Origin: Vulcanimicrobiota bacterium
Lineage (GTDB): Bacteria > Vulcanimicrobiota > Vulcanimicrobiia > Vulcanimicrobiales > Vulcanimicrobiaceae
DNA length: 64,000 nucleotides
Assembly (NCBI GenBank): GCA_003135555.1
Contig: PLCF01000072.1
Span: 19,470-83,469, forward strand
Direction of reading: 5' to 3'
Program-made: the position numbers and the translations under genes
Shown here: positions 1 through 64,000 of the stretch, piece by piece
Position numbering within the stretch: the first letter of the stretch is position 1
Layout of the letters: the number at the start of each line of letters is the position of its first letter
The notes under the pieces: generated by a model
What the model was told of the DNA's origin: nothing
Database searches by the model: none
The model's input: only the letters and a program-made list of their open reading frames with translations

Positions 1-966
<966 letters not shown>

Positions 967-1084
967 TCCGGGACCCTCCGCCCAGCTACTCCCGGCCGCA
1001 GCGGCGCGGCACCTCTCGCCGCTTGCTTGGCGGAGGAGCGCCCCCGGACGGGGCCGCATCCTTGACTCCCAGGAGGGACCGCGC

Positions 1085-1639
1085 ATGACCACGCTCCACG
1101 GCATCGACGATCTGGTCGTCGCGCTACGGGAGCTCGGCGAGGTGCTGCAGCCGGTGCGCGTCGCTGCGACGCTGCGCGGTGTCCGGATCGATCCGCGCAC
1201 GCTCGAGCCGTTCATGACCTGGTCGCCCGGGCGTTACACGCGCAACCTCGTCGCGCGCGACTCCGCCTTCGAGCTCATCGCGATCTGCTGGGAGAAAGAC
1301 GCGCGCTCGATGATCCACGACCACGCCGACTCCGACTGCGCGTTCGTGCTGCAAACCGGCGCGATCACCTGTGAGAACTATCGGGTCGCGTATCCCGACG
1401 GGTTCGAAAAAGGGCCGTGCGATCTGCGCCGGACCACCACGCGCACGCTACGCGAAGGCGAGATCGATATGCGCAGCGGCCACCTCTCGGTCCATCGAGT
1501 CGGCTCGTGCAACGGCCGCGCCGTCACGTTGCACGTCTACGCCAAGCCGATCGATCGTTGCACCGTTTTCGACGAGGACGGGACGACGAAGATCATGCCC
1601 TCACACTACGATACGGTCCCGTCGCCGGCAGCAGGGTAG
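1085..1639 (+). CDS. cysteine dioxygenase-family (cupin thiol dioxygenase) protein
   Basis: YTRNLV, ICW, IHDH, SVHRV and LHVY motifs of CDO type I. AGGAGG RBS precedes the ATG at 1085. Confidence 0.85.
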
Positions 1640-1747
1640 CGAGCGCACGACTGTTGCCGCGCGGGCGCGTCGCACGGATACTCGACGTATCTAACGGCGC
1701 GCGCAACACGTGGGCCGATTTGCTTTACCATCGAGGGGTGAGGGTGT

Positions 1748-2320
1748 ATGAATCCGTTCCGTTCAGGCCGGCTCTTCAGCGCGGTGGCTAGTGTTTTCTT
1801 CATCGCGACGGTCGGCGTCGCGTTCAATGGTTGCGGTTCGTCCGCGGCGACATCGGCAGTGCCGACCCGGCAGCCGGAGGGCAACGTCAGACACGTGAAA
1901 GACGCGGCTGCCCCCGGTGGCCCCAGTGACCCCACTGAGCCCCCCGGTAGCCCTGTTAATTGGAGTCCCCCCACGCCGGTGCCCGCTACGTCGCCTCCGG
2001 ATCCGGCATGCAACGGGCTCAGCCCCTCGTCCAGCTGTTTTGGCCCGGGGGCGTCGCCGCCGACGCCGAACCTCAACCCGCAATTCATCGACCAGTTCGG
2101 CATGGCGTGCGATCCGATGAATCCCAAGAAGACGATGGACGGCTCGATGCAGGTATGCTCGCTGAATCCTGGTTGGGATTCTTCCGGGACGCCCCTCAAT
2201 CCGGTGCACAACGGGATCGATCTTTCGAACTATCAACCACAGTGCACCGATATCTACGGCAGCCTGATGAACTCCGCCAGTTACCACCAGTGCTACAAGA
2301 TGCGGATGTGGGTCAACTAG
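1748..2320 (+). CDS. hypothetical Pro/Cys-rich secreted (probable lipo)protein
   Basis: Hydrophobic N-terminus ending VAFNGC, a Pro-rich linker and several Cys. GAGGG RBS upstream. Confidence 0.6.
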   Translation: MNPFRSGRLFSAVASVFFIATVGVAFNGCGSSAATSAVPTRQPEGNVRHVKDAAAPGGPSDPTEPPGSPVNWSPPTPVPATSPPDPACNGLSPSSSCFGPGASPPTPNLNPQFIDQFGMACDPMNPKKTMDGSMQVCSLNPGWDSSGTPLNPVHNGIDLSNYQPQCTDIYGSLMNSASYHQCYKMRMWVN

Positions 2321-2420
2321 CGCGCTGAGCGCCGCAGAGCTCGTCGAAGCGTGAGCGAATGTGGCTCATGCTTCGACGGCGCTCAGCACGACAATGAGGA
2401 CCCCTGTCACCCCGACGTGG
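2321..2420. repeat. REP-like palindromic element (TTCGAC..GCTCA / TGTCA family) between convergent genes
   Basis: GCTGAGCGCCG..GTCGAAGCGTGAGC (2324-2356) pairs with GCTCATGCTTCGACGGCGCTCAGC (2364-2387). TGTCACCCCGACGTGG (2405-2420) is a near-exact reverse complement (one mismatch) of the tail of the 46589/47363 repeats. Confidence 0.7.
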
Positions 2421-2421
2421 G

Positions 2422-3669
2422 TTAGCCTCCGCAGGCGTTGCAGGCGGGGTGGGTGCGGTCGTAGACAGGCTGCTTGAGGTACTCCGCGGGGTTGTAGGTC
2501 CAGAACTGCGAGACGTTCGGGTAGGTTTGGACGACGACGTTTTGCAGCTGTGAGCCTTGCTTCTCGACGCGGCGGATGTAGATGTTCTGCACGGGGTTGC
2601 CACGGTCGTCGAGGTGGACCGGACCGCGTGGTGCGTCGGTGATGCGCACGGCGCGCATCGCCTTGACGAACGCCACGGCATCGCCGGAATTACCCTTCAC
2701 GGCGGCGAGGCCGCGGTCAAGGTACTGGGCGCCGACGTACGTGCCTTCGGCGTAGTACGACGGTTCGTGACCGTACGCTTTCGTATACGCGGCGACGAAC
2801 TTGTCGTTGGCGGGCGACTTGAGCGCGGCGGTGTATTGCAGCGCCGTGACCATCCCGGCCGCGTCGGGCGTGTCTTGGAGCGTACTCTCGTCAGTAGTGT
2901 TGCCCTGACAGATCAGCGGCATCTTCAGACCGAACGCTTTGTACTGCTTGACGAAGTTGACCGCGGCCGCACCGGAGTAGCTGCACATCACCGCGTCAAC
3001 GTCACGGGGAAGGGCCGACAGGAACGGCGAGTAGTCCGACGTCACCAGCGGCGTCCAGACTTGTTTGGTGACCTTGCCGCCGTCGCGTTGGAACGTGTCG
3101 ACGAAGCCGCCCAGGCTCTCCCAGCCGAAGCTGAAGTCGTAGGCGATCGTTGCGACCTTGCGATACTTGAGCGTCTTGTAGGCGTAGTCGCCGAGCACGT
3201 GCGTCGGCTGGCTGCTGGTCCACTCGGTGCGCACGATATAGTCGCTGGGCGTGCGCTGCGTGATGTCGTCCGACGATACGATCGGGTAGACCGCGGCGAC
3301 CTTGTGTTGTTCGATGTAGGGCACGATCGCCGAGCCGACGGCGGCGGAGAGCGGGCCGAACACGACATCGACGTGATCTTGCTCGACGAGCTTGCGGATC
3401 TGCGTGAGGCCGACCGACGGATTGCCTTGATCGTCGGCGACGTCCACCTCGACCTTCATCCCGCCCAGCGTGTTGTTGTGCTCCTTGAGGTACAGCTCGA
3501 GCCCTTCTTGCATGTACTTGCCGGGGGCCGCGAAGACGCCGGTCACCGGATACAAGAACCCGATCTTGAAGGTCTTGGCCTGCGCGCGTGCATCGTGGGT
3601 CTGGGCGCCCACGCTTCCCAGCGCGAAAGCGGCCGCGGCGATCGCGGCCAAACGCTTGACGTTGGTCAT
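2422..3669 (-). CDS. ABC transporter substrate-binding protein (LivJ/K-like, aromatic-compound subgroup)
   Basis: Signal peptide MTNVKRLAAIAAAA, KIGFLYPVTG, DDQGNP and the C-terminal APRGP..D..GNPVQNIY..VSQFW motif. The ATG overlaps the upstream stop (ATGA). Confidence 0.92.
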   Translation of the reverse strand: MTNVKRLAAIAAAAFALGSVGAQTHDARAQAKTFKIGFLYPVTGVFAAPGKYMQEGLELYLKEHNNTLGGMKVEVDVADDQGNPSVGLTQIRKLVEQDHVDVVFGPLSAAVGSAIVPYIEQHKVAAVYPIVSSDDITQRTPSDYIVRTEWTSSQPTHVLGDYAYKTLKYRKVATIAYDFSFGWESLGGFVDTFQRDGGKVTKQVWTPLVTSDYSPFLSALPRDVDAVMCSYSGAAAVNFVKQYKAFGLKMPLICQGNTTDESTLQDTPDAAGMVTALQYTAALKSPANDKFVAAYTKAYGHEPSYYAEGTYVGAQYLDRGLAAVKGNSGDAVAFVKAMRAVRITDAPRGPVHLDDRGNPVQNIYIRRVEKQGSQLQNVVVQTYPNVSQFWTYNPAEYLKQPVYDRTHPACNACGG

Positions 3670-4940
3670 TTGGTGTACCCCTGGAAGCTCGGCGAGTAGA
3701 CAGGCTGTTTGAGATAATCGGCGACCTTGTACGTCCAGAACTGCGAGACGTGCGGATAGGTCTTGATGACGACGTTCCAAGTCTTGGCGTACTTCGCCGC
3801 GTCGCCGCTGGTCGCGACGACTTTGCGCACGTAGACGTTCTCGACCGGCGCACCGTACTGGTCGAGCACCATCGGACCGAACGCCGACTCCGCGAGCTTG
3901 ATTTGGCGCACCGCGCCCAGGAACATCCCGGCGTCGCCGGTATTGCCGTGGATCTTGTCGATCGCTTGCCCGACCCATTGCGCGGCCGTGTAGAAGGAGG
4001 TCGCCATGTAGGACGGCAGCACGCCCTCGGCCTTTCCGTACTTGTCGATGAATGCGCGCGTCGGCGCCGCGTCACGCCCTTCGGCGAAGTGGCCGAAGCT
4101 CGTGATCCCCTCCACGATCTCCGGTGCGATCGACCGAATGTTGGACTGGTCGGTGGTCGTCTCGTTGGCGATCAACGGGATCTTGCTCTTGAGCCCGAGC
4201 GAGCTCCACTGCTGCAAGAAGTGCACTGCGTCGGCGCCGACCATCTCGACGAACAGCGCGTCGGGTTTGTCGGCTTGAATCTTGGAGATGTAGGGCGAGT
4301 AGTCGGCGGTGCCCAGCGGCGCCCAGACCTGATCGATGATCTTGCCGCCTTTCTCGCTGAACGTCTGCGCGAAACCGCCGGCGTTCTCGTAGCCGAAGGC
4401 GTAGCTGTTCGCCAGCGTCGCGACCTTGCGATACCCTTGCTCGTAGGCCCACACGCCGGCGACGTGCGTCGGCAGGCTCGAGCTCCAACCCGCGACCTTG
4501 ATTATGAACGCACTGGCCTGGCGCTGCGAGAGGTCGTCGGCCGAGACGGTCGGGAGAAACAGCGGGATACGGTGCGCGACCGTGTACGGCGCGACCGCCA
4601 GCCCTTCGTTGGCGAGGTACGGCCCGACGACCACCTGCGCGCCGTCCTGCTCGACGGCGTGCCGGGCTTGGTCGAGCGCATGGGCCGCATTCGAGGCGGT
4701 ATCGTAGACGGTAGTCTGAATCGTGCGGCCGCCGGCCTTGCCGCCGTGCTCTTTCCAGAACAGCTCCCAGCCGGCCACCATGTCGTGACCCGCGGCGGCG
4801 GCGGAGCCCGACGTCGGCGCGAGCAGCGCCACCTTGATCGGACCTGGGTCGGCCGAGCGCGACGGCGCCGGCGTGACGAGAGCGAGCGTCGCGAGCGCGA
4901 CGGCGAGGGCGGCGGTCTTCGCGGTGGTGGATGTCCTCAT
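3666..4940 (-). CDS. second ABC transporter substrate-binding protein (LivJ/K-like)
   Basis: Signal peptide and IKVALLAPTSG. Paralogous C-terminus TYPHVSQFWTY..YLKQPVY. Confidence 0.92.
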   Translation of the reverse strand: MRTSTTAKTAALAVALATLALVTPAPSRSADPGPIKVALLAPTSGSAAAAGHDMVAGWELFWKEHGGKAGGRTIQTTVYDTASNAAHALDQARHAVEQDGAQVVVGPYLANEGLAVAPYTVAHRIPLFLPTVSADDLSQRQASAFIIKVAGWSSSLPTHVAGVWAYEQGYRKVATLANSYAFGYENAGGFAQTFSEKGGKIIDQVWAPLGTADYSPYISKIQADKPDALFVEMVGADAVHFLQQWSSLGLKSKIPLIANETTTDQSNIRSIAPEIVEGITSFGHFAEGRDAAPTRAFIDKYGKAEGVLPSYMATSFYTAAQWVGQAIDKIHGNTGDAGMFLGAVRQIKLAESAFGPMVLDQYGAPVENVYVRKVVATSGDAAKYAKTWNVVIKTYPHVSQFWTYKVADYLKQPVYSPSFQGYTK

Positions 4941-4974
4941 CGATTCGATCCCTCCGGTATCGGTGCGAGCTGCG

Positions 4975-5676
4975 CTAGATGCCCAGGAACGTGGTTCGGA
5001 CCGCGTGGTCGGTGCGAAGGATCTCCGGATCGCCGTGAAACACGACCCGGCCTTTGCTGATGATGTACGCCGTATCCGCGACGGCCAACGCGAGCGGAAG
5101 ATTCTGCTCGACCAGGACGATCGCCAGACCGGTCTCTTTGAGCCGGCTCATCGTCGCTTCGAGTTCTCGCACGATAAGCGGCGCCAACCCTTCCGACGGC
5201 TCGTCCATGAGCAGCAAAACCGGGTTGGCCATGAGTGCCCGGCCGATTGCGAGCATCTGTTGCTCGCCGCCGCTGAGCTGCCCGCCGTAGTTCCCGCTGC
5301 GCTCGCGCAAGCGTGGAAACAGCTCGTAGACGGTCTCGGCGGTCCAGCGGCCCGGGCGGCCCGGGACGCCGCCCACGGCGAGGTTTTCCCGTACCGTGAG
5401 CGACGGGAAAATGCGCCGGCCCTGCGGCACGAGGCCGACGCCGCGGCGCGCGATCTCGTGCGACGGAAGCTTCTCGATCGCCTCGCCGGCGAACGCGACG
5501 CGGCCGGTTCGCGGCGGCGTGAACCCGATCACCGACCGGATGAGCGTCGTCTTGCCGACGCCGTTGCGCCCCAGCAGCGCGGTGACGGTGCCGCTCTCGG
5601 CCTGCATCGAGACGCCCTGGAGCACGTGGCTGTGCTCGTAGTAGGTGTGGATGTCGACGACGTCGAGCAGGCTCAC
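4975..5676 (-). CDS. ABC transporter ATP-binding protein (LivF-like)
   Basis: GRNGVGKTT, LSGGEQQMLAIGRAL and DEPSEGLAP. GTG start at 5676 overlaps the upstream stop. Confidence 0.93.
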   Translation of the reverse strand: MSLLDVVDIHTYYEHSHVLQGVSMQAESGTVTALLGRNGVGKTTLIRSVIGFTPPRTGRVAFAGEAIEKLPSHEIARRGVGLVPQGRRIFPSLTVRENLAVGGVPGRPGRWTAETVYELFPRLRERSGNYGGQLSGGEQQMLAIGRALMANPVLLLMDEPSEGLAPLIVRELEATMSRLKETGLAIVLVEQNLPLALAVADTAYIISKGRVVFHGDPEILRTDHAVRTTFLGI

Positions 5677-6470
5677 AACTTCCCGCCCAGATAGATCTCT
5701 TGCACGTTCGCGTCGCCGCGAATCGTGTCGAGCGGCCCGTCGGCGACGACGCGGCCATTGTGCAGAACCGTGAGCCGCTCGACGACGTCGAACACGACGC
5801 CCATGTCGTGCTCGATGAGCACCATCGTCACTCCCTCGCGCTCCGTCTTGAGCATCTCGGTGACGAGCGTTGCGTCGCCGGGGGCGAGCCCGGCCGTCGG
5901 CTCGTCGAGCAGCAGGAGTTTGGGGCGCTGCGCGAGCGCGAGCAGGATCTCGATCTGCCGCTTCTCGCCGTACCCCAGCGTGTCGACGACGGCGTTCGCG
6001 CGCCCCACCAAGCCGACGCGCTCGAGCAGCGCGCACGCCTCGGCGTCACGGGCGCGAAAACGGCTGCGCGGCGCGAGCAGCTGGAAGCGCTCGGCGCTGT
6101 GCGCCTGCAGCGCTAAGACCAGGTTCTCGACGACGGTGAGCCGCGGAAACAGCGTCGTGGTCTGAAACGTTCGCGCCATCCCGCGGCGCGCCCGGGCATA
6201 GGTGCTCAGGCGCGTGACGTCCCTGCCCAGAAACTGCACCGAGCCGCGGGTGGGCGGCAGTTCGCCGGCGATGATGTTGAAGAGCGTCGACTTGCCCGCG
6301 CCGTTGGGACCGATGATCCCGCAGCGCTCGCCGGTGCGGATCGACAGCGAGACGTCTTCGAGCACGCGCACGTTGCCGAAGCGTTTCGAGACTCCGTCGA
6401 GCGCGAGGCAGACGCCGGCGGGCGCGGCCATGTCATCCTGACCGTTCGACGGGCTCACGGGAACGATCAC
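5673..6470 (-). CDS. ABC transporter ATP-binding protein (LivG-like)
   Basis: GPNGAGKST, LLLDEPTAG and IEHDM. Start is GTG 6470 (coupled) or ATG 6431. Confidence 0.92.
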   Translation of the reverse strand: MIVPVSPSNGQDDMAAPAGVCLALDGVSKRFGNVRVLEDVSLSIRTGERCGIIGPNGAGKSTLFNIIAGELPPTRGSVQFLGRDVTRLSTYARARRGMARTFQTTTLFPRLTVVENLVLALQAHSAERFQLLAPRSRFRARDAEACALLERVGLVGRANAVVDTLGYGEKRQIEILLALAQRPKLLLLDEPTAGLAPGDATLVTEMLKTEREGVTMVLIEHDMGVVFDVVERLTVLHNGRVVADGPLDTIRGDANVQEIYLGGKL

Positions 6471-7444
6471 GGTTCCTCGGTCGCGAGCGCGGCGCGGCGC
6501 CCGCGCAGGCGCGCCCACAGCCGCGGTATGAGCGCGACCAGGCCGCCCGGCGCGTACATCACCACGGCGAAGTAGACCAGACCCAAGATCATCTCCCAGC
6601 GCTGCGTCACCGCGCTGAGCTCGTTGCTGAGAAAGACGACGACGAAGGCGCCGAAGAGCTGACCGTAGAGCGTCCCGATGCCGCCCAAGATCACCATGAT
6701 AAGGATTTGGGTCGTCTGGTCGAGCGAGAGCGTGACCGGTCCGACGAACTGGTTGTACCAGGCGAACAAGACGCCCGCCATTCCCGCAAACCCCGCCGAC
6801 AGCATCAGCGCGAGATACCGGTAGAGCCACACGTTGTAGCCCAGTGCGAGCATGCGGCGCGGCGTCTCCCGGACGCCCTTGAGCACCAAGCCGAAGGGCG
6901 ACCGCACGACGATCAACAACAGCGCGAGCGCGAGGACGAAAAATGCCAAGCAGACGTAGTAGTAGCCGGTGTTCGCGGAGACGTCGAACGGCCCGACGTG
7001 CGGGCGCACGATCCCGGTGATCCCGTTGTCGCCGCCGCTCACCGAGACCCACTGGTAGGCCAGACCCCAGACGATCTCGTTGAGCGCGATCGTCATAATG
7101 ATGAACCCCACGCCTTCGCTGCGCAACGCGACCAGGCCGAAGAGCGCCGCCGTCAACACCGCTGCGACGATCCCCAGCACGATCACCTCGGCGAAGCCGG
7201 TGATGTGGAAGCGCGTCGCGCCGATCGCCACGGTATAGGCGCCCACACCGAACAGTGCCGCTTGACTGAAGTTCACGAGGCCGGTGAAGCCGACGAGCAG
7301 GTCGAGGCTCATCGCGACGATCGCATAGATCCACGTCTGCGTCAGCAACGAGATATAGAACGTCGGCACGCCCAGACGCGGCAGCAGCAGCGCGACGATC
7401 AGGCCCGTCGCCGCGGCGATCGCCCAGCGCGTGCGCACGCTCAT
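6467..7444 (-). CDS. ABC transporter permease (LivM-like)
   Basis: SLDLLVGFTGLVNFSQAALFGVGAY, GGDNG, RSPFG and MVILGG. ATG at 7444 is coupled to the upstream stop. Confidence 0.92.
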   Translation of the reverse strand: MSVRTRWAIAAATGLIVALLLPRLGVPTFYISLLTQTWIYAIVAMSLDLLVGFTGLVNFSQAALFGVGAYTVAIGATRFHITGFAEVIVLGIVAAVLTAALFGLVALRSEGVGFIIMTIALNEIVWGLAYQWVSVSGGDNGITGIVRPHVGPFDVSANTGYYYVCLAFFVLALALLLIVVRSPFGLVLKGVRETPRRMLALGYNVWLYRYLALMLSAGFAGMAGVLFAWYNQFVGPVTLSLDQTTQILIMVILGGIGTLYGQLFGAFVVVFLSNELSAVTQRWEMILGLVYFAVVMYAPGGLVALIPRLWARLRGRRAALATEEP

Positions 7445-8304
7445 AGCTTTCTCCCGAACAACCCTTGCGGGCGGAACGCCATGATGAGCGCGACCGGGAC
7501 GAAGATCGTGAAGTAGGACAGCTCGGGGAACATCGCCTTGCCGAACGCATTGACCAGACCGATCAGCAGGCTGCCCACGAAGGCCCCCGTCAGGCTGCCC
7601 ATTCCGCCCACGATGACGACGGCGAAGGCCAGCGGCAGGAGCTCGCCGTCGAGCCCGGGGTAGGCACTGGTGATGGGGCCGCCCAGCATCCCGCCCAGCC
7701 CCGCGATGAGCGCGCCCGCCGCGAAAACGATGTAGAAGGCGCGATTGACGTCGACGCCCAGCCCGCGCGCCATCTCCTCGTCGTCGACGCTGGCGCGAAT
7801 GATCACGCCCAGCATCGTGCGCTGCAGCGACAGAAACATGATCGCCGCAATGAGAAAGCTGATCCCGATGAGCGCGAGCCAGTATTGAGGGAAGACCAGC
7901 GAACCGACGGTGATCGAGCCGCCCAGCATCGCCGGCGGCGCGATGGCGTGCGGGTCGCCGCCCCAGCGCGCCAGGATTCCGTCGTCGAGGATGAGCGCGA
8001 AGCCTAAGGTGAGCAGCAACGACGTGAGCGGGTCGGCGTGATAGCGGTGCAGGAAGGCGCTGTACACCGCCAGCCCCAGCGCCATCGTCAACACGCCGCC
8101 GGCCAGTCCGGCGAGCCAGAAGTTCCACCCTTGCCCGACCAAGGAGAGCCCGATGTAGGCGCCCAGCAGATAGAACGCCGTCTGCGCGAGATTGATGATG
8201 CGCATCAGCCCGAAGATCAGCGTGAGACCCGAGGCGATCAGAAACAGCAGACTTCCGTAGGCGAGCCCGCCGAGAGCGTTTTGGACGTAGAACTGGATGC
8301 CCAT
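7441..8304 (-). CDS. ABC transporter permease (LivH-like)
   Basis: GLTLIFGLMRIINLA, VIVGGMGS and RPQGLFG. Confidence 0.93.
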   Translation of the reverse strand: MGIQFYVQNALGGLAYGSLLFLIASGLTLIFGLMRIINLAQTAFYLLGAYIGLSLVGQGWNFWLAGLAGGVLTMALGLAVYSAFLHRYHADPLTSLLLTLGFALILDDGILARWGGDPHAIAPPAMLGGSITVGSLVFPQYWLALIGISFLIAAIMFLSLQRTMLGVIIRASVDDEEMARGLGVDVNRAFYIVFAAGALIAGLGGMLGGPITSAYPGLDGELLPLAFAVVIVGGMGSLTGAFVGSLLIGLVNAFGKAMFPELSYFTIFVPVALIMAFRPQGLFGRKL

Positions 8305-8323
8305 CGATCCTCGCGCTACACCG

Positions 8324-9217
8324 TTACGGGTCGGCCGGAAGTCCGGCCATGGTTTTCAAGACCGAGGCGATGGCGGCGGTGTCCTGTTTTCCGCGGCCCT
8401 GCGCCAACGCCGCGGCGTAGAACGCGGCACTCTGCGTGAATAGCGGCGTCGGCGCTCCGACCTCCTGGGCGAACGCCGTGATGATGTCGATGTCTTTCTG
8501 ATACACGTCGAGCTTCATCGTGGGCTCGTCGTAGTGCCCGGCGACCATCATCGGGCCGCGCACGCCGAGCATGCGCGAGGCGCCCGCGCCGTCGCCGACC
8601 ACCTCGAGCATGAGTGCCGGGTCGACCCCGGACTTGAGCGCGAGCACCACGGCTTCCGCCGTCGAGAGGTTGTGAATCGTGACCAGCAGGTTGGCGATGT
8701 ACTTGAGCTTCGAGCCGGCGCCGAACTCACCGACGTACCGGACCGAACGCGCCGTCGCCGCCAGGACGTGCGCGGCGGCGTCAGACGCCGCGCGGTCGCC
8801 GCTGACGTAGAAGACGATGTCCTTGACGACCGCTTGCGAGCCGGTGCCGCTGACCGGCGCGTCGAGCAGCGTCACGCCGCGCTCGGCCAGGCGCGCGCGG
8901 GCGCGTTCCTTCACCGCCAGCGGGAGCGTGCTGGCTTCCACCACGACGAGCCCGGCGCGGGCGCCCGCGGCCAGCCCGTCCGGGTCGAACAATGCCGCCT
9001 GGAGCGCCGCTGCGCTGGGCAGCGCGGTGATCACGAAGTCCGCATCTTGCGCGAGCGCGCGCGGCGTCCCGGCGGCGCTGCCGCCGCGCTGTCCGAAGCG
9101 CTGCGTCGCGCCGGCCGCGACATCGAACCCGGTCGTAACGAACCCCGCGTCGATGAGATGACCGGCGTAGGCGGAGCCCATGATCCCCAGGCCGATCACC
9201 CCGACGCGGTTCGACAC
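8324..9217 (-). CDS. NAD(P)-dependent oxidoreductase, 3-hydroxyisobutyrate dehydrogenase family
   Basis: GVIGLGIMG, LDAPVSG and GAGSKLK..ANLL. Confidence 0.9.
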   Translation of the reverse strand: MSNRVGVIGLGIMGSAYAGHLIDAGFVTTGFDVAAGATQRFGQRGGSAAGTPRALAQDADFVITALPSAAALQAALFDPDGLAAGARAGLVVVEASTLPLAVKERARARLAERGVTLLDAPVSGTGSQAVVKDIVFYVSGDRAASDAAAHVLAATARSVRYVGEFGAGSKLKYIANLLVTIHNLSTAEAVVLALKSGVDPALMLEVVGDGAGASRMLGVRGPMMVAGHYDEPTMKLDVYQKDIDIITAFAQEVGAPTPLFTQSAAFYAAALAQGRGKQDTAAIASVLKTMAGLPADP

Positions 9218-9220
9218 CGG

Positions 9221-10330
9221 CTACGCGACCGACGTGCGGCGCGCGGCGGCGAGCGCGGCGTTGACGCGCGGCATGACCTCAGTCGCCATCAGCTCCATCG
9301 AGCGCCGCGCCAGCGCCGCGTCGGCCCAGTCGTGACCGGCATAGAGGAGCGTGCCGAAATCACCGATCGCGGCGCGGAATGCCAACAGTTGCTCCACGAC
9401 GGAGTCGACCGTCCCGCAGATCACCAGCGAGTCGAGGACGTAGTCCAGGGTGATGGCGGAGTCGGGCATCTCGCGGTTGGCCTTGAACAGCTCGGGCCGG
9501 CCGTTGCCGATCAGCTTCGTCATCAGCGACTTGAAGTAGTAGGCATAGGGTCCGTCGTGCCCCTTGGCGTAGCGCCGCGCCGTCGCATCGTCGTCGGCGA
9601 CGAAGACGCTCTTGGCGACGCGCCAGTCGACCGGATCGGCGGTGCGCTTGCCGTTCGCGCAACCCTCCTGATACTTGGGCCAGTGCGAGGCGACCCAATT
9701 GGGCTGCAGGAAGTTCGCCGAGATCGGCGTCCAGCCGCGTTCGGCCGCCGCGACGACGCCCTTCGAAAACGGGGCGACGGCGGTGACGACGATGGGCGGG
9801 TGCGGCTGCTGATAGGGCTTGACGATGCTGCCCTGGCCGGTCTCGCGATTCATCGTGCGCCGCGTCGAGAGCGACCAGTACTCGCCCGCAAGGTCGTAGG
9901 GCGCCTCGCCGGCCCAGATCGCCAACACTTGGTCGATCGCTTCGACGAACATGGCCGTGCGATCGCGGTCGAGGTTGCCGAAGGCCTCCGCGTCGGAGAG
10001 CAAACCGCCCGGACTGATGCCGAAAAGAAACCGTCCTTCGAGCAAGTGATCGATCATTGCAACCTGCGCGGCGACTTGCGCCGGATGGTTGTTGGGGAGA
10101 TTGACGGTGCCGCTGCCCAGGACGATTTTGCTGGTGCGGTCCAGCAGCGACGCGATGAAGCTCAGGCACGACGTCACGGGCTCGGCGAGATCGGTGACGT
10201 GCTCGCCGACGAATGCCTCGACGAAGCCGAGCTCCTCGGCCAGGACGATCGCTTCGCGGTCTTCCTTGAGCACCTCGGTGTAGTTGCGCGACGGGGGGTG
10301 AAGGGGCATCGTGAAGTAGCCGAGCCGCAT
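9221..10330 (-). CDS. LLM-class flavin-dependent monooxygenase
   Basis: LAEELGF.EAFVGEH, LGSGTVNLPNNHPAQVA, EGRFLFGISPG and KPYQQPHPPI. Confidence 0.9.
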   Translation of the reverse strand: MRLGYFTMPLHPPSRNYTEVLKEDREAIVLAEELGFVEAFVGEHVTDLAEPVTSCLSFIASLLDRTSKIVLGSGTVNLPNNHPAQVAAQVAMIDHLLEGRFLFGISPGGLLSDAEAFGNLDRDRTAMFVEAIDQVLAIWAGEAPYDLAGEYWSLSTRRTMNRETGQGSIVKPYQQPHPPIVVTAVAPFSKGVVAAAERGWTPISANFLQPNWVASHWPKYQEGCANGKRTADPVDWRVAKSVFVADDDATARRYAKGHDGPYAYYFKSLMTKLIGNGRPELFKANREMPDSAITLDYVLDSLVICGTVDSVVEQLLAFRAAIGDFGTLLYAGHDWADAALARRSMELMATEVMPRVNAALAAARRTSVA

Positions 10331-10355
10331 CCGCGATCCTCCGCCCCAAACCCGC

Positions 10356-10371
10356 TATCTATCGACCGATC
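10356..10371. promoter_or_regulatory. putative TetR operator, site 1
   Basis: TATCTATCGACCGAT, an imperfect ATC-NN-TCGA-NN-GAT palindrome, between the divergent LLM and tetR genes. The 10-mer recurs inverted at 12228-12237. Confidence 0.45.
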
Positions 10372-10502
10372 ACCCAAATCGAGCGCCGGCGCGGCCTCGG
10401 GGTCGGGACGTGTTCACGCGGCCCGACGCTTTTCCTTGCGCCGCCGCAGCTGCGCTCCGGACGGCGACAGGAGGCGCGCTGATTATCGCCATATCAGCAC
10501 GG

Positions 10503-11186
10503 ATGGCCTCGAAGAGGCGGCTCTCGGCCGACGAGCGCGAGCGTCTCATCGCCCGCGGTGCGGTGGCGTTCTTCTGTGAGGCCGGCTTCGGCGGGCAGAC
10601 GCGCGAGCTGGCGAAGCGGCTGGGGGTCACGCAGCCCCTGCTCTACCGCTACTTCCCCAACAAAGAAGCGCTGATCGATCGCGTCTACCGCGAGGTCTAC
10701 CTCAACCGCTGGGACCCGCGCTGGGAAGAGCTGCTCGACGACGACTCGCGCCCGGCGCGCGAACGGATCATCGCCTTCTACCGCGACTACGCCAAGGCCG
10801 TGCTGAGCTACGAGTGGATCCGCATCTTCATGTTCTCGGGTTTGCGCGGGATGAACCTCAACAGCCGGTATCTCACGCTGGTACGCGACCGGATCTACAC
10901 GCGGGTGATCCGCGAGGTTCGGCGCGAGTACGGTATGCCGTCACCGGCCGAGGTTCCGATCGGCGAGCTGGAGTTCGAGCTGGTGTGGGCACTGCACGCC
11001 AGCATCTTCTATATCGGGATCCGCAAGTGGATCTACGGCCTCGAGATCCCCGAGAACGTCGATGAGGTGGTCGAGAAGCTCGCCACGTCGTTCCTCGACG
11101 GCGTCCCGGCCGTCATGGCGCGTGCGCTGGAAGGGGCGCCGAAGACCCGCGCTGCGCGACCTCGTCGAGGTCGCGAGCGCGCGTAA
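10503..11186 (+). CDS. TetR/AcrR-family transcriptional regulator
   Basis: GFGGQTRELAKRLGVTQPLLYRYFPNKEAL helix-turn-helix. ATG at 10503. Confidence 0.92.
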   Translation: MASKRRLSADERERLIARGAVAFFCEAGFGGQTRELAKRLGVTQPLLYRYFPNKEALIDRVYREVYLNRWDPRWEELLDDDSRPARERIIAFYRDYAKAVLSYEWIRIFMFSGLRGMNLNSRYLTLVRDRIYTRVIREVRREYGMPSPAEVPIGELEFELVWALHASIFYIGIRKWIYGLEIPENVDEVVEKLATSFLDGVPAVMARALEGAPKTRAARPRRGRERA

Positions 11187-12174
11187 GAAAGCTGCGCGCG
11201 TTCCCGCCCAGGATCGCGGCGCGCGCGGCCGCGTCGAGCCCTGGGATGTTCGCGACGGTCCCGCGCGGGTCGTCGATCCCCATGTCGAACGGACGGTCGG
11301 TCCCGACCACGACCCGGCCCGGACCGACGCGTTCGACGAGGTACGCGAGCAGCGCGTCGTCGTGCGTGACGATGTCGAAGTAGAGTTGCGCGAGGTAGGC
11401 GCTGGGCGGCTTGGGGATCGTCTTGGTTTCGGGCCGTACTCGGTACCCGTGGTCGAGCCGTCCGGCGATCGCCGCCAGCGTACCGCCGCCGTGGGCCAGG
11501 ATCATGGTGAGCTGCGGAAAGCGCTCGAACACCCCCGCGAAGATCAGCCGCGCGGCGATCAACGCTGTCTCCGACGGATTCCCGAACAGGTTGCCCAGGT
11601 AGTAGGCCCCGGCACGCGTGCCGCCGAGCTCGTGGTGCGGGTGCATGAACACCGGCACGCCGAGCGTGCAGCAGGCGCTCCAGAATGGGTCGAGCGCGGG
11701 GTCGTCGAGCGGCGCACCCGCGACGCTCGAGCCGATCTCTACACCCCAGCATCCCAGCTGTTCGACCGCGCGGCGCAGCTCGACGACCGCGGCACGGGGC
11801 GACTGCAGCGGCACGGTTGCAAACGTCGCAAAGCCCTGCGGGGCGCGCGCGGCCGCGGCGGCCAGCGCGTCGTTGCCGGCCCGGCAGATCGCGGCGCCCA
11901 GCTCAGGCTCCGCTCCGTAGGCAAAGTAGAACGGCGGCAGGCACAGGATCTGGCGGTCGATCCCCTGCTCGGCGGCGAGCGCGGCACGCGCGTCGAGATC
12001 GTAGAGCAGCGGGAAATACGGCAAGCGGGATCGCTCGGCCGCGTAGCCGCAGACCGAACGGTCGAGGTCGACAACCCCGGCGTCCTTGCGGGCATCGATC
12101 AGCCCACGCCGGCGCAGCGCAGCGACGAAGGCGTCGGGGAGAAAGTGCGCGTGGCAATCGATGCAGAGCGGCAT
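11113..12174 (-). CDS. amidohydrolase-2 family protein (ACMSD/aromatic decarboxylase-like)
   Basis: IDCHAH, PVFMHP, AHGGG, LYFD and GTDRPF. Confidence 0.88.
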   Translation of the reverse strand: MPLCIDCHAHFLPDAFVAALRRRGLIDARKDAGVVDLDRSVCGYAAERSRLPYFPLLYDLDARAALAAEQGIDRQILCLPPFYFAYGAEPELGAAICRAGNDALAAAAARAPQGFATFATVPLQSPRAAVVELRRAVEQLGCWGVEIGSSVAGAPLDDPALDPFWSACCTLGVPVFMHPHHELGGTRAGAYYLGNLFGNPSETALIAARLIFAGVFERFPQLTMILAHGGGTLAAIAGRLDHGYRVRPETKTIPKPPSAYLAQLYFDIVTHDDALLAYLVERVGPGRVVVGTDRPFDMGIDDPRGTVANIPGLDAAARAAILGGNARSFLTRARDLDEVAQRGSSAPLPAHAP

Positions 12175-12199
12175 GTGCCTCCTCGTCCTGCGGCAGGCC

Positions 12200-12237
12200 T
12201 TGACACGCGCCGTGCCACCGTGTTTTATCGATAGATA
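12200..12237. promoter_or_regulatory. sigma70-type -35 box plus putative TetR operator, site 2
   Basis: TTGACA at 12200-12205 and AT-rich TTTTATCGATAGATAAA between the divergent amidohydrolase and flavin reductase genes. Confidence 0.5.
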
Positions 12238-12246
12238 AATAACCCT

Positions 12247-12819
12247 TTGGCCGCTGTCATCCTGTCACCGCAACCTGTCGAAACGCTGAGGAAGGGGGAC
12301 CGAACGACGGACGACGAGCCGACGACCCCGACTTTCGACGCGCGTGACCTGCGCAGCGCGTTGGGCACCTTTGCGACCGGCGTCGCGATCGTCACGACGC
12401 GCGATCCCGAAGGACGGCTCTACGGGCTGACCGCGAACTCGTTCAGCTCGGTGTCGCTCGACCCGCCGCTGGTGCTGTGGGGACTCTCCCGAAACGCGCC
12501 AAGCCTGCCGGCATTCCGAGCCGCCACGCACTTCGGCGTCAACGTGCTGGGCATGGAGCACCGCGAGCTCTCGGTGCGCTTCGCGCGCGGACAGGCCAAC
12601 AAGTTCGACGGCGTCGGCTACGTGCTCGGTGAGTACGGCGTCCCGCTGATCGAGGGTGCCGCCGCGCACTTCGAGTGCCGCATCGTCGACCGCTACTACG
12701 GCGGCGATCACGAGATCTTCCTCGGCCACGTCGAACGCTACGCCTACGAGCGCAAGCCGACGCTTCTGTTCTGCCACGGCGCCTATCATCGCGCCCACCC
12801 GCTCGACGAGGATGCTTAG
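12247..12819 (+). CDS. flavin reductase (HpaC/RutF-like); start uncertain
   Basis: LRSALGTFATGVAIVT, GLTANSFSSVSLDPPLVL and GGDHEIFLG. Confidence 0.92.
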   Translation: MAAVILSPQPVETLRKGDRTTDDEPTTPTFDARDLRSALGTFATGVAIVTTRDPEGRLYGLTANSFSSVSLDPPLVLWGLSRNAPSLPAFRAATHFGVNVLGMEHRELSVRFARGQANKFDGVGYVLGEYGVPLIEGAAAHFECRIVDRYYGGDHEIFLGHVERYAYERKPTLLFCHGAYHRAHPLDEDA

Positions 12820-13352
12820 CGCGGCGCCGGCGACGGCTCCGGCGTCGCGGGGAACATGCGTATCACCGGTGACGTCACCGTTCCGCCGGGCGGAATGAAG
12901 TCGTGGATCGGGCCGCCGACGGTCCCCAGACTGTTCACGTACGCGTAGATGGCGTGCAAGTCGGCGTCGCTGAGCGCTTGGAGGTTCGACCACGGCATCG
13001 GCGGATGCACTTCGAACGGCGGCTTGCGCACCACGGCCATCCAGCGCGCTTCCGGGACGCGGGTGAAGAACAGGCGCAGGTTGATCGCGTACGACGTGCC
13101 CCACGGACCTTGAAAGCCGACGGGATTTCCGGCCAGGCGCTGCGCCTCGGGGATCTGACCCTTCGCCTGCGCGAACCCCGGCGTATGACACTCGTTGCAG
13201 CCGCCGTAATTTACCAAGTACCGTCCCGCCGCGATCGCGTCGCCGGCGGCAACATGCGGCTCCGTATCGGCGCCGGCGCCGCTGCGCAACCCGACCGGCA
13301 CGAGCAGCGCGCACCACAGAACGGCGAGGCCGAGAATCAGCCGCAAGCGCAT
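12816..13352 (-). CDS. periplasmic mono-heme cytochrome c
   Basis: Signal peptide, GRYLV..GGCNECHTPG, GPWG.SYA.NL and PPMPW. GGAGG RBS precedes the ATG at 13352. Confidence 0.85.
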   Translation of the reverse strand: MRLRLILGLAVLWCALLVPVGLRSGAGADTEPHVAAGDAIAAGRYLVNYGGCNECHTPGFAQAKGQIPEAQRLAGNPVGFQGPWGTSYAINLRLFFTRVPEARWMAVVRKPPFEVHPPMPWSNLQALSDADLHAIYAYVNSLGTVGGPIHDFIPPGGTVTSPVIRMFPATPEPSPAPR

Positions 13353-13395
13353 GGCAGCTACCTCCGATACGGACTGATCGGCGTGTCCGGAGTGA

Positions 13396-15132
13396 TCACC
13401 TGTCCGCGGGGACGATCGGCAGCAGCAGGTACGCCGTGCGATCGGCTCCCGCATGGAGCGCGTTCGTGCCGCCGAACACCTGCGCGGGCCGGTCGCGGGG
13501 GTCGTCATGCAAGAACGGACCGCTGCCCGTCATCTCGTTCTTGAAGTTCGAGAGCCGGCCCCCGGTCGGGCCGGGGTAGACATAATCGCTGCCGCGCACC
13601 GTCAACGCGAGACGGTATCCCGCGGGCAGCACGATCGACGTCGGCCACAGCTCGACGTCGAGCTGCACCGGCTCGTCGGGCACGAGCGGCTCGGCGGCGG
13701 CGTGGGTGTGATGGGGCCGGTACTCGGTCGTCAGCACCGGATCGAGCGCGCGGTGCGACGCCCGCAGCCAGCCCTGGGCGAGCGGGGTGTGCGGATCGAT
13801 CGCGCCTTGGAAGACGACCTCCTCGCCGTCGGGTGCAAAGGCGCGCAGGATGGCGAAGACGTCTGCATCCGGGGTTGTGGAGGACAGAAACAGGCGCGCC
13901 GCGAGGGGACCGGTGATCTCGGTCTCGCGCTCCAGCGCTGCGGCAACGAACGTGACGCCCTCGCCCAGCGCGTTGTACTCGACGCGCGCCGGCTCCGTCG
14001 GCGGCTCGGTGCGAAGTGCGCGCCCGTCGAGATCGAGGTACAACTTCGTCCACCGCGTACCCTCGAGCGGCCACGCATCCGCGTGACGTTCGACGAACTC
14101 GTCGAGCCGGCGCACCTGCAAGCGCACGCGCGGCCAGTCGCGCAGGCTGTCCTCGTCCTTGAGGTAGTGCGCGAAAAACTGCTTCTGCAGCGCGACGCCG
14201 TAGTCGGTGTAGAACTCGGTCCAGTGCTCGATCCCGTGCACCTCGAGCCATTTGTCGCGCGACGCCGCGCGCACGAAGCCTTCGAAGTTCCCGCGCGGAT
14301 GCAACCCTTGGCCGCCCCAGTTCGCCGCGGACAAGAACGGGACGACGACGCGCTCCCAGTCCGGCGAGCGGCTGCGGTGATAGTCGTCGTCGAGCGGATG
14401 CGCCAGGATGTCGGCGCCGAAATCGGCCCGGTTGCGCGCCAGGTCCTCATCGGGAAGGGTCTCGGGGCCACAGACGAACTCGCCGGTGACGCGGCTGCGC
14501 GGACCGTGCTCGCCCCGACCGTACTGTACGCTCTTGACCTGCAGGTCGTACCAGTTCTGCGCGAAGGTGCACAGGATGCCGCCGTGGTGGGTGAGATCGC
14601 GATAGAAGTCGGCTGCGCCTTCCCACACGCACATCGCGGCGAGGTGCGGCGGCTGCAGCGCCGCGACGTACCACTGGTTCATCGCATAGTAGGAGATGCC
14701 GTTGAGGCCGACCTTGCCGCTGCTCCACGGCTGCGAACCGGCCCACTCGATGCACAGCGCCAGATCGCGCGTCTCGCGCGGCGACCACGGATCGAGAAAG
14801 CCCGGCGAACGCCCGGCCCCGCGCGAGTCGACGCGCACGCACGCGTATCCGGCCGGAACCCACTTCTCGGGATCGACGACCTCCCAGTTCTGGTACCGAT
14901 TCGTCGAGCCGGCAGTCACGTCGGGATGCTGCGCGGCCATCCGTTCCCACGCGCTCGGGTAGCCGTCCTGAAATGCGAGCCCTTTGGCGTACGGTCCGTA
15001 GCTCAGGATGACGGGGTGCGGGCCGAGCCCGACCGGGCGGAAGACGTCGGCGCGCAGCATGATACCGTCGTCCATCCCGATCGGCACGTCCCAGTCGATC
15101 TGCATGGCAGGGTCGTCGCGCTCGCGCTCCAT
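13396..15132 (-). CDS. CocE/NonD-family serine hydrolase (peptidase S15)
   Basis: DDG..LRADVFRP, DSRGAGRS.G, WSSGKVGLNGISY and GWLRASHR. Start is 15132 or 15105. Confidence 0.9.
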   Translation of the reverse strand: MERERDDPAMQIDWDVPIGMDDGIMLRADVFRPVGLGPHPVILSYGPYAKGLAFQDGYPSAWERMAAQHPDVTAGSTNRYQNWEVVDPEKWVPAGYACVRVDSRGAGRSPGFLDPWSPRETRDLALCIEWAGSQPWSSGKVGLNGISYYAMNQWYVAALQPPHLAAMCVWEGAADFYRDLTHHGGILCTFAQNWYDLQVKSVQYGRGEHGPRSRVTGEFVCGPETLPDEDLARNRADFGADILAHPLDDDYHRSRSPDWERVVVPFLSAANWGGQGLHPRGNFEGFVRAASRDKWLEVHGIEHWTEFYTDYGVALQKQFFAHYLKDEDSLRDWPRVRLQVRRLDEFVERHADAWPLEGTRWTKLYLDLDGRALRTEPPTEPARVEYNALGEGVTFVAAALERETEITGPLAARLFLSSTTPDADVFAILRAFAPDGEEVVFQGAIDPHTPLAQGWLRASHRALDPVLTTEYRPHHTHAAAEPLVPDEPVQLDVELWPTSIVLPAGYRLALTVRGSDYVYPGPTGGRLSNFKNEMTGSGPFLHDDPRDRPAQVFGGTNALHAGADRTAYLLLPIVPADR

Positions 15133-15191
15133 ATGTTCATCTACGCGGACGCGGACTGTTCTCCCACCCGCGAACTCGAGGCTCACGCAGC

Positions 15192-16697
15192 ATGACGACG
15201 TTGGACGGAACCGCAGTACACGGACATTTCATCGACGGGCACGAGCGCGCGAGCGCCGATGGCCGTACGTTCGAAGTCCGCAATCCCGCCAACGGTGAGC
15301 TCGTCGCGCGCGTCGCCGAAGGCGGCGCGGCGGAGATCGGCCTCGCGATCGATGCCGCGAGCGCGGCCTTCGACGCGGGCTGTTGGTCGCGGCTGCCGGT
15401 GCGGGAGCGACATCGCATCCTCAACCGGCTCGCCGACCGGCTTGAAGCCGCGCTGCCGGAGTTGGCCACGCTCGAGTCGACCTGCGTCGGGCGCCCGCTG
15501 CGCGAGATGCGGGCCCAGCTCGGGCGCCTCCCGGAGTTCTACCGCTACTTCGCGGCGGTCGCGCGGACCGCCGAAGACGCCGTGACGCCGTTCGAGGGCG
15601 CCTATCTGAACTACGTGCGGCGGGTACCGCTGGGCGTCGTCGGCCAGCTCACGCCGTGGAACCATCCGCTGCTCATTTTGACCAAGAAGCTCGCGCCGGC
15701 GCTCGCGGCCGGAAACTGCGTGGTCGTCAAGCCGTCCGAGCTCACGCCCCTCACCACGCTCGCGCTGGCGGCGCTCGCGCGCGACGCGGGGTTGCCCGAC
15801 GGCGTCTTCAACGTCGTCACCGGATTCGGCGCCGAAGCGGGCGCCGCGCTGTGCACCGATCGGCGGCTGCGTAAGCTCGATCTGACCGGCGGGACCGAGA
15901 CCGGCCGCGTGGTGGCCAAGCTCGCCGGTGAAAACCTCATCCGGGTCACCTGCGAGCTGGGCGGCAAAGCGCCGGTGATCGTGCTCCCAGACGCCGACCT
16001 CGACCGCGCCGCCGCCGGGGCGACCTTCGCCGCGTTCATCGCGTCGGGGCAGACCTGCGTCGCCGGAACACGAGTTCTGGTTCATGAAAGTCAAGCCGCC
16101 GCGCTGGTCGATCGCATGGTGCGGCGGGCCCGCGCGATCCGCCTCGGCGACCCGCTCGACCTTGCGACGCAGCTCGGCCCGCTGGTTTCGGCGGCGCAAC
16201 TCGAGCGCACCGAGCGCTACGTCGAGATCGGCCGCGCCGCGGGCGCTACCGTGGCCTGCGGCGGACGCCGCCCGGGCGGCGCGCTCGGGTCGGGCTTCTT
16301 CTACGAGCCGACCATCTTCGCCGGCGTCCAACCGTCGATGCGGATCGCGCAGGACGAGATCTTCGGGCCGGTCACCTGCGTGCTGACGTACCGCGACGAC
16401 GACGAGGCCGTGCGGATCGCCAACGACATTCCGTTCGGCCTGGCGGCATCGATCTGGACCGGCGATGCCGCGCGCGGGATGAAGCTCGCCGAACGCTTGG
16501 AGTGCGGGGTCATCTGGATCAACGACCACCACCGCATCGATCCCGCGCTCCCGTGGGGCGGGATGAAAGACAGCGGGATGGGCCGGGAAGCCGGCCTCGA
16601 CGGCTACCGCGAGTACACGACGACCAAGAGTGTGATCGTCAACCTGGACGAGCCGGTCGACTGGTACGCGACCGACGACATCGTGCGGCTCAGCTGA
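15192..16697 (+). CDS. aldehyde dehydrogenase
   Basis: TPWNHP, KPSE, ELGGK, SGQTCVAG, EIFGPV and PWGG.K.SG.GRE. Confidence 0.95.
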   Translation: MTTLDGTAVHGHFIDGHERASADGRTFEVRNPANGELVARVAEGGAAEIGLAIDAASAAFDAGCWSRLPVRERHRILNRLADRLEAALPELATLESTCVGRPLREMRAQLGRLPEFYRYFAAVARTAEDAVTPFEGAYLNYVRRVPLGVVGQLTPWNHPLLILTKKLAPALAAGNCVVVKPSELTPLTTLALAALARDAGLPDGVFNVVTGFGAEAGAALCTDRRLRKLDLTGGTETGRVVAKLAGENLIRVTCELGGKAPVIVLPDADLDRAAAGATFAAFIASGQTCVAGTRVLVHESQAAALVDRMVRRARAIRLGDPLDLATQLGPLVSAAQLERTERYVEIGRAAGATVACGGRRPGGALGSGFFYEPTIFAGVQPSMRIAQDEIFGPVTCVLTYRDDDEAVRIANDIPFGLAASIWTGDAARGMKLAERLECGVIWINDHHRIDPALPWGGMKDSGMGREAGLDGYREYTTTKSVIVNLDEPVDWYATDDIVRLS

Positions 16698-16774
16698 GAT
16701 GGGGGCAACGCACCGGCGCCGCTCCCGGCTTGCCGCCCGCGAGGAAACGCGCGGGCGCGCGTGAAGAGCCGTCC

Positions 16775-17251
16775 ATGATTCGAGTCGACGTCGCAGAGCT
16801 GGCCGAGCGGTTGGAATCCAATGCTGCGGAGTTGGCCGAGCTCATTGCGTCGTTTCCCGCCCAGTCGCGCTCGGCGCCGCTCGGCGACGAGTTCTCGGCG
16901 GTCGAGCACACCTGTCATCTGCGCGACCTCGAGCGCGACGGATTCACGCCGCGCATACGCAGCGTCATCACCGACAACGATCCGGTGCTGTTCGGTTTCG
17001 ACGGAGCGGGCGTCGCCGCGGCGGCGGACTACCGCTCCGAAAATACCATCACCGCGCTGAACGATTTCCTCGAAGCGCGCAAAGCCAACGTCGACACGTT
17101 GCGCGCCCTGCCCGAGGCAGGATTCTCACGCGTCGGTCACTATGAGGGCAGCGCCCCCATCACCCTTGGCGACGTCGTGGCCGGGATGCTCGATCACGAT
17201 CGGGACCATCTCGGCCGCCTCCAAACGATGCTCGCGCAAACCACCGGCTGA
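16775..17251 (+). CDS. DinB-family protein
   Basis: FSAVEHTCHLRDLE and C-terminal HDRDH metal triad. ATG at 16775. Confidence 0.8.
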   Translation: MIRVDVAELAERLESNAAELAELIASFPAQSRSAPLGDEFSAVEHTCHLRDLERDGFTPRIRSVITDNDPVLFGFDGAGVAAAADYRSENTITALNDFLEARKANVDTLRALPEAGFSRVGHYEGSAPITLGDVVAGMLDHDRDHLGRLQTMLAQTTG

Positions 17252-17287
17252 CCGTCAAGGGCGGTGTCGTCCAGACCGAAGTGACGG

Positions 17288-18292
17288 TCACCAATTGCAG
17301 AATGGCGGAGTGGGCGGCGCCGGGGTCCCTTTCGGTGCGGGCGTCGCTGCCGGTGGGACCGACGGTGGCGCGGAGCTCGTCTTCGGCGTATTGCCGCAGA
17401 CCGAATCGAGCTGCTCCTTCATCAAGTGGCCGATCGCGTCGTCCGCTGCGCGCAGGGCTTGTGACTCGGCGGTGGTTTGGCCGCCGATGGTCGAGCCAAG
17501 GCCATTCCCGGCAAACGCGCTGAGCACGTTGCCTTGCAGGCCCGCCGTGCCCCCGGCATTGAGCACGCTCGATTGCTGCGTCTGCACCGATGCTCGCGCA
17601 CCGGTCGCCGGGAGCGGCGCGGGCGTCGGAAACACCGTCGTCGACGTCGTCTGATACGTCCGTTGCGGTGAAAACGCGAGATAGATCGTCGTCAGCACGG
17701 CGAGCGGGAAGAACTCGATCTGCGAGCGCCCGTACTTCCCGGACGCGACATATGATGCCCACACCACGGATGCCTCACCGCTGATCGCGGCTGGGCCTGG
17801 ACTGGGGGACGACGCGTCGGGCGCCGGCGACGGCGCCAACTTGGGATGACATTCCGCAACGAGGATGCTGAGCGTCACATCGGTCGAGTTACGAAGCAGC
17901 GCGATCCAGTTCTCCGTCGAATTCGCGCTCGACGGCGGCAACACGATGAATGCCCCCAGCGTATGCGTGGGATCCATTCGGCATTGTTCGAGATAATCGC
18001 CAAGCGTCCACTGACCCTCGGGAACGATCCACGCATTGGAGCGCACGGGGCCGATATTCTGCTGCCCGTTGTCGTGCAATCGCTTGGCCATGAGCACGGC
18101 GATCTTTCCGTTGATCGCGGGGTCGCCGAGCGCCATCGTGAAGACGACCGGATGATTGAAGGTGATCAACGGCGGCGGCGATTTTTCGACCTGAGCCGAC
18201 GCGCGCAACGATCCGGTGCCGGCGAGGCCGACCACCATCGCCAAAGTACCGACGAGTACGGAAACCGTACGAATCGGAACGATTCGAATCAT
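17288..18292 (-). CDS. hypothetical exported protein
   Basis: Long ORF with a signal-peptide-like N-terminus and Pro-rich linkers. No recognisable domain. Confidence 0.6.
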   Translation of the reverse strand: MIRIVPIRTVSVLVGTLAMVVGLAGTGSLRASAQVEKSPPPLITFNHPVVFTMALGDPAINGKIAVLMAKRLHDNGQQNIGPVRSNAWIVPEGQWTLGDYLEQCRMDPTHTLGAFIVLPPSSANSTENWIALLRNSTDVTLSILVAECHPKLAPSPAPDASSPSPGPAAISGEASVVWASYVASGKYGRSQIEFFPLAVLTTIYLAFSPQRTYQTTSTTVFPTPAPLPATGARASVQTQQSSVLNAGGTAGLQGNVLSAFAGNGLGSTIGGQTTAESQALRAADDAIGHLMKEQLDSVCGNTPKTSSAPPSVPPAATPAPKGTPAPPTPPFCNW

Positions 18293-18373
18293 CTGTAGCT
18301 CCAAGTGCTGGGGCCGCGACGGTTCGTTCGCCCAACGAAGGAGCCCTTCGCCTCGTTTCCAGCCCTTCGCGGG

Positions 18374-19450
18374 TCACGACATCACGGTGGCGCGTGCGGC
18401 TGCTGCCCAGGGGTCGACCAGCAGCTTGATGTGCGCGGCGCGGCCTTCGAGCAGCGGCACGATCCCGTCCTCGACGAGGCGCTCGAGCGGGATCGCTTGC
18501 GGTGCGACGTCTTGCCAGAGGTCGGGCTCCGATGCGAGCAGCCGGGCGGCCTCGGGAACGTCGTCGCGGCCGATGAGCGCGTTGGTCCCGACAATCTCGA
18601 GCTCTTTGGTCGTCACCCGGCGCAGGTCGAGCGCGATCGGATGTTTCGCGATCCCGACCTCGACGACGCGGCCGCCGGGTTCGACCGCCGCGACCGCGGC
18701 GGCGACCCCCTCGTCCGTTCCGGTGACCTCGAACACCAGCGCCGGTGCGAAGCCGGCATCGACGGCCGCGGGTGAGAGCATCGTCGCGACCGCCCCGAGC
18801 CGCCGCGCGACGGCGAGGCGTTCGGGCGAGACGTCGGCGGCGACCACCGCCGCGCCGTGACGCGCGAGCGCAAAGATCAAGAACGAGCCGATCCCGCCCG
18901 CGCCGATGACGAGCACGTTCGCGCCCGCACGCGGGCGCCCGCGGCGCAGCGCGTGGACCGCGATGGCCATCGGCTGCGTCAGCACGGCGGCGTCTGCGCT
19001 GAGCCCGAAAGGGGCGGCGCGGAACACGATGTGCGCAGGGACGCGCACGAACTGCGCCAAGCCGCCGTCGCGGTGCAGCCCGACCGTCGCATACCGGGCG
19101 CAGATGCTGGTCCGGCCGGCGCGGCACTGCGCGCACTCCCCGCACCACAGCGCGGCGCCGGTCACGATCGCGTCGCCCTCGGCGAACCCGTCGACCCCCG
19201 CGCCGATCTCGGCGATCGTTCCGGCGAACTCGTGGCCCGGAATCAACGGACCCTCGTGACCCGTGAGGCCGTGGCGCGCGTGCAGCGGGTACATCTGCGG
19301 TCCGGCGAACTCAGCGGCGTCGGTGCCGCAGATGCCGTTGGCGTGGACGCGCACGAGCACTTCACCCGGCGCGGGGCGCGGGCGCGGAACCTCTTCGATG
19401 CGGATGTCGCGCGGACCGTGGCAGACCGCGGCGCGCATGGTCGCCGCCAT
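18374..19450 (-). CDS. zinc-binding (MDR) dehydrogenase, butanediol/sorbitol dehydrogenase-like
   Basis: GICGTD, GHEFAG, CGECAQC..G..SIC and GAGGIG. Confidence 0.92.
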   Translation of the reverse strand: MAATMRAAVCHGPRDIRIEEVPRPRPAPGEVLVRVHANGICGTDAAEFAGPQMYPLHARHGLTGHEGPLIPGHEFAGTIAEIGAGVDGFAEGDAIVTGAALWCGECAQCRAGRTSICARYATVGLHRDGGLAQFVRVPAHIVFRAAPFGLSADAAVLTQPMAIAVHALRRGRPRAGANVLVIGAGGIGSFLIFALARHGAAVVAADVSPERLAVARRLGAVATMLSPAAVDAGFAPALVFEVTGTDEGVAAAVAAVEPGGRVVEVGIAKHPIALDLRRVTTKELEIVGTNALIGRDDVPEAARLLASEPDLWQDVAPQAIPLERLVEDGIVPLLEGRAAHIKLLVDPWAAAARATVMS

Positions 19451-19509
19451 GGTCCCCGCAGTTACGCGGCGCGGGGGCGGCGGCCTCCGCACGTGGAAGC
19501 CGTGCGGTG

Positions 19510-20403
19510 ATGCAGTCTCACGGCCGCACGATCTACACGCCGGCCTACGCGCGGCCGGCGCTGGGGCCGTTCCCCGGCGGCGCGCGGCTCGCGCTGCACC
19601 TCATCGTCAACGTCGAGGTGTGGGATTACAACGCGCCCCTGCCGCGCACGGCGCTACCGCCACCGCTCGGCGGCGGAACCGTGCCCGACGTGCCCAACTT
19701 CGCGTGGTATCAGTACGGTCAGCGCGTCGGCATCTGGCGGTTGCTCGACACGCTGGGGCGCCACGACGCGCGCGCGACGCTGAGCGTCAACTCCGCCGTG
19801 TGCCGGGAGTATCCCGCGATCATCGAGCGCACCGTCGCAGCCGGGTGGGAGATGATGCCGCACGGCGTCGTGCAGCGCACGATGGCGACCGTCGACGACG
19901 AACGCGCCGTCATCGACGCGGCGCTCGCCGAACTCGAAGCCGCCACCGGTACGCGGCCGCGCGGCTGGCTCGGCCCGGCCCTGGTCGAGACGCCGCGAAC
20001 CTTGGACCTGCTCGGCGCGGCGGGCTTGGAGTACTGCTGCGACTGGGGGCCGGCCGATGACGTGCCCTACGACCTCGTCGTCGAGGGCGGGCGAATGGTG
20101 GCGATTCCGTACCCGGTCGATACGAACGACATCGTGGTCTTCGCCGTCGAACACCACTCGGCCGAGGAGCTCTATCATCGCTGCGCGGCCGCGCTCCAGA
20201 CGCTGCACGCGGAGAGCGCGACGTCACCGCGCGTATTGGCGATCGCGCTGCATCCGTACCTGACCGGCACCGCACACCGCATCGGCGTGCTGGACCGGAT
20301 CCTCGAGCTGGCCCGCACACAGTACGGCGCTTGCATCATGACCGCCGGCGAGCTGCTCGACTGGTACGTCGCCCAGACGCCACAGCCGCAGCGATCAGCG
20401 TAG
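19510..20403 (+). CDS. polysaccharide deacetylase-family hydrolase (PuuE allantoinase-like)
   Basis: VNVE, W..YG.RVGIWRL, PRGWLGP and LHPYLTG. Confidence 0.85.
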   Translation: MQSHGRTIYTPAYARPALGPFPGGARLALHLIVNVEVWDYNAPLPRTALPPPLGGGTVPDVPNFAWYQYGQRVGIWRLLDTLGRHDARATLSVNSAVCREYPAIIERTVAAGWEMMPHGVVQRTMATVDDERAVIDAALAELEAATGTRPRGWLGPALVETPRTLDLLGAAGLEYCCDWGPADDVPYDLVVEGGRMVAIPYPVDTNDIVVFAVEHHSAEELYHRCAAALQTLHAESATSPRVLAIALHPYLTGTAHRIGVLDRILELARTQYGACIMTAGELLDWYVAQTPQPQRSA

Positions 20404-20643
20404 CCCCGAGCTTTCCGGGGCGATCACGTCGCGCGTCGACCCGAAGATCGCCCACCCGAGAACGGCGAACCACGCTAACACGAACCATCCGAGCCCGAGG
20501 TTCAGCACAACAATCGCGACGCGCTGCGGGCGCCCCAGCGAGGGACGAGCGAGTGCAACGATCGCCGGGAGGAAATAGAGACGTGTCGACAGCTCCCAAG
20601 CGACGAACCACACTTCGCGCAGGAACGCCGCCGCGAACTCCAT
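20395..20643 (-). CDS. superinfection immunity-family small membrane protein
   Basis: YFLPAIVA..R...AI.VLNL.LGW....W...L.WA matches the T4 Imm-like (Imm_superinfect) pattern. Confidence 0.75.
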   Translation of the reverse strand: MEFAAAFLREVWFVAWELSTRLYFLPAIVALARPSLGRPQRVAIVVLNLGLGWFVLAWFAVLGWAIFGSTRDVIAPESSGLR

Positions 20644-20655
20644 CGTGCCGCCGGG

Positions 20656-21414
20656 CTAGTCCCCCAAACGCGGATCGGGAGCACCCAGCGGATCGAGCGG
20701 GGCGCCGGGGTCGAGTGGGCTGCGGTCGTCGGGGTGCGACCCTTTGGGCAGACCCGTAGCCGGGTCGGCGTCGGCGGCGTCGCCGATGGCGCGGCGCGGC
20801 GAGGGCGTCCGGTTCTCCGCTACCCGCTCGTCGGTCTCGGTGCGCTCGGTCGAACGGTCGTCATTCATAGTCGCAGCGTTCCCGTCCCGGCCGCCCTTCA
20901 ACAGGCTGCTCCAATCCTGGGGCCACCTGCCGCCGGCATCCGGAATGAAGACGACGCGGACAGCGACGAGTTCATCGACCACGTACCGACCGTATGCGGT
21001 GTACTCACCGTCGCCGATGCCGGATGTCGAACACGCGCCGTGCGCGCCGATGACGATAGACTCCTCGGAAATATGAGCCTCGTCGATTCCCTCGGCGTCT
21101 TCGTAGACGCAGACCGTTGCGGCGTCGACGCCAATGTCTTCTGAGATCAAGTCCTCGATGAATGCTTCGTCAGAGACTGTGGAGTGTCGGCAGCGCAGCT
21201 CTGCGATCCGCGTCCCCCATTCGCCGTATTCCCCGGTCACGACCTCGACGCCCCAGGTCCCTTTTCGCGCGCGAAGGTCGTACACGGCGCACTCGACTCG
21301 CTCGCCGAGATACAACGGATCGGCGATCTGCAGCGAACCTGACCGCACCTCGAAGCGCCGCTCAGGGCGAAACACCTGGCGCTCTGTGCGCTCGTTTGAA
21401 TGCTTGTCATCCAT
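20656..21414 (-). CDS. DUF4241-like protein with an acidic low-complexity tail
   Basis: SG.L.IADP, IGVDAA and SG.GDG.Y motifs. An internal ATG at 20868 may start a separate 70-aa gene. Confidence 0.55.
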   Translation of the reverse strand: MDDKHSNERTERQVFRPERRFEVRSGSLQIADPLYLGERVECAVYDLRARKGTWGVEVVTGEYGEWGTRIAELRCRHSTVSDEAFIEDLISEDIGVDAATVCVYEDAEGIDEAHISEESIVIGAHGACSTSGIGDGEYTAYGRYVVDELVAVRVVFIPDAGGRWPQDWSSLLKGGRDGNAATMNDDRSTERTETDERVAENRTPSPRRAIGDAADADPATGLPKGSHPDDRSPLDPGAPLDPLGAPDPRLGD

Positions 21415-21453
21415 GCTCGCATCGTTTCCGCGGGCCGCGCATCGCCATGACGA

Positions 21454-22257
21454 TCACGGGAGATGCGCCGGCATCTCATTGCCGTCGTACGTGCCGGAAA
21501 AGCGCGTCGCAATACCTTCAAAGTACTCGTCGAGGGCAAGCAGCTCGTCGCTGCTGCGGGGAACAGCACCTTGCGCCACCACACCGAATTGCGCCTCGTC
21601 CTCTTCGGGCAACGGTTCGAACACCGATACTGAGTCTACACGCATTTCCGCGACAACGGCATCAGCCGCATCACGCGCGTTATCCGCCGTCGGAAACAAG
21701 AGAAAGAACGAAGATCCGCGCTCCCGGTCTCCGTTCCATCGCGGCGGTCTTTGATACTCACGAGCTTCGGGACCCTTGAATTCCCATTCCGGATCCCAGC
21801 CTGCGTCGATCAGAACCCGCAGCGCCAACGCGGGCACGAATTGGCGGTACGGGAATTCCTGTTGCTCTTTGGTCAGACGGCCGACGCGCCATACGTTGGT
21901 TCCATCATCCAGCCACCACGAGCCGACCCGGTGACGGCCATCGGGTCCAGGAAATGTCGCGGCACGAAACACCGGCAGAGCAGGATTATAGCCGGCTGGC
22001 AGCTCGGCGTGCCCGACGAATCGGAGTCTGCGTTCCTTTGCTTCGAGCGCAACGTTGCCCATCAACGTCACGAACAACTCGGACGCGTTCCGAGTCGCGC
22101 ACGCCGCGTCCGTACCGACCGATTCGGCAACGGGCGACAGGACGCGCATCGCCCAACCATACTCACGATGCTTTGCAATGGCTTGCACGTACGCGAAGCC
22201 GTGATCGACCGAAAGCTCGAACACGTCGCCCTGACGTACCGCTTCTCTTTTGCTCAT
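21454..22257 (-). CDS. Imm26-like immunity domain fused to an RraB-like C-terminal domain
   Basis: N-terminal GDVFEL...GFAYVQ....YG...RV and WWLDDG..W.VG.LT.EQ. C-terminal F.F..., ending GTYDG.E. Confidence 0.55.
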   Translation of the reverse strand: MSKREAVRQGDVFELSVDHGFAYVQAIAKHREYGWAMRVLSPVAESVGTDAACATRNASELFVTLMGNVALEAKERRLRFVGHAELPAGYNPALPVFRAATFPGPDGRHRVGSWWLDDGTNVWRVGRLTKEQQEFPYRQFVPALALRVLIDAGWDPEWEFKGPEAREYQRPPRWNGDRERGSSFFLLFPTADNARDAADAVVAEMRVDSVSVFEPLPEEDEAQFGVVAQGAVPRSSDELLALDEYFEGIATRFSGTYDGNEMPAHLP

Positions 22258-22652
22258 CGATCTGCAGGGATGGCGGCTGTCGCTTCGATCTCGACCATCG
22301 CTTCGTCTTCGACCAGGGCGGTGACTTCAACGACCGACATGGCCGGAAAGTGCTTGCCCATCACCTCGCGGTAGGCGTCCCCGATCTCGCGCTGTGCGGC
22401 GAGGTACCCGCGTTTGTCGGTGACGTACCAGGTCAGGCGGACGACGTGCTCGGGGCGCCCGCCGGCCTCGGCGAGGACCGTGACGACGTTGCGCAGCGCC
22501 TGGCGCGTTTGACCGGCGATGTCGCCGGCGGCGAAGCGGCCCTGTTCGTCCCAGCCGATCTGGCCGCTGACGAACACCATCGTTCCTTGCGCGCTCACGC
22601 CGCACGAATAGCCCTTGGGGCGCGGCCAGCCGGCGGGTTGCAGGATCGTCAC
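22254..22652 (-). CDS. RidA/YjgF-family protein of the abm cluster
   Basis: LQPAGWPRPKGY, FVSGQIGWD, HFPAM and VEIEATA. GTG at 22652 is coupled to the ligase stop. Confidence 0.92.
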   Translation of the reverse strand: MTILQPAGWPRPKGYSCGVSAQGTMVFVSGQIGWDEQGRFAAGDIAGQTRQALRNVVTVLAEAGGRPEHVVRLTWYVTDKRGYLAAQREIGDAYREVMGKHFPAMSVVEVTALVEDEAMVEIEATAAIPADR

Positions 22653-24271
22653 GTGCGTGCCTCCGCCGCGGTGCGCAATTTGAAGCGCTGCAGCTTGCCG
22701 GTCTCGGTGCGCGGCAGCTCGCGCACGAAGTCGATCGCCCGCGGATACTTGTACGGCGCGATCCGTGCCTTGACGAACTCCTGCAGCTCGCGCACCAGCG
22801 CGGGGTCGCCGTCTCCATCCCGAAGCACGACGAACGCTTTGACGATCGACCCGCGAGCTTCGTCGGGCGCGCCGACGACGGCGCACTCGAGCACCTGCGG
22901 GTGTTCGAGCAAGGCGCCCTCCACCTCGGGGCCGGCGATGTTGTAGCCTGAGGAGATGATCATGTCGTCCGTGCGCGCCTGATACCAGAAGTAACCGTCC
23001 GCATCGAGCCGGTAGGCGTCGCCGGTGAGGTTCCAGCCATTTTGCACGTAGTCGCGCTGACGCGGATCGGAGAGGTACCGGCAGCCGGTCGGGCCCTTCA
23101 CCGCCAGCCGGCCGACGCTGCCCGGCGGGAGCGGCCGGCCGTCGTCATCGAGGATGCACGCCGCATAGCCCGGGACGGGCGTCCCGGTCGCGCCGGGGCG
23201 AATCGCATCGCCCGACGCGGCGATGAAGATGTGCAGCATCTCGGTCGAGCCGATCCCGTCGATGATCCGCACCCCCGTCGCATCTTCCCACAGCGTGCGC
23301 GTCGCGACGGGCAGCGTCTCGCCGGCCGAGACGCACGCGCGCAGCGTGTGCAGATCGTAGCCCTTCGCGAGCGGTGCCATCGCACGGTACGACGTCGGCG
23401 CGGTGAAGCACACGGTCGCGCCGAAGCGCTGGATCGCCGCGAGCAGCGCTTCCGGCGCCGTCTTCTCGATCAGCGCGGTCGAGGCGCCGGCACGCAGCGG
23501 GAACAGCAGTGCGCCGCCGAGCCCGTAGGTGAACGCCAGCGGCGGCGTGCCGACGAACACGTCGTCAGGTCCGGGTGCGAACGTGGCGGGCGGGAAGGTG
23601 TCGCAGATGGCGAGCACGTCGCGGTGGAAGTGCATCGTGCCTTTCGGTCGACCGGTCGTGCCCGACGTGAACGCGATCATGCAGACGTCGTCGCGGGCCG
23701 TGTCGGCGTTCGCGAACGCCGGCGGCTGGCGCTGCGTCAGCGCCGCGAGGCCGCTGTCGCGTTCGTCGTGCGAAAAGACGACCGTGCGCAGCGTGGGGCA
23801 CGACCCCATGGCCGCGTCGAGCTCGTCCCGCAGCCGCACGTCGCAGATCGCGTGCGAGACCTCGGCCGCGGTGATGACGTCGATCAACTCTTTCGCGCGC
23901 AGCAACGGCATCGTGGTGACCACGACCGCCCCGGCCTTGACCACGCCCAGCCAGCACGCGGCCGTTACGTCGTTGTTGAAGCCGCGCAGCAGCACGCGGT
24001 TGCCCGGAACGACCCCCAGCTCGGCGCGCAGCACGTTCGCGATGCGGGCAGCGTCGTCGAGCAGCCGAGCGTAGGTGACGCGCCGCTCCGGCGTCACGAT
24101 CGCGGTCCGATCGCCCAGCCCGCGCGCGACGGCAGCGTCGAGCAGCTCCGCGGCGCAGTTCAGCCGCTCCGGATACTGCAGCTCCGGCAGCGTGAACAGG
24201 AACTCCGGCCACTGATCGCGCGGCGGCAAGTGATCGTGAGCGAACGTGTCGACGTGCGCGCTGGTCGTCAT
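22649..24271 (-). CDS. abmG: 2-aminobenzoate-CoA ligase (benzoate-CoA ligase family)
   Basis: SAHVDTFAHDHLPP..QWP N-terminus, FTSGTTG.PKG.MHFHRD, IDGIGSTEMLHIF and GPTGCRYL. Confidence 0.88.
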   Translation of the reverse strand: MTTSAHVDTFAHDHLPPRDQWPEFLFTLPELQYPERLNCAAELLDAAVARGLGDRTAIVTPERRVTYARLLDDAARIANVLRAELGVVPGNRVLLRGFNNDVTAACWLGVVKAGAVVVTTMPLLRAKELIDVITAAEVSHAICDVRLRDELDAAMGSCPTLRTVVFSHDERDSGLAALTQRQPPAFANADTARDDVCMIAFTSGTTGRPKGTMHFHRDVLAICDTFPPATFAPGPDDVFVGTPPLAFTYGLGGALLFPLRAGASTALIEKTAPEALLAAIQRFGATVCFTAPTSYRAMAPLAKGYDLHTLRACVSAGETLPVATRTLWEDATGVRIIDGIGSTEMLHIFIAASGDAIRPGATGTPVPGYAACILDDDGRPLPPGSVGRLAVKGPTGCRYLSDPRQRDYVQNGWNLTGDAYRLDADGYFWYQARTDDMIISSGYNIAGPEVEGALLEHPQVLECAVVGAPDEARGSIVKAFVVLRDGDGDPALVRELQEFVKARIAPYKYPRAIDFVRELPRTETGKLQRFKLRTAAEART

Positions 24272-24275
24272 GGCG

Positions 24276-25097
24276 TCAGTCGCCTTCGAACACGGGGGTG
24301 CGTTTGGCGGCGAAGGCCTCGTACGCGCGCCGGAAATCGCGCGTCGCCATGCAGATCGCCTGCGCTTCGGCCTCGGCCTCGATCGCCTCGTCCAGCCCCA
24401 TCGACCACTCCTGGTGCAGCATCTTCTTGGTCATCGCGTGCCCGAAGGCCGGCCCGCTCGCGAGCGCGGACGCGAAGGTAGCCGCTTCGGCCAGCACCGC
24501 TTCGGGCGCGCAGAGCCGGTTGAAGAACCCCCACGCTAACGCCTCGTCGGCGGACATCGAGCGACCGCTGTAGAGCAGCTCCGCCGCGCGGCCGTGCCCG
24601 ATGACGCGTGGTAACAACGCGCACGCGCCCATGTCGGCGCCGGCCAGGCCGACCCGCGTGAACAAGAACGCGACGCGTGCGCCGGGCGTCCCGTAGCGCA
24701 GGTCCGAGGCCAGTGCAAGCATCGCGCCCGCGCCCGCGCAGACGCCGTCGACCGCGGCAACGATCGGTTGCGGGCAGGCGCGCATCGCCTTGACCACGTC
24801 GCCGGTCATCCGGGTGAACGCCAAGAGCTCCGGCATCGCCATCGCGGTGAGCGGTCCGATGATCTCGTGCACGTCGCCGCCCGAACTGAAGTTGCCGCCG
24901 GCTCCGGTGACGACCACGGCCTGCACGTCGCGCGCGTAGACGAGCCCGCGGAACAGGTCGCGCAGCTCGGCGTACGACTCGAACGTCAGTGGGTTCTTGC
25001 GCTCGGGCCGGTCGAGCGTGACGGTACCGACGCCACCGTCGACGGCCCAGCGGAAATGCTGCGGTTCGTAGGCCGCGAAGTTCTGGTCTCGGTTCAT
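24276..25097 (-). CDS. enoyl-CoA hydratase/isomerase of the abm cluster
   Basis: [25 protein letters not shown] and [16 protein letters not shown]. Confidence 0.92.
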
Positions 25098-25585
25098 CGC
25101 GCGGAGTCGCTTTCACGGGCATTGAGGTGGCGCTTGAGCTTGGCGAGTAACGCGTAGAGCTGGGTGCGGTCGTGTTCGCCCAACCCGGCGAACATCTCGA
25201 CGATCCAGCGCTCGTGGCGTCGAGCCATGTCGGCGAAGGACCGGCGTCCGGCTGCGCTCAGCTTGACGATCGACGCACGCCGGTCGCCCGGCGCGACGCT
25301 GCGGGTGATCAGCCCTTCGGCGAGCAGCTGGTCCGCGATGCGCGTGATGTTCCCGCCGGTGACCATCATGCGCTTGGAGATCGCGGTCATCCGCAAACCG
25401 CCGGGGTTGCGCTCGAGCTGCGACAGGAAGTCGAAGCGCGGCAGCGTCGTATCGAAATCGTCGCGCAGCCTGCCGGAGACGCGGCCTTCGATGAGGTTCG
25501 TGCACGCCAGCAGCCGCAGCCAGACGCGCACCGAGAGATGATCGTCGTGGGTGGCGCGTGATTCGGTGTCGATGCGTTCGTACAT
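25094..25585 (-). CDS. MarR-family transcriptional regulator
   Basis: [25 protein letters not shown] and DRR. Confidence 0.92.
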
Positions 25586-26361
25586 CAGTGTTGCACCTCA
25601 CCGCCGTCGATCACGATCGTTTGCCCGGTGATCGCGTCGGCCTCGGGGCGGCACAGCCACACCACCGCCGCGGCAACCTCGTCGGGCCGTACGAAGCGGC
25701 CCAGCGGGTTGTGGGTCAGGATCGCCGCCGCGGCGGCTTCCTCGGTCCGCCCGGTGTTGGCGACGATGGACGAGACCGCACGATCGAGCATCGCCGTCTC
25801 GGTGAAGCCCGGGCATACGGCGTTCACCGTGATCCCTTTTGCCGCGAGCTCGGTCGCCAGCGCACGCGTCAGCCCGACGACGCCGTGTTTGGACGCGCAG
25901 TACGCGGCGATGTACTTCCCGCCGACGAGTCCGGCCGTACTCGCGATGTTGACGATCCGCCCGCGCCCGGCGGCGATCATCGCGGGCACCACCTCGCGCG
26001 TGCAGTGATACGTGCCGGTGAGGTTGACCCCGATCACCGACGCCCACGTTGCGGCGTCGAGCTTGGCGAAGGGGCGGCTCAGCGCGATCCCCGCGTTGTT
26101 CACCAGGATGTCGACCTCGCCGTGCCGAGCGCGCGCGTCGGCGAACGCCGCCGCGACGGCGGCCTCGTCGGCCACATCGGCAACGACGACGTGCGCCGCC
26201 GCGCTTTGCGGCAGCGACGCCGCATGCCGCTCGAGCACGCCCCGTTCGCGACCCAACAGCGTCACGCGTATCCCCTCGGCGGCCAAGGCACCGGCAACCG
26301 CGGCGCCGATCCCGCGTCCGCCGCCGGTGACGAGCGCGTGCCGGCCGGCGAGCGTGCTCAT
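25585..26361 (-). CDS. SDR oxidoreductase (3-hydroxyacyl-CoA dehydrogenase-like) of the abm cluster
   Basis: [19 protein letters not shown] and NAVCPGF. Confidence 0.92.
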
Positions 26362-28646
26362 CGCGTCACCTCGCTGGCCGCGTCGGCTGCGATCTGCGCC
26401 GCGCGCCGCAGCGTGCGCACATACTGCTCGCGCCCGGGAAGGTACTGCGCGGGCCAGGGCTGCTCGTCGTAGCCCAGCTGCGCCGCGGCGTGCAGGGTGA
26501 AATAGGGATCGGCGAGGTGCGGCCGCGCCAGCGCGACGAGGTCGGCTCGGCCGGCGGCGATGATGCTGTTGACCTGATCGGCGTCGGTGATGTTGCCGAC
26601 AGCCATCGTGGCGATGCGCAGCTCGTTGCGGATCTTGTCCGAGAACGGCGTCTGGAACATCCGGCCGTAGACCGGCTGGGCCAGGCGCGACGTCTGGCCA
26701 GCCGACACGTCGATGAGGTCGGCGCCGGCCGCGTCGAACGCGCGCGCCACCGCGACCGCATCGTTGGGCGTGATCCCGCCCTCGACCCAGTCGGTCGCCG
26801 AGATGCGGACCGAGATCGGTTTGTGCTCCGGCCAGACCGCGCGGATCGCCGCGAACACTTCGAGGGGATAGCGCAAGCGGTTTTCCAGCGACCCGCCGTA
26901 CGCGTCGGTGCGCCGGTTAGTCAGCGGCGTGATGAAGCTCGAGAGCAGGTAGCCGTGCGCGCAGTGCAGCTCGAGCATGTCGAAACCGCACTGCAGCCCC
27001 ATCGCCGCGGCGCGCGCGAACTCGCCCTTCACCCGGTCCATGTCGTCGAGCGTCATCGTGCGCGGAACCTGATTGCGCTCGCCGTAGGCGATCGGCGAGG
27101 GCGCCATCACCGGCCAATTGTCGCGCAGCAGCGGCTCGTCGGCTTCCTCCCAGCCCAATTGCGTCGAACCCTTGGGTCCCGAGTGCCCCAGCTGGAGGGC
27201 AATCTTCGCGGGCGTGTTGTCGTGAACGAAGCCGACGATGCGCGTCCAGGCGGCGACGTGCTCGGGGCGGTACATCCCCGCGCAGCCGGGCGAGATGCGG
27301 CCCTCGGGCGAGACGCAGGTCATCTCGGTGAACACCAGGCCCGCGCCGCCCTGCGCGCGCGCGCCGAGGTGGACGAGGTAGAAGTCGTTGGGCGTGCCGT
27401 CGACGCAGCTGTACATCGCCATCGGCGAGACGACGACGCGGTTGCGCAACTCGAGCTCGCGCAGCCGAAACGGCGCGAACATCGGCGGGACGGGCTTGGC
27501 CGTTCCGGCACGTTGGGACAGCCAGGCCTCGATGTCTTCGACGTAGCGGCGGTCGCGCAGGCGCAGGTTGTCGTGACTGAGGCGCTGGCTGCGCGTCAGC
27601 AGGCTGTAGGCGAACTGTTCGGGCTCCAGGTTGGCGTAGCGCGCGACGTTCTCGAACCATTCGGTGCTGTTGCGCGCCGCGTTTTGCAGGCGCAAGACCT
27701 CGATCCGGCGCTCCGCCTCGTACTCCTCGAATGCGCGCCTGCGCTCTACGTTACGCCGCAACGCCGCGGCCAACGCGACCGCGTCCTCGAGCGCGAGCTT
27801 CGTCCCCGACCCGATCGAGAAGTGGGCCGTGTGCGCGGCGTCGCCGATCAGCACCCGGTTGCCATCGTGCCAGCGCGCATTGTTGACCTGCACGAAAGTT
27901 ATCCATGGATTGGCGAGGTGCTTCGCGTTGCTCAGCAGCGGGTGGCCCCCGAGGTACCGCGCGAAGAGCCGCTCGCAAAACGCAATCGACTCGTCGGGGG
28001 TCGCCGTGTCGAGCCCAGCGGCACGCCAGGTCTCCTCGCGGCACTCTACGATCACCGTGCCGGTCTGGGCGTCGAACTGATACGCGTGTACCTGGAACCA
28101 GCCGTGCGGCGTCTCCTCGAAGGCGAACGTGAAGGCCTCGAAGCGCTGGTGCGTCCCCAGCCAGATGTAGCGGTTGCGGCGGTTCTCGAGCGTCGTTCCG
28201 AAGGCGGCGGCGTGCTTGCGCCGCGTCGGCGAGTTCGCGCCGTCGCCGACGACGATGACGTCCGCACCGGCATGGTCCGCGTCGTCGGCCTCGACCTCGA
28301 AGCGCAGCTCCACGCCCTGCTCGGCGGCGCGCTCTTGCAGGATGCGCAGCAGCCGCTTGCGCGCGATGCCGGCAAACCCCTGACCGCCGGCGCGAATGGT
28401 GCGGCCGCGATAGTGGACGTCGATGTCTTCCCAGTGCACGAAGCTCTCGACGATCCGCGCGTATGTCGGGGGATCGGCCGCGGCGATGTTGCCCAGCGTC
28501 TGATCGGAGAAGACCACGCCCCAGCCGAAGGTGTCCTCGGCGCGATTGCGCTCCAGGACGACGATCTCGGCGTCGGGCCGTGCCGACTTCATCACGATCG
28601 AGAAAAACAGGCCGGCCGGTCCGCCGCCGATGCAGACTATTCGCAC
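26358..28646 (-). CDS. abmA: 2-aminobenzoyl-CoA monooxygenase/reductase (bifunctional salicylyl-CoA 5-hydroxylase/oxidoreductase family)
   Basis: N-terminal FAD monooxygenase ([34 protein letters not shown]) fused to an old-yellow-enzyme domain ([19 protein letters not shown]). Confidence 0.9.
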
Positions 28647-28670
28647 GATGCCTCCGAGCCAAAAACTTGC

Positions 28671-28702
28671 GGCATCGATAGTTTATATCTAAACTAAATG
28701 CC
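28671..28702. promoter_or_regulatory. palindromic operator (probable MarR site) in the divergent abmA/ABC promoter
   Basis: TAGTTTA-TATC-TAAACTA, a perfect 7-bp inverted repeat at 28679-28696, flanked by GGCAT/ATGCC. Confidence 0.65.
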
Positions 28703-28799
28703 CTGTCAATCCCGCTGCGCGAGGTCCGCGGCCCCCTCCGGTGAAGGGGTCCGTGGGCGGTTCGACCCGCCGGTTCTTTGCCGTTCACGAGGGGATCAG

Positions 28800-29984
28800 A
28801 TGCGTATTGTCGCCCGCGCCTCACTCGCCGCGCTGCTGACGCTGTCGATGGCAGGCTCGAGCGCGTTTGCGGCCGACCCTGCGCCGCTCAAGATCGGGAT
28901 GATCACCACGCTCTCCACCGCCGGCGGCTATTTGGGCGAGGACATGCGGGACGGTTTTCAACTCGCGATCGACGAGGAGCACGGCAAGCTGGGCGGCGTG
29001 CCGGTGCAGGTCGTGGTCGAAGATGACGGTCTCAAGCCGGCCAACGGCAAGCTGATCGCCGACAAGTTCCGCATCCAGGACAAAATCGACGTCTTCACCG
29101 GGATTATCTACTCCAACGTGGCGCTGGCGGTCGTACCGGGCTTGGTGGAGAGCGGCGCGTTCTACCTCAGCCCGAACGCGGGGCCGTCGCAGCTCGCCGG
29201 CAAGGGATGCAACAAGAACTTCTTCGTTGTGTCGTGGCAGAACGACACCCCGCACGAAGCCACCGGGCAGTACGCGCAATACCTCGGCCTCAAGAAAATG
29301 GTCGTCGTCGCGCCCAACTACACCACCGGGAAGGACGCCGTCGCGGGATTCAAACGAACCTTCCACGGCGAGATCGCCGAAGAGATCTACACCGCGCTGG
29401 ACCAGACCGACTACTCGGCGGAGCTCGCCCGCATCCGCGCCGCGAACGCCGACGGCATCTTCTACTTCCTCCCCGGCGGTTTGGGGATCAACTTTCTCAA
29501 GCAGTTCACCCAAGCCGGACTGAAAAAGACGATGAAGGTCGTATTGCCGGAGTTCTCGCTCGAGAGCCACGTGGTCGCGGCGGTCGGTAACGCTGCCGAA
29601 GGTCTCTACGGCACCGCGCACTGGCTCAAAGATCTGCCCTACGCCGCCAACAAGAAGTTCGTCTCCGAGTTCATCAAGAAGTATCACCGCGAACCGACGC
29701 CCTATGCCAGTCAGGGATACGACACCGCGAAGCTGCTGGCCAGCGGCCTGCGCGCGGTCAACGGAGACGTATCGAAGGCCGACGCGTTTCGTGCTGCGCT
29801 GCGGAAAGCCGATTTTCAGTCGACGCGCGGCGCGTTCAAGTTCGGACCGAACCAGTTCCCGATCCAGGACTGGTACAGCGCCAGGGTCGTGCGCGACGCG
29901 AAGACCGGGAAGCTGGTGATTCGCGGCGTGGGCAAGATCATGGCGCAGGCCGGCGACGTCTACTCCAACGCGTGCAAGCTCTGA
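28800..29984 (+). CDS. ABC transporter substrate-binding protein (aromatic acid/anthranilate-type)
   Basis: Signal peptide, KIGMITTLS, EDDGLKP, NAGPS.LAG..C and WQND. ATG at 28800. Confidence 0.92.
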   Translation: MRIVARASLAALLTLSMAGSSAFAADPAPLKIGMITTLSTAGGYLGEDMRDGFQLAIDEEHGKLGGVPVQVVVEDDGLKPANGKLIADKFRIQDKIDVFTGIIYSNVALAVVPGLVESGAFYLSPNAGPSQLAGKGCNKNFFVVSWQNDTPHEATGQYAQYLGLKKMVVVAPNYTTGKDAVAGFKRTFHGEIAEEIYTALDQTDYSAELARIRAANADGIFYFLPGGLGINFLKQFTQAGLKKTMKVVLPEFSLESHVVAAVGNAAEGLYGTAHWLKDLPYAANKKFVSEFIKKYHREPTPYASQGYDTAKLLASGLRAVNGDVSKADAFRAALRKADFQSTRGAFKFGPNQFPIQDWYSARVVRDAKTGKLVIRGVGKIMAQAGDVYSNACKL

Positions 29985-30001
29985 GCCCCTGACCCCCTGA
30001 C

Positions 30002-30916
30002 ATGAGCCTGGCGCTCGAGCAGCTCCTCAACGGACTGCAGTTCGGGGTGATGATCTTCTTGCTCGCCGCCGGGCTCACGCTCGTATTCGGCATCATGGGC
30101 GTGATCAATCTGGCGCACGGCTCGATCTACATGCTGGGAGCGTTCGTCGCCGCGTCGGTCGCCGGCACCGGCGCGCCGTTCGTCGTTGCGGTCCTGGCCG
30201 GCGCAGCGGCCGCGGGGCTGGCGGGGATCGCGATCGAGCTCGTGGTGATCCGCCGTTTGTACGCGCGCCACCACCTCGATCAAGTGCTCGCAACGTTCGC
30301 GCTGATCCTCATCGCGAACGACGGCGTCTCCATGATCTGGGGCAAGACGCCGCTCAACATGGCGGTTCCGGCGGCGCTGAGCCCGGCGGTAACGCTGGGT
30401 GGATTCATCTATCCGGCCTACCGGCTCGTGCTCATCGCGGCGGGGATCCTGATCGCGGCGGCGCTGTACGTCCTGATCTCGCGCACGCGCTTGGGGATGT
30501 TGATCCGTGCCGGCGCGACGCATCGCGAAACCGTCGCCGCACTGGGCGTCGACATCAGCCGCCTCAACACCGTGGTGTTCGCGCTCGGCGCCGTCCTTGC
30601 CGGCACGGCGGGCGCGCTGCTCGCGCCGATCCTCGCCGTCCAAGTCGGCATGGGAGAGCAGATCCTCATCCTGACCTTCGTCGCGATCATCGTCGGCGGC
30701 CTGGGATCGATCCGCGGCGCCTTCGCGGGCGCGCTGCTCGTCGGCGTCGTCGACACGCTGGGCCGCGCCTACATCCCGGTGATCCTCAAGCCGATCGCCA
30801 AGCCTGAGATCGCGGACTCGCTGGGCGGCGGCCTGTCCGCCGTGGCGATCTACGTGCTCATGGCCATCGTGCTGGTGTGGAAGCCGCGAGGCCTGTTCCC
30901 TGTCGGCCCTCGCTAA
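30002..30916 (+). CDS. ABC transporter permease (LivH-like)
   Basis: LNGLQFG..FLLAAGLTLVFGIM.VINLAHGS and KPRGLFP. Confidence 0.93.
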   Translation: MSLALEQLLNGLQFGVMIFLLAAGLTLVFGIMGVINLAHGSIYMLGAFVAASVAGTGAPFVVAVLAGAAAAGLAGIAIELVVIRRLYARHHLDQVLATFALILIANDGVSMIWGKTPLNMAVPAALSPAVTLGGFIYPAYRLVLIAAGILIAAALYVLISRTRLGMLIRAGATHRETVAALGVDISRLNTVVFALGAVLAGTAGALLAPILAVQVGMGEQILILTFVAIIVGGLGSIRGAFAGALLVGVVDTLGRAYIPVILKPIAKPEIADSLGGGLSAVAIYVLMAIVLVWKPRGLFPVGPR

Positions 30917-30959
30917 CACGCGCCGGCGCGCGGCGCTGCTCATCGCAACGCTCATTGTC

Positions 30960-31850
30960 TTGCTGGCGCTCCCGGCGGCGGCGGGCGTGCTGCACCAGCC
31001 GTTCTGGATCAACGCGTGCACGCGCATCGTGATCTTCGCGCTGGTCGCCGCGAGCCTCGACCTCATCGTCGGCTACGGCGGGCTGGTGAGCTTCGGCCAC
31101 GCCGCCTACTTTGCCGTCGGCGGCTACACGGTCGCGGTGCTCGCGCAGCACGGCATCGACGCGGCGCCCGTCGCATGGGTCGTCGCCGTCGCGCTATCCG
31201 CCTTGCTGGCCGTGGTCGTGGGCGCGCTCTCGCTGCGCACCTCGGGGATCTTCTTCATCATGATCACCCTGGCGTTCGCCCAGATGGTGTTCTTCGCGCT
31301 CATCGCAATCAAGGCATGGGGCGGTAACGATGGCCTGCCGCTCGGCGCGCGCGCCACGCTGTTGGGGCTGGATCTGCGTGACCCCACCGTCCTGTACTTC
31401 GTGTGCCTCACGCTGCTCGTCGCGTTCGTCGCGTGCGCCGCGCAGCTGGTGGAGTCGCGCTTCGGGATCGTCCTGCGCGGCATTCGCGGCAGCGAACGCC
31501 GCGTGCTCGCGCTGGGCTTCCCGACGTTTCGCTACAAGCTCGTCGCCTTCGTCATCGCCGGCGCCGGCGCGGGCCTAGCCGGCGCGCTGTGGGCGGACTA
31601 CGCGCGGTTCGTCAGCCCCGACATGGCTTCGTGGTCGCGCTCGGGCGAATTCCTCGTGATGGTGATCCTGGGTGGAATCGGGACACTCGCGGGCGCGGTA
31701 TACGGCGCGGCGCTGCTGCTCGGGCTCGAGTCGGTGCTGTCGGGCCTCACCGAGCACTGGATGCTGCCGCTGGGCCTGATCCTGCTCGCGATCGTCCTGT
31801 TCGCCAAACGCGGCGTCTACGGCTGGATCGCGGGGCGCGACGATGGCTGA
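30960..31850 (+). CDS. ABC transporter permease (LivM-like); true start may be CTG at 30900
   Basis: SLDLIVGYGGLVSFGHAA, FIMITLAFAQM and GGNDG. Confidence 0.9.
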   Translation: MLALPAAAGVLHQPFWINACTRIVIFALVAASLDLIVGYGGLVSFGHAAYFAVGGYTVAVLAQHGIDAAPVAWVVAVALSALLAVVVGALSLRTSGIFFIMITLAFAQMVFFALIAIKAWGGNDGLPLGARATLLGLDLRDPTVLYFVCLTLLVAFVACAAQLVESRFGIVLRGIRGSERRVLALGFPTFRYKLVAFVIAGAGAGLAGALWADYARFVSPDMASWSRSGEFLVMVILGGIGTLAGAVYGAALLLGLESVLSGLTEHWMLPLGLILLAIVLFAKRGVYGWIAGRDDG

Positions 31851-32592
31851 GCCGGCGCTCGCGGTCCGCGGCTTGCGCAAGTCGTTCGGCGCGCTCGTCG
31901 TCACCGCCGATCTGGATCTCGACGTCGCTACGGGCGAGTGTCACGCGGTGATCGGCCCTAACGGTGCCGGTAAGACCACGCTGCTCGACCAGCTCGCGGG
32001 CGAGCTGGTCCCCGACGGCGGCCGGATCGTGTTCGCCGCGCGCGACGTAACGCGGCTCGGCCCCGACGCGCGCGCGCGGCTCGGAATGGCGCGCTCGTTT
32101 CAAATCCCGACCCTCATCGCCGATTTGACCGCGGAAGACAACGTCGCGCTCGCCGTCCAGGCCCGCACGGCGACGGCGATGCGCTTTTGGCGCAGCGCAT
32201 ACCGCGACAGCATGCTACGCCTCCCAGCCCGAGCCGCGCTGGCGCGCGTCGGCCTTGCCGCTCGTGGAAGCGTCGCCGCCGGCGATCTCGCGCACGGCGA
32301 GCAGCGCCTGCTCGAGGTCGCGATCGCGCTCGCGCGTGAGCCCACGCTGTTGTTGCTCGACGAGCCGATGGCGGGTCTGGGGCACGACGAGAGCCGCGCG
32401 ATGATCGCGCTGCTCTCGAGCATCAAAGGCACGCTCACCATGCTGTTGGTCGAGCACGACATGGAAGCCGTCGCGCACCTAGCCGATCGCGTCACGGTGC
32501 TCGTCGCGGGACGCGCGGTGGCCAGCGGCGGCTACGACGCCGTCCGTGCCGACCCGGTGGTTCGCAGCGCGTACCTCGGCGGCGACGCATGA
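31843..32592 (+). CDS. ABC transporter ATP-binding protein (LivG-like)
   Basis: GPNGAGKTT, LLLDEPMAG and VEHDM. Confidence 0.93.
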   Translation: MAEPALAVRGLRKSFGALVVTADLDLDVATGECHAVIGPNGAGKTTLLDQLAGELVPDGGRIVFAARDVTRLGPDARARLGMARSFQIPTLIADLTAEDNVALAVQARTATAMRFWRSAYRDSMLRLPARAALARVGLAARGSVAAGDLAHGEQRLLEVAIALAREPTLLLLDEPMAGLGHDESRAMIALLSSIKGTLTMLLVEHDMEAVAHLADRVTVLVAGRAVASGGYDAVRADPVVRSAYLGGDA

Positions 32593-33299
32593 GCCGCCTG
32601 CTCGCCGTCGAGGCTATCGAGAGCGGCTACGGCCGCAGTCGCGTGCTGTTCGGGACGACGCTGCACGTCGACGACGGCGAGACCGTGGCGCTCGTCGGCC
32701 GCAACGGGATGGGCAAGACGACGACGATTCGTACCATCATGGGGCTGTGCCGGGTCACCGCCGGCACGGTAGCCTTCGCCGGTGCCGACATCACCAACGC
32801 CGCGCCGCATCGTGTGGCGCGCCGCGGAATCGGGCTCGTCCCCGAAGGACGCCAGGTGTTTCCGACGCTGACCGTGCGCGAGAACCTGATCGCGACCGCG
32901 GCGAACTACGGCCGCGTCGCGCAGCCGTGGACGCTGCCGGACGTGTTCGCGATCTTTCCGCGGCTGGCCGAACGCGCGCACGCGCTGGGCAGCCAGCTCT
33001 CCGGCGGCGAGCAGCAGATGCTCGCGATCGGCAGGGCCCTGATGCTGGGTCCGCGCTTGCTGATCCTCGATGAAGCGACCGAAGGGCTCGCCCCGCTCTT
33101 GCGCGAGGAGATCTGGACCTGTTTGCGCACGCTGCGCGCACGCGGTCAGTCTACGCTCGTCGTCGACAAGCAGCTCGATGCGCTAGCGACAGTCGCCGAC
33201 CGCGCGGTGGTATTGGAAAAGGGGCGCACCGTCTGGCAAGGCGCCCCATCAACCCTCGCCACCGACCCCGCCCTACACGACCGCTATCTCAGCGTTTGA
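32589..33299 (+). CDS. ABC transporter ATP-binding protein (LivF-like)
   Basis: GRNGMGKTT, LSGGEQQMLAIGRAL and DEATEGLAP. Confidence 0.93.
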   Translation: MSRLLAVEAIESGYGRSRVLFGTTLHVDDGETVALVGRNGMGKTTTIRTIMGLCRVTAGTVAFAGADITNAAPHRVARRGIGLVPEGRQVFPTLTVRENLIATAANYGRVAQPWTLPDVFAIFPRLAERAHALGSQLSGGEQQMLAIGRALMLGPRLLILDEATEGLAPLLREEIWTCLRTLRARGQSTLVVDKQLDALATVADRAVVLEKGRTVWQGAPSTLATDPALHDRYLSV

Positions 33300-33309
33300 G
33301 TGACGGCAG

Positions 33310-34008
33310 CTAAGCCGCGAGCGGGATGAACGCGTCGTCGAGCGCGGCCAGGACGCTGGTGGGAAGGACCGACACGACGAGATGGCGCGGCAGGAACCAC
33401 GTCACCCCGGCGATCGCCGTCTCGAACTCGTCCTGGTCGTCGAAATCGTCGCGCGCGATGCGGAAGACCAGCTGTTCGCGCGGCTCCTGATCGGGTGAGA
33501 CCAGCGTCAACACGGCGGGTTCCTCGATCCCCAGCGTGCGCGTGAAGTACAGGTATAGCAGGGGGCGAACGTAGCGCGGCAGCATCGACTCGTCCGGCGC
33601 TTCGACCTGCATCCGCTCCGTCGCCTTGAGGACCTCGCGAAACGTCGCCGATTCGCCCGGTGCGACACCGATGCGCGGAAACTCCCAGCCGCCGAAGGCG
33701 CGCCGCGTGACCAGATCGCCGCAGGTGAACACCCACGCCGCCAGCTCGCCCACGGGCTCGATCGCGATCCCGAAGCCGCGGTCGGTCGCGAGGTCGACCA
33801 GGTCGCCCACCGCGATGTCGCCCTCGTCGCCCTCGCCAGGCAGCTCGAGCGCGAAATACGGGAAGCCGTCGGGCCCGAGGAAGATCTGCGGATCGCACCG
33901 CCGCAGCCGCGCAGTCTCGACGAGGTCGTAGAACCGATGGCGCCACTTCGCACCACGCTCCGCCTCCGGAACGGCAAGATGGACGCGCAAGGCATCAGCG
34001 TCGTTCAT
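33310..34008 (-). CDS. conserved-looking hypothetical protein
   Basis: Protein-like composition (GPDGFPYF..., W.FT.GD). TACAGT -10-like box 7 nt before the ATG. Confidence 0.7.
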   Translation of the reverse strand: MNDADALRVHLAVPEAERGAKWRHRFYDLVETARLRRCDPQIFLGPDGFPYFALELPGEGDEGDIAVGDLVDLATDRGFGIAIEPVGELAAWVFTCGDLVTRRAFGGWEFPRIGVAPGESATFREVLKATERMQVEAPDESMLPRYVRPLLYLYFTRTLGIEEPAVLTLVSPDQEPREQLVFRIARDDFDDQDEFETAIAGVTWFLPRHLVVSVLPTSVLAALDDAFIPLAA

Positions 34009-34032
34009 TGTCCGTACTGTACCCGATCTCGA

Positions 34033-34452
34033 CTACGCAGCCGCGGTAGCCTTCCGTGTCGCTGGTCGTCCGCCTAACCTTCCGTTTGCCGCAGACGACT
34101 CGGCCTTCTTGGTGCTCTTACGAGAGCCCAAGAGCTGCGCCGCTGCGCTACGTACGATGCCTTCGCCGGCGGCCGCGATCATCAGCGTTTCGAGGCGAAC
34201 GCCGACATCGGGCGCTTCGAACCAAAGCGCATTGCCGGGCGCTTCGATTTCCGGTTTGCGCAGCGCGACCGGATCGATCTTCGCAAATCCCGGTACCCGC
34301 ACTCGCGGGACACTGAGCGTAGACCCGGTGTTTAGACGAACGATGATCGCATCTTGGGCCTTCGCATACCGCGCATCAACGATCACCGTCAAATGCTTTG
34401 CCGCAGCGCGGGCGCGCCTCCCAGCGGCCCGGATTTCGAAATGCATCGCCAT
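34033..34452 (-). CDS. DUF2442-domain protein (putative antitoxin)
   Basis: A.Y......I.V.L..G...G.AL.F...DV core plus the typical S.KK...S.ANG.LGGRP tail. Confidence 0.7.
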   Translation of the reverse strand: MAMHFEIRAAGRRARAAAKHLTVIVDARYAKAQDAIIVRLNTGSTLSVPRVRVPGFAKIDPVALRKPEIEAPGNALWFEAPDVGVRLETLMIAAAGEGIVRSAAAQLLGSRKSTKKAESSAANGRLGGRPATRKATAAA

Positions 34453-34509
34453 TCAAATTCGAATATTAAACCAAACGGTTAGGTTTGGCAAGCGAAGGGC
34501 GGCTGCCCG

Positions 34510-36087
34510 TTAGCCGGCGATGGCGTTGCGGCCGGCGGCTTTTGCCTGGTAGCAGGCGGCGTCGGCCTCGTCCAATGCTTCGGCGGCCGAGGCGGTGTCA
34601 GCCTCGAGCGGAGCCAGGCCGACCGAAACGCCGACGTCGAGCTCCTCGCCGTCGTGTTCGATGCGGTACGTCTCCACCGCGGCGCGCAGCTTCTCGGCGA
34701 TCCGCCGGGCGTCGTCGATGCGGCAGTTGGCGAGCAGCAAGCCGAACTCGTCGCCGCCAATCCGCGCCAATACGTCGCCGCCGCGAACGACCCGCCCCAT
34801 GACGTGCCCGATCTCGCGCAGCAGCCGATCCCCGGTCGCGTGTCCGAAGCGGTCGTTCACGATCTTGAAACGGTCGAGATCCAAGAAGGCGAGCACGTGG
34901 TGTTCGTGGCGTTCGCGTGCGCCGCGAATCGCCTCGTCCAGCCGTTCGGCGAACGCGCGCCGGTTCTGCAGACCGGTGAGCGGGTCGTGGGCCGCCTCGA
35001 ACGAGAGCCGCAGCTTGAGCCGATACTCCAAGGTGACGTCGCGCAAGACGACGACCGTCCCTTGCTCGTCGGGGTCGATGCGCGACGCGACGTAGGCGAC
35101 GTCGACGATCCCGGTGCGCGTGCGCAGATGTCCGTTGCCGCGCCGCACCCCCTCGGCACCGCTTTGGGGCACGACGGCGATCGGCCGCGCCTCGTCGTCG
35201 ACCATGCAGATCACGTCGTCGACGGCGCTGCCGTACGCGTCGGCAAGATCGATGCCGAGCAGCCGCTGTGCGGCCGCGTTGACGAACTCGACCCGGCCGT
35301 CGGCCAGCACGGTGACGACCGCGTCGGCGATGGCGGCCAGCGTCGTTTGCAGCTTCCGTTTCTCCGCTGCGAGGGCGCTTTCGAACTGCTTGCGTGAGGT
35401 CACGTCGCGGAAGCTGACCACGTGCCGCACCGTACCGCGTTCGTGAAGGACCGGCGTCGACGCCAGCTCCGTCCAGAACGGCAAGCCGGATTGGTCGTAG
35501 AGAATGACGACCGCGCGGGCCGCTTCGCGCTCGGTGATCCGCGAGCGCAGCCAGCGCATCCGGTCGCGATCGGTCAGCGGGCCCCACATGCAGTCGGCGG
35601 TCTTCCCGACGATCTCCGCGGCGGCAAATCCGAACAGTTGTGTAAAGCCGGCGTTCACGTGCAGGACGTGCGGCGCGGTGTCCAGGTCGGGCGGCGCGCT
35701 GAGGATGGCGACGGCCTCGCCGAGCTGCTCGAGGCTCTCGGTAAGGTGCTCGATCGCGCTGGGGCTGTCGGCTGCACGATCGGCCGGGCTGCACGCGGCT
35801 CCGATCTCGGCCGCGAGCGCCGTGAGGGCAGCCTCGTCGCCGTCGGTCGAGGGAGCGATCAGTAACAGGTCGGCGGCGCTCCCGTCGGCCAGCACGACCG
35901 GATAGCCCCGGAAGGACCAGGCGCCGCTGGGCCAGGCGCGGCGCACCGCGCGCAGCAGCGCGTCCGCAGCGGCCGCGTCCACCCCCCACGCCGCGACCGG
36001 CGCGTCGTTGCCGGGGACGGCGACGAGCGCGGCGGACGCGCCCGCGATGCGGGCCGCGATCCGAAGCAGCGCGGTGACGGTCTCCAT
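34510..36087 (-). CDS. diguanylate cyclase, PAS-PAS-GGDEF
   Basis: Two PAS segments, HDPLTGL.NR, DLD.FK.VND.FGH..GD, RxxD I-site and intact GGDEF. Confidence 0.93.
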   Translation of the reverse strand: METVTALLRIAARIAGASAALVAVPGNDAPVAAWGVDAAAADALLRAVRRAWPSGAWSFRGYPVVLADGSAADLLLIAPSTDGDEAALTALAAEIGAACSPADRAADSPSAIEHLTESLEQLGEAVAILSAPPDLDTAPHVLHVNAGFTQLFGFAAAEIVGKTADCMWGPLTDRDRMRWLRSRITEREAARAVVILYDQSGLPFWTELASTPVLHERGTVRHVVSFRDVTSRKQFESALAAEKRKLQTTLAAIADAVVTVLADGRVEFVNAAAQRLLGIDLADAYGSAVDDVICMVDDEARPIAVVPQSGAEGVRRGNGHLRTRTGIVDVAYVASRIDPDEQGTVVVLRDVTLEYRLKLRLSFEAAHDPLTGLQNRRAFAERLDEAIRGARERHEHHVLAFLDLDRFKIVNDRFGHATGDRLLREIGHVMGRVVRGGDVLARIGGDEFGLLLANCRIDDARRIAEKLRAAVETYRIEHDGEELDVGVSVGLAPLEADTASAAEALDEADAACYQAKAAGRNAIAG

Positions 36088-36222
36088 CTCCCTGGAATAT
36101 CGGCCGTTTGGGCGCCGGGGCGCCGCGGCACCGCCCTTTGTGCGCCCGCTAACGTTTCCTCAGAGGCGGAGGAGCTCGAACGGCGGTTGAGCGCCTTGCC
36201 CGAAGCCGTGGCGTCCGGCGAG

Positions 36223-36732
36223 CTAGCCGACCGTCACGACCGCGCGGCTCCACGCATCTTGCGCCGCGTCTTGTTGGAACACCGCCGCGGTATCGACGAC
36301 GAGGCTTTGCCCGGCTCGGTGCACGGCGTACCGGTCCATCGCGCGATCCGGGCGGCCGTCGATGAGTTCGCCGTCGGGCTGAAAATGCGCGTCGTGCTTG
36401 GGACAATGGAATTCTCTTGCGTCGGGTAGCCACTCCAGCCGCGTCACCGCGCGGTGCGGACAGACGATCGACAGCGCGTAGACCGCGTTTCGCACCCGCG
36501 CGAGGATCACACCGTTGCCGGCGTCGATCAGAGCGCCTTCCTTTGCCGGAAGCGCGTACGTAAGCACGCTGCCGTGCGATCGCGTCGGCACGATGGAACC
36601 GACCGATTGTGCAAAGGCCGGGTCGGCGAAGAGCCCTGAACCGACGATTCCGGCCAGCGCACCAAGGGCCGACGAACGCAGGAATCGCGCGCGGCCGATC
36701 GGACAGCTCGCTGCGCAGGTGGGGTGATTCAT
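36223..36732 (-). CDS. Rieske [2Fe-2S] protein with Tat-like leader
   Basis: CPH and CPKH ligand boxes, and a GRARFL leader. ATG at 36732 is coupled to the upstream stop. Confidence 0.85.
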   Translation of the reverse strand: MNHPTCAASCPIGRARFLRSSALGALAGIVGSGLFADPAFAQSVGSIVPTRSHGSVLTYALPAKEGALIDAGNGVILARVRNAVYALSIVCPHRAVTRLEWLPDAREFHCPKHDAHFQPDGELIDGRPDRAMDRYAVHRAGQSLVVDTAAVFQQDAAQDAWSRAVVTVG

Positions 36733-37247
36733 TTCGACAGCGACAGCACGATGCTGACCAGCACGATCGATCCCCACAGGAGCGCGCTCACGATCGAGGT
36801 TGCCCGGACGCGTGCCCACGCAAGCGTCGCCGCCCCTCCCGAATCGAGGCGCAAGGACCCTTCGGCCGCCGTCATGAGCAGGGCGTTGCCGAGCAACATC
36901 GCGATGAGTGCCATCTTTATCCAGAACGGCGCCGACACGACGTACGTTTTGACGTCGGCGGCAAAGAGGGCGAGGCCGCTGAGCATGCAGATCGCAAGTG
37001 CGACCACGATGGTGCGGTGTACCGCATGCAATTCCGCAAAATGGTGTGCGCGAATGGGAGGAGCCCAGCGGCCCGAACGCAGGGTGCCGCGGTCGTGAGC
37101 GATCGCGAGCCCGCCGGCGACCAGCATGGAAAGCACGTGCGTCCCGACGACGGACATCTCGAGGGGAGCCGAGTGACTGAAGAGTGACCGCCAGGGTGCC
37201 GTAAGTCCGACCAGTTCGCGGACCACAACGATGCTTGCCAAGCCCAT
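36729..37247 (-). CDS. four-helix membrane protein (DUF6644/DUF2214-like)
   Basis: Four hydrophobic segments with SG..LF and F.IKM.LI..L..N. Confidence 0.65.
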   Translation of the reverse strand: MGLASIVVVRELVGLTAPWRSLFSHSAPLEMSVVGTHVLSMLVAGGLAIAHDRGTLRSGRWAPPIRAHHFAELHAVHRTIVVALAICMLSGLALFAADVKTYVVSAPFWIKMALIAMLLGNALLMTAAEGSLRLDSGGAATLAWARVRATSIVSALLWGSIVLVSIVLSLSK

Positions 37248-37313
37248 GACCTAAGGATCGCGCCCAGTCCTTACATCGCGCTTGGATTCACATGAGGCTG
37301 CCGTGAGAGCGCC

Positions 37314-39095
37314 TCACGGCGACACAAGCGACGCCCACGATCGTGAGGCGTGCGCATGCCGGTGAAATCCCGCGGGCGTGAGCCGTTGCGCGATTCTCGA
37401 TTCGGTCACGGCGCCTGAACGCCCGAGCAAGAAAGCGGCAGCCCGCAGGCTGACCCGCGCTCGCCCGGGCCGTACGGTAAACGGCCCGCGATAGACATGC
37501 GACGTCGCCGACGGCGCACTGCCGTCGGTCGTGTAGCGAATGACCGCCCGGGCGACCGGCACCCGCAACGTCACCGTGAGCTGAGATGCCGTGGTCAGCA
37601 CGTCGACGGACTGAACGTGCCCCGGTACCGCTTCGAAGACCGCCGGGCCGCCCGAGAAGGCGAACGACACGTTGGGGATGCGGAACGGGTAGCCGTGTGC
37701 TTCGAGCCAGGTGAACTGAGCCGGCAAGCGCGCCAAGAACGAGCTCCAACTCTTCCTCGAGCGCGGCGTCCAGGCAATCTCCGCGAGCGCGAGCTCGCGC
37801 GGGAGCGTCATCCAAAAGAGGTGGCCGGCCGTGGCGATGTGTTCGGTCCAGACGTTCGCTTGTGCTCCGAGGACGTGGGCGGAGTCGTGAGCCCGCAGGC
37901 CGGCCGGCATCACGCTGTCGGAGTAGACTTCTTCCAGCGTCGACATGTGCCGCGTCGCCGGCGGTTCTTGCGCCGGGTCTCCTTGCGCCGCGTCGAAGTA
38001 CAGCGGCGGCGACGTGATGACGACGTCGTTTCCATGCCGCGCGATCGACGCCGCACGTTGACGGCCCGTCCACACCATCACCGTTGCGCGCCGCGACAGG
38101 GACGCCGAGTAGACGTCGTCCCACGCGATGAAGCGCCGCCCGTGCGACTCGGCGTAGCCCTCGATCGCGCGGGTGAACGACGACTGACTCAGCGACGCCG
38201 GCCAGTCGACCTCGTCGCCGCCGGCGTGCAGATAGGTTGACGGAAACTGCGCCATCGCATCGGCCAGCACGTTGCGCGCGAATTCCAGACCGCTGCCGGT
38301 CTGGCAGAGTGTCGAGCCGCAGGCGAACTGCGGATACGCGCGCAGTGCCGCGCTCGCGTGCGCCGGCATCTCGATCTCCGGAACGACCGTGACATACCGG
38401 CGTGCCGCATAGGCAACGATCTCGCGAACGTCGGACGGTGAGTACGCTTCTCGGCCGGCTGTCAAGGCCGGGTAACGCGTGCTCTGCAGGCGCCACGCTT
38501 GATCGTCGGTGAGATGCCAGTGGAACACGTTGAGCTTGTAGTGCGCCGCGACGTCGATGTACCGCTTGACCACCGCGACCGAAAAGAAGTGCCGTGCCAC
38601 GTCGAGGTGGATGCCGCGCCAGCGATATTCCGGCCGGTCGACCACGCTCACGAAACGCGAGGAGAGGTGACCCCTCGACCGCCCCGACACCTGATCGAGC
38701 GTCTGGAGCCCGTAGAACAACCCGCGGGCCGTATTGGCGCGGATCGTGACCCCGTGTCGCCCAACGCGTAGCTCGTAGCCTTCGTCGCCAAGCTGCGCGC
38801 TACGTCGGGGCAGGCGTTCCAAGACGATGTCAGCCGGCTTGCCGTGCGCAGTCCAAATCGTCACGAGACCGTTTCGCGCGAGATACGCGCTCAGCCGCTC
38901 GGCGACGTTGCGTTCGACCCCGGCGCCCACGGCAACACGCGCCCCGCTGGCCCACACAAAGGCGCCCGATGTCGTGCGCACGCTGCGCGGCCACGGCACG
39001 ATGGAAGGCGCCGGCGCCGCCGCAGCGCCTGCCGGAACGCTCGAGAGCAAGCCGAACGCGGCGACGGCGGCGAACGCGCGTATGTGGACCTCCAT
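37314..39095 (-). CDS. beta-N-acetylhexosaminidase (GH20) with C-terminal chitobiase-type domain
   Basis: WRG.HLDVARHF, NVFHWHLTDDQ.WR, PEIEMPAH, H.GGDE, WTE and IRYTTDGS.P. Confidence 0.93.
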   Translation of the reverse strand: MEVHIRAFAAVAAFGLLSSVPAGAAAAPAPSIVPWPRSVRTTSGAFVWASGARVAVGAGVERNVAERLSAYLARNGLVTIWTAHGKPADIVLERLPRRSAQLGDEGYELRVGRHGVTIRANTARGLFYGLQTLDQVSGRSRGHLSSRFVSVVDRPEYRWRGIHLDVARHFFSVAVVKRYIDVAAHYKLNVFHWHLTDDQAWRLQSTRYPALTAGREAYSPSDVREIVAYAARRYVTVVPEIEMPAHASAALRAYPQFACGSTLCQTGSGLEFARNVLADAMAQFPSTYLHAGGDEVDWPASLSQSSFTRAIEGYAESHGRRFIAWDDVYSASLSRRATVMVWTGRQRAASIARHGNDVVITSPPLYFDAAQGDPAQEPPATRHMSTLEEVYSDSVMPAGLRAHDSAHVLGAQANVWTEHIATAGHLFWMTLPRELALAEIAWTPRSRKSWSSFLARLPAQFTWLEAHGYPFRIPNVSFAFSGGPAVFEAVPGHVQSVDVLTTASQLTVTLRVPVARAVIRYTTDGSAPSATSHVYRGPFTVRPGRARVSLRAAAFLLGRSGAVTESRIAQRLTPAGFHRHAHASRSWASLVSP

Positions 39096-39157
39096 CTACG
39101 CGAGGGATTCGCGACGTGCCTCGAGTAACTTGCAGGGCAATACTTTAGCATCATGAC

Positions 39158-39465
39158 GGCCACGTCGCGCCGCTACGCTATGCGGGATGCGCAATCGTCC
39201 CGCCGTCGATGCGAGCCCCAAAGCGGTCGCGGCGATCGACGCCGTTCTGGATCGCTTCGGCGCTGGCGCGCTCCGCGTCGCCGCGAGCGCCGGCGTGCGC
39301 TTCGTCCACCTGCGCGCTACCGAACGGTACCGCGACCGTTCGCGCGCCTTGCGGCGGCTCGCCAGCGGGGTCGACGACTGGCCGGTGCCGCCAACCGGGC
39401 TGTTCGTCGTCGAGGAGCGCGCCGTCTACCTGCGCTCCACATCACCGATGACGGTGGCGCACGAA
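39158..39465 (+). repeat. copy 1 of the promoter plus 5' part of the HExxH peptidase gene (matches ~44269-44576)
   Basis: About 30 bp of upstream sequence plus 93 codons. 86/93 aa are identical to the intact gene. Confidence 0.93.
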
Positions 39466-39486
39466 TTATACGCAGTCCAACTGTAA
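39187..39486 (+). pseudogene. truncated HExxH metallopeptidase (ends VAHE-LYAVQL*)
   Basis: Homology stops inside the zinc-binding motif, and a stop follows 6 codons later. Confidence 0.85.
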
Positions 39487-39747
39487 ACAAACACGGGTGC
39501 GGTGCCCGAACCCATTCGCCGCTGCCGGCGGCAGTCACGGTATCTGCGCGCCTACACCCTCGACCCACTCAGGGCTGCGGGGATCGACCCCGCTGCGAAC
39601 GACAGCGCGTGAAGGGCGCTTGCGCTTGACGCTCGTCGCGACGATCGCAACGTCGGTCCCTTTACTCTGGACGACTCGTTCGTTATTTAAAAGACTAACG
39701 CTCGAAAACGAAACGTAGACCAGCGCCTGCGTGGCCTGACGGCGCGG

Positions 39748-41343
39748 CTACGGAAACGCATAGTACGTTCCGGTTAGCGCACGCCGTTCGCCAAGCGGGT
39801 ATCGGGGAAGCGGCTTTCCTTCGAACACCTGATGAAGGTCCGTCATTAAGGCCAGTGAATCTGCGAAATACCCGTGCCCCAAGAAATCGGTGTCGACGTT
39901 TGTCGCATCAATGACGTCCATACCGGGAACGAGCGTAATGACTTGCGCGTCGCCGAGCCGGAGGCCCCCGTTATATTTGTGTGACCACGCCAGCGCAGTA
40001 TCTCTCGCCGATGCATAGACGGTAATCCGCCTCGCGGTGCTGCGCATGTTCGTTGCGAGTTGCTCTGTAAAAATCTGTGCATCGATGTCCGGCGCTGCCA
40101 TCTCGATGTCATGGATCGCCTGGGTCTGTTTGCCAGCCGCCAAAAGCTTAAGCGAATACGCGAGCGCGGAATTACCCATACTATGCGCCACGATATGGAT
40201 ATTAGTCACGCCTGTTTTCGACGAGACGCCTACGATGACATCGCTCAAGTGCTTCGCGGTCCAGACCGCATTGACGTTGTCGACTGGATAACCCCACGTT
40301 GTCCCTTGAGACGGCCACGAGTAACAAATTGCCGGACCATCAAGCGTGAGATCATGGGCGAGTTGCCCAGTTCGAAGGAGCGCGTCCTCAAACGGAACGT
40401 TGAACCCGTGAATAAAGAGCAAGGCTTCTTTTGCCTTGCTCCGAAACGTCATGAGCTTAAGGGCCCGATAGAAACTGGAAGCAGATTCGACATGCGAGTC
40501 TAGGATAACCATGTCTCGCTTCGGGTCCGGTTGACGTAAGCGTATGTACAGAAACGTCGGCGGACTCTCGACATTTCCAAACTTGTGATCGTCAGGAATG
40601 CTCACCTCCGCTTCCCCAAACGTCAGAACGCTGCGAGCCGCACCAAACGATGCGATTGGACCGAGCACGCCGGTGGCGTCGCGCTCACGGTCCCGATCCG
40701 TAGCAAAATAGACGCGTAAAGTAGCGAATCCGCGCGTCCGGGGTCGCGCAGTCGGCGCCGGCGTCGCGCCGCGGTCGACCCCATAAACCGAGGAGCTACC
40801 GGAGAGCAGAGTTGCTATCGACTCGACGATCGTGTCCAGGTAATACAAAGTGCTGGCACGAGCATGCACTCGTTGAGCGTCGGCGCGGCAGGCATACCGC
40901 GCATTTCGATTTAATCGCAACCCGTAGCCGTCGGACTCACGCGCAACGTAGATCCCTGCTCCGTCGACCGTCGGAATAACCCAGACCATCGGATTTGCGT
41001 CGGTACAATTAGATTGCGCTGAAGCGCTCGACGCATTTCCCACGGGCTCGGGTCCCTGGCTCACCACGGGCGCGGCGAAATCCACGATGACGGCGACGCG
41101 GCTATGCGCACTCAGCGCCTCAGAGCGGCAGACATAGCGGGCGTCCCGATTCAACTGAAGACCGAAGCCTGCGGAACCTTTCTCCACATAGATGCCGGGG
41201 CCGTCGATCGCTGGAACTTGCCAGACGACAGTATCCGAGCCGGCACAGTTAGGCAGCGCACTGTCTTCTATCTTCGGTGCAGACGACGCAAGAATGGCCG
41301 GGGAAATCGCCACAAGCCACGCCAGCGCAAACAACTTCTTCAT
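39748..41343 (-). CDS. secreted alpha/beta hydrolase (DUF900 esterase/lipase-like) with a duplicated N-terminal Cys domain
   Basis: VYFATDR, FIHGFN, YSWPS.G, HIVAHSMG, AAPDID, YAS..D.AL and GH.YF. GC is about 50% in a sampled line (40381-40440). Confidence 0.88.
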   Translation of the reverse strand: MKKLFALAWLVAISPAILASSAPKIEDSALPNCAGSDTVVWQVPAIDGPGIYVEKGSAGFGLQLNRDARYVCRSEALSAHSRVAVIVDFAAPVVSQGPEPVGNASSASAQSNCTDANPMVWVIPTVDGAGIYVARESDGYGLRLNRNARYACRADAQRVHARASTLYYLDTIVESIATLLSGSSSVYGVDRGATPAPTARPRTRGFATLRVYFATDRDRERDATGVLGPIASFGAARSVLTFGEAEVSIPDDHKFGNVESPPTFLYIRLRQPDPKRDMVILDSHVESASSFYRALKLMTFRSKAKEALLFIHGFNVPFEDALLRTGQLAHDLTLDGPAICYSWPSQGTTWGYPVDNVNAVWTAKHLSDVIVGVSSKTGVTNIHIVAHSMGNSALAYSLKLLAAGKQTQAIHDIEMAAPDIDAQIFTEQLATNMRSTARRITVYASARDTALAWSHKYNGGLRLGDAQVITLVPGMDVIDATNVDTDFLGHGYFADSLALMTDLHQVFEGKPLPRYPLGERRALTGTYYAFP

Positions 41344-41390
41344 ACTGGCCCACCCCCGGAAGCTACCGCTTCCCCAGCCACCGGCCGATG

Positions 41391-41484
41391 AACGCGGCGA
41401 TTCTGGCCATTGACGCGGCTCGCCTGCCGCCGCCCCGCGGTCGTCGACCGGTTCGGCACCGACGCGCTGCGGGTCGTAGCTGCA
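41391..41484 (+). pseudogene. degenerate relic of the peptidase 5' end
   Basis: AAILAIDA + 22-nt insertion + VVDRFGTDALRVVAA aligns with [22 protein letters not shown] of the intact gene. Confidence 0.6.
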
Positions 41485-41624
41485 AGACTTAACGGACGCC
41501 CTCTGTTCGCCGCGCCCGCGAGGAGGTTCACGCCGATCGCTCGCAGCGCGCGAGACGTAGAGACCCGCTCGGCGTCCCCGTGCGGCTCAGCGCAAAAGCG
41601 GCCGTCACAGCGGCGACGCTCTGC

Positions 41625-41774
41625 GGACACATCCGACCGTTACGCTACACGCGATGCGCAACCGTCCCGCCGTCGATGCGAGCCTCGAAGCCGTCGCGGC
41701 GATCGATGCCGTTCTGGACCGCTTCGGCGTCGGCGCAATGCGCGTCGCGGCGAGCGCCGGCGTACGCTTCGTCC
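41625..41774 (+). repeat. copy 2 of the promoter plus 5' part of the HExxH peptidase gene
   Basis: Upstream GGACACATCCGACCGTTACGCTACACGCG plus 40 codons. 35/40 aa are identical to the intact gene. Confidence 0.92.
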
Positions 41775-42070
41775 TGTTGCTGAGACGCAACGACAAGGCA
41801 ATCCTAAAAGCCTATAAGGAATTCTGGGACAAGGTGTGGTGGAATCGCCACCAAAACTGGGTCTATCGCATTGAGTCTAAACAGCAGCCTCTAACGAGAG
41901 AGCAGATGCCGCTTTTCAAACGGGCGGCGAGCGCCGCACGACGGATCGAACGCACGTACGGTAAGAAGAATCTTGGATGGGACGACTTTGAATGGGGCCT
42001 CCTGAGCGGTCGAATGTCGGCGCTAGCCTGGGTAATGGGCGGCGAATGGGACGAGTCCCTGGACACTTGA
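41654..42070 (+). CDS. chimeric ORF: 40 aa of peptidase fused in frame to a foreign Trp-rich C-terminal domain
   Basis: Abrupt change of sequence and GC after 41774. The tail reads DKVWWNRH...[30 protein letters not shown]. Confidence 0.65.
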
Positions 42071-42187
42071 GCCGCCGCATTCGGCTGTTTTTCTATCTTG
42101 TGAAGGTACCAATCACCAATTGGTCATGACGGGGGACAAAGAGCTAAGCTAAGACATCAGGTATCTGTATGGCGCACGCTGCAAGCG

Positions 42188-43543
42188 TCAAAGTCGGCCG
42201 ACGAGCCCGCTTAGCGCGGGGGTTCGCGAAAAGCGCCGATCACCAGGATCGGGCTCGACGATGCGGCGGGGTACTAAGTACGGCCGCGCCAGCTCCTCAA
42301 CTTCATATCCAAAGCGCCGGGTCAAGCCGTCAATGCTCGGCTGGTTGGGCCTACCGTATTGCCTGAAAAGGTTGCCCGCAACGTCCTCAAACTCAACGAT
42401 GACTTGTGCGATGACCCCCATGGGTTCGTAATGGCCTGACCGTTTACTTAGCGGCACGGTTCGAACATAGCGGCCGCCATTTGCCGCAATGGTCACGGGA
42501 GCTTCCAAGGTCGTAAGTCCAGGAAGGAAAGCACGGACCTTGCTTGCAGCTCCTGGGCCGACATTCTCGACTACTAAGTCGATCTCGATGTTTGTTGGCT
42601 CAATCCTGCGAGTGGCTGCGACGAGAATATTTAGGCGCGGACGAAATGCCATAAGCCGTACGTCGTCTTCGAGGGCGTCGTACGGCATTCCGAACGGGCG
42701 ATCGCGTTCGGCTAGGGCCTTTGCAAATGTCGCGGCTGCTTCGCTTGCGATATTAGCCTCTCGCGACGATGTCCCCGCGGAGCCTTCGGAACTCGGCATC
42801 GTCGGCGTCGCTGTCGACACCATCGCCGGCCTGAGGTGCCTCAGTAGTTGAGTCATAACTAGGTCGAGGTCGTCCGCCGGAAAATAGTTCAGCGTAGCAA
42901 GAAATGGGCTTAAGGATTGAAGCTTCTCACGCGGCACATCACACAGGAGCGGCAGTACAACGACCTTACGCTCTTCAATCTGACGCTTCAGCAATGCTTC
43001 AAGTTCGGCTCGTGGATAACTCTTCTCAAAGTACATCTGTGTCAGGATTAAGATCGCAAAGCGTGATTGCGTGAGCCCCTTTTGAATTGCCGAAAGCAGC
43101 GGCTCGCCCCACATAACGCGATCGCGGTCATACCAATAGGAAACCTTTTCCTCATCGAGCCTTTCGAGAAGCTTAGTCACGTAGCCACGGTCTTCGCCTG
43201 CGTACGAGACAAAGACATCGTATGGATAGTCCTCCTCGAACGAGCGGACTACGATCTCCTCGGCACCGCCGCTCGAACCGCGGCTCCGCTTTCGCGATCG
43301 AGCCATAATAGCCGCGCCACGTGTCGTCAGCGTAGCCATGCTTCCAGCTCTGATGCCGGCCGGATGGTGCTTTATATCCACTGCGCCCTCATCGGCTAGG
43401 ATATCGAGCTCATCAAGAACAGCATCCGGGGTGAACCCGAGCTCCCTCGCTATCACGGCCGCGTCGAAGTATCGTTCACTCCCGCCGTCGTTCATCAACT
43501 GCTGCAGCGCTTCTAGGACGGCCAGGCTATCATTATCCATCAT
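42188..43543 (-). CDS. TIR-domain protein with N-terminal winged-helix and an uncharacterised C-terminal domain (putative defence)
   Basis: YDVFVSYAGED, W.D....WG..L...I.KGL..SRFAI.ILT..Y and RAEL (catalytic Glu position). GC is about 47% in a sampled line (43021-43080). Confidence 0.88.
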   Translation of the reverse strand: MMDNDSLAVLEALQQLMNDGGSERYFDAAVIARELGFTPDAVLDELDILADEGAVDIKHHPAGIRAGSMATLTTRGAAIMARSRKRSRGSSGGAEEIVVRSFEEDYPYDVFVSYAGEDRGYVTKLLERLDEEKVSYWYDRDRVMWGEPLLSAIQKGLTQSRFAILILTQMYFEKSYPRAELEALLKRQIEERKVVVLPLLCDVPREKLQSLSPFLATLNYFPADDLDLVMTQLLRHLRPAMVSTATPTMPSSEGSAGTSSREANIASEAAATFAKALAERDRPFGMPYDALEDDVRLMAFRPRLNILVAATRRIEPTNIEIDLVVENVGPGAASKVRAFLPGLTTLEAPVTIAANGGRYVRTVPLSKRSGHYEPMGVIAQVIVEFEDVAGNLFRQYGRPNQPSIDGLTRRFGYEVEELARPYLVPRRIVEPDPGDRRFSRTPALSGLVGRL

Positions 43544-43717
43544 TTTCCGTTTCTATCGTCGAATACTTAGCGGCCCAATAACAGGCATATAAAGCCGACG
43601 TCGCCGTTGGACATAGTCTAGCAGAATGTTGGCAGTTTCCGCTGCATTTTACGAGACGGTCCTATTCAGGATCTCAGATGAGTCCGCGTCACGCTCGCTT
43701 TGAGCTCGACCTCGCTT

Positions 43718-43960
43718 GTTCCCAAACGTTCGCACGCAATGAGTAGGTCGCAGTCGCGAACGATATCGTCGTCTATTACCGACTGCAGACCGCTAAGACG
43801 GCCGCGGCAACCATATCGGTCTTCCAGCGTCGCGGTAGGATGACGGATGCCGTATTCGCAGTATACCTAGTGTTCCAATCTAAGATGCTGCGGGGCGCCA
43901 TGATTCGCTCGTCACTGCAATCGCTCGGTGATGCAATGAACACCTGATAGCAGGTACAGC
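43718..43960 (-). pseudogene. frameshifted DUF4062-like (TIR/NDT-fold) N-terminal fragment
   Basis: YQVFIASPSDCSDER..I.DWN...ILPRRWKTD, then in another frame LQSVIDDDIVRDCDLLI..RLGT. Confidence 0.65.
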
Positions 43961-44297
43961 CCTTATCGGCATTCAGCTGGACCGAGCGCCCGGAGGCCTC
44001 GGCCGAACTTTTCAACGACGCGGCACACGTAGGCGAAGGACCATCTTACGGCAACACATTGGTCACGATATCGTAGTCGCCGACGAACAATCCAACGAGC
44101 CCGTGATCATACTTGCAATGCATCCTCCCCTTCAGCACCGACCGGCGTGGACGCCGTCCGAACATCCCTCGAGATCTGCTCACACGGTCACCTTGCTCCT
44201 TAACTTGACCTCATAGCCATGGCTTTCCGCGCGACTGCCGCCGCTTGGAAACACCCCCGACCACGTGTGGCCACATGCCGCCGCTACGCTACGCGGG

Positions 44298-44852
44298 ATG
44301 CGCAATCGTCCCGCGGTCGAAGCGAGCCCCGAAGCGGCCGCGGCGATCGACGCCGTTCTGGATCGGTTCGGTCCCGGCGCGTTACGGGTCGCGGCGAGCG
44401 CCGGCGTACGCTTCGTCCACTTGCGCGGTAGCGAACGCTACCGCGATCGCTCGCGCGCGCTGCGCAGGCTCGCCAGCGGGGTCGACGACTGGCCGGTACC
44501 GCCGGCCGGGCTCTTCGTCGTCGAGGAGCGCGCCGTCTACCTGCGCTCGACCTCACCGATGACGGTCGCACACGAGTTCGCGCACGCGCTGGACTGCGCG
44601 CTGGGCGGGGGCGTCTACCTCAGCGGCGTCGATACGCGCGTGCGCCGCGCGTTCCGCAACGCGCGCGCCTTCATCACACCCTACGCGGCTTCGGGTCTGG
44701 ACGAGTATTTTGCCGAATCGCTCCGCGCCTGGGTCGAGGCCAACGACCCGCGCTCTCCGTGGCCGCGCGCAACGCGAGCGCGGCTGCGCGAGCTCGATCC
44801 CGCGATGGCGGAGATCCTCGAGAGCATCTTCGCCAACGACTTGATTGCGTGA
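44298..44852 (+). CDS. zinc metallopeptidase, anthrax lethal factor/Pro-Pro endopeptidase (ATLF)-like fold; intact copy
   Basis: HEFAHALD, TPYA and EYFAESLRAW. TACGCT -10-like box 7 nt before the ATG. Confidence 0.8.
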   Translation: MRNRPAVEASPEAAAAIDAVLDRFGPGALRVAASAGVRFVHLRGSERYRDRSRALRRLASGVDDWPVPPAGLFVVEERAVYLRSTSPMTVAHEFAHALDCALGGGVYLSGVDTRVRRAFRNARAFITPYAASGLDEYFAESLRAWVEANDPRSPWPRATRARLRELDPAMAEILESIFANDLIA

Positions 44853-44859
44853 TGCGCTC

Positions 44860-46410
44860 CTACTGCTGCGCCGCGATCATCAAGCTGAAATCGGACGTGA
44901 AATTCTTGTAGTAGCCTTGCATGAACAGGCTGTGGCAGTACATGCAGCTGTAGATTGAGCTCCGGGCGGTCGACGGCGGCACATACGTTTCCATGACGGA
45001 GTTGCCGAGTAGGAACGGTTGGACCACTCCCAGCTTCGCTGGGTTGGGAGAAGGTATCGGGCCGGACCCGCCGCTCCATTGTGTGCTGATCAACTGGTAG
45101 TACCACCACGGAGTGTTTTTTAGCATACCGCGAAACTGCGCGTTGAGCGTGACCGTCATGGGCGAGGGCGTGACGAAGGCCACCACCTGCGTCGGTGGAT
45201 TGTATTTGCCGCCCGGCCTGACCTCGATGTAGGGCGTCGGTGCCGTTTGCGTGTTGGGCGGACAGCTTGCCGGCGAGCACGCCGGGTTGTAGAACGATTT
45301 CGGGTTTGCGTCTTGGGGTCCGTCGGTATCGTTGTCGATCTGCTCGAACGTCGACCAGATCCAGCTCGACTGCCGGGCCGTCTTGTGGATGATGTGCAAC
45401 GCGACGAGCCCGACGGTTACGTTTTCGGGCGGCCCGGAGCCCGCCCCGTCGTTGTACACGATCGCGGACATCGTGAAGAAGTGCGAGAACGTGTCCTTCC
45501 CCGGCACGAGCACTTTCCACCCGGCTTTGAATTCCATGGCACCAACCGTCGCGCCGGGTGTTTTCGCCGTCGGAAACTTCAGGTTGCCCGTGGCTTGCTC
45601 GCCGGCAAACGTCCACAGCTTGTTGGTCATGATGTAGTGGTAGTCGTCGTAGTTCATGCTGACCGTGAAGCGCTCGAAGCGCCCGTGCTGGTCGACCACG
45701 GGCTGATCCGTTGCGTCGAGGATCACCTTGAGAACGGCCGGATCGATGGGACTGGGGCTGGCCGCCGTGAACCGGTTCGGCGTCCCGAGCGCAGCCTGCG
45801 CACGAAGCGCAGCCGCAAGGGCATGCCCCTTCGAGTCGTGATGCAAGTACAAGAGCTTGCCGTTGGGATGGCTCTTGAAGTACGTGCGCGCGAGCGCCTG
45901 CACGGGGGCCGGAAGGTGCGCAGTTTGCCCCTCTCGCATCGCGGCGCTCACCTGTGCGCCCGTGATGTGGCGAGTGCCGCCATGCGGCGCGTTGCCGCCG
46001 CACCAGGGCGCCGGCGTCGCGGGCGCCTTGATGAAGACGTCGTCGCTGTTCAGGTAGGTCAGCCAGGTTGGATTCGGCGGTGCGGTGAGAATGCTCAACG
46101 TCGGCGCGGGCGCGCACGTCGTCGCATCAACGGGCCAGTTCACGGCGAGGAAGGTCAGCCACGAGTAGACGTCGACCGGCGGCTGGGTGTCGCCGGTGCC
46201 GTTCATGTCGGTCGGAATCACGGCGCACGTCGCGTCGATCCGGTTCGGGACCGGCACGACGTTGCTGGGTTTCTCGGCATCCGCACACGTGACGACGGTG
46301 GGTGGCGGTGCGGCGGCATCGACTTTGCCGAACCCGAGGACGACCGCAGCCCCTCCGATCAACGCCAAGAACAACCCCGCGAGCACCCCTCGAAACGCCG
46401 GGTTCTGCAT
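44860..46410 (-). CDS. secreted protein with a single C-terminal CxxCH heme motif (uncharacterised cytochrome c family)
   Basis: Signal/TM N-terminus, SW.TFLAVNWP, E.KA.WK, GLVALHI.HKT...WIWSTFEQ.DN, L.NS.METY and SCMYCH. Confidence 0.75.
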   Translation of the reverse strand: MQNPAFRGVLAGLFLALIGGAAVVLGFGKVDAAAPPPTVVTCADAEKPSNVVPVPNRIDATCAVIPTDMNGTGDTQPPVDVYSWLTFLAVNWPVDATTCAPAPTLSILTAPPNPTWLTYLNSDDVFIKAPATPAPWCGGNAPHGGTRHITGAQVSAAMREGQTAHLPAPVQALARTYFKSHPNGKLLYLHHDSKGHALAAALRAQAALGTPNRFTAASPSPIDPAVLKVILDATDQPVVDQHGRFERFTVSMNYDDYHYIMTNKLWTFAGEQATGNLKFPTAKTPGATVGAMEFKAGWKVLVPGKDTFSHFFTMSAIVYNDGAGSGPPENVTVGLVALHIIHKTARQSSWIWSTFEQIDNDTDGPQDANPKSFYNPACSPASCPPNTQTAPTPYIEVRPGGKYNPPTQVVAFVTPSPMTVTLNAQFRGMLKNTPWWYYQLISTQWSGGSGPIPSPNPAKLGVVQPFLLGNSVMETYVPPSTARSSIYSCMYCHSLFMQGYYKNFTSDFSLMIAAQQ

Positions 46411-46588
46411 GATCTCCACCCTTCTCCAGACGACGAGCCGCGGCACGGCGGTCATGGGCATCCGCGGACGGCATGCTACAAGGTCGCACAGGGCTCTTAG
46501 CCAAGCGCATTTTCTGTGCTCCCCGCCCAATCCTTCGCCTTCGAATCCTCGATTCAACCTTCGCCAACGACCTCGTCGCTTGACGATA

Positions 46589-46644
46589 GTGGCCCACCCT
46601 TCGACGGGGCTCACGCGCAGCGTGACACCACGTCAGGGTGACAA
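46589..46644 (+). repeat. REP-like element, direct-repeat copy A
   Basis: GTGGCCCACCCTTCGACGGGGCTCACGCGCAGCGTGACACCACGTCAGGGTGACAA, nearly identical to 47363-47417. Confidence 0.9.
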
Positions 46645-46661
46645 GGACGACGACGGCGCGC

Positions 46662-47099
46662 TCAGGGGGACGGAAAGGCCTCGCGGTCGTCTTGGTCTAG
46701 CATATCGAACACGTTGACTTGTTCGCGCGGCAGCTTTGGGCGGTTGGGGTAGAGCGTGTCGACGAACTCCCAGCGTTCCGGTGGATTGTCGGCGAGGGTG
46801 TACTGCGAGAGCCGCTCGTTGATCGCGGCGTAGCGCGAGCCGTCGGAGTGCCCGTGCACCCACTGCACGACGTCGTCCTCGCACGCGGCACCCGCGACGA
46901 CCTCGAGCAGCTCATCTCGCGCAATGCTGAGCATTTCGAGTTGGAGGATCGTCAACCCGCGCACGCTCTGGTACTCGCCGCGGTTGCCGCCGGGGAGTTC
47001 CGCCCGCAACTTGTCGATGGTGCGCGCCAGCATCACGAGGCCGCCGATCGACACGTGCGGGCTGCGGGGCGCGGCGGCGGTTAGGTCGAGAGGTTCCAT
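46662..47099 (-). CDS. DUF5069-domain protein
   Basis: PRSP....GG...L.R.IDK.RA...G..GEY motif. Confidence 0.8.
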   Translation of the reverse strand: MEPLDLTAAAPRSPHVSIGGLVMLARTIDKLRAELPGGNRGEYQSVRGLTILQLEMLSIARDELLEVVAGAACEDDVVQWVHGHSDGSRYAAINERLSQYTLADNPPERWEFVDTLYPNRPKLPREQVNVFDMLDQDDREAFPSP

Positions 47100-47214
47100 C
47101 GCGGCAGCCTTTCGCGCAGCCTCGCGGGAAACGCTGCGCCCCGGCAGGCGAAGGCCCTCTTCGCCGGCGCTTTAGCGAGCAAGCACCATCCGGCTTCTGG
47201 GGGATGACAACGGC

Positions 47215-47346
47215 ATGGAACACCAGACGAAGGTCGTCGAGACCAAAGAGACCACGGTCGAAAAGCACGTCGTGCACGAGGACGTACCGAAGCCCGAGCC
47301 GCACCACGGCGAGACCGTCACGATCGAAACGCACACCGAGGGCTAA
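47215..47346 (+). CDS. small His/Glu/Thr-rich protein (43 aa, below the ORF-track cutoff)
   Basis: MEHQTKVVETKETTVEKHVVHEDVPKPEPHHGETVTIETHTEG*, with host-like G/C third positions. Confidence 0.6.
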   Translation: MEHQTKVVETKETTVEKHVVHEDVPKPEPHHGETVTIETHTEG

Positions 47347-47362
47347 CGCCCTCGGCGCGATC

Positions 47363-47417
47363 GTGGCTCACCCTTCGACGGGCTCACGCGCAGCGTGACA
47401 CCACGTCAGGGTGACAA
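47363..47417 (+). repeat. REP-like element, direct-repeat copy B
   Basis: Differs from copy A by one substitution and one G. Confidence 0.9.
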
Positions 47418-47424
47418 TGGCGGG

Positions 47425-47835
47425 CTAGAGGCTTAGGACGTACTGGGCGACGTCGTGGAGGTCGCGCTTGGACATCTTCCAACGCGGCATGGCGCTATCG
47501 AGCTTCTTGCCGTCGTTGTCGATGCCGGTGGAGATCGCGCGTTCGAGCAGCGCCTGCGTGTAGGGGTGCTTCTGGTGCGTCACCAGGTTGGCGTGGCGCA
47601 GGTCGGCGCTGGTCGCGCTGCGGCTAACCCTCATGCCGCCGGCGCCGTTGGCGCGGTGGCAGGCGGCGCAGGCCGGCACCGGCGGTTTCTGGGCCATGCC
47701 GACGTTCGTGCCGGCGAGGTCGCGGCCGGTTTGAAAGATCGCTTTGCCGTTGGCGCTCGGCGGCGCAGCGGCGACGGCGGCCGCGAGCGATGCGGCGAAC
47801 GCGACGGCGAGGATGACGGGCGTACGGATCACCAT
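47425..47835 (-). CDS. small periplasmic cytochrome c
   Basis: Signal peptide, G.AIF.TG, CAACH and MPRW. TATATT box 6 nt before the ATG. Confidence 0.85.
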   Translation of the reverse strand: MVIRTPVILAVAFAASLAAAVAAAPPSANGKAIFQTGRDLAGTNVGMAQKPPVPACAACHRANGAGGMRVSRSATSADLRHANLVTHQKHPYTQALLERAISTGIDNDGKKLDSAMPRWKMSKRDLHDVAQYVLSL

Positions 47836-47876
47836 ACGTCCAATATACGCCGCCCGCGGGATTTTCCCGCAGCGCC

Positions 47877-48368
47877 CTAGGCGCGCTGGTAGATTTGGCG
47901 CATCCGCTCGCGGCGGTCGGGCTGGCCGCACCGCGCCAGCTCATCGATGCCGCCCAGCGCCGCTTCGATCTGATCGCCGACGGCGAGCGCGTTCTGCACG
48001 TGTGCGCGCCGGTTTGCCACGGCTTGCATGTGGACCACGCCGTCGTCGTCGCGCACCTTCTCGCCGAACGCGATGGCGACGCCGACGAGCGCGTTGTAGT
48101 GTTCGAACAGCTTGCGTTCGCCGGCGGGCCGCTGCGCGGCGAGCTCTTTGAACGCCCCGCGCAGTTCGCGCAGGCCGTGGTTCTCGTCGTTACCGGTCAG
48201 GTGGTCGAGGTCCAGGCGCAGCAGCGTGTTCATGTTGCCCACGTGCACCCAGGCCGCGGCGTCGCGCGCGGCGTGACGGATGCGGTGATAGTAGAGCACC
48301 CCCGACGTGATGATCCCGCCGACGCACATCGCGCCGAACATCCCTACGAGAAACGACTGCTCCGGCAT
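47877..48368 (-). CDS. hypothetical membrane-anchored helical protein
   Basis: N-terminal TM segment and host-like codon use. Confidence 0.65.
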   Translation of the reverse strand: MPEQSFLVGMFGAMCVGGIITSGVLYYHRIRHAARDAAAWVHVGNMNTLLRLDLDHLTGNDENHGLRELRGAFKELAAQRPAGERKLFEHYNALVGVAIAFGEKVRDDDGVVHMQAVANRRAHVQNALAVGDQIEAALGGIDELARCGQPDRRERMRQIYQRA

Positions 48369-48419
48369 ACCTGGATAATCGGCACGGCGCGCAACCCGCT
48401 GAAGGGACCGCGCCCGGGG

Positions 48420-48623
48420 TCAGTTCTCGGTCGGTTCGTCCGTGCGGCCGAAGATCGCGCCGAAGAGGCCGGCCAGGCCGGGCTTGCGCTTGCGGCGATC
48501 GGTCTGGCGGCGTTCGAACGGCACGTCGAGCGGCTCGTCGGCGCGCCGCGGCCCGCGGCGCCGGTCATGGGCTAGGTTCGTTCGGTCCTCGGCTGGGGTC
48601 GACGGCAGGTCTTGATCCGACAT
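48420..48623 (-). CDS. small Arg-rich protein (DRR/ERR motifs)
   Basis: MSDQD...HDRRRGPRR...ERRQTDRRKR.PGLAGLFGAIFG. GGAAAGGG RBS upstream. Confidence 0.6.
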   Translation of the reverse strand: MSDQDLPSTPAEDRTNLAHDRRRGPRRADEPLDVPFERRQTDRRKRKPGLAGLFGAIFGRTDEPTEN

Positions 48624-48761
48624 CTTGCCCTTTCCGTATCGGCACGCGGCGACCAAGATAGTAGTATCGGCGCGAAATTCGGCGGCCTTTAGCCGCTTGC
48701 TCTGCTAATCGAATCGCAAACCCGCCGACGGTTCTTTAGGCACACGGCGCCCGCTTGCCCC

Positions 48762-50018
48762 TCAGCCGGCGCCGGGCGGGGCCTTGCGTTCGCTCGATAT
48801 CGCCCACACCAGCGCGACGAGCAAGAAGTTGGTGACCAGCGAGCTGCCGCCGTAAGAGATGAACGGCAGCGTGATCCCGGTCAGCGGAAACATGTGCAGC
48901 ACGCCGCCCACGATGATCAGGATCTGGAAGCCCAGCACCGCCGCCAGCCCGGTCGCGAGCAGCTTGGCGTAGAGGTCGGGTTGCCGCGCCGCGACCCGCA
49001 GCGCGCGCAGCACTACCGCGAGGTACACGCCCAGCAGCGCCAGCGACCCCAGCGCGCCCCATTCCTCGCCGAAGGCGGCGTAGATATAGTCGGTCGCGAC
49101 GCTGGGGATGTAATCGGGCCGTCCGAGGCCGTAGCCGGCCCCGAACAGGCCGCCGTTGGCCAACGCAAAGAGCGACTGCAGCGCCTGGTAGCCGGCCCCC
49201 AGCGGGTCGTGGAAGGGGTCCTTCCAGACCGCGATTCGCCGCTCCACGTAGGCGTAGTGCGTCGCCGCCCACCAGGCGGCGAGGCCGAAGACCGTCGTGG
49301 CCCCGACGATCAAGTCCACGCGCCGGGTCGCGACGTAGAGCATCGCCACGAAGGTCGCCAGCAGCAGCGAGGCCATCCCGATGTCGCGTTGGAGCACCAG
49401 AATTCCCATCGAGACGCCCCAGCCCAAGAACAGCGGTCCCAGGTACTTCGCGTTGGCGCGCAGCGACCACGGCCGCGTGCGCGCGATGACGTCGGCGGTG
49501 TCGGCCAGATACGATGCCATGAAGAGCACCACGAGCAGCTTGATGACTTCGACGGGCTCGAATTGGATCGGGCCGAAGCTGATCCACAGCCGCGCCCCGT
49601 TGACTTCGTGGCCGAACAGCGCCAGCGCGATGAACAACGCGATCGTGCACAAAATCCAAACGTACTTGTACGCTGCCAGCACGCGAAAGCGCGTGAACGC
49701 CGGCCCCGCCGCGATCGCCAGGATCAGCGAGAACGCCAGCCAGACGATCTGCTTCTGCGCCAGCTCGGGATTCAAGCGTGCCACCACGGCCAGCCCGATC
49801 GACGACAAGAGCACCGCGAGCGCCGGCAACGTGTCGTCGCGGGTGACGTCGGCGGGTCGCAGCGCCGGCCACGCGAGCGCGACGAGGCCGATGGCCAGCG
49901 GCAACCACTCGGGCAGCATCGCGCTGCGCGGCGCCAGCCCCAGGGTGAAGGCTCCTATGGCCAGAGCAACGACCATCGGCGCGCACGCGCGAACGCGCAC
50001 GACCACGGCGTCAGGCAA
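48762..50018 (-). CDS. rodA: FtsW/RodA/SpoVE (SEDS) peptidoglycan glycosyltransferase
   Basis: GARLWI.FGP..F.P.E..K, QRDIG, GYQ..QSL.A...GG..G.G, TDYI....GEE.G and PLTGITLPFISYGGSS. Confidence 0.92.
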   Translation of the reverse strand: MPDAVVVRVRACAPMVVALAIGAFTLGLAPRSAMLPEWLPLAIGLVALAWPALRPADVTRDDTLPALAVLLSSIGLAVVARLNPELAQKQIVWLAFSLILAIAAGPAFTRFRVLAAYKYVWILCTIALFIALALFGHEVNGARLWISFGPIQFEPVEVIKLLVVLFMASYLADTADVIARTRPWSLRANAKYLGPLFLGWGVSMGILVLQRDIGMASLLLATFVAMLYVATRRVDLIVGATTVFGLAAWWAATHYAYVERRIAVWKDPFHDPLGAGYQALQSLFALANGGLFGAGYGLGRPDYIPSVATDYIYAAFGEEWGALGSLALLGVYLAVVLRALRVAARQPDLYAKLLATGLAAVLGFQILIIVGGVLHMFPLTGITLPFISYGGSSLVTNFLLVALVWAISSERKAPPGAG

Positions 50019-50021
50019 AGA

Positions 50022-50822
50022 TCACGGCGTGGAGAACACCGCGTGCAGGACGAACGTCGCGACGATCACCGCGGCAATCATGGCGACGAGCGCAACCACC
50101 GCATCGCGCGGGCGCGGCCGGCGCTGCGACGCATCGGGTCCGATCTCGTTGAAGGCGCGGCCCACGATCACCGTGGCGGCGCCGTCGCCGCGAATCCCGG
50201 CGATCGCGAGCAGGCGCGCCGTGACGTCCTCCGACGACGCGGAGGCGCGTAGCGCGTCGGCGATCTCCGTTTCGTCGAGCAGCTCGTGCAGCGCGCCGCT
50301 CGAAAGCACCAGCGCGTCGCCGTGCATCAGGCGCACGTGCACGAGCGTGGGCTCGAGCGTTGGCTGCGTTCCCAGGGTGCGCGTCAGCAGTCGCAGCGGA
50401 CCGTCGCCGACGGTATCGTCGGCGGTGAGCGTGGTGAGCGCCCCGTCCCGGCCCAGGTAGGCGCGCGTCGCGCCGACGTGGCCGACGAAGGCATGGTCTC
50501 CCAGGATCAGCGCGGCGGTCAGCGAGGTCCCCGAGGCGACGTAGTCGTCGGTGCTGCCCGAGTGGGCGTAGACCCGCGCATTGGCCGCCGCGAAGGCGGC
50601 CGAGAGCGCGCCGCGCGGATCGCGCCGCTCGCCGCGCACGCGGCGTCTGAGGCTGTCGCGGACCGCCTGGGTGGCGACCAGCGGCGCCGGGCGTTCGCGA
50701 ATGCGACCGAAACCGTGCGCCACCGCCAGCAGGACGATCCCCGGCGCGACGATTTCGGCCACGTAGGCCTCATCGCCGCCGCGCTGCGGGGCACCGGGTC
50801 GTGAACCGACCGCTATCTCCAT
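50022..50822 (-). CDS. PP2C/PstP-like protein with degenerate metal-binding motifs
   Basis: PP2C scaffold (GTSLTA, GHVG..RAY, LT.D, LTRTLG, GD.LVL.S) with a C-terminal TM. The conserved Asp residues are replaced. Confidence 0.8.
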   Translation of the reverse strand: MEIAVGSRPGAPQRGGDEAYVAEIVAPGIVLLAVAHGFGRIRERPAPLVATQAVRDSLRRRVRGERRDPRGALSAAFAAANARVYAHSGSTDDYVASGTSLTAALILGDHAFVGHVGATRAYLGRDGALTTLTADDTVGDGPLRLLTRTLGTQPTLEPTLVHVRLMHGDALVLSSGALHELLDETEIADALRASASSEDVTARLLAIAGIRGDGAATVIVGRAFNEIGPDASQRRPRPRDAVVALVAMIAAVIVATFVLHAVFSTP

Positions 50823-51229
50823 GCACCGACTCCACGAAAGACCAGGGCTGCTCCACCGACGGTGATCTCGTCGTCGACCGTCAGCTGCCGCGGTTCGGCG
50901 ACGGGTTCACCGTCGACCGCCGTCCCGTTGCGACTGCCCAGGTCTTCGACATATACGCCATCGTCCCGCATTTCGATTCGCGCATGCAGCCGACTCACCC
51001 GCGGGTCGTCCAGACGCAGGTCGGCGCTGGGCGCCCGGCCCACCAGGATCCGGCGCCCGAAGCGGCGCGTCTTGATCGTGCCGGCATGGGCGACGGTCAA
51101 CTCGATCCCGGTCGGGATGGAGGCGTCGATGGCCCGCGCCGGCGGCGCACCCCGGCGGTCCCGAACGATCAGCACGTACGCAACGTACGCGCAGGCCAGG
51201 CCGAGCGTAACCAGGCGCGGGTCGGTCAC
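50813..51229 (-). CDS. membrane-anchored FHA-domain protein (FhaB-like)
   Basis: N-terminal TM, VGR, D..VSR.HA and DLGS.NGT. GTG at 51229 is coupled to the upstream stop. Confidence 0.88.
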   Translation of the reverse strand: MTDPRLVTLGLACAYVAYVLIVRDRRGAPPARAIDASIPTGIELTVAHAGTIKTRRFGRRILVGRAPSADLRLDDPRVSRLHARIEMRDDGVYVEDLGSRNGTAVDGEPVAEPRQLTVDDEITVGGAALVFRGVGAWR

Positions 51230-51840
51230 GTCGCGTCGACCACCTTGAGCGGGGTGTCGCCCACGGTGACCGTCTGGCCGCGGTCCAGACGCGAGCGGCG
51301 CACCTGCGCCCCGTCCACGAAGGTACCGTTGGACGAACCGGTGTCCTCGACGCTCCAGCCGGTGCCGTCGGCGACGATGCGCGCGTGGTAACGCGACACC
51401 CGCGCATCGCGCACGGCGATCGCGTTGTCGCCGGCCCGGCCGATGGTTTGCCCGTCCGCCAGCGTCACGCGCGTGCCGTCGGGCCGCTCGAGCGCGAGGC
51501 TTTGCGCCCGTTCGTCGACGACGGCCTCGATGGCCAGCGATCCGGAGACCACGTCGGGGTCCTCGTCGAGGACGACGCGCGCGTTGCCGGATCGGCTTGC
51601 CGGCAGCGCCTCGCGCAGCATCGCACTCCACCGCCCTTCGAGGAAATCGCGATCGCTTTCCAGGCGCGCGTAGTCGTTGGGGTGCACCCGGACCAGATAG
51701 AGGTCGCTGGGCGAGCCTTGCGCGGTCGCCACGAGACGCCGCCCGATCTGCGCGGGGTCGAGCGCGCTGGGGAACACGCGCGCGAACGCGTCCTCCACGA
51801 CGCGCGCGCACGCGTTTTCGATCCGCGCGAAGACGTTCAT
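51226..51840 (-). CDS. fhaA: DUF3662 + FHA domain protein (FhaA-like)
   Basis: F.R.E......VE..FARVF.S.L.P..I N-terminus, then IGR, VSR.HA and GSSNGT. ATG at 51840. Confidence 0.85.
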   Translation of the reverse strand: MNVFARIENACARVVEDAFARVFPSALDPAQIGRRLVATAQGSPSDLYLVRVHPNDYARLESDRDFLEGRWSAMLREALPASRSGNARVVLDEDPDVVSGSLAIEAVVDERAQSLALERPDGTRVTLADGQTIGRAGDNAIAVRDARVSRYHARIVADGTGWSVEDTGSSNGTFVDGAQVRRSRLDRGQTVTVGDTPLKVVDAT

Positions 51841-53147
51841 CGCCGCAACCGCGCGATGTAAAACCCGTCCCGGCCGTCGATCCCCGGCGGCACCAGCACG
51901 TCGCCGTTCGCCGTGATGAACGGCGCGTAGCGTGGCGGCAGCACGTCGCGCGAGAACCCGGCGTGCGCGGCGAGGAACGCGTCGACGACGTCTTCGCCTT
52001 CGCGCCGGTCGGTCGAGCACACGGCGTAGACCAGCGCGCCGCCGGGCTTGACGCTGCCGGCGGCGGCGTCGAGGAGCTTGCGCTGCACGACCGACATTCG
52101 TTCGGGATCGTCCGACCGCTTGCGCCAGCGCGCTTCGGGCTGACGACCCAGAATGCCCAAGCCCGAGCACGGGGCGTCGAGCAGCACGAGGTCGGCGTCG
52201 GGCGTCGCCTGCATCGCGCTGACGTCGGCAGTGACCAGCGCGACCATCGCGATCTGCGCCGCATCGAGGCGCGCCGACGTCTGGGCGATCTTGCGTGGAT
52301 CGTCGTCAACCGCCAGGATCGAGCCCTCGTCGCGCATGCGGCTCGCGATCTGCAACGTCTTGTTCCCGCGGCCGCAGCACAGCTCGACCACGCGCCCACC
52401 GGGCTGCGGATCGAGGATATCAACCGGGAACGCGGCGGCCTCGGCGTGCAGGTGCCAGCGGTGCTCGGCCAGCCGCTCGAGCTCGCCGCTCGGCGCGGTT
52501 GCGTCGAGCACGAGCGCGTCGCCGGCGAACGCGCTCGGGGTCGTCGCGATGCCGGCCGCGGACAGCACCGCTTGCGCCTCGGCGGTCGTTGCGTTACGCA
52601 GATCGACGCAGACGCCGGACGCGGCAGGGCCGTTCACGCCGGCGAGGATCGCGTCGAGCCGGTCCTCGCCGAAGCGCTCGCGCCAATGGCTCACCACCCA
52701 GTTCGGCAACGACGCACGCGTGGCCAGGTCGGCCTCACGCGGCGGTTCGGTCGCGACGCGCCGTAGCACCGCGTTGACCAGCCCCGCAGTGCCCTTGTGC
52801 CCGTACTTGCGCGCCAGCCCGACGCTCTCCGACACGGCAGCGTACGCTTCGACGCCGTTCATCGAGCGCAGCTGATAGGTCCCCAGCCGCAAGATCTCGG
52901 CGATCGGCTGCGGTAGCGCCTTGGCGCGCTCGCCGACATACGGCTGCAGCTCGAAATCGAGGTAGCGCCGCATCTTGATCGCCCCGTATGCCAGCTCGGT
53001 CGCGAACGCCCGATCGCGCGGCGCCAGCGCCGTCTTGCGCAGCCGATAGTCGAGCGCTTCCCGAGCACCGCGCGGCGTCGGCCCAAAGACATCCCGGCAC
53101 ACCTGCAGCGCAACTTCCCGCGCCGTCGTCGCCCGCGGTTCGCTCAC
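51837..53147 (-). CDS. rsmB: 16S rRNA m5C967 methyltransferase RsmB/Sun
   Basis: NusB-like N-domain (GLVNAVLR), LLDAPCSGLG, GG.LVYAVCS and DGFYIARL. It follows fmt. Confidence 0.92.
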   Translation of the reverse strand: MSEPRATTAREVALQVCRDVFGPTPRGAREALDYRLRKTALAPRDRAFATELAYGAIKMRRYLDFELQPYVGERAKALPQPIAEILRLGTYQLRSMNGVEAYAAVSESVGLARKYGHKGTAGLVNAVLRRVATEPPREADLATRASLPNWVVSHWRERFGEDRLDAILAGVNGPAASGVCVDLRNATTAEAQAVLSAAGIATTPSAFAGDALVLDATAPSGELERLAEHRWHLHAEAAAFPVDILDPQPGGRVVELCCGRGNKTLQIASRMRDEGSILAVDDDPRKIAQTSARLDAAQIAMVALVTADVSAMQATPDADLVLLDAPCSGLGILGRQPEARWRKRSDDPERMSVVQRKLLDAAAGSVKPGGALVYAVCSTDRREGEDVVDAFLAAHAGFSRDVLPPRYAPFITANGDVLVPPGIDGRDGFYIARLRR

Positions 53148-54205
53148 CGCCCGAACTCCCGAGCGATATCGCGCATAGACCCATCCCCGAACTCCCGAGC
53201 GAAAGTCCTGCGCATAAACGCTTCCGCTGACATCGGCCCGCGATTGGGTGCGATCAGCCGGTCGATGATGACCGCGCCATCTGAGGTGATGACGTAAACG
53301 TACGGTGGATCCATACCGACAGCCAGCCCTGGCGGCTCGAAACCCACGGCGACCCGACTCGTCTTGATGCTGACCGTTTGGCTCCCGACAGTGATCGAGC
53401 GACGGATATCGGGCCCGAAGAGTTCATCCATAGTTATCAGGTGGGCTTCCAAGATTTTCAGCTTTTCGTCTAGGTACTCGGTTCGCGCGAGCGGCTGCGG
53501 CGCGAGCGAACGCACCAAATCGACGATGCACCGTCCGGGCTGAGACCAATCAATCACAAGGTCGTCTTTGCGCAACGGCCGCGTCAGCGTACGCGCGATC
53601 TCCTCGTCGGTGACGCCGAGCTTGCGCGCAATCTCGCTCTGCGGCGTACGCGTCAGCGTCCGGTCCGCATGCTGCTGTAGCGCGGTCACGACGAGCTCGG
53701 CGCCGCGTCGCGCGAGGCGGTCGTGCAGCTCGCCGTAGGTCTCAGTCGCGCCGATGGGCGTAGGTTCCTGGAGCAGCACGTCGCCGGTGTCCATCCCCGC
53801 ATCCATGGCGATGATCGTCACGCCGGTCTGCGTGCGCCCGTCGCGAATCGCGGATTGCAGCGGGGTCGCGCCGCGGTAGAGCGGCAGCAGCGACGGATGA
53901 ACGTTGAACGCGGTCGGCACGACGTCGAGCAGCGCCTGCGGGACGATCCTCCCGTACGACGCGACGACGAACGCAGCGGCTCCCAGCGCGCGAGCTTCGT
54001 CGACGAACGGCTTCAATTTCTCTGGCGTGAACACCGGCAGCCCGAGCGACTCAGCGGCGCGTTTGACCGGCGTCGGCGCGAGCTTGTGGCCGCGACCCGC
54101 CGGGCGATCCGGTTGCGTGACGACGCCCACGACGTCATGACGCGCGGCGACTGCGGTGAGGGTCGGGACGGCGAACTCGCTCGTCCCGAAGACGACGAGC
54201 TTCAG
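53144..54205 (-). CDS. fmt: methionyl-tRNA formyltransferase (probable CTG start)
   Basis: (L)KLVVFGTSEFAVP.L, VVTQPDRPAGRG, NVHPSLLP.YRGATP and MDAGMDTGD. Confidence 0.93.
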   Translation of the reverse strand: MKLVVFGTSEFAVPTLTAVAARHDVVGVVTQPDRPAGRGHKLAPTPVKRAAESLGLPVFTPEKLKPFVDEARALGAAAFVVASYGRIVPQALLDVVPTAFNVHPSLLPLYRGATPLQSAIRDGRTQTGVTIIAMDAGMDTGDVLLQEPTPIGATETYGELHDRLARRGAELVVTALQQHADRTLTRTPQSEIARKLGVTDEEIARTLTRPLRKDDLVIDWSQPGRCIVDLVRSLAPQPLARTEYLDEKLKILEAHLITMDELFGPDIRRSITVGSQTVSIKTSRVAVGFEPPGLAVGMDPPYVYVITSDGAVIIDRLIAPNRGPMSAEAFMRRTFAREFGDGSMRDIAREFGR

Positions 54206-54732
54206 CGAGCTCCCGCAGCGACCGCTTCGGCCTCCCCGACTTCCTCGTCGGTGGTGGCGGGCCGAACGTTCTTGGCCTTGTCGATGTAGAGGATGCCGTC
54301 GAGGTGGTCCATCTCGTGCTGCAAGCAGCGTCCGAACAGCCCCGTCCCTTCGAGGGTGATCTTCTTGCCGTGCCGATCGAGGCCGTTGCAGACGACCCGC
54401 TCGGAGCGCGTCATGTCGCCGACCATCCCCGGCACCGAAAGGCAGCCCTCGATCGACTCGACCTCGCCTTCGGTCAGCGTGAACTTCGGGTTGATCACGA
54501 CCAGCGGCCCGTGCGCATCCTCGTCGTCCTGCAGGTCGACGGTGAAGACCCGCTTCGACACGCCGATCTGCGGCGCGGCCAAACCGATCCCCGGGGCGTC
54601 GTACATCGTCTCGAACATGTCGTCGAGCAATTGCTGGAACAGCGGGTCGCCAATCTCGGCCGGATCGACCTTCTTGGCAACCTTGCGCAGCGTGGGATGG
54701 CCGTCGGTGATGATCTCGCGGATGTACGCCAT
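54202..54732 (-). CDS. def: peptide deformylase
   Basis: GIGLAAPQIG, EGCLSVPG and QHEMDHL. ATG at 54732. Confidence 0.96.
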   Translation of the reverse strand: MAYIREIITDGHPTLRKVAKKVDPAEIGDPLFQQLLDDMFETMYDAPGIGLAAPQIGVSKRVFTVDLQDDEDAHGPLVVINPKFTLTEGEVESIEGCLSVPGMVGDMTRSERVVCNGLDRHGKKITLEGTGLFGRCLQHEMDHLDGILYIDKAKNVRPATTDEEVGEAEAVAAGAR

Positions 54733-54827
54733 GGGGTGCTCACTAGTATAACCGGCAGGCAAAGCCCCCGGTTCCCACCCCGGCCGGGCCCCGGCGGGCC
54801 GTAAGCGTCCCGTAATCGGCCGGGCGC

Positions 54828-55226
54828 ATGATTTGGACGATGTCCGTTCTCGCGGGCGCCCTGGCCGCGATACTGGTTACCGGCCCCGACCTGCTGGGGC
54901 CCGGCAGCCTCGCCGTGTCCCTCGAGACGCGCCCCGTCCCGCGCTCCTGTGCGGTCGTCAGCACGGCCACGATCGTCGCCTACGACGCGACCGCCCCGCA
55001 CACCGTCGCCTATCGGTTCGTCCACAGCGACGGAACGGTGTCCCCAAGCGGCCGGCTGACATTCGCCGGCGAAGGCGCCCTCGCGCAGTCTGTCCGCGAC
55101 GAGTGGACGCCGCACGGAGCATCCCCATGGGTCGTCCTCGAGATCACCGCCCCGGAACGCCTGCGCTCGCACCGCGCCGCCGCCGCGCCGCGCTGCCCGC
55201 GCCGCATCGTCGCCGCGACGCGCTAG
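54828..55226 (+). CDS. hypothetical exported protein
   Basis: Hydrophobic N-terminus and a beta-rich body (YRF..SDG). First gene of a 3-gene unit. Confidence 0.55.
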   Translation: MIWTMSVLAGALAAILVTGPDLLGPGSLAVSLETRPVPRSCAVVSTATIVAYDATAPHTVAYRFVHSDGTVSPSGRLTFAGEGALAQSVRDEWTPHGASPWVVLEITAPERLRSHRAAAAPRCPRRIVAATR

Positions 55227-55236
55227 CCCGCACGGC

Positions 55237-56010
55237 GTGTCCGTGACCGCCTCGCCGCCGCGCGTCTTCACGCGCGACGACGGCCGCGAGCGCATCGGGA
55301 TCGGGTTCTGGAAGGGCGTCCTCACAACGCTGGCCGCGCTCGCGATCGGCTTCGTCGCGGCCGTGATCGCGGCGATCGCGCTCGTGCTCGCCGTCCACCG
55401 GATCACCGGCCACGCGCCGTCCACCAATCCGGGCCATCCGCTCGCCGCGGTGATCGGGCTGGTCTTCTACGCGGCCGCAGGCGCCTTCGCATGGTGGCGC
55501 TTGCGCACGCCGAGCTGGAGCCCGCTGCACCGGCCGACCGCGTATGATATGCGGGTCGTCCTCATCGGCGTCGGCGCCTTGATCCTCGTGCGCATCGGCC
55601 TGGTCGTGCAGTTGATCGTAACGCACCAAACCAAGCACGTGCAAAGCGGCTTCGAGCACTTCGACGTCGTCACCAAGAATCCGACCATGACCGCGATCGG
55701 GGTCAGCCTCGGCATTCTCACCATGGTCGTCGTCGCGCCGATCGTCGAGGAGATCATCTTCCGCGGCTTGCTCTTCGGCGCGCTCGCGCCGCGCCTCGGC
55801 GTTCTCGGCGGGGCCTTCATAACGGCACTGTTGTTCGGCGCCGCACACGGCGATCTGATCCTATTCCCGACGCTCGCGGCCCTCGGTTTCGTCGCCGCGC
55901 TGGCCTACGCAGCTACCGGCAACCTCACCGTCGCAATCGCGCTGCACGCGATCAACAACAGCCTCGGCGCCGCCGCGCTCGTCGGCATGTCACTACGCCA
56001 CCACGCATGA
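55237..56010 (+). CDS. CPBP (Abi/CAAX) intramembrane metalloprotease
   Basis: EEIIFRG, FGAAH and HAINN. Confidence 0.9.
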   Translation: MSVTASPPRVFTRDDGRERIGIGFWKGVLTTLAALAIGFVAAVIAAIALVLAVHRITGHAPSTNPGHPLAAVIGLVFYAAAGAFAWWRLRTPSWSPLHRPTAYDMRVVLIGVGALILVRIGLVVQLIVTHQTKHVQSGFEHFDVVTKNPTMTAIGVSLGILTMVVVAPIVEEIIFRGLLFGALAPRLGVLGGAFITALLFGAAHGDLILFPTLAALGFVAALAYAATGNLTVAIALHAINNSLGAAALVGMSLRHHA

Positions 56011-56744
56011 CGCCGCTCGCCGAACGGACGCCCCTGGAGCTCCCGTTGCGCGCGGGGCTCATCAGCGCCGCCGTCACGTTCGCGATCTACTATGTCACGG
56101 CGTTCGTCGTCGCCGAGGCCTTGCTCGTCGGCGGAAAAATGATCTACGGCGTCTACCCATCCAAGGCATTCGGTCATCCGGTTCTGGGGATCGCCGCGTT
56201 CGCCGGCGCCGGCGCCGCCGCCTGGTTCGCGTTCGCGCGATTGCGCCGGCTGGGCTGGCGCGCCATTCGCGTCCCCACCCTTCGCGACGCCGCAATCTAC
56301 GTCGCCGCGGTCGCGGCCGTCATCGCGCTCAACGCCGCCCACATACTCATCCTGAGTGCTACGCACATCCACTATGTCCCGCGGCTCTTGCGCGGATTCT
56401 CGGTTCTCGACCGCGATCCGATCGTGACCATCATCGGCGCCGTCACGACGCTCGCCGCCGGTTCGATCGGCGCGCCGCTGTTCGAAGAAGCGACATCACG
56501 CGCGCTGCTCTTCGGCGCACTGATCCCACGCTGCGCGCCGTTCGGCGCGGCGATCGTCAGCGCGATCGTCTTCGGAGCCGTCCACCTCGACCCAATCGGC
56601 TTCCCACTCCTGTTCGCATACGCCCTCGTCGCCACGGCGAGCTACGCCCTCACCAGCAACCTCCTCGTCCCGATCGCCCTCCACGCCACCACCAACATCG
56701 TCCTGGTCGGAGCGCTCGTCGCCCGCTCTCTGGCCGGTTACTAG
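56007..56744 (+). CDS. second CPBP (Abi/CAAX) intramembrane metalloprotease
   Basis: EEATSRA, FGAVH and HATTN. Confidence 0.85.
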   Translation: MTPLAERTPLELPLRAGLISAAVTFAIYYVTAFVVAEALLVGGKMIYGVYPSKAFGHPVLGIAAFAGAGAAAWFAFARLRRLGWRAIRVPTLRDAAIYVAAVAAVIALNAAHILILSATHIHYVPRLLRGFSVLDRDPIVTIIGAVTTLAAGSIGAPLFEEATSRALLFGALIPRCAPFGAAIVSAIVFGAVHLDPIGFPLLFAYALVATASYALTSNLLVPIALHATTNIVLVGALVARSLAGY

Positions 56745-56757
56745 GCGCGAGCCGGCG

Positions 56758-58194
56758 CTAGAGGATGTAGCTGCTGAGGTCCGAGTTCCCGGCGATCGAT
56801 TCCAGCCGTTCGCGCACGTAGACGGCGTCGATCGTCACCTTGCCGCCCTCTTCCGGCGCCCGGAAGGCGATCTCGTCGAGGACGCGCTCGAGCACCGTAT
56901 GCAAGCGCCGCGCCCCGATGTTCTCGGTCTGCTCGTTGACGCGCATCGCGATCTGGGCGATCTCGGCGATGGCATCGGTGGTGACCTCGAGGTCGACGCC
57001 GTCGGCGCCGAGCAACGCCTTGTACTGGCCGATCAGCGCGTTCTCGGGCTGGGTCAGGATGATCTCGAAATCGGCCGCGGTGAGCGAGTCCAGCTCGACG
57101 CGTACCGGAAACCGCCCCTGCAACTCGGGGATCAGATCCGAGGGCTTCGCGACGTGGAAAGCGCCGGCCGCGATGAACAGCACGTGGTCGGTCGAGAGCG
57201 GCCCGTGCTTGGTCTGTACGGTGCTGCCTTCGACGATCGGGAGGATGTCGCGTTGCACGCCTTCGCGCGAGACGTCGGGGCCGCGCGATCCCTCGCGGCC
57301 TGCGACCTTGTCGATCTCGTCGATGAAGACGATACCGTGGTCGCCGGCGCGGCGCAGCGCCTCGCGCTTGACCGCATCCTGGTCGATGAGCTTCTCGGCT
57401 TCCTGTTGGGCGAAGATCCGCCGCGCATCGGCGACGGTGACCTTCTTGCGCACCCGGCGCTTGGGCAGCAGGCCACCCAGCATCTCGCCCATGTCGTTGC
57501 CGCCCATGCCGCCCCCGTCGCCGCCGCCCAACACGCCGATGGGCAGCTGCGCTGCTTCCTCGACCTCGATCTCGATGATGCGCACGTCGTAGAAACCGCG
57601 CTCGACGTCGGCCTTGGCGGTCGCGCGGATACGGCCGGCTTCGTCGTCGGGCAGCGTCCGCGTCGTGGTCTGCATCGCCGCTTGCGGCTGCTGGTTCGCA
57701 AACGCGTTGCCGAAGATCGATCCCAGCGACGCCGCGAACGGGTTGGGCTGTTGCTGCGGCTGGGCACTCGTCTCGGGGTGCAAGGCGTCGACGATGCGTT
57801 CCACGGCGGCGGCATCAGCGGCGTCGCGAACGTCGCTGCGACGCTCTTCGGAGACCATCCGCACCGCGGCCTCGGCGAGGTCGCGCACCATCGACTCGAC
57901 GTCGCGCCCGACGTAGCCGACCTCGGTGTACTTCGTCGCCTCGACCTTGATGAACGGCGCGCCGGCGAGCGCCGCGAGCCGCCGCGCGATCTCGGTTTTG
58001 CCGACCCCGGTCGGGCCGATCATGAGGATGTTCTTGGGCGTGACCTCTTTGCGGACGGCCTCCGGGAGCCGCTCGCGGCGGTAACGGTTGCGCATCGCCA
58101 CGGCGACGGCCCGCTTGGCATCGCCCTGTCCGACGATGTAGCGGTCCAACTCCGCCACGATCTCACGCGGCGTCAATTCTTGCGGGTTTTTCAT
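56758..58194 (-). CDS. hslU: ATP-dependent protease ATPase subunit HslU
   Basis: LTPREIV.ELDRYIVGQ, GPTGVGKTEIARRLA, GYVGRDVESM and ENIGARRLHT. ATG at 58194. Confidence 0.97.
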   Translation of the reverse strand: MKNPQELTPREIVAELDRYIVGQGDAKRAVAVAMRNRYRRERLPEAVRKEVTPKNILMIGPTGVGKTEIARRLAALAGAPFIKVEATKYTEVGYVGRDVESMVRDLAEAAVRMVSEERRSDVRDAADAAAVERIVDALHPETSAQPQQQPNPFAASLGSIFGNAFANQQPQAAMQTTTRTLPDDEAGRIRATAKADVERGFYDVRIIEIEVEEAAQLPIGVLGGGDGGGMGGNDMGEMLGGLLPKRRVRKKVTVADARRIFAQQEAEKLIDQDAVKREALRRAGDHGIVFIDEIDKVAGREGSRGPDVSREGVQRDILPIVEGSTVQTKHGPLSTDHVLFIAAGAFHVAKPSDLIPELQGRFPVRVELDSLTAADFEIILTQPENALIGQYKALLGADGVDLEVTTDAIAEIAQIAMRVNEQTENIGARRLHTVLERVLDEIAFRAPEEGGKVTIDAVYVRERLESIAGNSDLSSYIL

Positions 58195-58309
58195 TTTGAC
58201 GGCGCTCCGCCCCGGGCTGCGCGCCCCCCACGCTGCGCGTGGGGCCCCCGGGTCCGACCTCGCAACAACGTCGTCGTACGAGCATGATAGATCTGCGCTC
58301 GGTCCATCA

Positions 58310-58843
58310 TCATGGGAGGCTGAGCACTTGGACGTCGTCGTTGGTGTAGATGTCGATGCGGCCGGCGATGCGCAACGCCTCGCGCGCGATCTCGGCGACG
58401 TCGAGGGTGGAATGGCCCAGGAGCGCCATCGCGGCGGCCTGCGCGTACGGCCCGCCGCTGCCGATCGCGGCAACGCCCTCGTCGGGCTCGATCACGTCGC
58501 CCGTCCCGCTGAGCACGAACAGATGGTCGGGCGTCCCGACGATGAGCAACGCCTCGAGCCGGCGCAGCGCGCGGTCCTGACGCCAGTCCTTGGCCAACTC
58601 CACCGCGGCGCGCACGACGTTGTCCTTGTAGGAGCTCATCTTGCCCTCGAACTTTTCGAGCAGCGTGATCCCGTCGGCGGCGCTGCCGGCGAATCCGGCC
58701 AGCACCTTGCCGCCGGCGATGGCTCGCACCTTGCGCGCGCCGTGTTTCATGACCGTCTTGTCGACGGTCACTTGCCCATCCCCGGCCATCGCGATCTTCC
58801 CGTCCCGGCGGACGGCACAGATCGTGGTCGATCGTATTCGCAT
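58310..58843 (-). CDS. hslV: ATP-dependent protease peptidase subunit HslV
   Basis: STTI.AVR, AGDGQVT, GFAGS.AD and AIGSGG.YA. Confidence 0.97.
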
Positions 58844-58889
58844 CTGGACTAGCTACTCGCCGCGTGACGGCGTGGTTGCACCCGGGGCG

Positions 58890-59156
58890 CTAGTGGCTGC
58901 CCCCGCCGTCGGCCGGGCCGGCCGGCGGAGGGATCAGCGCCGCATCGGCGGCATCGGCGACGACCGCCTGCACGGTTCGTTCCTCGGAACGGACGAAGCG
59001 AGCCGGCATCGACACGACGATGCGGCGCTGCGACCCCGGCAGATCGCCGTCGACCGTGACGTCGAGCGGACGATCGTCGTCGTCGCGCGCGTGGTCGTCT
59101 CGTTCGCTCACCTCGGTGCGTACCGCGGGGCCCTTCTGCTTGTTGCGGCTATGCAT
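58890..59156 (-). CDS. small hypothetical protein
   Basis: Fills the trmFO-hslV gap, overlaps the trmFO end and has acidic composition. Start uncertain. Confidence 0.45.
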   Translation of the reverse strand: MHSRNKQKGPAVRTEVSERDDHARDDDDRPLDVTVDGDLPGSQRRIVVSMPARFVRSEERTVQAVVADAADAALIPPPAGPADGGGSH

Positions 59157-60504
59157 GCACCGGTTGCCCCGCGTGGGCCACGACGGCCGCGGCGAAGGCG
59201 TCGAGCTTGGCCAGCCCGCGTTCCGCCAGCTTGGTGCGGCGCAGGCGTTTGTCGCGAACGTTCTCGTCGAGCGGGGTGAAGAACGTCCAGGTCACGTTGG
59301 CCGGCTGGAAGTCGGCGGTGGCGGTATTCTGCAGGTGCGCAACGACGGCGCCCAGCGCGGTGTCGCTGGGAACCTCCACGGCCGGCAGCCCGAGCCGCTC
59401 GCGCGCCGCGGTGATCCCGGCGATCGCGCCGCACGCCGCGGCTTCGACGTAGCCTTCCGCACCGGTGATCTGACCGGCGAAAAAGATCCGCGGGTCGGCG
59501 CGCAGCCGCAGATCCGGGCCCAACAGACGCGGTGAGTCGATGAAGGTGTTGCGGTGCATCACGCCCAGACGCAACCACTCGGCGGCGGCGAGGCCGGGCA
59601 GCTTTCCGAAGGCTTCTTTTTGTGCCGGCCAGGTCAAGCGCGTCTGAAACCCGACCAGGTTGAGCGCCGTTCCGGCGGCGTTCTCGTTGCGCAGTTGGAC
59701 CACCGCATGGGGCGTTTTGCCGGTGCGCGGATCGCGCAGTCCGACCGGTTTGAGCGGGCCGAAACGCAGCGCGTCTTCGCCGCGCGCCGCCATCTCCTCG
59801 ATCGGCAGACAGCCCTCGAAGTACGGCACGTCGCCGCCCGCGACGTCGGCTTCGAACCCGTGCGGGTCGTGCTTGGGCAGGCTGCGCAGATCGGCGATGA
59901 AACGAGCGTAGGTCTCGCGGTCGAGCGGGATGTTGAGGTAGTCTTCGCCCGCGCCCTTATCGTAGCGCGACTTGCGGTACATCACGCTGACGTCGATGGA
60001 GTCGGCGGCGACGATGGGAGCCGCCGCATCGTAGTAGTGCAGCCTGCCACCCAGTAACGCGTCGACGGCGGCGGCCAGCGGTTCGGACGGCAAGGGTCCG
60101 CAGGCTACGATGACGAGACCCGCGGACGGGATCGCCGCGATCTCCTCGCGCCGGATCTCGACGTTGGGGAGCGCGGCGAGCCGCGACTCGACCAGCGCGC
60201 CGAAGCGCTCGCGGTCGACCGCCAGCGCGCCGCCGGCCGGGACCGCGGCTTCGCGCGCCGAGGAGACGATGAGCGAATCGAGCCGCGCCAGCTCTTCCTT
60301 GAGCAAGCCGACGGCGTTTTCGAGCGCGGCGCCGCGCAGCGAGTTCGAGCACACTAACTCGGCCAGCGTGCCGGTGTGATGCGCGGGGCCGCGCTTGTGC
60401 GGGCGCATCTCGTAGAGCACGACGGAGGCTCCGCGGCGCGCGGCTTGCCAGGCCGCCTCGCAGCCGGCCAGACCGCCGCCGATCACCGTCACGTCCGGCG
60501 GCAT
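59149..60504 (-). CDS. trmFO: methylenetetrahydrofolate--tRNA-(uracil-5)-methyltransferase TrmFO
   Basis: GGGLAGCEAAWQ, AELVCSNS, FEGCLPIE, GPLKPVGL and GQITG.EGYVE. Confidence 0.96.
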   Translation of the reverse strand: MPPDVTVIGGGLAGCEAAWQAARRGASVVLYEMRPHKRGPAHHTGTLAELVCSNSLRGAALENAVGLLKEELARLDSLIVSSAREAAVPAGGALAVDRERFGALVESRLAALPNVEIRREEIAAIPSAGLVIVACGPLPSEPLAAAVDALLGGRLHYYDAAAPIVAADSIDVSVMYRKSRYDKGAGEDYLNIPLDRETYARFIADLRSLPKHDPHGFEADVAGGDVPYFEGCLPIEEMAARGEDALRFGPLKPVGLRDPRTGKTPHAVVQLRNENAAGTALNLVGFQTRLTWPAQKEAFGKLPGLAAAEWLRLGVMHRNTFIDSPRLLGPDLRLRADPRIFFAGQITGAEGYVEAAACGAIAGITAARERLGLPAVEVPSDTALGAVVAHLQNTATADFQPANVTWTFFTPLDENVRDKRLRRTKLAERGLAKLDAFAAAVVAHAGQPVHA

Positions 60505-62708
60505 TACACGGTTTCGAGTTCCGATTCGTCGGAGTCGGGGTGCGCGCCCAGGCCGGTGACGTGCTGCCGATCGGTGTGGCAGAGGTAGGCGACGTTGCCG
60601 CCGCGCTTATGCTTCTCGACGACGTAGTCGCCGCAGACCGCGCAGGGGTGCGGCGCGACCTTGTCCCACGAGACGAAGTCGCAGGCCGGATAGTTCGCGC
60701 AGCCGTAAAACGTGCGGCCTTTGCGCGACTTGCGCTCGGCGATCATCCCGCCGTCCTTGGGACACTTCACGCCGGTGTCCTTGAGAATCGGCTTGGTGGT
60801 CTTGCACTCGGGATACCCCGTGCACGACATGAAGCGCCCGAAGCGCCCGGTCTTGATGACCATCGGCTTGCCGCAGTTGACGCAGACCTCATCGGTCGGT
60901 TCGTCGCGTTGCTCGAACTTGGGCAGCTTGCGTTCCGCCTCTTCGAGCTCGCGCGAGAAGTCGCCGTAAAAGTCCCCGAGCACTTTGGCGGTGGCGTCCC
61001 AGCTGTCGCCGCCGGTCTCGGCCAGCTCGTCGAGCTTGCCTTCCATCAACGCGGTGAAGCGCAGGTCGACGATGTCGGGGAAGTGCTCGGCGAGCAGATC
61101 GTTGACCGCTTCACCGATCTCGGTGGGGTGGAAACGCCGTTCGAGCTGCTCGACGTAACCGCGGGCCTGGATCGTCTCGACGATCGCGCTATAGGTCGAC
61201 GGGCGGCCGATCCCGTTCTCCTCGAGTGCGCGCACCAGCGTCGCTTCGGTGAACCGCGGCGGCGGTTCGGTGAAATGCTGTTTGGGCTCGATGGAGTCGG
61301 CGTCGAGCTCTTCGCCTTCGGCCATCTTCGGCAGGATCGGACGCGCCTTCGCGGACTTTCCGTTCTGAGCCGCGGCAGCCTGTGCTGAGCTTGTCGCAGC
61401 ATCCGCGCCGGCCGCGCCCGAGCCGGTCGCGGGGTCGTCGACGCCTTCTTCGTACACCGCGGTGTAGCCGGCGAACTTCAGCACGCTACCGGTCGCGCGG
61501 AACGTGAAGCGCTCCGCGGCGGAGATGTCGACGGTCGTCTGATCGAACACGGCCGGCGCCATCTGCGAGGCCACGAAGCGCTCCCAGATAAGCTGGTAGA
61601 GCCGCAGTTCGTCGCGCTTGAGCACTCCCGAGAGCGACTCGGGCGTCCGCTGGACCGAGGTCGGGCGGATCGCCTCGTGCGCGTCCTGCGCGCCTTCCTT
61701 GAGCTTGAACTGACGCCCGCCGCCGTGGTATTCGGGACCGAACCGGCCGACGACGTAGTCGCGCGCGGCGTCCCGCGCGGAGTCGGCGATGCGCGTCGAG
61801 TCGGTCCGCATGTAGGTGATGAGCCCCTGCGTCCCCTCGCTGCGACCCAGATCGACGCCTTCGTAGAGCGACTGCGCGATCTGCATCGTCTTGCGGACGC
61901 GGAACTTGAGCTTGCGGGACGCCTCTTGCTGGAGGGTCGAGGTGGTGAACGGCGCGGCAGCGTTGCGGCGCGTCTCGCGCGTCTTGACCGAAGCAATACG
62001 AAACTGCGCCCCGGTGAGCGCCGCCATCACGGCCTCGGCTTGCTCGGCGTTGGCCAGCTCCGCTTTCTCGCCGTCGATTTGAAAGAGGTCGGCTGGGAAG
62101 ACGATGGGCGAGCCGTGCGCGGCCAGCAGTGCCGTGATCGTCCAGTACTCGCGTGCGACGAAGGCGCGGATCTCGCGCTCGCGGTCGACGATGAGCCGCA
62201 CCGCGACGGACTGGACCCGCCCGGCTGAGAGTCCGCCGCGCACCTTGGCCCACAGCAGCGGCGAGATCTTGTAGCCTACCAGACGGTCGAGGATCCGCCG
62301 CGCCTGCTGCGCGTTGACGCGCGGCATGTCGATCGGATGCGCGTCGCGCAACGCCGCCAAAGCCGCGTCTTTCGTGATCTCGTGGAGCTCGATGCGCTTG
62401 GGATTCTCGAGCTTGAGCAGCTCCGCGAGGTGCCACGCAATCGCCTCGCCCTCGCGGTCGGGGTCGGTCGCGAGGTACACCTCGGACGCCGCTTTGGCCG
62501 CCGCCTTGAGCTCCTTGATGACGTCGCCCTTCCCTTTGATGGTCAGGTAGCGGGGCGCAAACCCGTTGAGGACGTCGACCCCCAACGTCGACTTGGGGAG
62601 GTCGCGGACGTGGCCGACGGAGGCCTTCACAACGTAGCGCGCGGGCAAGAATTTCTTGATGGTTTTGGCTTTCGTCGGGGACTCGACGATGATCAGCGGC
62701 TTCGCCAC
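60504..62708 (-). CDS. topA: DNA topoisomerase I
   Basis: LIIVESP.KAK, ATDPDREGEAI, SAGRVQS, ITYMRTDS, GIGRPSTY and C-terminal zinc ribbons. GTG at 62708. Confidence 0.97.
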   Translation of the reverse strand: MAKPLIIVESPTKAKTIKKFLPARYVVKASVGHVRDLPKSTLGVDVLNGFAPRYLTIKGKGDVIKELKAAAKAASEVYLATDPDREGEAIAWHLAELLKLENPKRIELHEITKDAALAALRDAHPIDMPRVNAQQARRILDRLVGYKISPLLWAKVRGGLSAGRVQSVAVRLIVDREREIRAFVAREYWTITALLAAHGSPIVFPADLFQIDGEKAELANAEQAEAVMAALTGAQFRIASVKTRETRRNAAAPFTTSTLQQEASRKLKFRVRKTMQIAQSLYEGVDLGRSEGTQGLITYMRTDSTRIADSARDAARDYVVGRFGPEYHGGGRQFKLKEGAQDAHEAIRPTSVQRTPESLSGVLKRDELRLYQLIWERFVASQMAPAVFDQTTVDISAAERFTFRATGSVLKFAGYTAVYEEGVDDPATGSGAAGADAATSSAQAAAAQNGKSAKARPILPKMAEGEELDADSIEPKQHFTEPPPRFTEATLVRALEENGIGRPSTYSAIVETIQARGYVEQLERRFHPTEIGEAVNDLLAEHFPDIVDLRFTALMEGKLDELAETGGDSWDATAKVLGDFYGDFSRELEEAERKLPKFEQRDEPTDEVCVNCGKPMVIKTGRFGRFMSCTGYPECKTTKPILKDTGVKCPKDGGMIAERKSRKGRTFYGCANYPACDFVSWDKVAPHPCAVCGDYVVEKHKRGGNVAYLCHTDRQHVTGLGAHPDSDESELETV

Positions 62709-62939
62709 AACGGTCTCCAAAGGGTCGGCTCGGACGGCACGAGCTTCGGGCCACAGTATAAACCCGGACGTCAAGCCACACCAATTCCGGTCGCGCGGCG
62801 CGCGCGCGGAACAGCCGTCTGGGGCACAGAGTTGCACGATTCGCAAAAAAATTGTATTCTGCGTATAACTGCGTCGATGCTTCGACGCTTCGACGCATTA
62901 GCGAAACGACAACTCCGTCCGCGCGGACGAGGAGGTTGA

Positions 62940-63374
62940 ATGACCCCGGAAACGACACCCGCTGCCGCTCCGGCAGCAGCACCGAAGAAGAAACGCGGCG
63001 GCAAGCGCAAGGGCGCCGGCCGTAAGAAAGCCGCCGGCAAGAAGGCCGCGGCTCCCCGCAAGAAAGCCGCAAAGAAGGCCGGTGGCCGCAAGAAGGCCGC
63101 TCGCAAGAAGACCGGCGGACGCAAGAAAGCCGCGAAGAAAGCCGGTGGCCGTAAGAAGGCCGGCGGGCGCAAGAAGGCCGCGAAGAAGGCCGGCGGGCGC
63201 AAGAAGAAAGCCGGAGGCCGTAAGAAGGCCGGCGGGCGCAAGAAGGCCGCGAAGAAGGCCGGTGGGCGCAAGAAGAAAGCCGGAGGACGTAAGAAGGCCG
63301 GCGGGCGCAAGAAGGCCGCGAAAAAGGCCGGCGGGCGCAAGAAGAAAGCCGGCGGGCGCAAGAAGAAAAAGTAG
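62940..63374 (+). CDS. histone H1-like Lys/Ala/Gly/Arg-rich nucleoid protein
   Basis: GAGGAGG RBS, KKAGGR/KKAA repeats and an intrinsic terminator downstream. Confidence 0.85.
   Translation: MTPETTPAAAPAAAPKKKRGGKRKGAGRKKAAGKKAAAPRKKAAKKAGGRKKAARKKTGGRKKAAKKAGGRKKAGGRKKAAKKAGGRKKKAGGRKKAGGRKKAAKKAGGRKKKAGGRKKAGGRKKAAKKAGGRKKKAGGRKKKK
63153..63359 (+). repeat. 3 x 69-bp coding tandem repeat (KKAGGRKKAAKKAGGRKKKAGGR)
   Basis: Units start at 63153, 63222 and 63291 and differ only at synonymous positions. Confidence 0.9.
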
Positions 63375-63414
63375 CGCCCACTTCTGAGCCCGTATAAGGG
63401 CCCGGAACATCACA

Positions 63415-63453
63415 GAGGAGCGGTCCTACGGGCCGCTCCTCGTTTTTTCTTTT
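63415..63453 (+). terminator. rho-independent terminator
   Basis: GAGGAGCGGTC..GGCCGCTCCTC hairpin followed by TTTTTTCTTTT. Confidence 0.85.
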
Positions 63454-63454
63454 G

Positions 63455-64000
<546 letters not shown>

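Follow-up and report, generated by a model that had tools for sequence, protein, structure and literature searches.

Origin of truncated peptidase copies in a Vulcanimicrobiota genome

Why is one intact peptidase gene of a Vulcanimicrobiota bacterium from soil preceded by several truncated copies of its own 5′ end? We addressed this question in a window of 64,000 nucleotides (contig PLCF01000072.1; genome G000). The original prediction held that incoming DNA anchored by homology in the resident gene and joined illegitimately at arbitrary points, creating a self-renewing, ordered capture site for defence-like cargo. The features of the locus are listed in Table 1.

Table 1. Features of the peptidase locus, numbered from the first letter of the window
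Feature	Position	Strand	Basis
Scar 1: promoter and codons 1-93	39158..39465	+	Ends in 6-bp spacer CACGAA (39460-39465) at site A
SE/GInt-like tyrosine-recombinase element, recombinase-distal end, 23 bp (TTATACGCAGTCCAACTGTAAAC)	39466..39488	+	Position and motif shared with G009, G214, G330
DUF900 alpha/beta hydrolase cargo, internal repeat at N terminus	39748..41343	-	PF05990 E 7e-44
Decayed relic of peptidase 5′ part, without element arm	41391..41484	+	Profile E 7e-4, alignment
Scar 2: promoter and codons 1-40, without element arm	41622..41774	+	Nucleotide and amino acid alignment to intact gene
Family of DUF4062- or deaminase-fused proteins, C-terminal ~97 aa, sharing the reading frame of scar 2	41777..42070	+	Homologue alignment
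wHTH-TIR cargo protein	42188..43543	-	PF13676 E 9e-19; weak N-terminal NF050184 match
DUF4062 gene, frameshifted N-terminal relic, same family as 41777 tail	43714..43955	-	Profile match
Intact stand-alone ATLF/PPEP-fold zinc peptidase gene	44298..44852	+	Profile, fold model, conserved residues
Cargo gene downstream of peptidase	44860..46410	-	69% homologue follows peptidase in G064
3′ remnant: last 12 codons and stop	46545..46583	+	Profile and nucleotide match

The intact gene and its fragments

Residues H92, E93, H96 and E140 of the intact gene are conserved, giving an HExxH motif with a distal Glu. PF07737 matched 18 of 65 members of the peptidase family, the query not being among them. The structure model (pLDDT 95.9) reached a TM score of 0.68 to PPEP-2 at 20% identity; it replaced an earlier, poor model (pLDDT 49.6) for which the alignment had been shallow. 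Based on the model and these residues, the product is classed as an ATLF/PPEP-like zinc peptidase and a putative enzyme. A scan for sigma-70 promoters returned 0 sites; we speak of a promoter because the sequence is conserved, and the gene is probably leaderless. It is present in 289 of 301 genomes, which is consistent with selection for rescue, and across relatives its locus is a cargo hotspot.

Alignment confirmed that the two longer fragments are truncated copies of this gene. Copy 1 (39158-39467) is 88% identical to it over 310 bp and in 86 of 93 amino acids, copy 2 (41622-41780) is 84% identical over 159 bp and in 35 of 40 amino acids, and a search of the whole assembly found these to be the sole long copies. 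The decayed relic, which had also been predicted, is weak but real, its score being reached by 2 of 1000 shuffles. A 3′ remnant overlooked by the original prediction (ILDSTFANDLVA and stop) lies downstream of the intact gene (profile E 0.011; nucleotide match to L032 of 85% over 41 nt, E 2e-6). It ends in NDLVA, as does the full-length allele P0003, and 2 of its 12 codons differ from the P0003 end, above the rate expected from scar 1. Scar 1 itself matches P0003 in 91 of 93 amino acids, while the intact gene differs from P0003 at 5 positions in its 5′ half and 3 in its 3′ half. We read scar 1 as probably the 5′ half of a resident allele and the 3′ remnant as possibly the end of that allele. 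Since scar 1 and the intact gene differ by 23 synonymous versus 7 non-synonymous codons, the sequences support the earlier view that the copies diverged as working alleles.

The assembly is a metagenome bin without long reads, and more abundant sister strains share the habitat, so strain variants might have been mis-assembled into one contig. X2, another sample taken in the same study, yielded contigs with 0 differences over 39403-41774, 42316-44308, 44804-45457 and 45465-46618, at an even depth of 7-9. They cross the junctions of scar 1, the relic, scar 2 and the intact promoter, with none of the pieces listed covering the entire region, and the scar 1 junction was found again in other genomes. 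These identical contigs rule out a mis-assembly, the chance of which we regard as negligible, and the copies stand. The 39.3-44.1 kb stretch is absent from the sister strains, and in an abundant contig of X2 the end of the gene continues straight into 46582.

Regarding the cargo, Pfam matches bore out the DUF900 hydrolase and the TIR gene. The tail behind scar 2 (73-80% identity to the 120 homologues listed) matches the C terminus, and the DUF4062 relic the N terminus, of a single family of ~358 aa; the two lie on opposite strands. The relic matched profile positions 6-55 with E 2e-11 and positions 62-87 weakly; its predicted identity was upheld by 43% identity over 44 aa to a DUF4062 protein and not by Pfam, which gave no match. 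The GC content between copies was 58.6% and 56.1% (lowest 400-bp window 52.7%), against 71.0% in the gene, so that the 47-50% originally given was too low. Contrary to expectation, most of the cargo is not of a defence-like kind, either at the locus genus-wide or in the arrays described below; defence genes are dominant only in disruptive insertions. The window holds 0 tRNA or tmRNA genes, which rules out a tRNA/tmRNA island. As predicted, no PF00589 recombinase is encoded on the window's contig, and all four matches in the assembly lie on other contigs.

Scar 1 ends at a site used by tyrosine-recombinase elements

Scar 1 breaks off at a position that we call site A, located at 44571-44576 in the intact gene (HExxH codons 92-93). 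Among 385 genomes, 4, belonging to 3 genera, had the exact junction pattern, every time in peptidase 5′ pieces, and the breakpoint together with the foreign end of scar 1 recurs in G009, G214 and G330. Allowing one mismatch gave 50 of 385 genomes, near the level of the reversed-pattern control, and therefore only the four exact matches were counted. A metagenome scan added two loci, one with the G009 layout and one AT-rich without a peptidase piece. The spacers (CACGAA, CACAAT, CACGTT and CACGAG) have a fixed first half and a variable second half, which agrees with the hybrid 6-nt sites reported in GInts (PMC5385486).

In G330 the peptidase is split by a 24-kb tyrosine-recombinase island with CACGAG at both ends. 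Its terminal repeats read TTAT..TGTAAAC on one side and GTTTACA..CCTAA on the other. Its four-gene module encodes a 376-aa PF00589 recombinase, a non-catalytic partner (a 554-aa YR-fold protein whose first catalytic Arg is missing by inspection), a large recombinase (frameshifted, with catalytic motifs) and a 127-aa DUF6262-like protein; the window has none of this module. At scar 1, a site-A junction, only the recombinase-distal arm remains. A shared att core with an integrase-bearing element in relatives, which the original prediction had set against its own model, is what we found for scar 1, with the G330 element lying at this very site. The scars of G000 and G009 are each nearest their own genome's gene (rank 1 of 34) and only 78.6% alike, and therefore represent independent hits.

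Could all scars nevertheless stem from homology-anchored illegitimate recombination at arbitrary points, without a site-specific enzyme? For orphan immunity arrays, recombination of this kind has been suggested (PMC5361080). It would suit the three of four window fragments without an element arm, as well as the scars of G010 and G035, which are likewise armless and of unequal length. However, sites A and B (see below) have fixed breakpoints, conserved arms and recombinase-bearing elements. In addition, the G035 scar links codon ~15 to DNA found after the stop codon in G025, and from its sequence reads as a former full copy with an internal deletion; G269 has two full copies around cargo; and scar 2, a probable inversion or deletion breakpoint, is compatible with inversion. 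The fixed end of scar 1 rules out illegitimate capture as the sole mechanism there, and as a general account of the scars it fails; we consider it very improbable. It survives only as a rescue step: a homology-anchored event may lie behind the return of the intact allele, as suggested by protein alleles and one contig joint. A possible trace of such a rescue in G009, a 10-bp match at the OmpA end of the second copy (E 0.17), was not counted as support.

Another explanation is that 39466-44570 is one mirror-image restoring cassette with a single arm (arm, cargo, promoter and codons 1-93) at site A, in which case the intact gene would join the cassette's 5′ half to the resident 3′ half. The succession of 5′ piece, distal arm, cargo and intact gene is also seen in G009 (site A) and G216 (site B), and a disrupted allele (P0007) and an intact one (P0004) come from assemblies whose longest contigs have the same length, 639075. 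The match of scar 1 to P0003 points the same way, the intact 5′ half being the one that differs, but the intact 3′ half departs from P0003 as well. Moreover, the remnant with the P0003-like NDLVA end sits downstream, the abundant X2 contig links the gene end directly with 46582, and arrays with serial scars at site A did not turn up. Hence a mirror-image cassette is unlikely in our estimate. We read the window as a decayed mosaic: a site-specific junction, a second junction probably made by inversion or deletion, a pair of relics, and an entire intact allele that probably arrived at a later time.

Stacked cassettes at a second site in relatives

The second site, site B, corresponds to 44710-44715 in the intact gene (EYFAE codons 138-140). 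Its exact left junction occurs in G187, G205, G370 and G105; one-mismatch matches in G233 and G284 were without a peptidase piece. The element of G187 encodes proteins of 352 and 754 aa, both matching PF00589, with homologues in G029 and G370, and no TnpC gene was called downstream of tnpB in G187. TnpA-type recombinases were detected in 3 of 385 genomes, each with a distal TTATGT(G/A)GAAT end. The spacers are TCGCTG and CCCCTG in G187, TTGCCG and GAACTG in G370, and the proteins P0007, P0277 and P0362 read through from EYFA into VMWN or VM. Sites A and B both join via a 6-bp spacer between TTAT-type arms.

Downstream of the intact gene, 12 relatives and one further locus carry stacks of up to five units, each composed of core, gene 3′ end, cargo and distal arm, without a recombinase. 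All arrays have one common 6-bp core and one arm; a unit ends in the 12-13 bp arm and the core, and the gene 3′ repeat is ~145 bp of diverged alleles, the 3′ pieces inside one array being 57-77% alike. Of the 16 loci examined, 15 contained arm-core junctions, 27 in all, and the exact 12-mer was present at 20 of these junctions. A genome scan for arm and core gave 84 stretches, of which 80 were retrieved and 15 had a peptidase piece; the others were taken as chance. Since loci were picked from genomes with several matches, these frequencies are not those of a random sample. The proposed self-renewing, ordered capture site is present in relatives, in a site-specific form with a common core and arm.

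Comparison of G169 and G274, which belong to different genera, showed intact genes 37-83% identical before the core (63-83% just upstream of it) and 90-100% after, with cargo 95% identical over 749 bp. Because identity jumps at the core, the sequences show one unit to have passed between genera. Between G118 and G206, 749 bp are 99.6% identical up to the arm and 43% beyond it. A genus-wide identity step at site B was not observed (third-position identity g30 52.9/49.9 versus g1 61.7/56.8). Downstream DNA was shared by just 6 of 528 pairs of 3′ pieces, and the overall correlation was not significant (rho 0.06, p 0.14).

No recombinase genes were called within or beside the arrays, and the PF00589 matches of four array genomes lie elsewhere. 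Among the array-bearing genomes TnpA-type matches at E<=1e-40 were absent, and G000 too gave none; a supply of recombinase in trans is therefore assumed. Alternatively, after one site-specific disruption the spread of the units could be due to recombination of the RecA type, acting on the gene pieces, or to the only Xer recombinase of the host. Homologous gene pieces on both sides of the units would allow this, array genomes have an Xer-like gene but no TnpA matches, and the arm resembles a XerD arm. However, the 3′ pieces inside an array are diverged; the G169/G274 step falls at the core, with 63-83% identity immediately before it; one cargo and arm is joined to two targets 43% alike; and the arm is found at the ends of TnpA/TnpB elements. 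In five near-complete genomes no convincing common dif site was detected: matches to a dif-like pattern numbered 4, were unrelated to one another and came from 3 of the 5, about the control level. Altogether, spread by RecA or Xer seems quite improbable to us, and we favour TnpA/TnpB acting in trans.

Comparison with known systems

SEs, integrative elements whose circularization is strand-biased, were described in Gammaproteobacteria (PMC10214605, PMC9345347). The G330 gene order of recombinase, non-catalytic YR-fold protein, large recombinase and small TnpC-like protein equals their intA, tfp, intB and srap, and the element has imperfect terminal inverted repeats, a 6-bp spacer or footprint and a specific target. 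In contrast, the window keeps one element end. The module proteins had no NCBIfam match; the second had 46 plasmid matches below 60% identity, and the 15 listed were alpha- or betaproteobacterial, none annotated as an SE protein.

GInts, as far as the available text of PMC5385486 describes them, have a four-gene module at one end, cargo, a short distal end and hybrid 6-nt att sites; they insert into protein-coding genes, and complementation in trans was shown. The site-A element shares the position of the module, the cargo, the short distal end and the protein-coding target. However, the non-catalytic protein is third in ginABCD (GinC) and second in G330, so that the gene order differs, and gene-restoring one-armed stacks do not feature in that text. 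Site-B elements resemble the Tn554 family in their TnpA and large TnpB tyrosine recombinases, specific target, lack of target duplication and, at one end, a foreign spacer. Within this family, Tn552-II bears a target-gene-like copy that has an att inside it and was proposed to act as a rescue, but this element is autonomous, occurs singly and has a 7-bp att (PMC12486829), whereas array units consist of the gene 3′ end and one arm, are recombinase-free and stack at most five deep.

Like integrons, the arrays contain small, recombinase-free mobile cassettes with one recombination site each and have cassettes common to several genomes; as in integrons, the insertion site would be regenerated and the order would be newest-first. 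Unlike integrons, they are without IntI or an adjoining integrase, and their platform is a conserved peptidase gene. ICESt1 is an example of tandem accretion and of cis-mobilizable elements. In the ssrA islands of Dehalococcoides, successive site-specific insertions leave serial 3′-end copies, and some islands are without an integration module (PMC3146451). The arrays too have serial copies of the target gene's 3′ end; however, the islands use the end of an RNA gene, with a repeat of ~20 bp, and in most cases bring their own integrase (PMC3146451), whereas the arrays have a site inside a protein-coding gene, a ~145-bp diverged repeat and no recombinase in any unit examined. Orphan effector/immunity arrays, the analogy originally drawn, are ordered by serial displacement beside a conserved gene, with no att site known (PMC5361080). 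The peptidase arrays are likewise ordered beside a conserved gene, but with a fixed core and arm. HFIR displacement arrays have variable breakpoints without a conserved site, and are matched only by the armless scars, not by sites A and B.

Proposed mechanism

We propose, with a probability of roughly two in three, that the peptidase gene is a sequence-specific target of two tyrosine-recombinase transposon families, and that what remains in the window is debris from such a hit and a subsequent rescue. An element would have split the resident allele, after which a sister lineage would have contributed an entire intact allele by recombination, together with the cargo beside it and scars of earlier date. 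Recombination of the incoming allele would have removed the recombinase end of the element, and an inversion or deletion would have created scar 2. In the arrays, cassettes would circularise and integrate at site B by a TnpA/TnpB recombinase acting in trans. Every insertion would restore the gene and its target and displace older units outward, as in an integron.

More tentatively, and at somewhat under even odds, the system may be a Vulcanimicrobiota equivalent of the integron built from transposon leftovers, with the EYFAE site as attI, one-armed cassettes, rare and passing TnpA/TnpB elements as the recombinase source and the window as a mirror-image form at HExxH. As a cassette consists of one 12-13 bp arm and the gene 3′ end, each insertion would then repair the gene and renew the site.

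Implications

Most of the broken peptidase copies in the window are what mobile elements left behind after cutting the gene at fixed sites. In relatives, the gene anchors integron-like stacks of recombinase-free cassettes, for which we infer the acting recombinase. When a single genome shows a scar array without an integrase, the array may be debris from site-specific elements that can be seen only in relatives. If confirmed, Tn554/SE-type recombinases would be able to mobilise substrates with one end, and a protein-coding gene of the host could serve as a self-repairing cassette platform without its own integrase. This would be a second route to integron-like arrays, with a compact site of a 6-bp core and a 12-bp arm. 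It would also extend SE/Tn554-like elements to Vulcanimicrobiota and explain an order-wide cargo hotspot.

Peptidase gene fragments in the window

The original prediction described an intact HExxH peptidase gene preceded by truncated copies of its 5′ end, and explained them by homologous anchoring of incoming cargo, independent of an integrase. The observation stood, and the interpretation was only partly supported. Both copies (scars 1 and 2) were recovered, the decayed relic is real, though weak, and a fourth fragment, the 3′ remnant, lies downstream of the gene. The GC content between copies, put at 47–50%, measured 56–59%. Another sample from the study that produced this assembly has identical contigs across the main junctions, and sister strains lacking 39.3–44.1 kb are more abundant than the window's strain.

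Coordinates of features in the window, elsewhere in its genome (G000) and in relatives
Feature	Position	Strand	Description
Scar 1	39158-39467		88% nt, 86/93 aa identical to intact gene
Relic	~41.4 kb		decayed
Scar 2	41622-41780		84% nt, 35/40 aa identical to intact gene
Tail fused to scar 2	41777-42070		~100-aa C-terminal domain, highly conserved (1733 matches), fused to DUF4062 or deaminase domains; without its own Pfam family
Intact peptidase gene	44298-44852	+	
3′ remnant	46545-46583		last 12 codons
TACGCT-like hexamer	39174-39189; 44285-44300		
REP-like repeat, ~55 bp	46585-46645; 47360-47415		dozens of copies assembly-wide
Tandem repeats	63023-63365		rich in Lys/Ala/Arg, typical of histone-like protein
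Stray site-B-like arms	G000 C58:104312; C68:5783		TTATGCGGAATT; one overlaps an HTH gene start, the other adjoins a small low-GC gene pair
XerC-like recombinase	G000 C55:28-4933 (L276)		at contig end, adjoining an OLD/UvrD-like pair (Gabija-like by inspection)
3′ piece, G047 (family f3)	L095:9663-9863		from ~codon 119, without site-B arm; 1.4 kb downstream of intact gene
Second four-gene SE-like module, G104	L260:9928-14006		~170 kb from array; proteins 27–41% identical to those of G330
Peptidase fusion gene	L068:9593-13450		

Of the fragments in the window, only scar 1 has an arm. Scar 2's fused tail matches one end of a ~358-aa family and the DUF4062 relic matches the other, on opposite strands; this points to an inversion with deletion, though the two may be separate genes. 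Allele P0003 is identical to scar 1 at 91 of 93 residues and has the NDLVA terminus in common with the 3′ remnant, and we infer that a resident allele was split and a whole second allele came in. The layout could also be accounted for by a single one-armed cassette (39466-44570) that restored the gene at the HExxH codons and left it a hybrid. We consider this improbable; the intact peptidase differs from P0003 in both halves. The window by itself is decayed debris.

Insertions at two sites of the gene

Scar 1 ends at the HExxH codons (site A) and continues with TTATACGCAGTCCAACTGTAAAC. A scar in G009 breaks at the identical base, beside a near-identical element end; the two scars are 78.6% alike, each being nearest to its own genome's gene (rank 1 of 34). 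The exact site-A pattern was found in four of 385 genomes (G000, G009, G214 and G330). In G330, 24 kb splits the peptidase gene with CACGAG at either end; this element has four genes in SE order at its far end and carries type III restriction-modification, AAA and Avs2-like genes among its cargo. The window retains the recombinase-distal end of the site-A element. The first three bases of site-A spacers are shared and the last three variable, the same pattern as PMC5385486 describes for GInt hybrid sites.

At the second site (site B, the EYFAE codons), G187, G205, G370 and G105 have exact left junctions, and site-B junctions also appear as read-through proteins (P0007, P0277, P0362). TnpA/TnpB-like genes are present in G187 and G370. 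A TnpA match occurred in three of 385 genomes, every one with a distal TTATGT(G/A)GAAT end. Another gene, in G029 (L274/L275), carries a ~24-kb site-B-type TnpA/TnpB element with an identical distal arm.

Cassette arrays in relatives

Loci for the array search came from genomes chosen for having several matches. In 15 of the 16 loci examined there were 27 junctions, each made up of the inverted arm, a core of 6 bp and the 3′ end of the peptidase gene; 20 of them have the exact 12-mer. The arrays, from 12 genomes of three genera plus locus L191, are up to five units deep. Units (core, gene 3′ end, cargo and distal arm) measure 0.25–6 kb; no recombinase gene was called in them. Since the 3′ pieces of one array are only 57–77% alike, they are not local duplications.

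The intact genes of G169 and G274, which belong to different genera, are 37–83% identical before the core and 90–100% after it, and the cargo that follows is 95% identical as far as the arm. G118 and G206 have 749 bp in common (99.6%), ending at the arm, and their adjoining targets are 43% alike. Both comparisons show that array units move. On the other side, only 6 of 528 pairs of 3′ pieces share downstream DNA, a genus-wide test for an identity step at site B was null, and the TnpA match is absent from every array genome.

Arm-less scars outside the window are read as deletions of redundant copies: the G035 scar joins codon ~15 to DNA found after the stop codon in G025 and cargo in G269 is flanked by two full peptidase copies.

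The peptidase gene and its setting

Of 61 relatives, 57 have the gene, as do 289 of 301 genomes from the order, Vulcanimicrobiota being the commonest phylum among the peptidase's clusters. These tallies, the genus-level profile and the tables take in unpublished genomes (G032 and others), on which none of the junction and array claims is based. The predicted fold is that of a stand-alone ATLF/PPEP-like zinc peptidase (pLDDT 95.9; TM 0.68 against PPEP-2 at 20% identity). Across the genus the peptidase gene lies between GGDEF and ftsW/rodA genes, and the cargo to either side of it is variable and mostly metabolic; the G020 locus has the empty layout. Scars occur at four of the 34 loci of the genus; upstream sequence of 3 kb or more was available at 29 of these 34. 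Paralogues lie in mobile-element contexts near ssb-, relaxase- and TraG-like genes, some of these names being assigned by inspection.

A TACGCT-like hexamer ~7 nt 5′ of the ATG, conserved in most of 34 alleles, suggests that the transcript is leaderless. There may be a regulator site in the AAC/GTT-type words near -48 and -30. The peptidase domain also occurs at the N-terminus of fusion proteins of 600–1300 aa (P0276, P0282, P0291, P0294), one of whose genes adjoins a relaxase-like gene, and family f3 alleles have open frames of ~300 codons. In G027 and G025 the peptidase is followed by a HEPN gene and its small partner; such a pair also lies 3′ of a scar in G035 (L034, L038, L046).

Discussion

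The sequences show two fixed sites in the peptidase gene with their arms, recombinase-bearing elements at both, and transfer of units joined at the core. Units would pass through one-armed circular intermediates under a recombinase acting in trans and would stack newest first; selection would keep an intact peptidase, and the window would reflect a rescue route. The element arm resembles a XerD arm. Accretion is reportedly seen with ICESt1.

The constituents are known: Tn554, SE (PMC10214605, PMC9345347) and GInt (PMC5385486) elements, the target-gene copy of Tn552-II (PMC12486829) and tandem accretion at ssrA (PMC3146451); the comparison also took in orphan arrays (PMC5361080) and PMC8138268. 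A literature search of titles and abstract openings, with few subscription journals, returned no account of this locus or of such cassettes, and the platform to which the window leads is apparently undescribed. Decayed as it is, the window points the way to a testable cassette platform.
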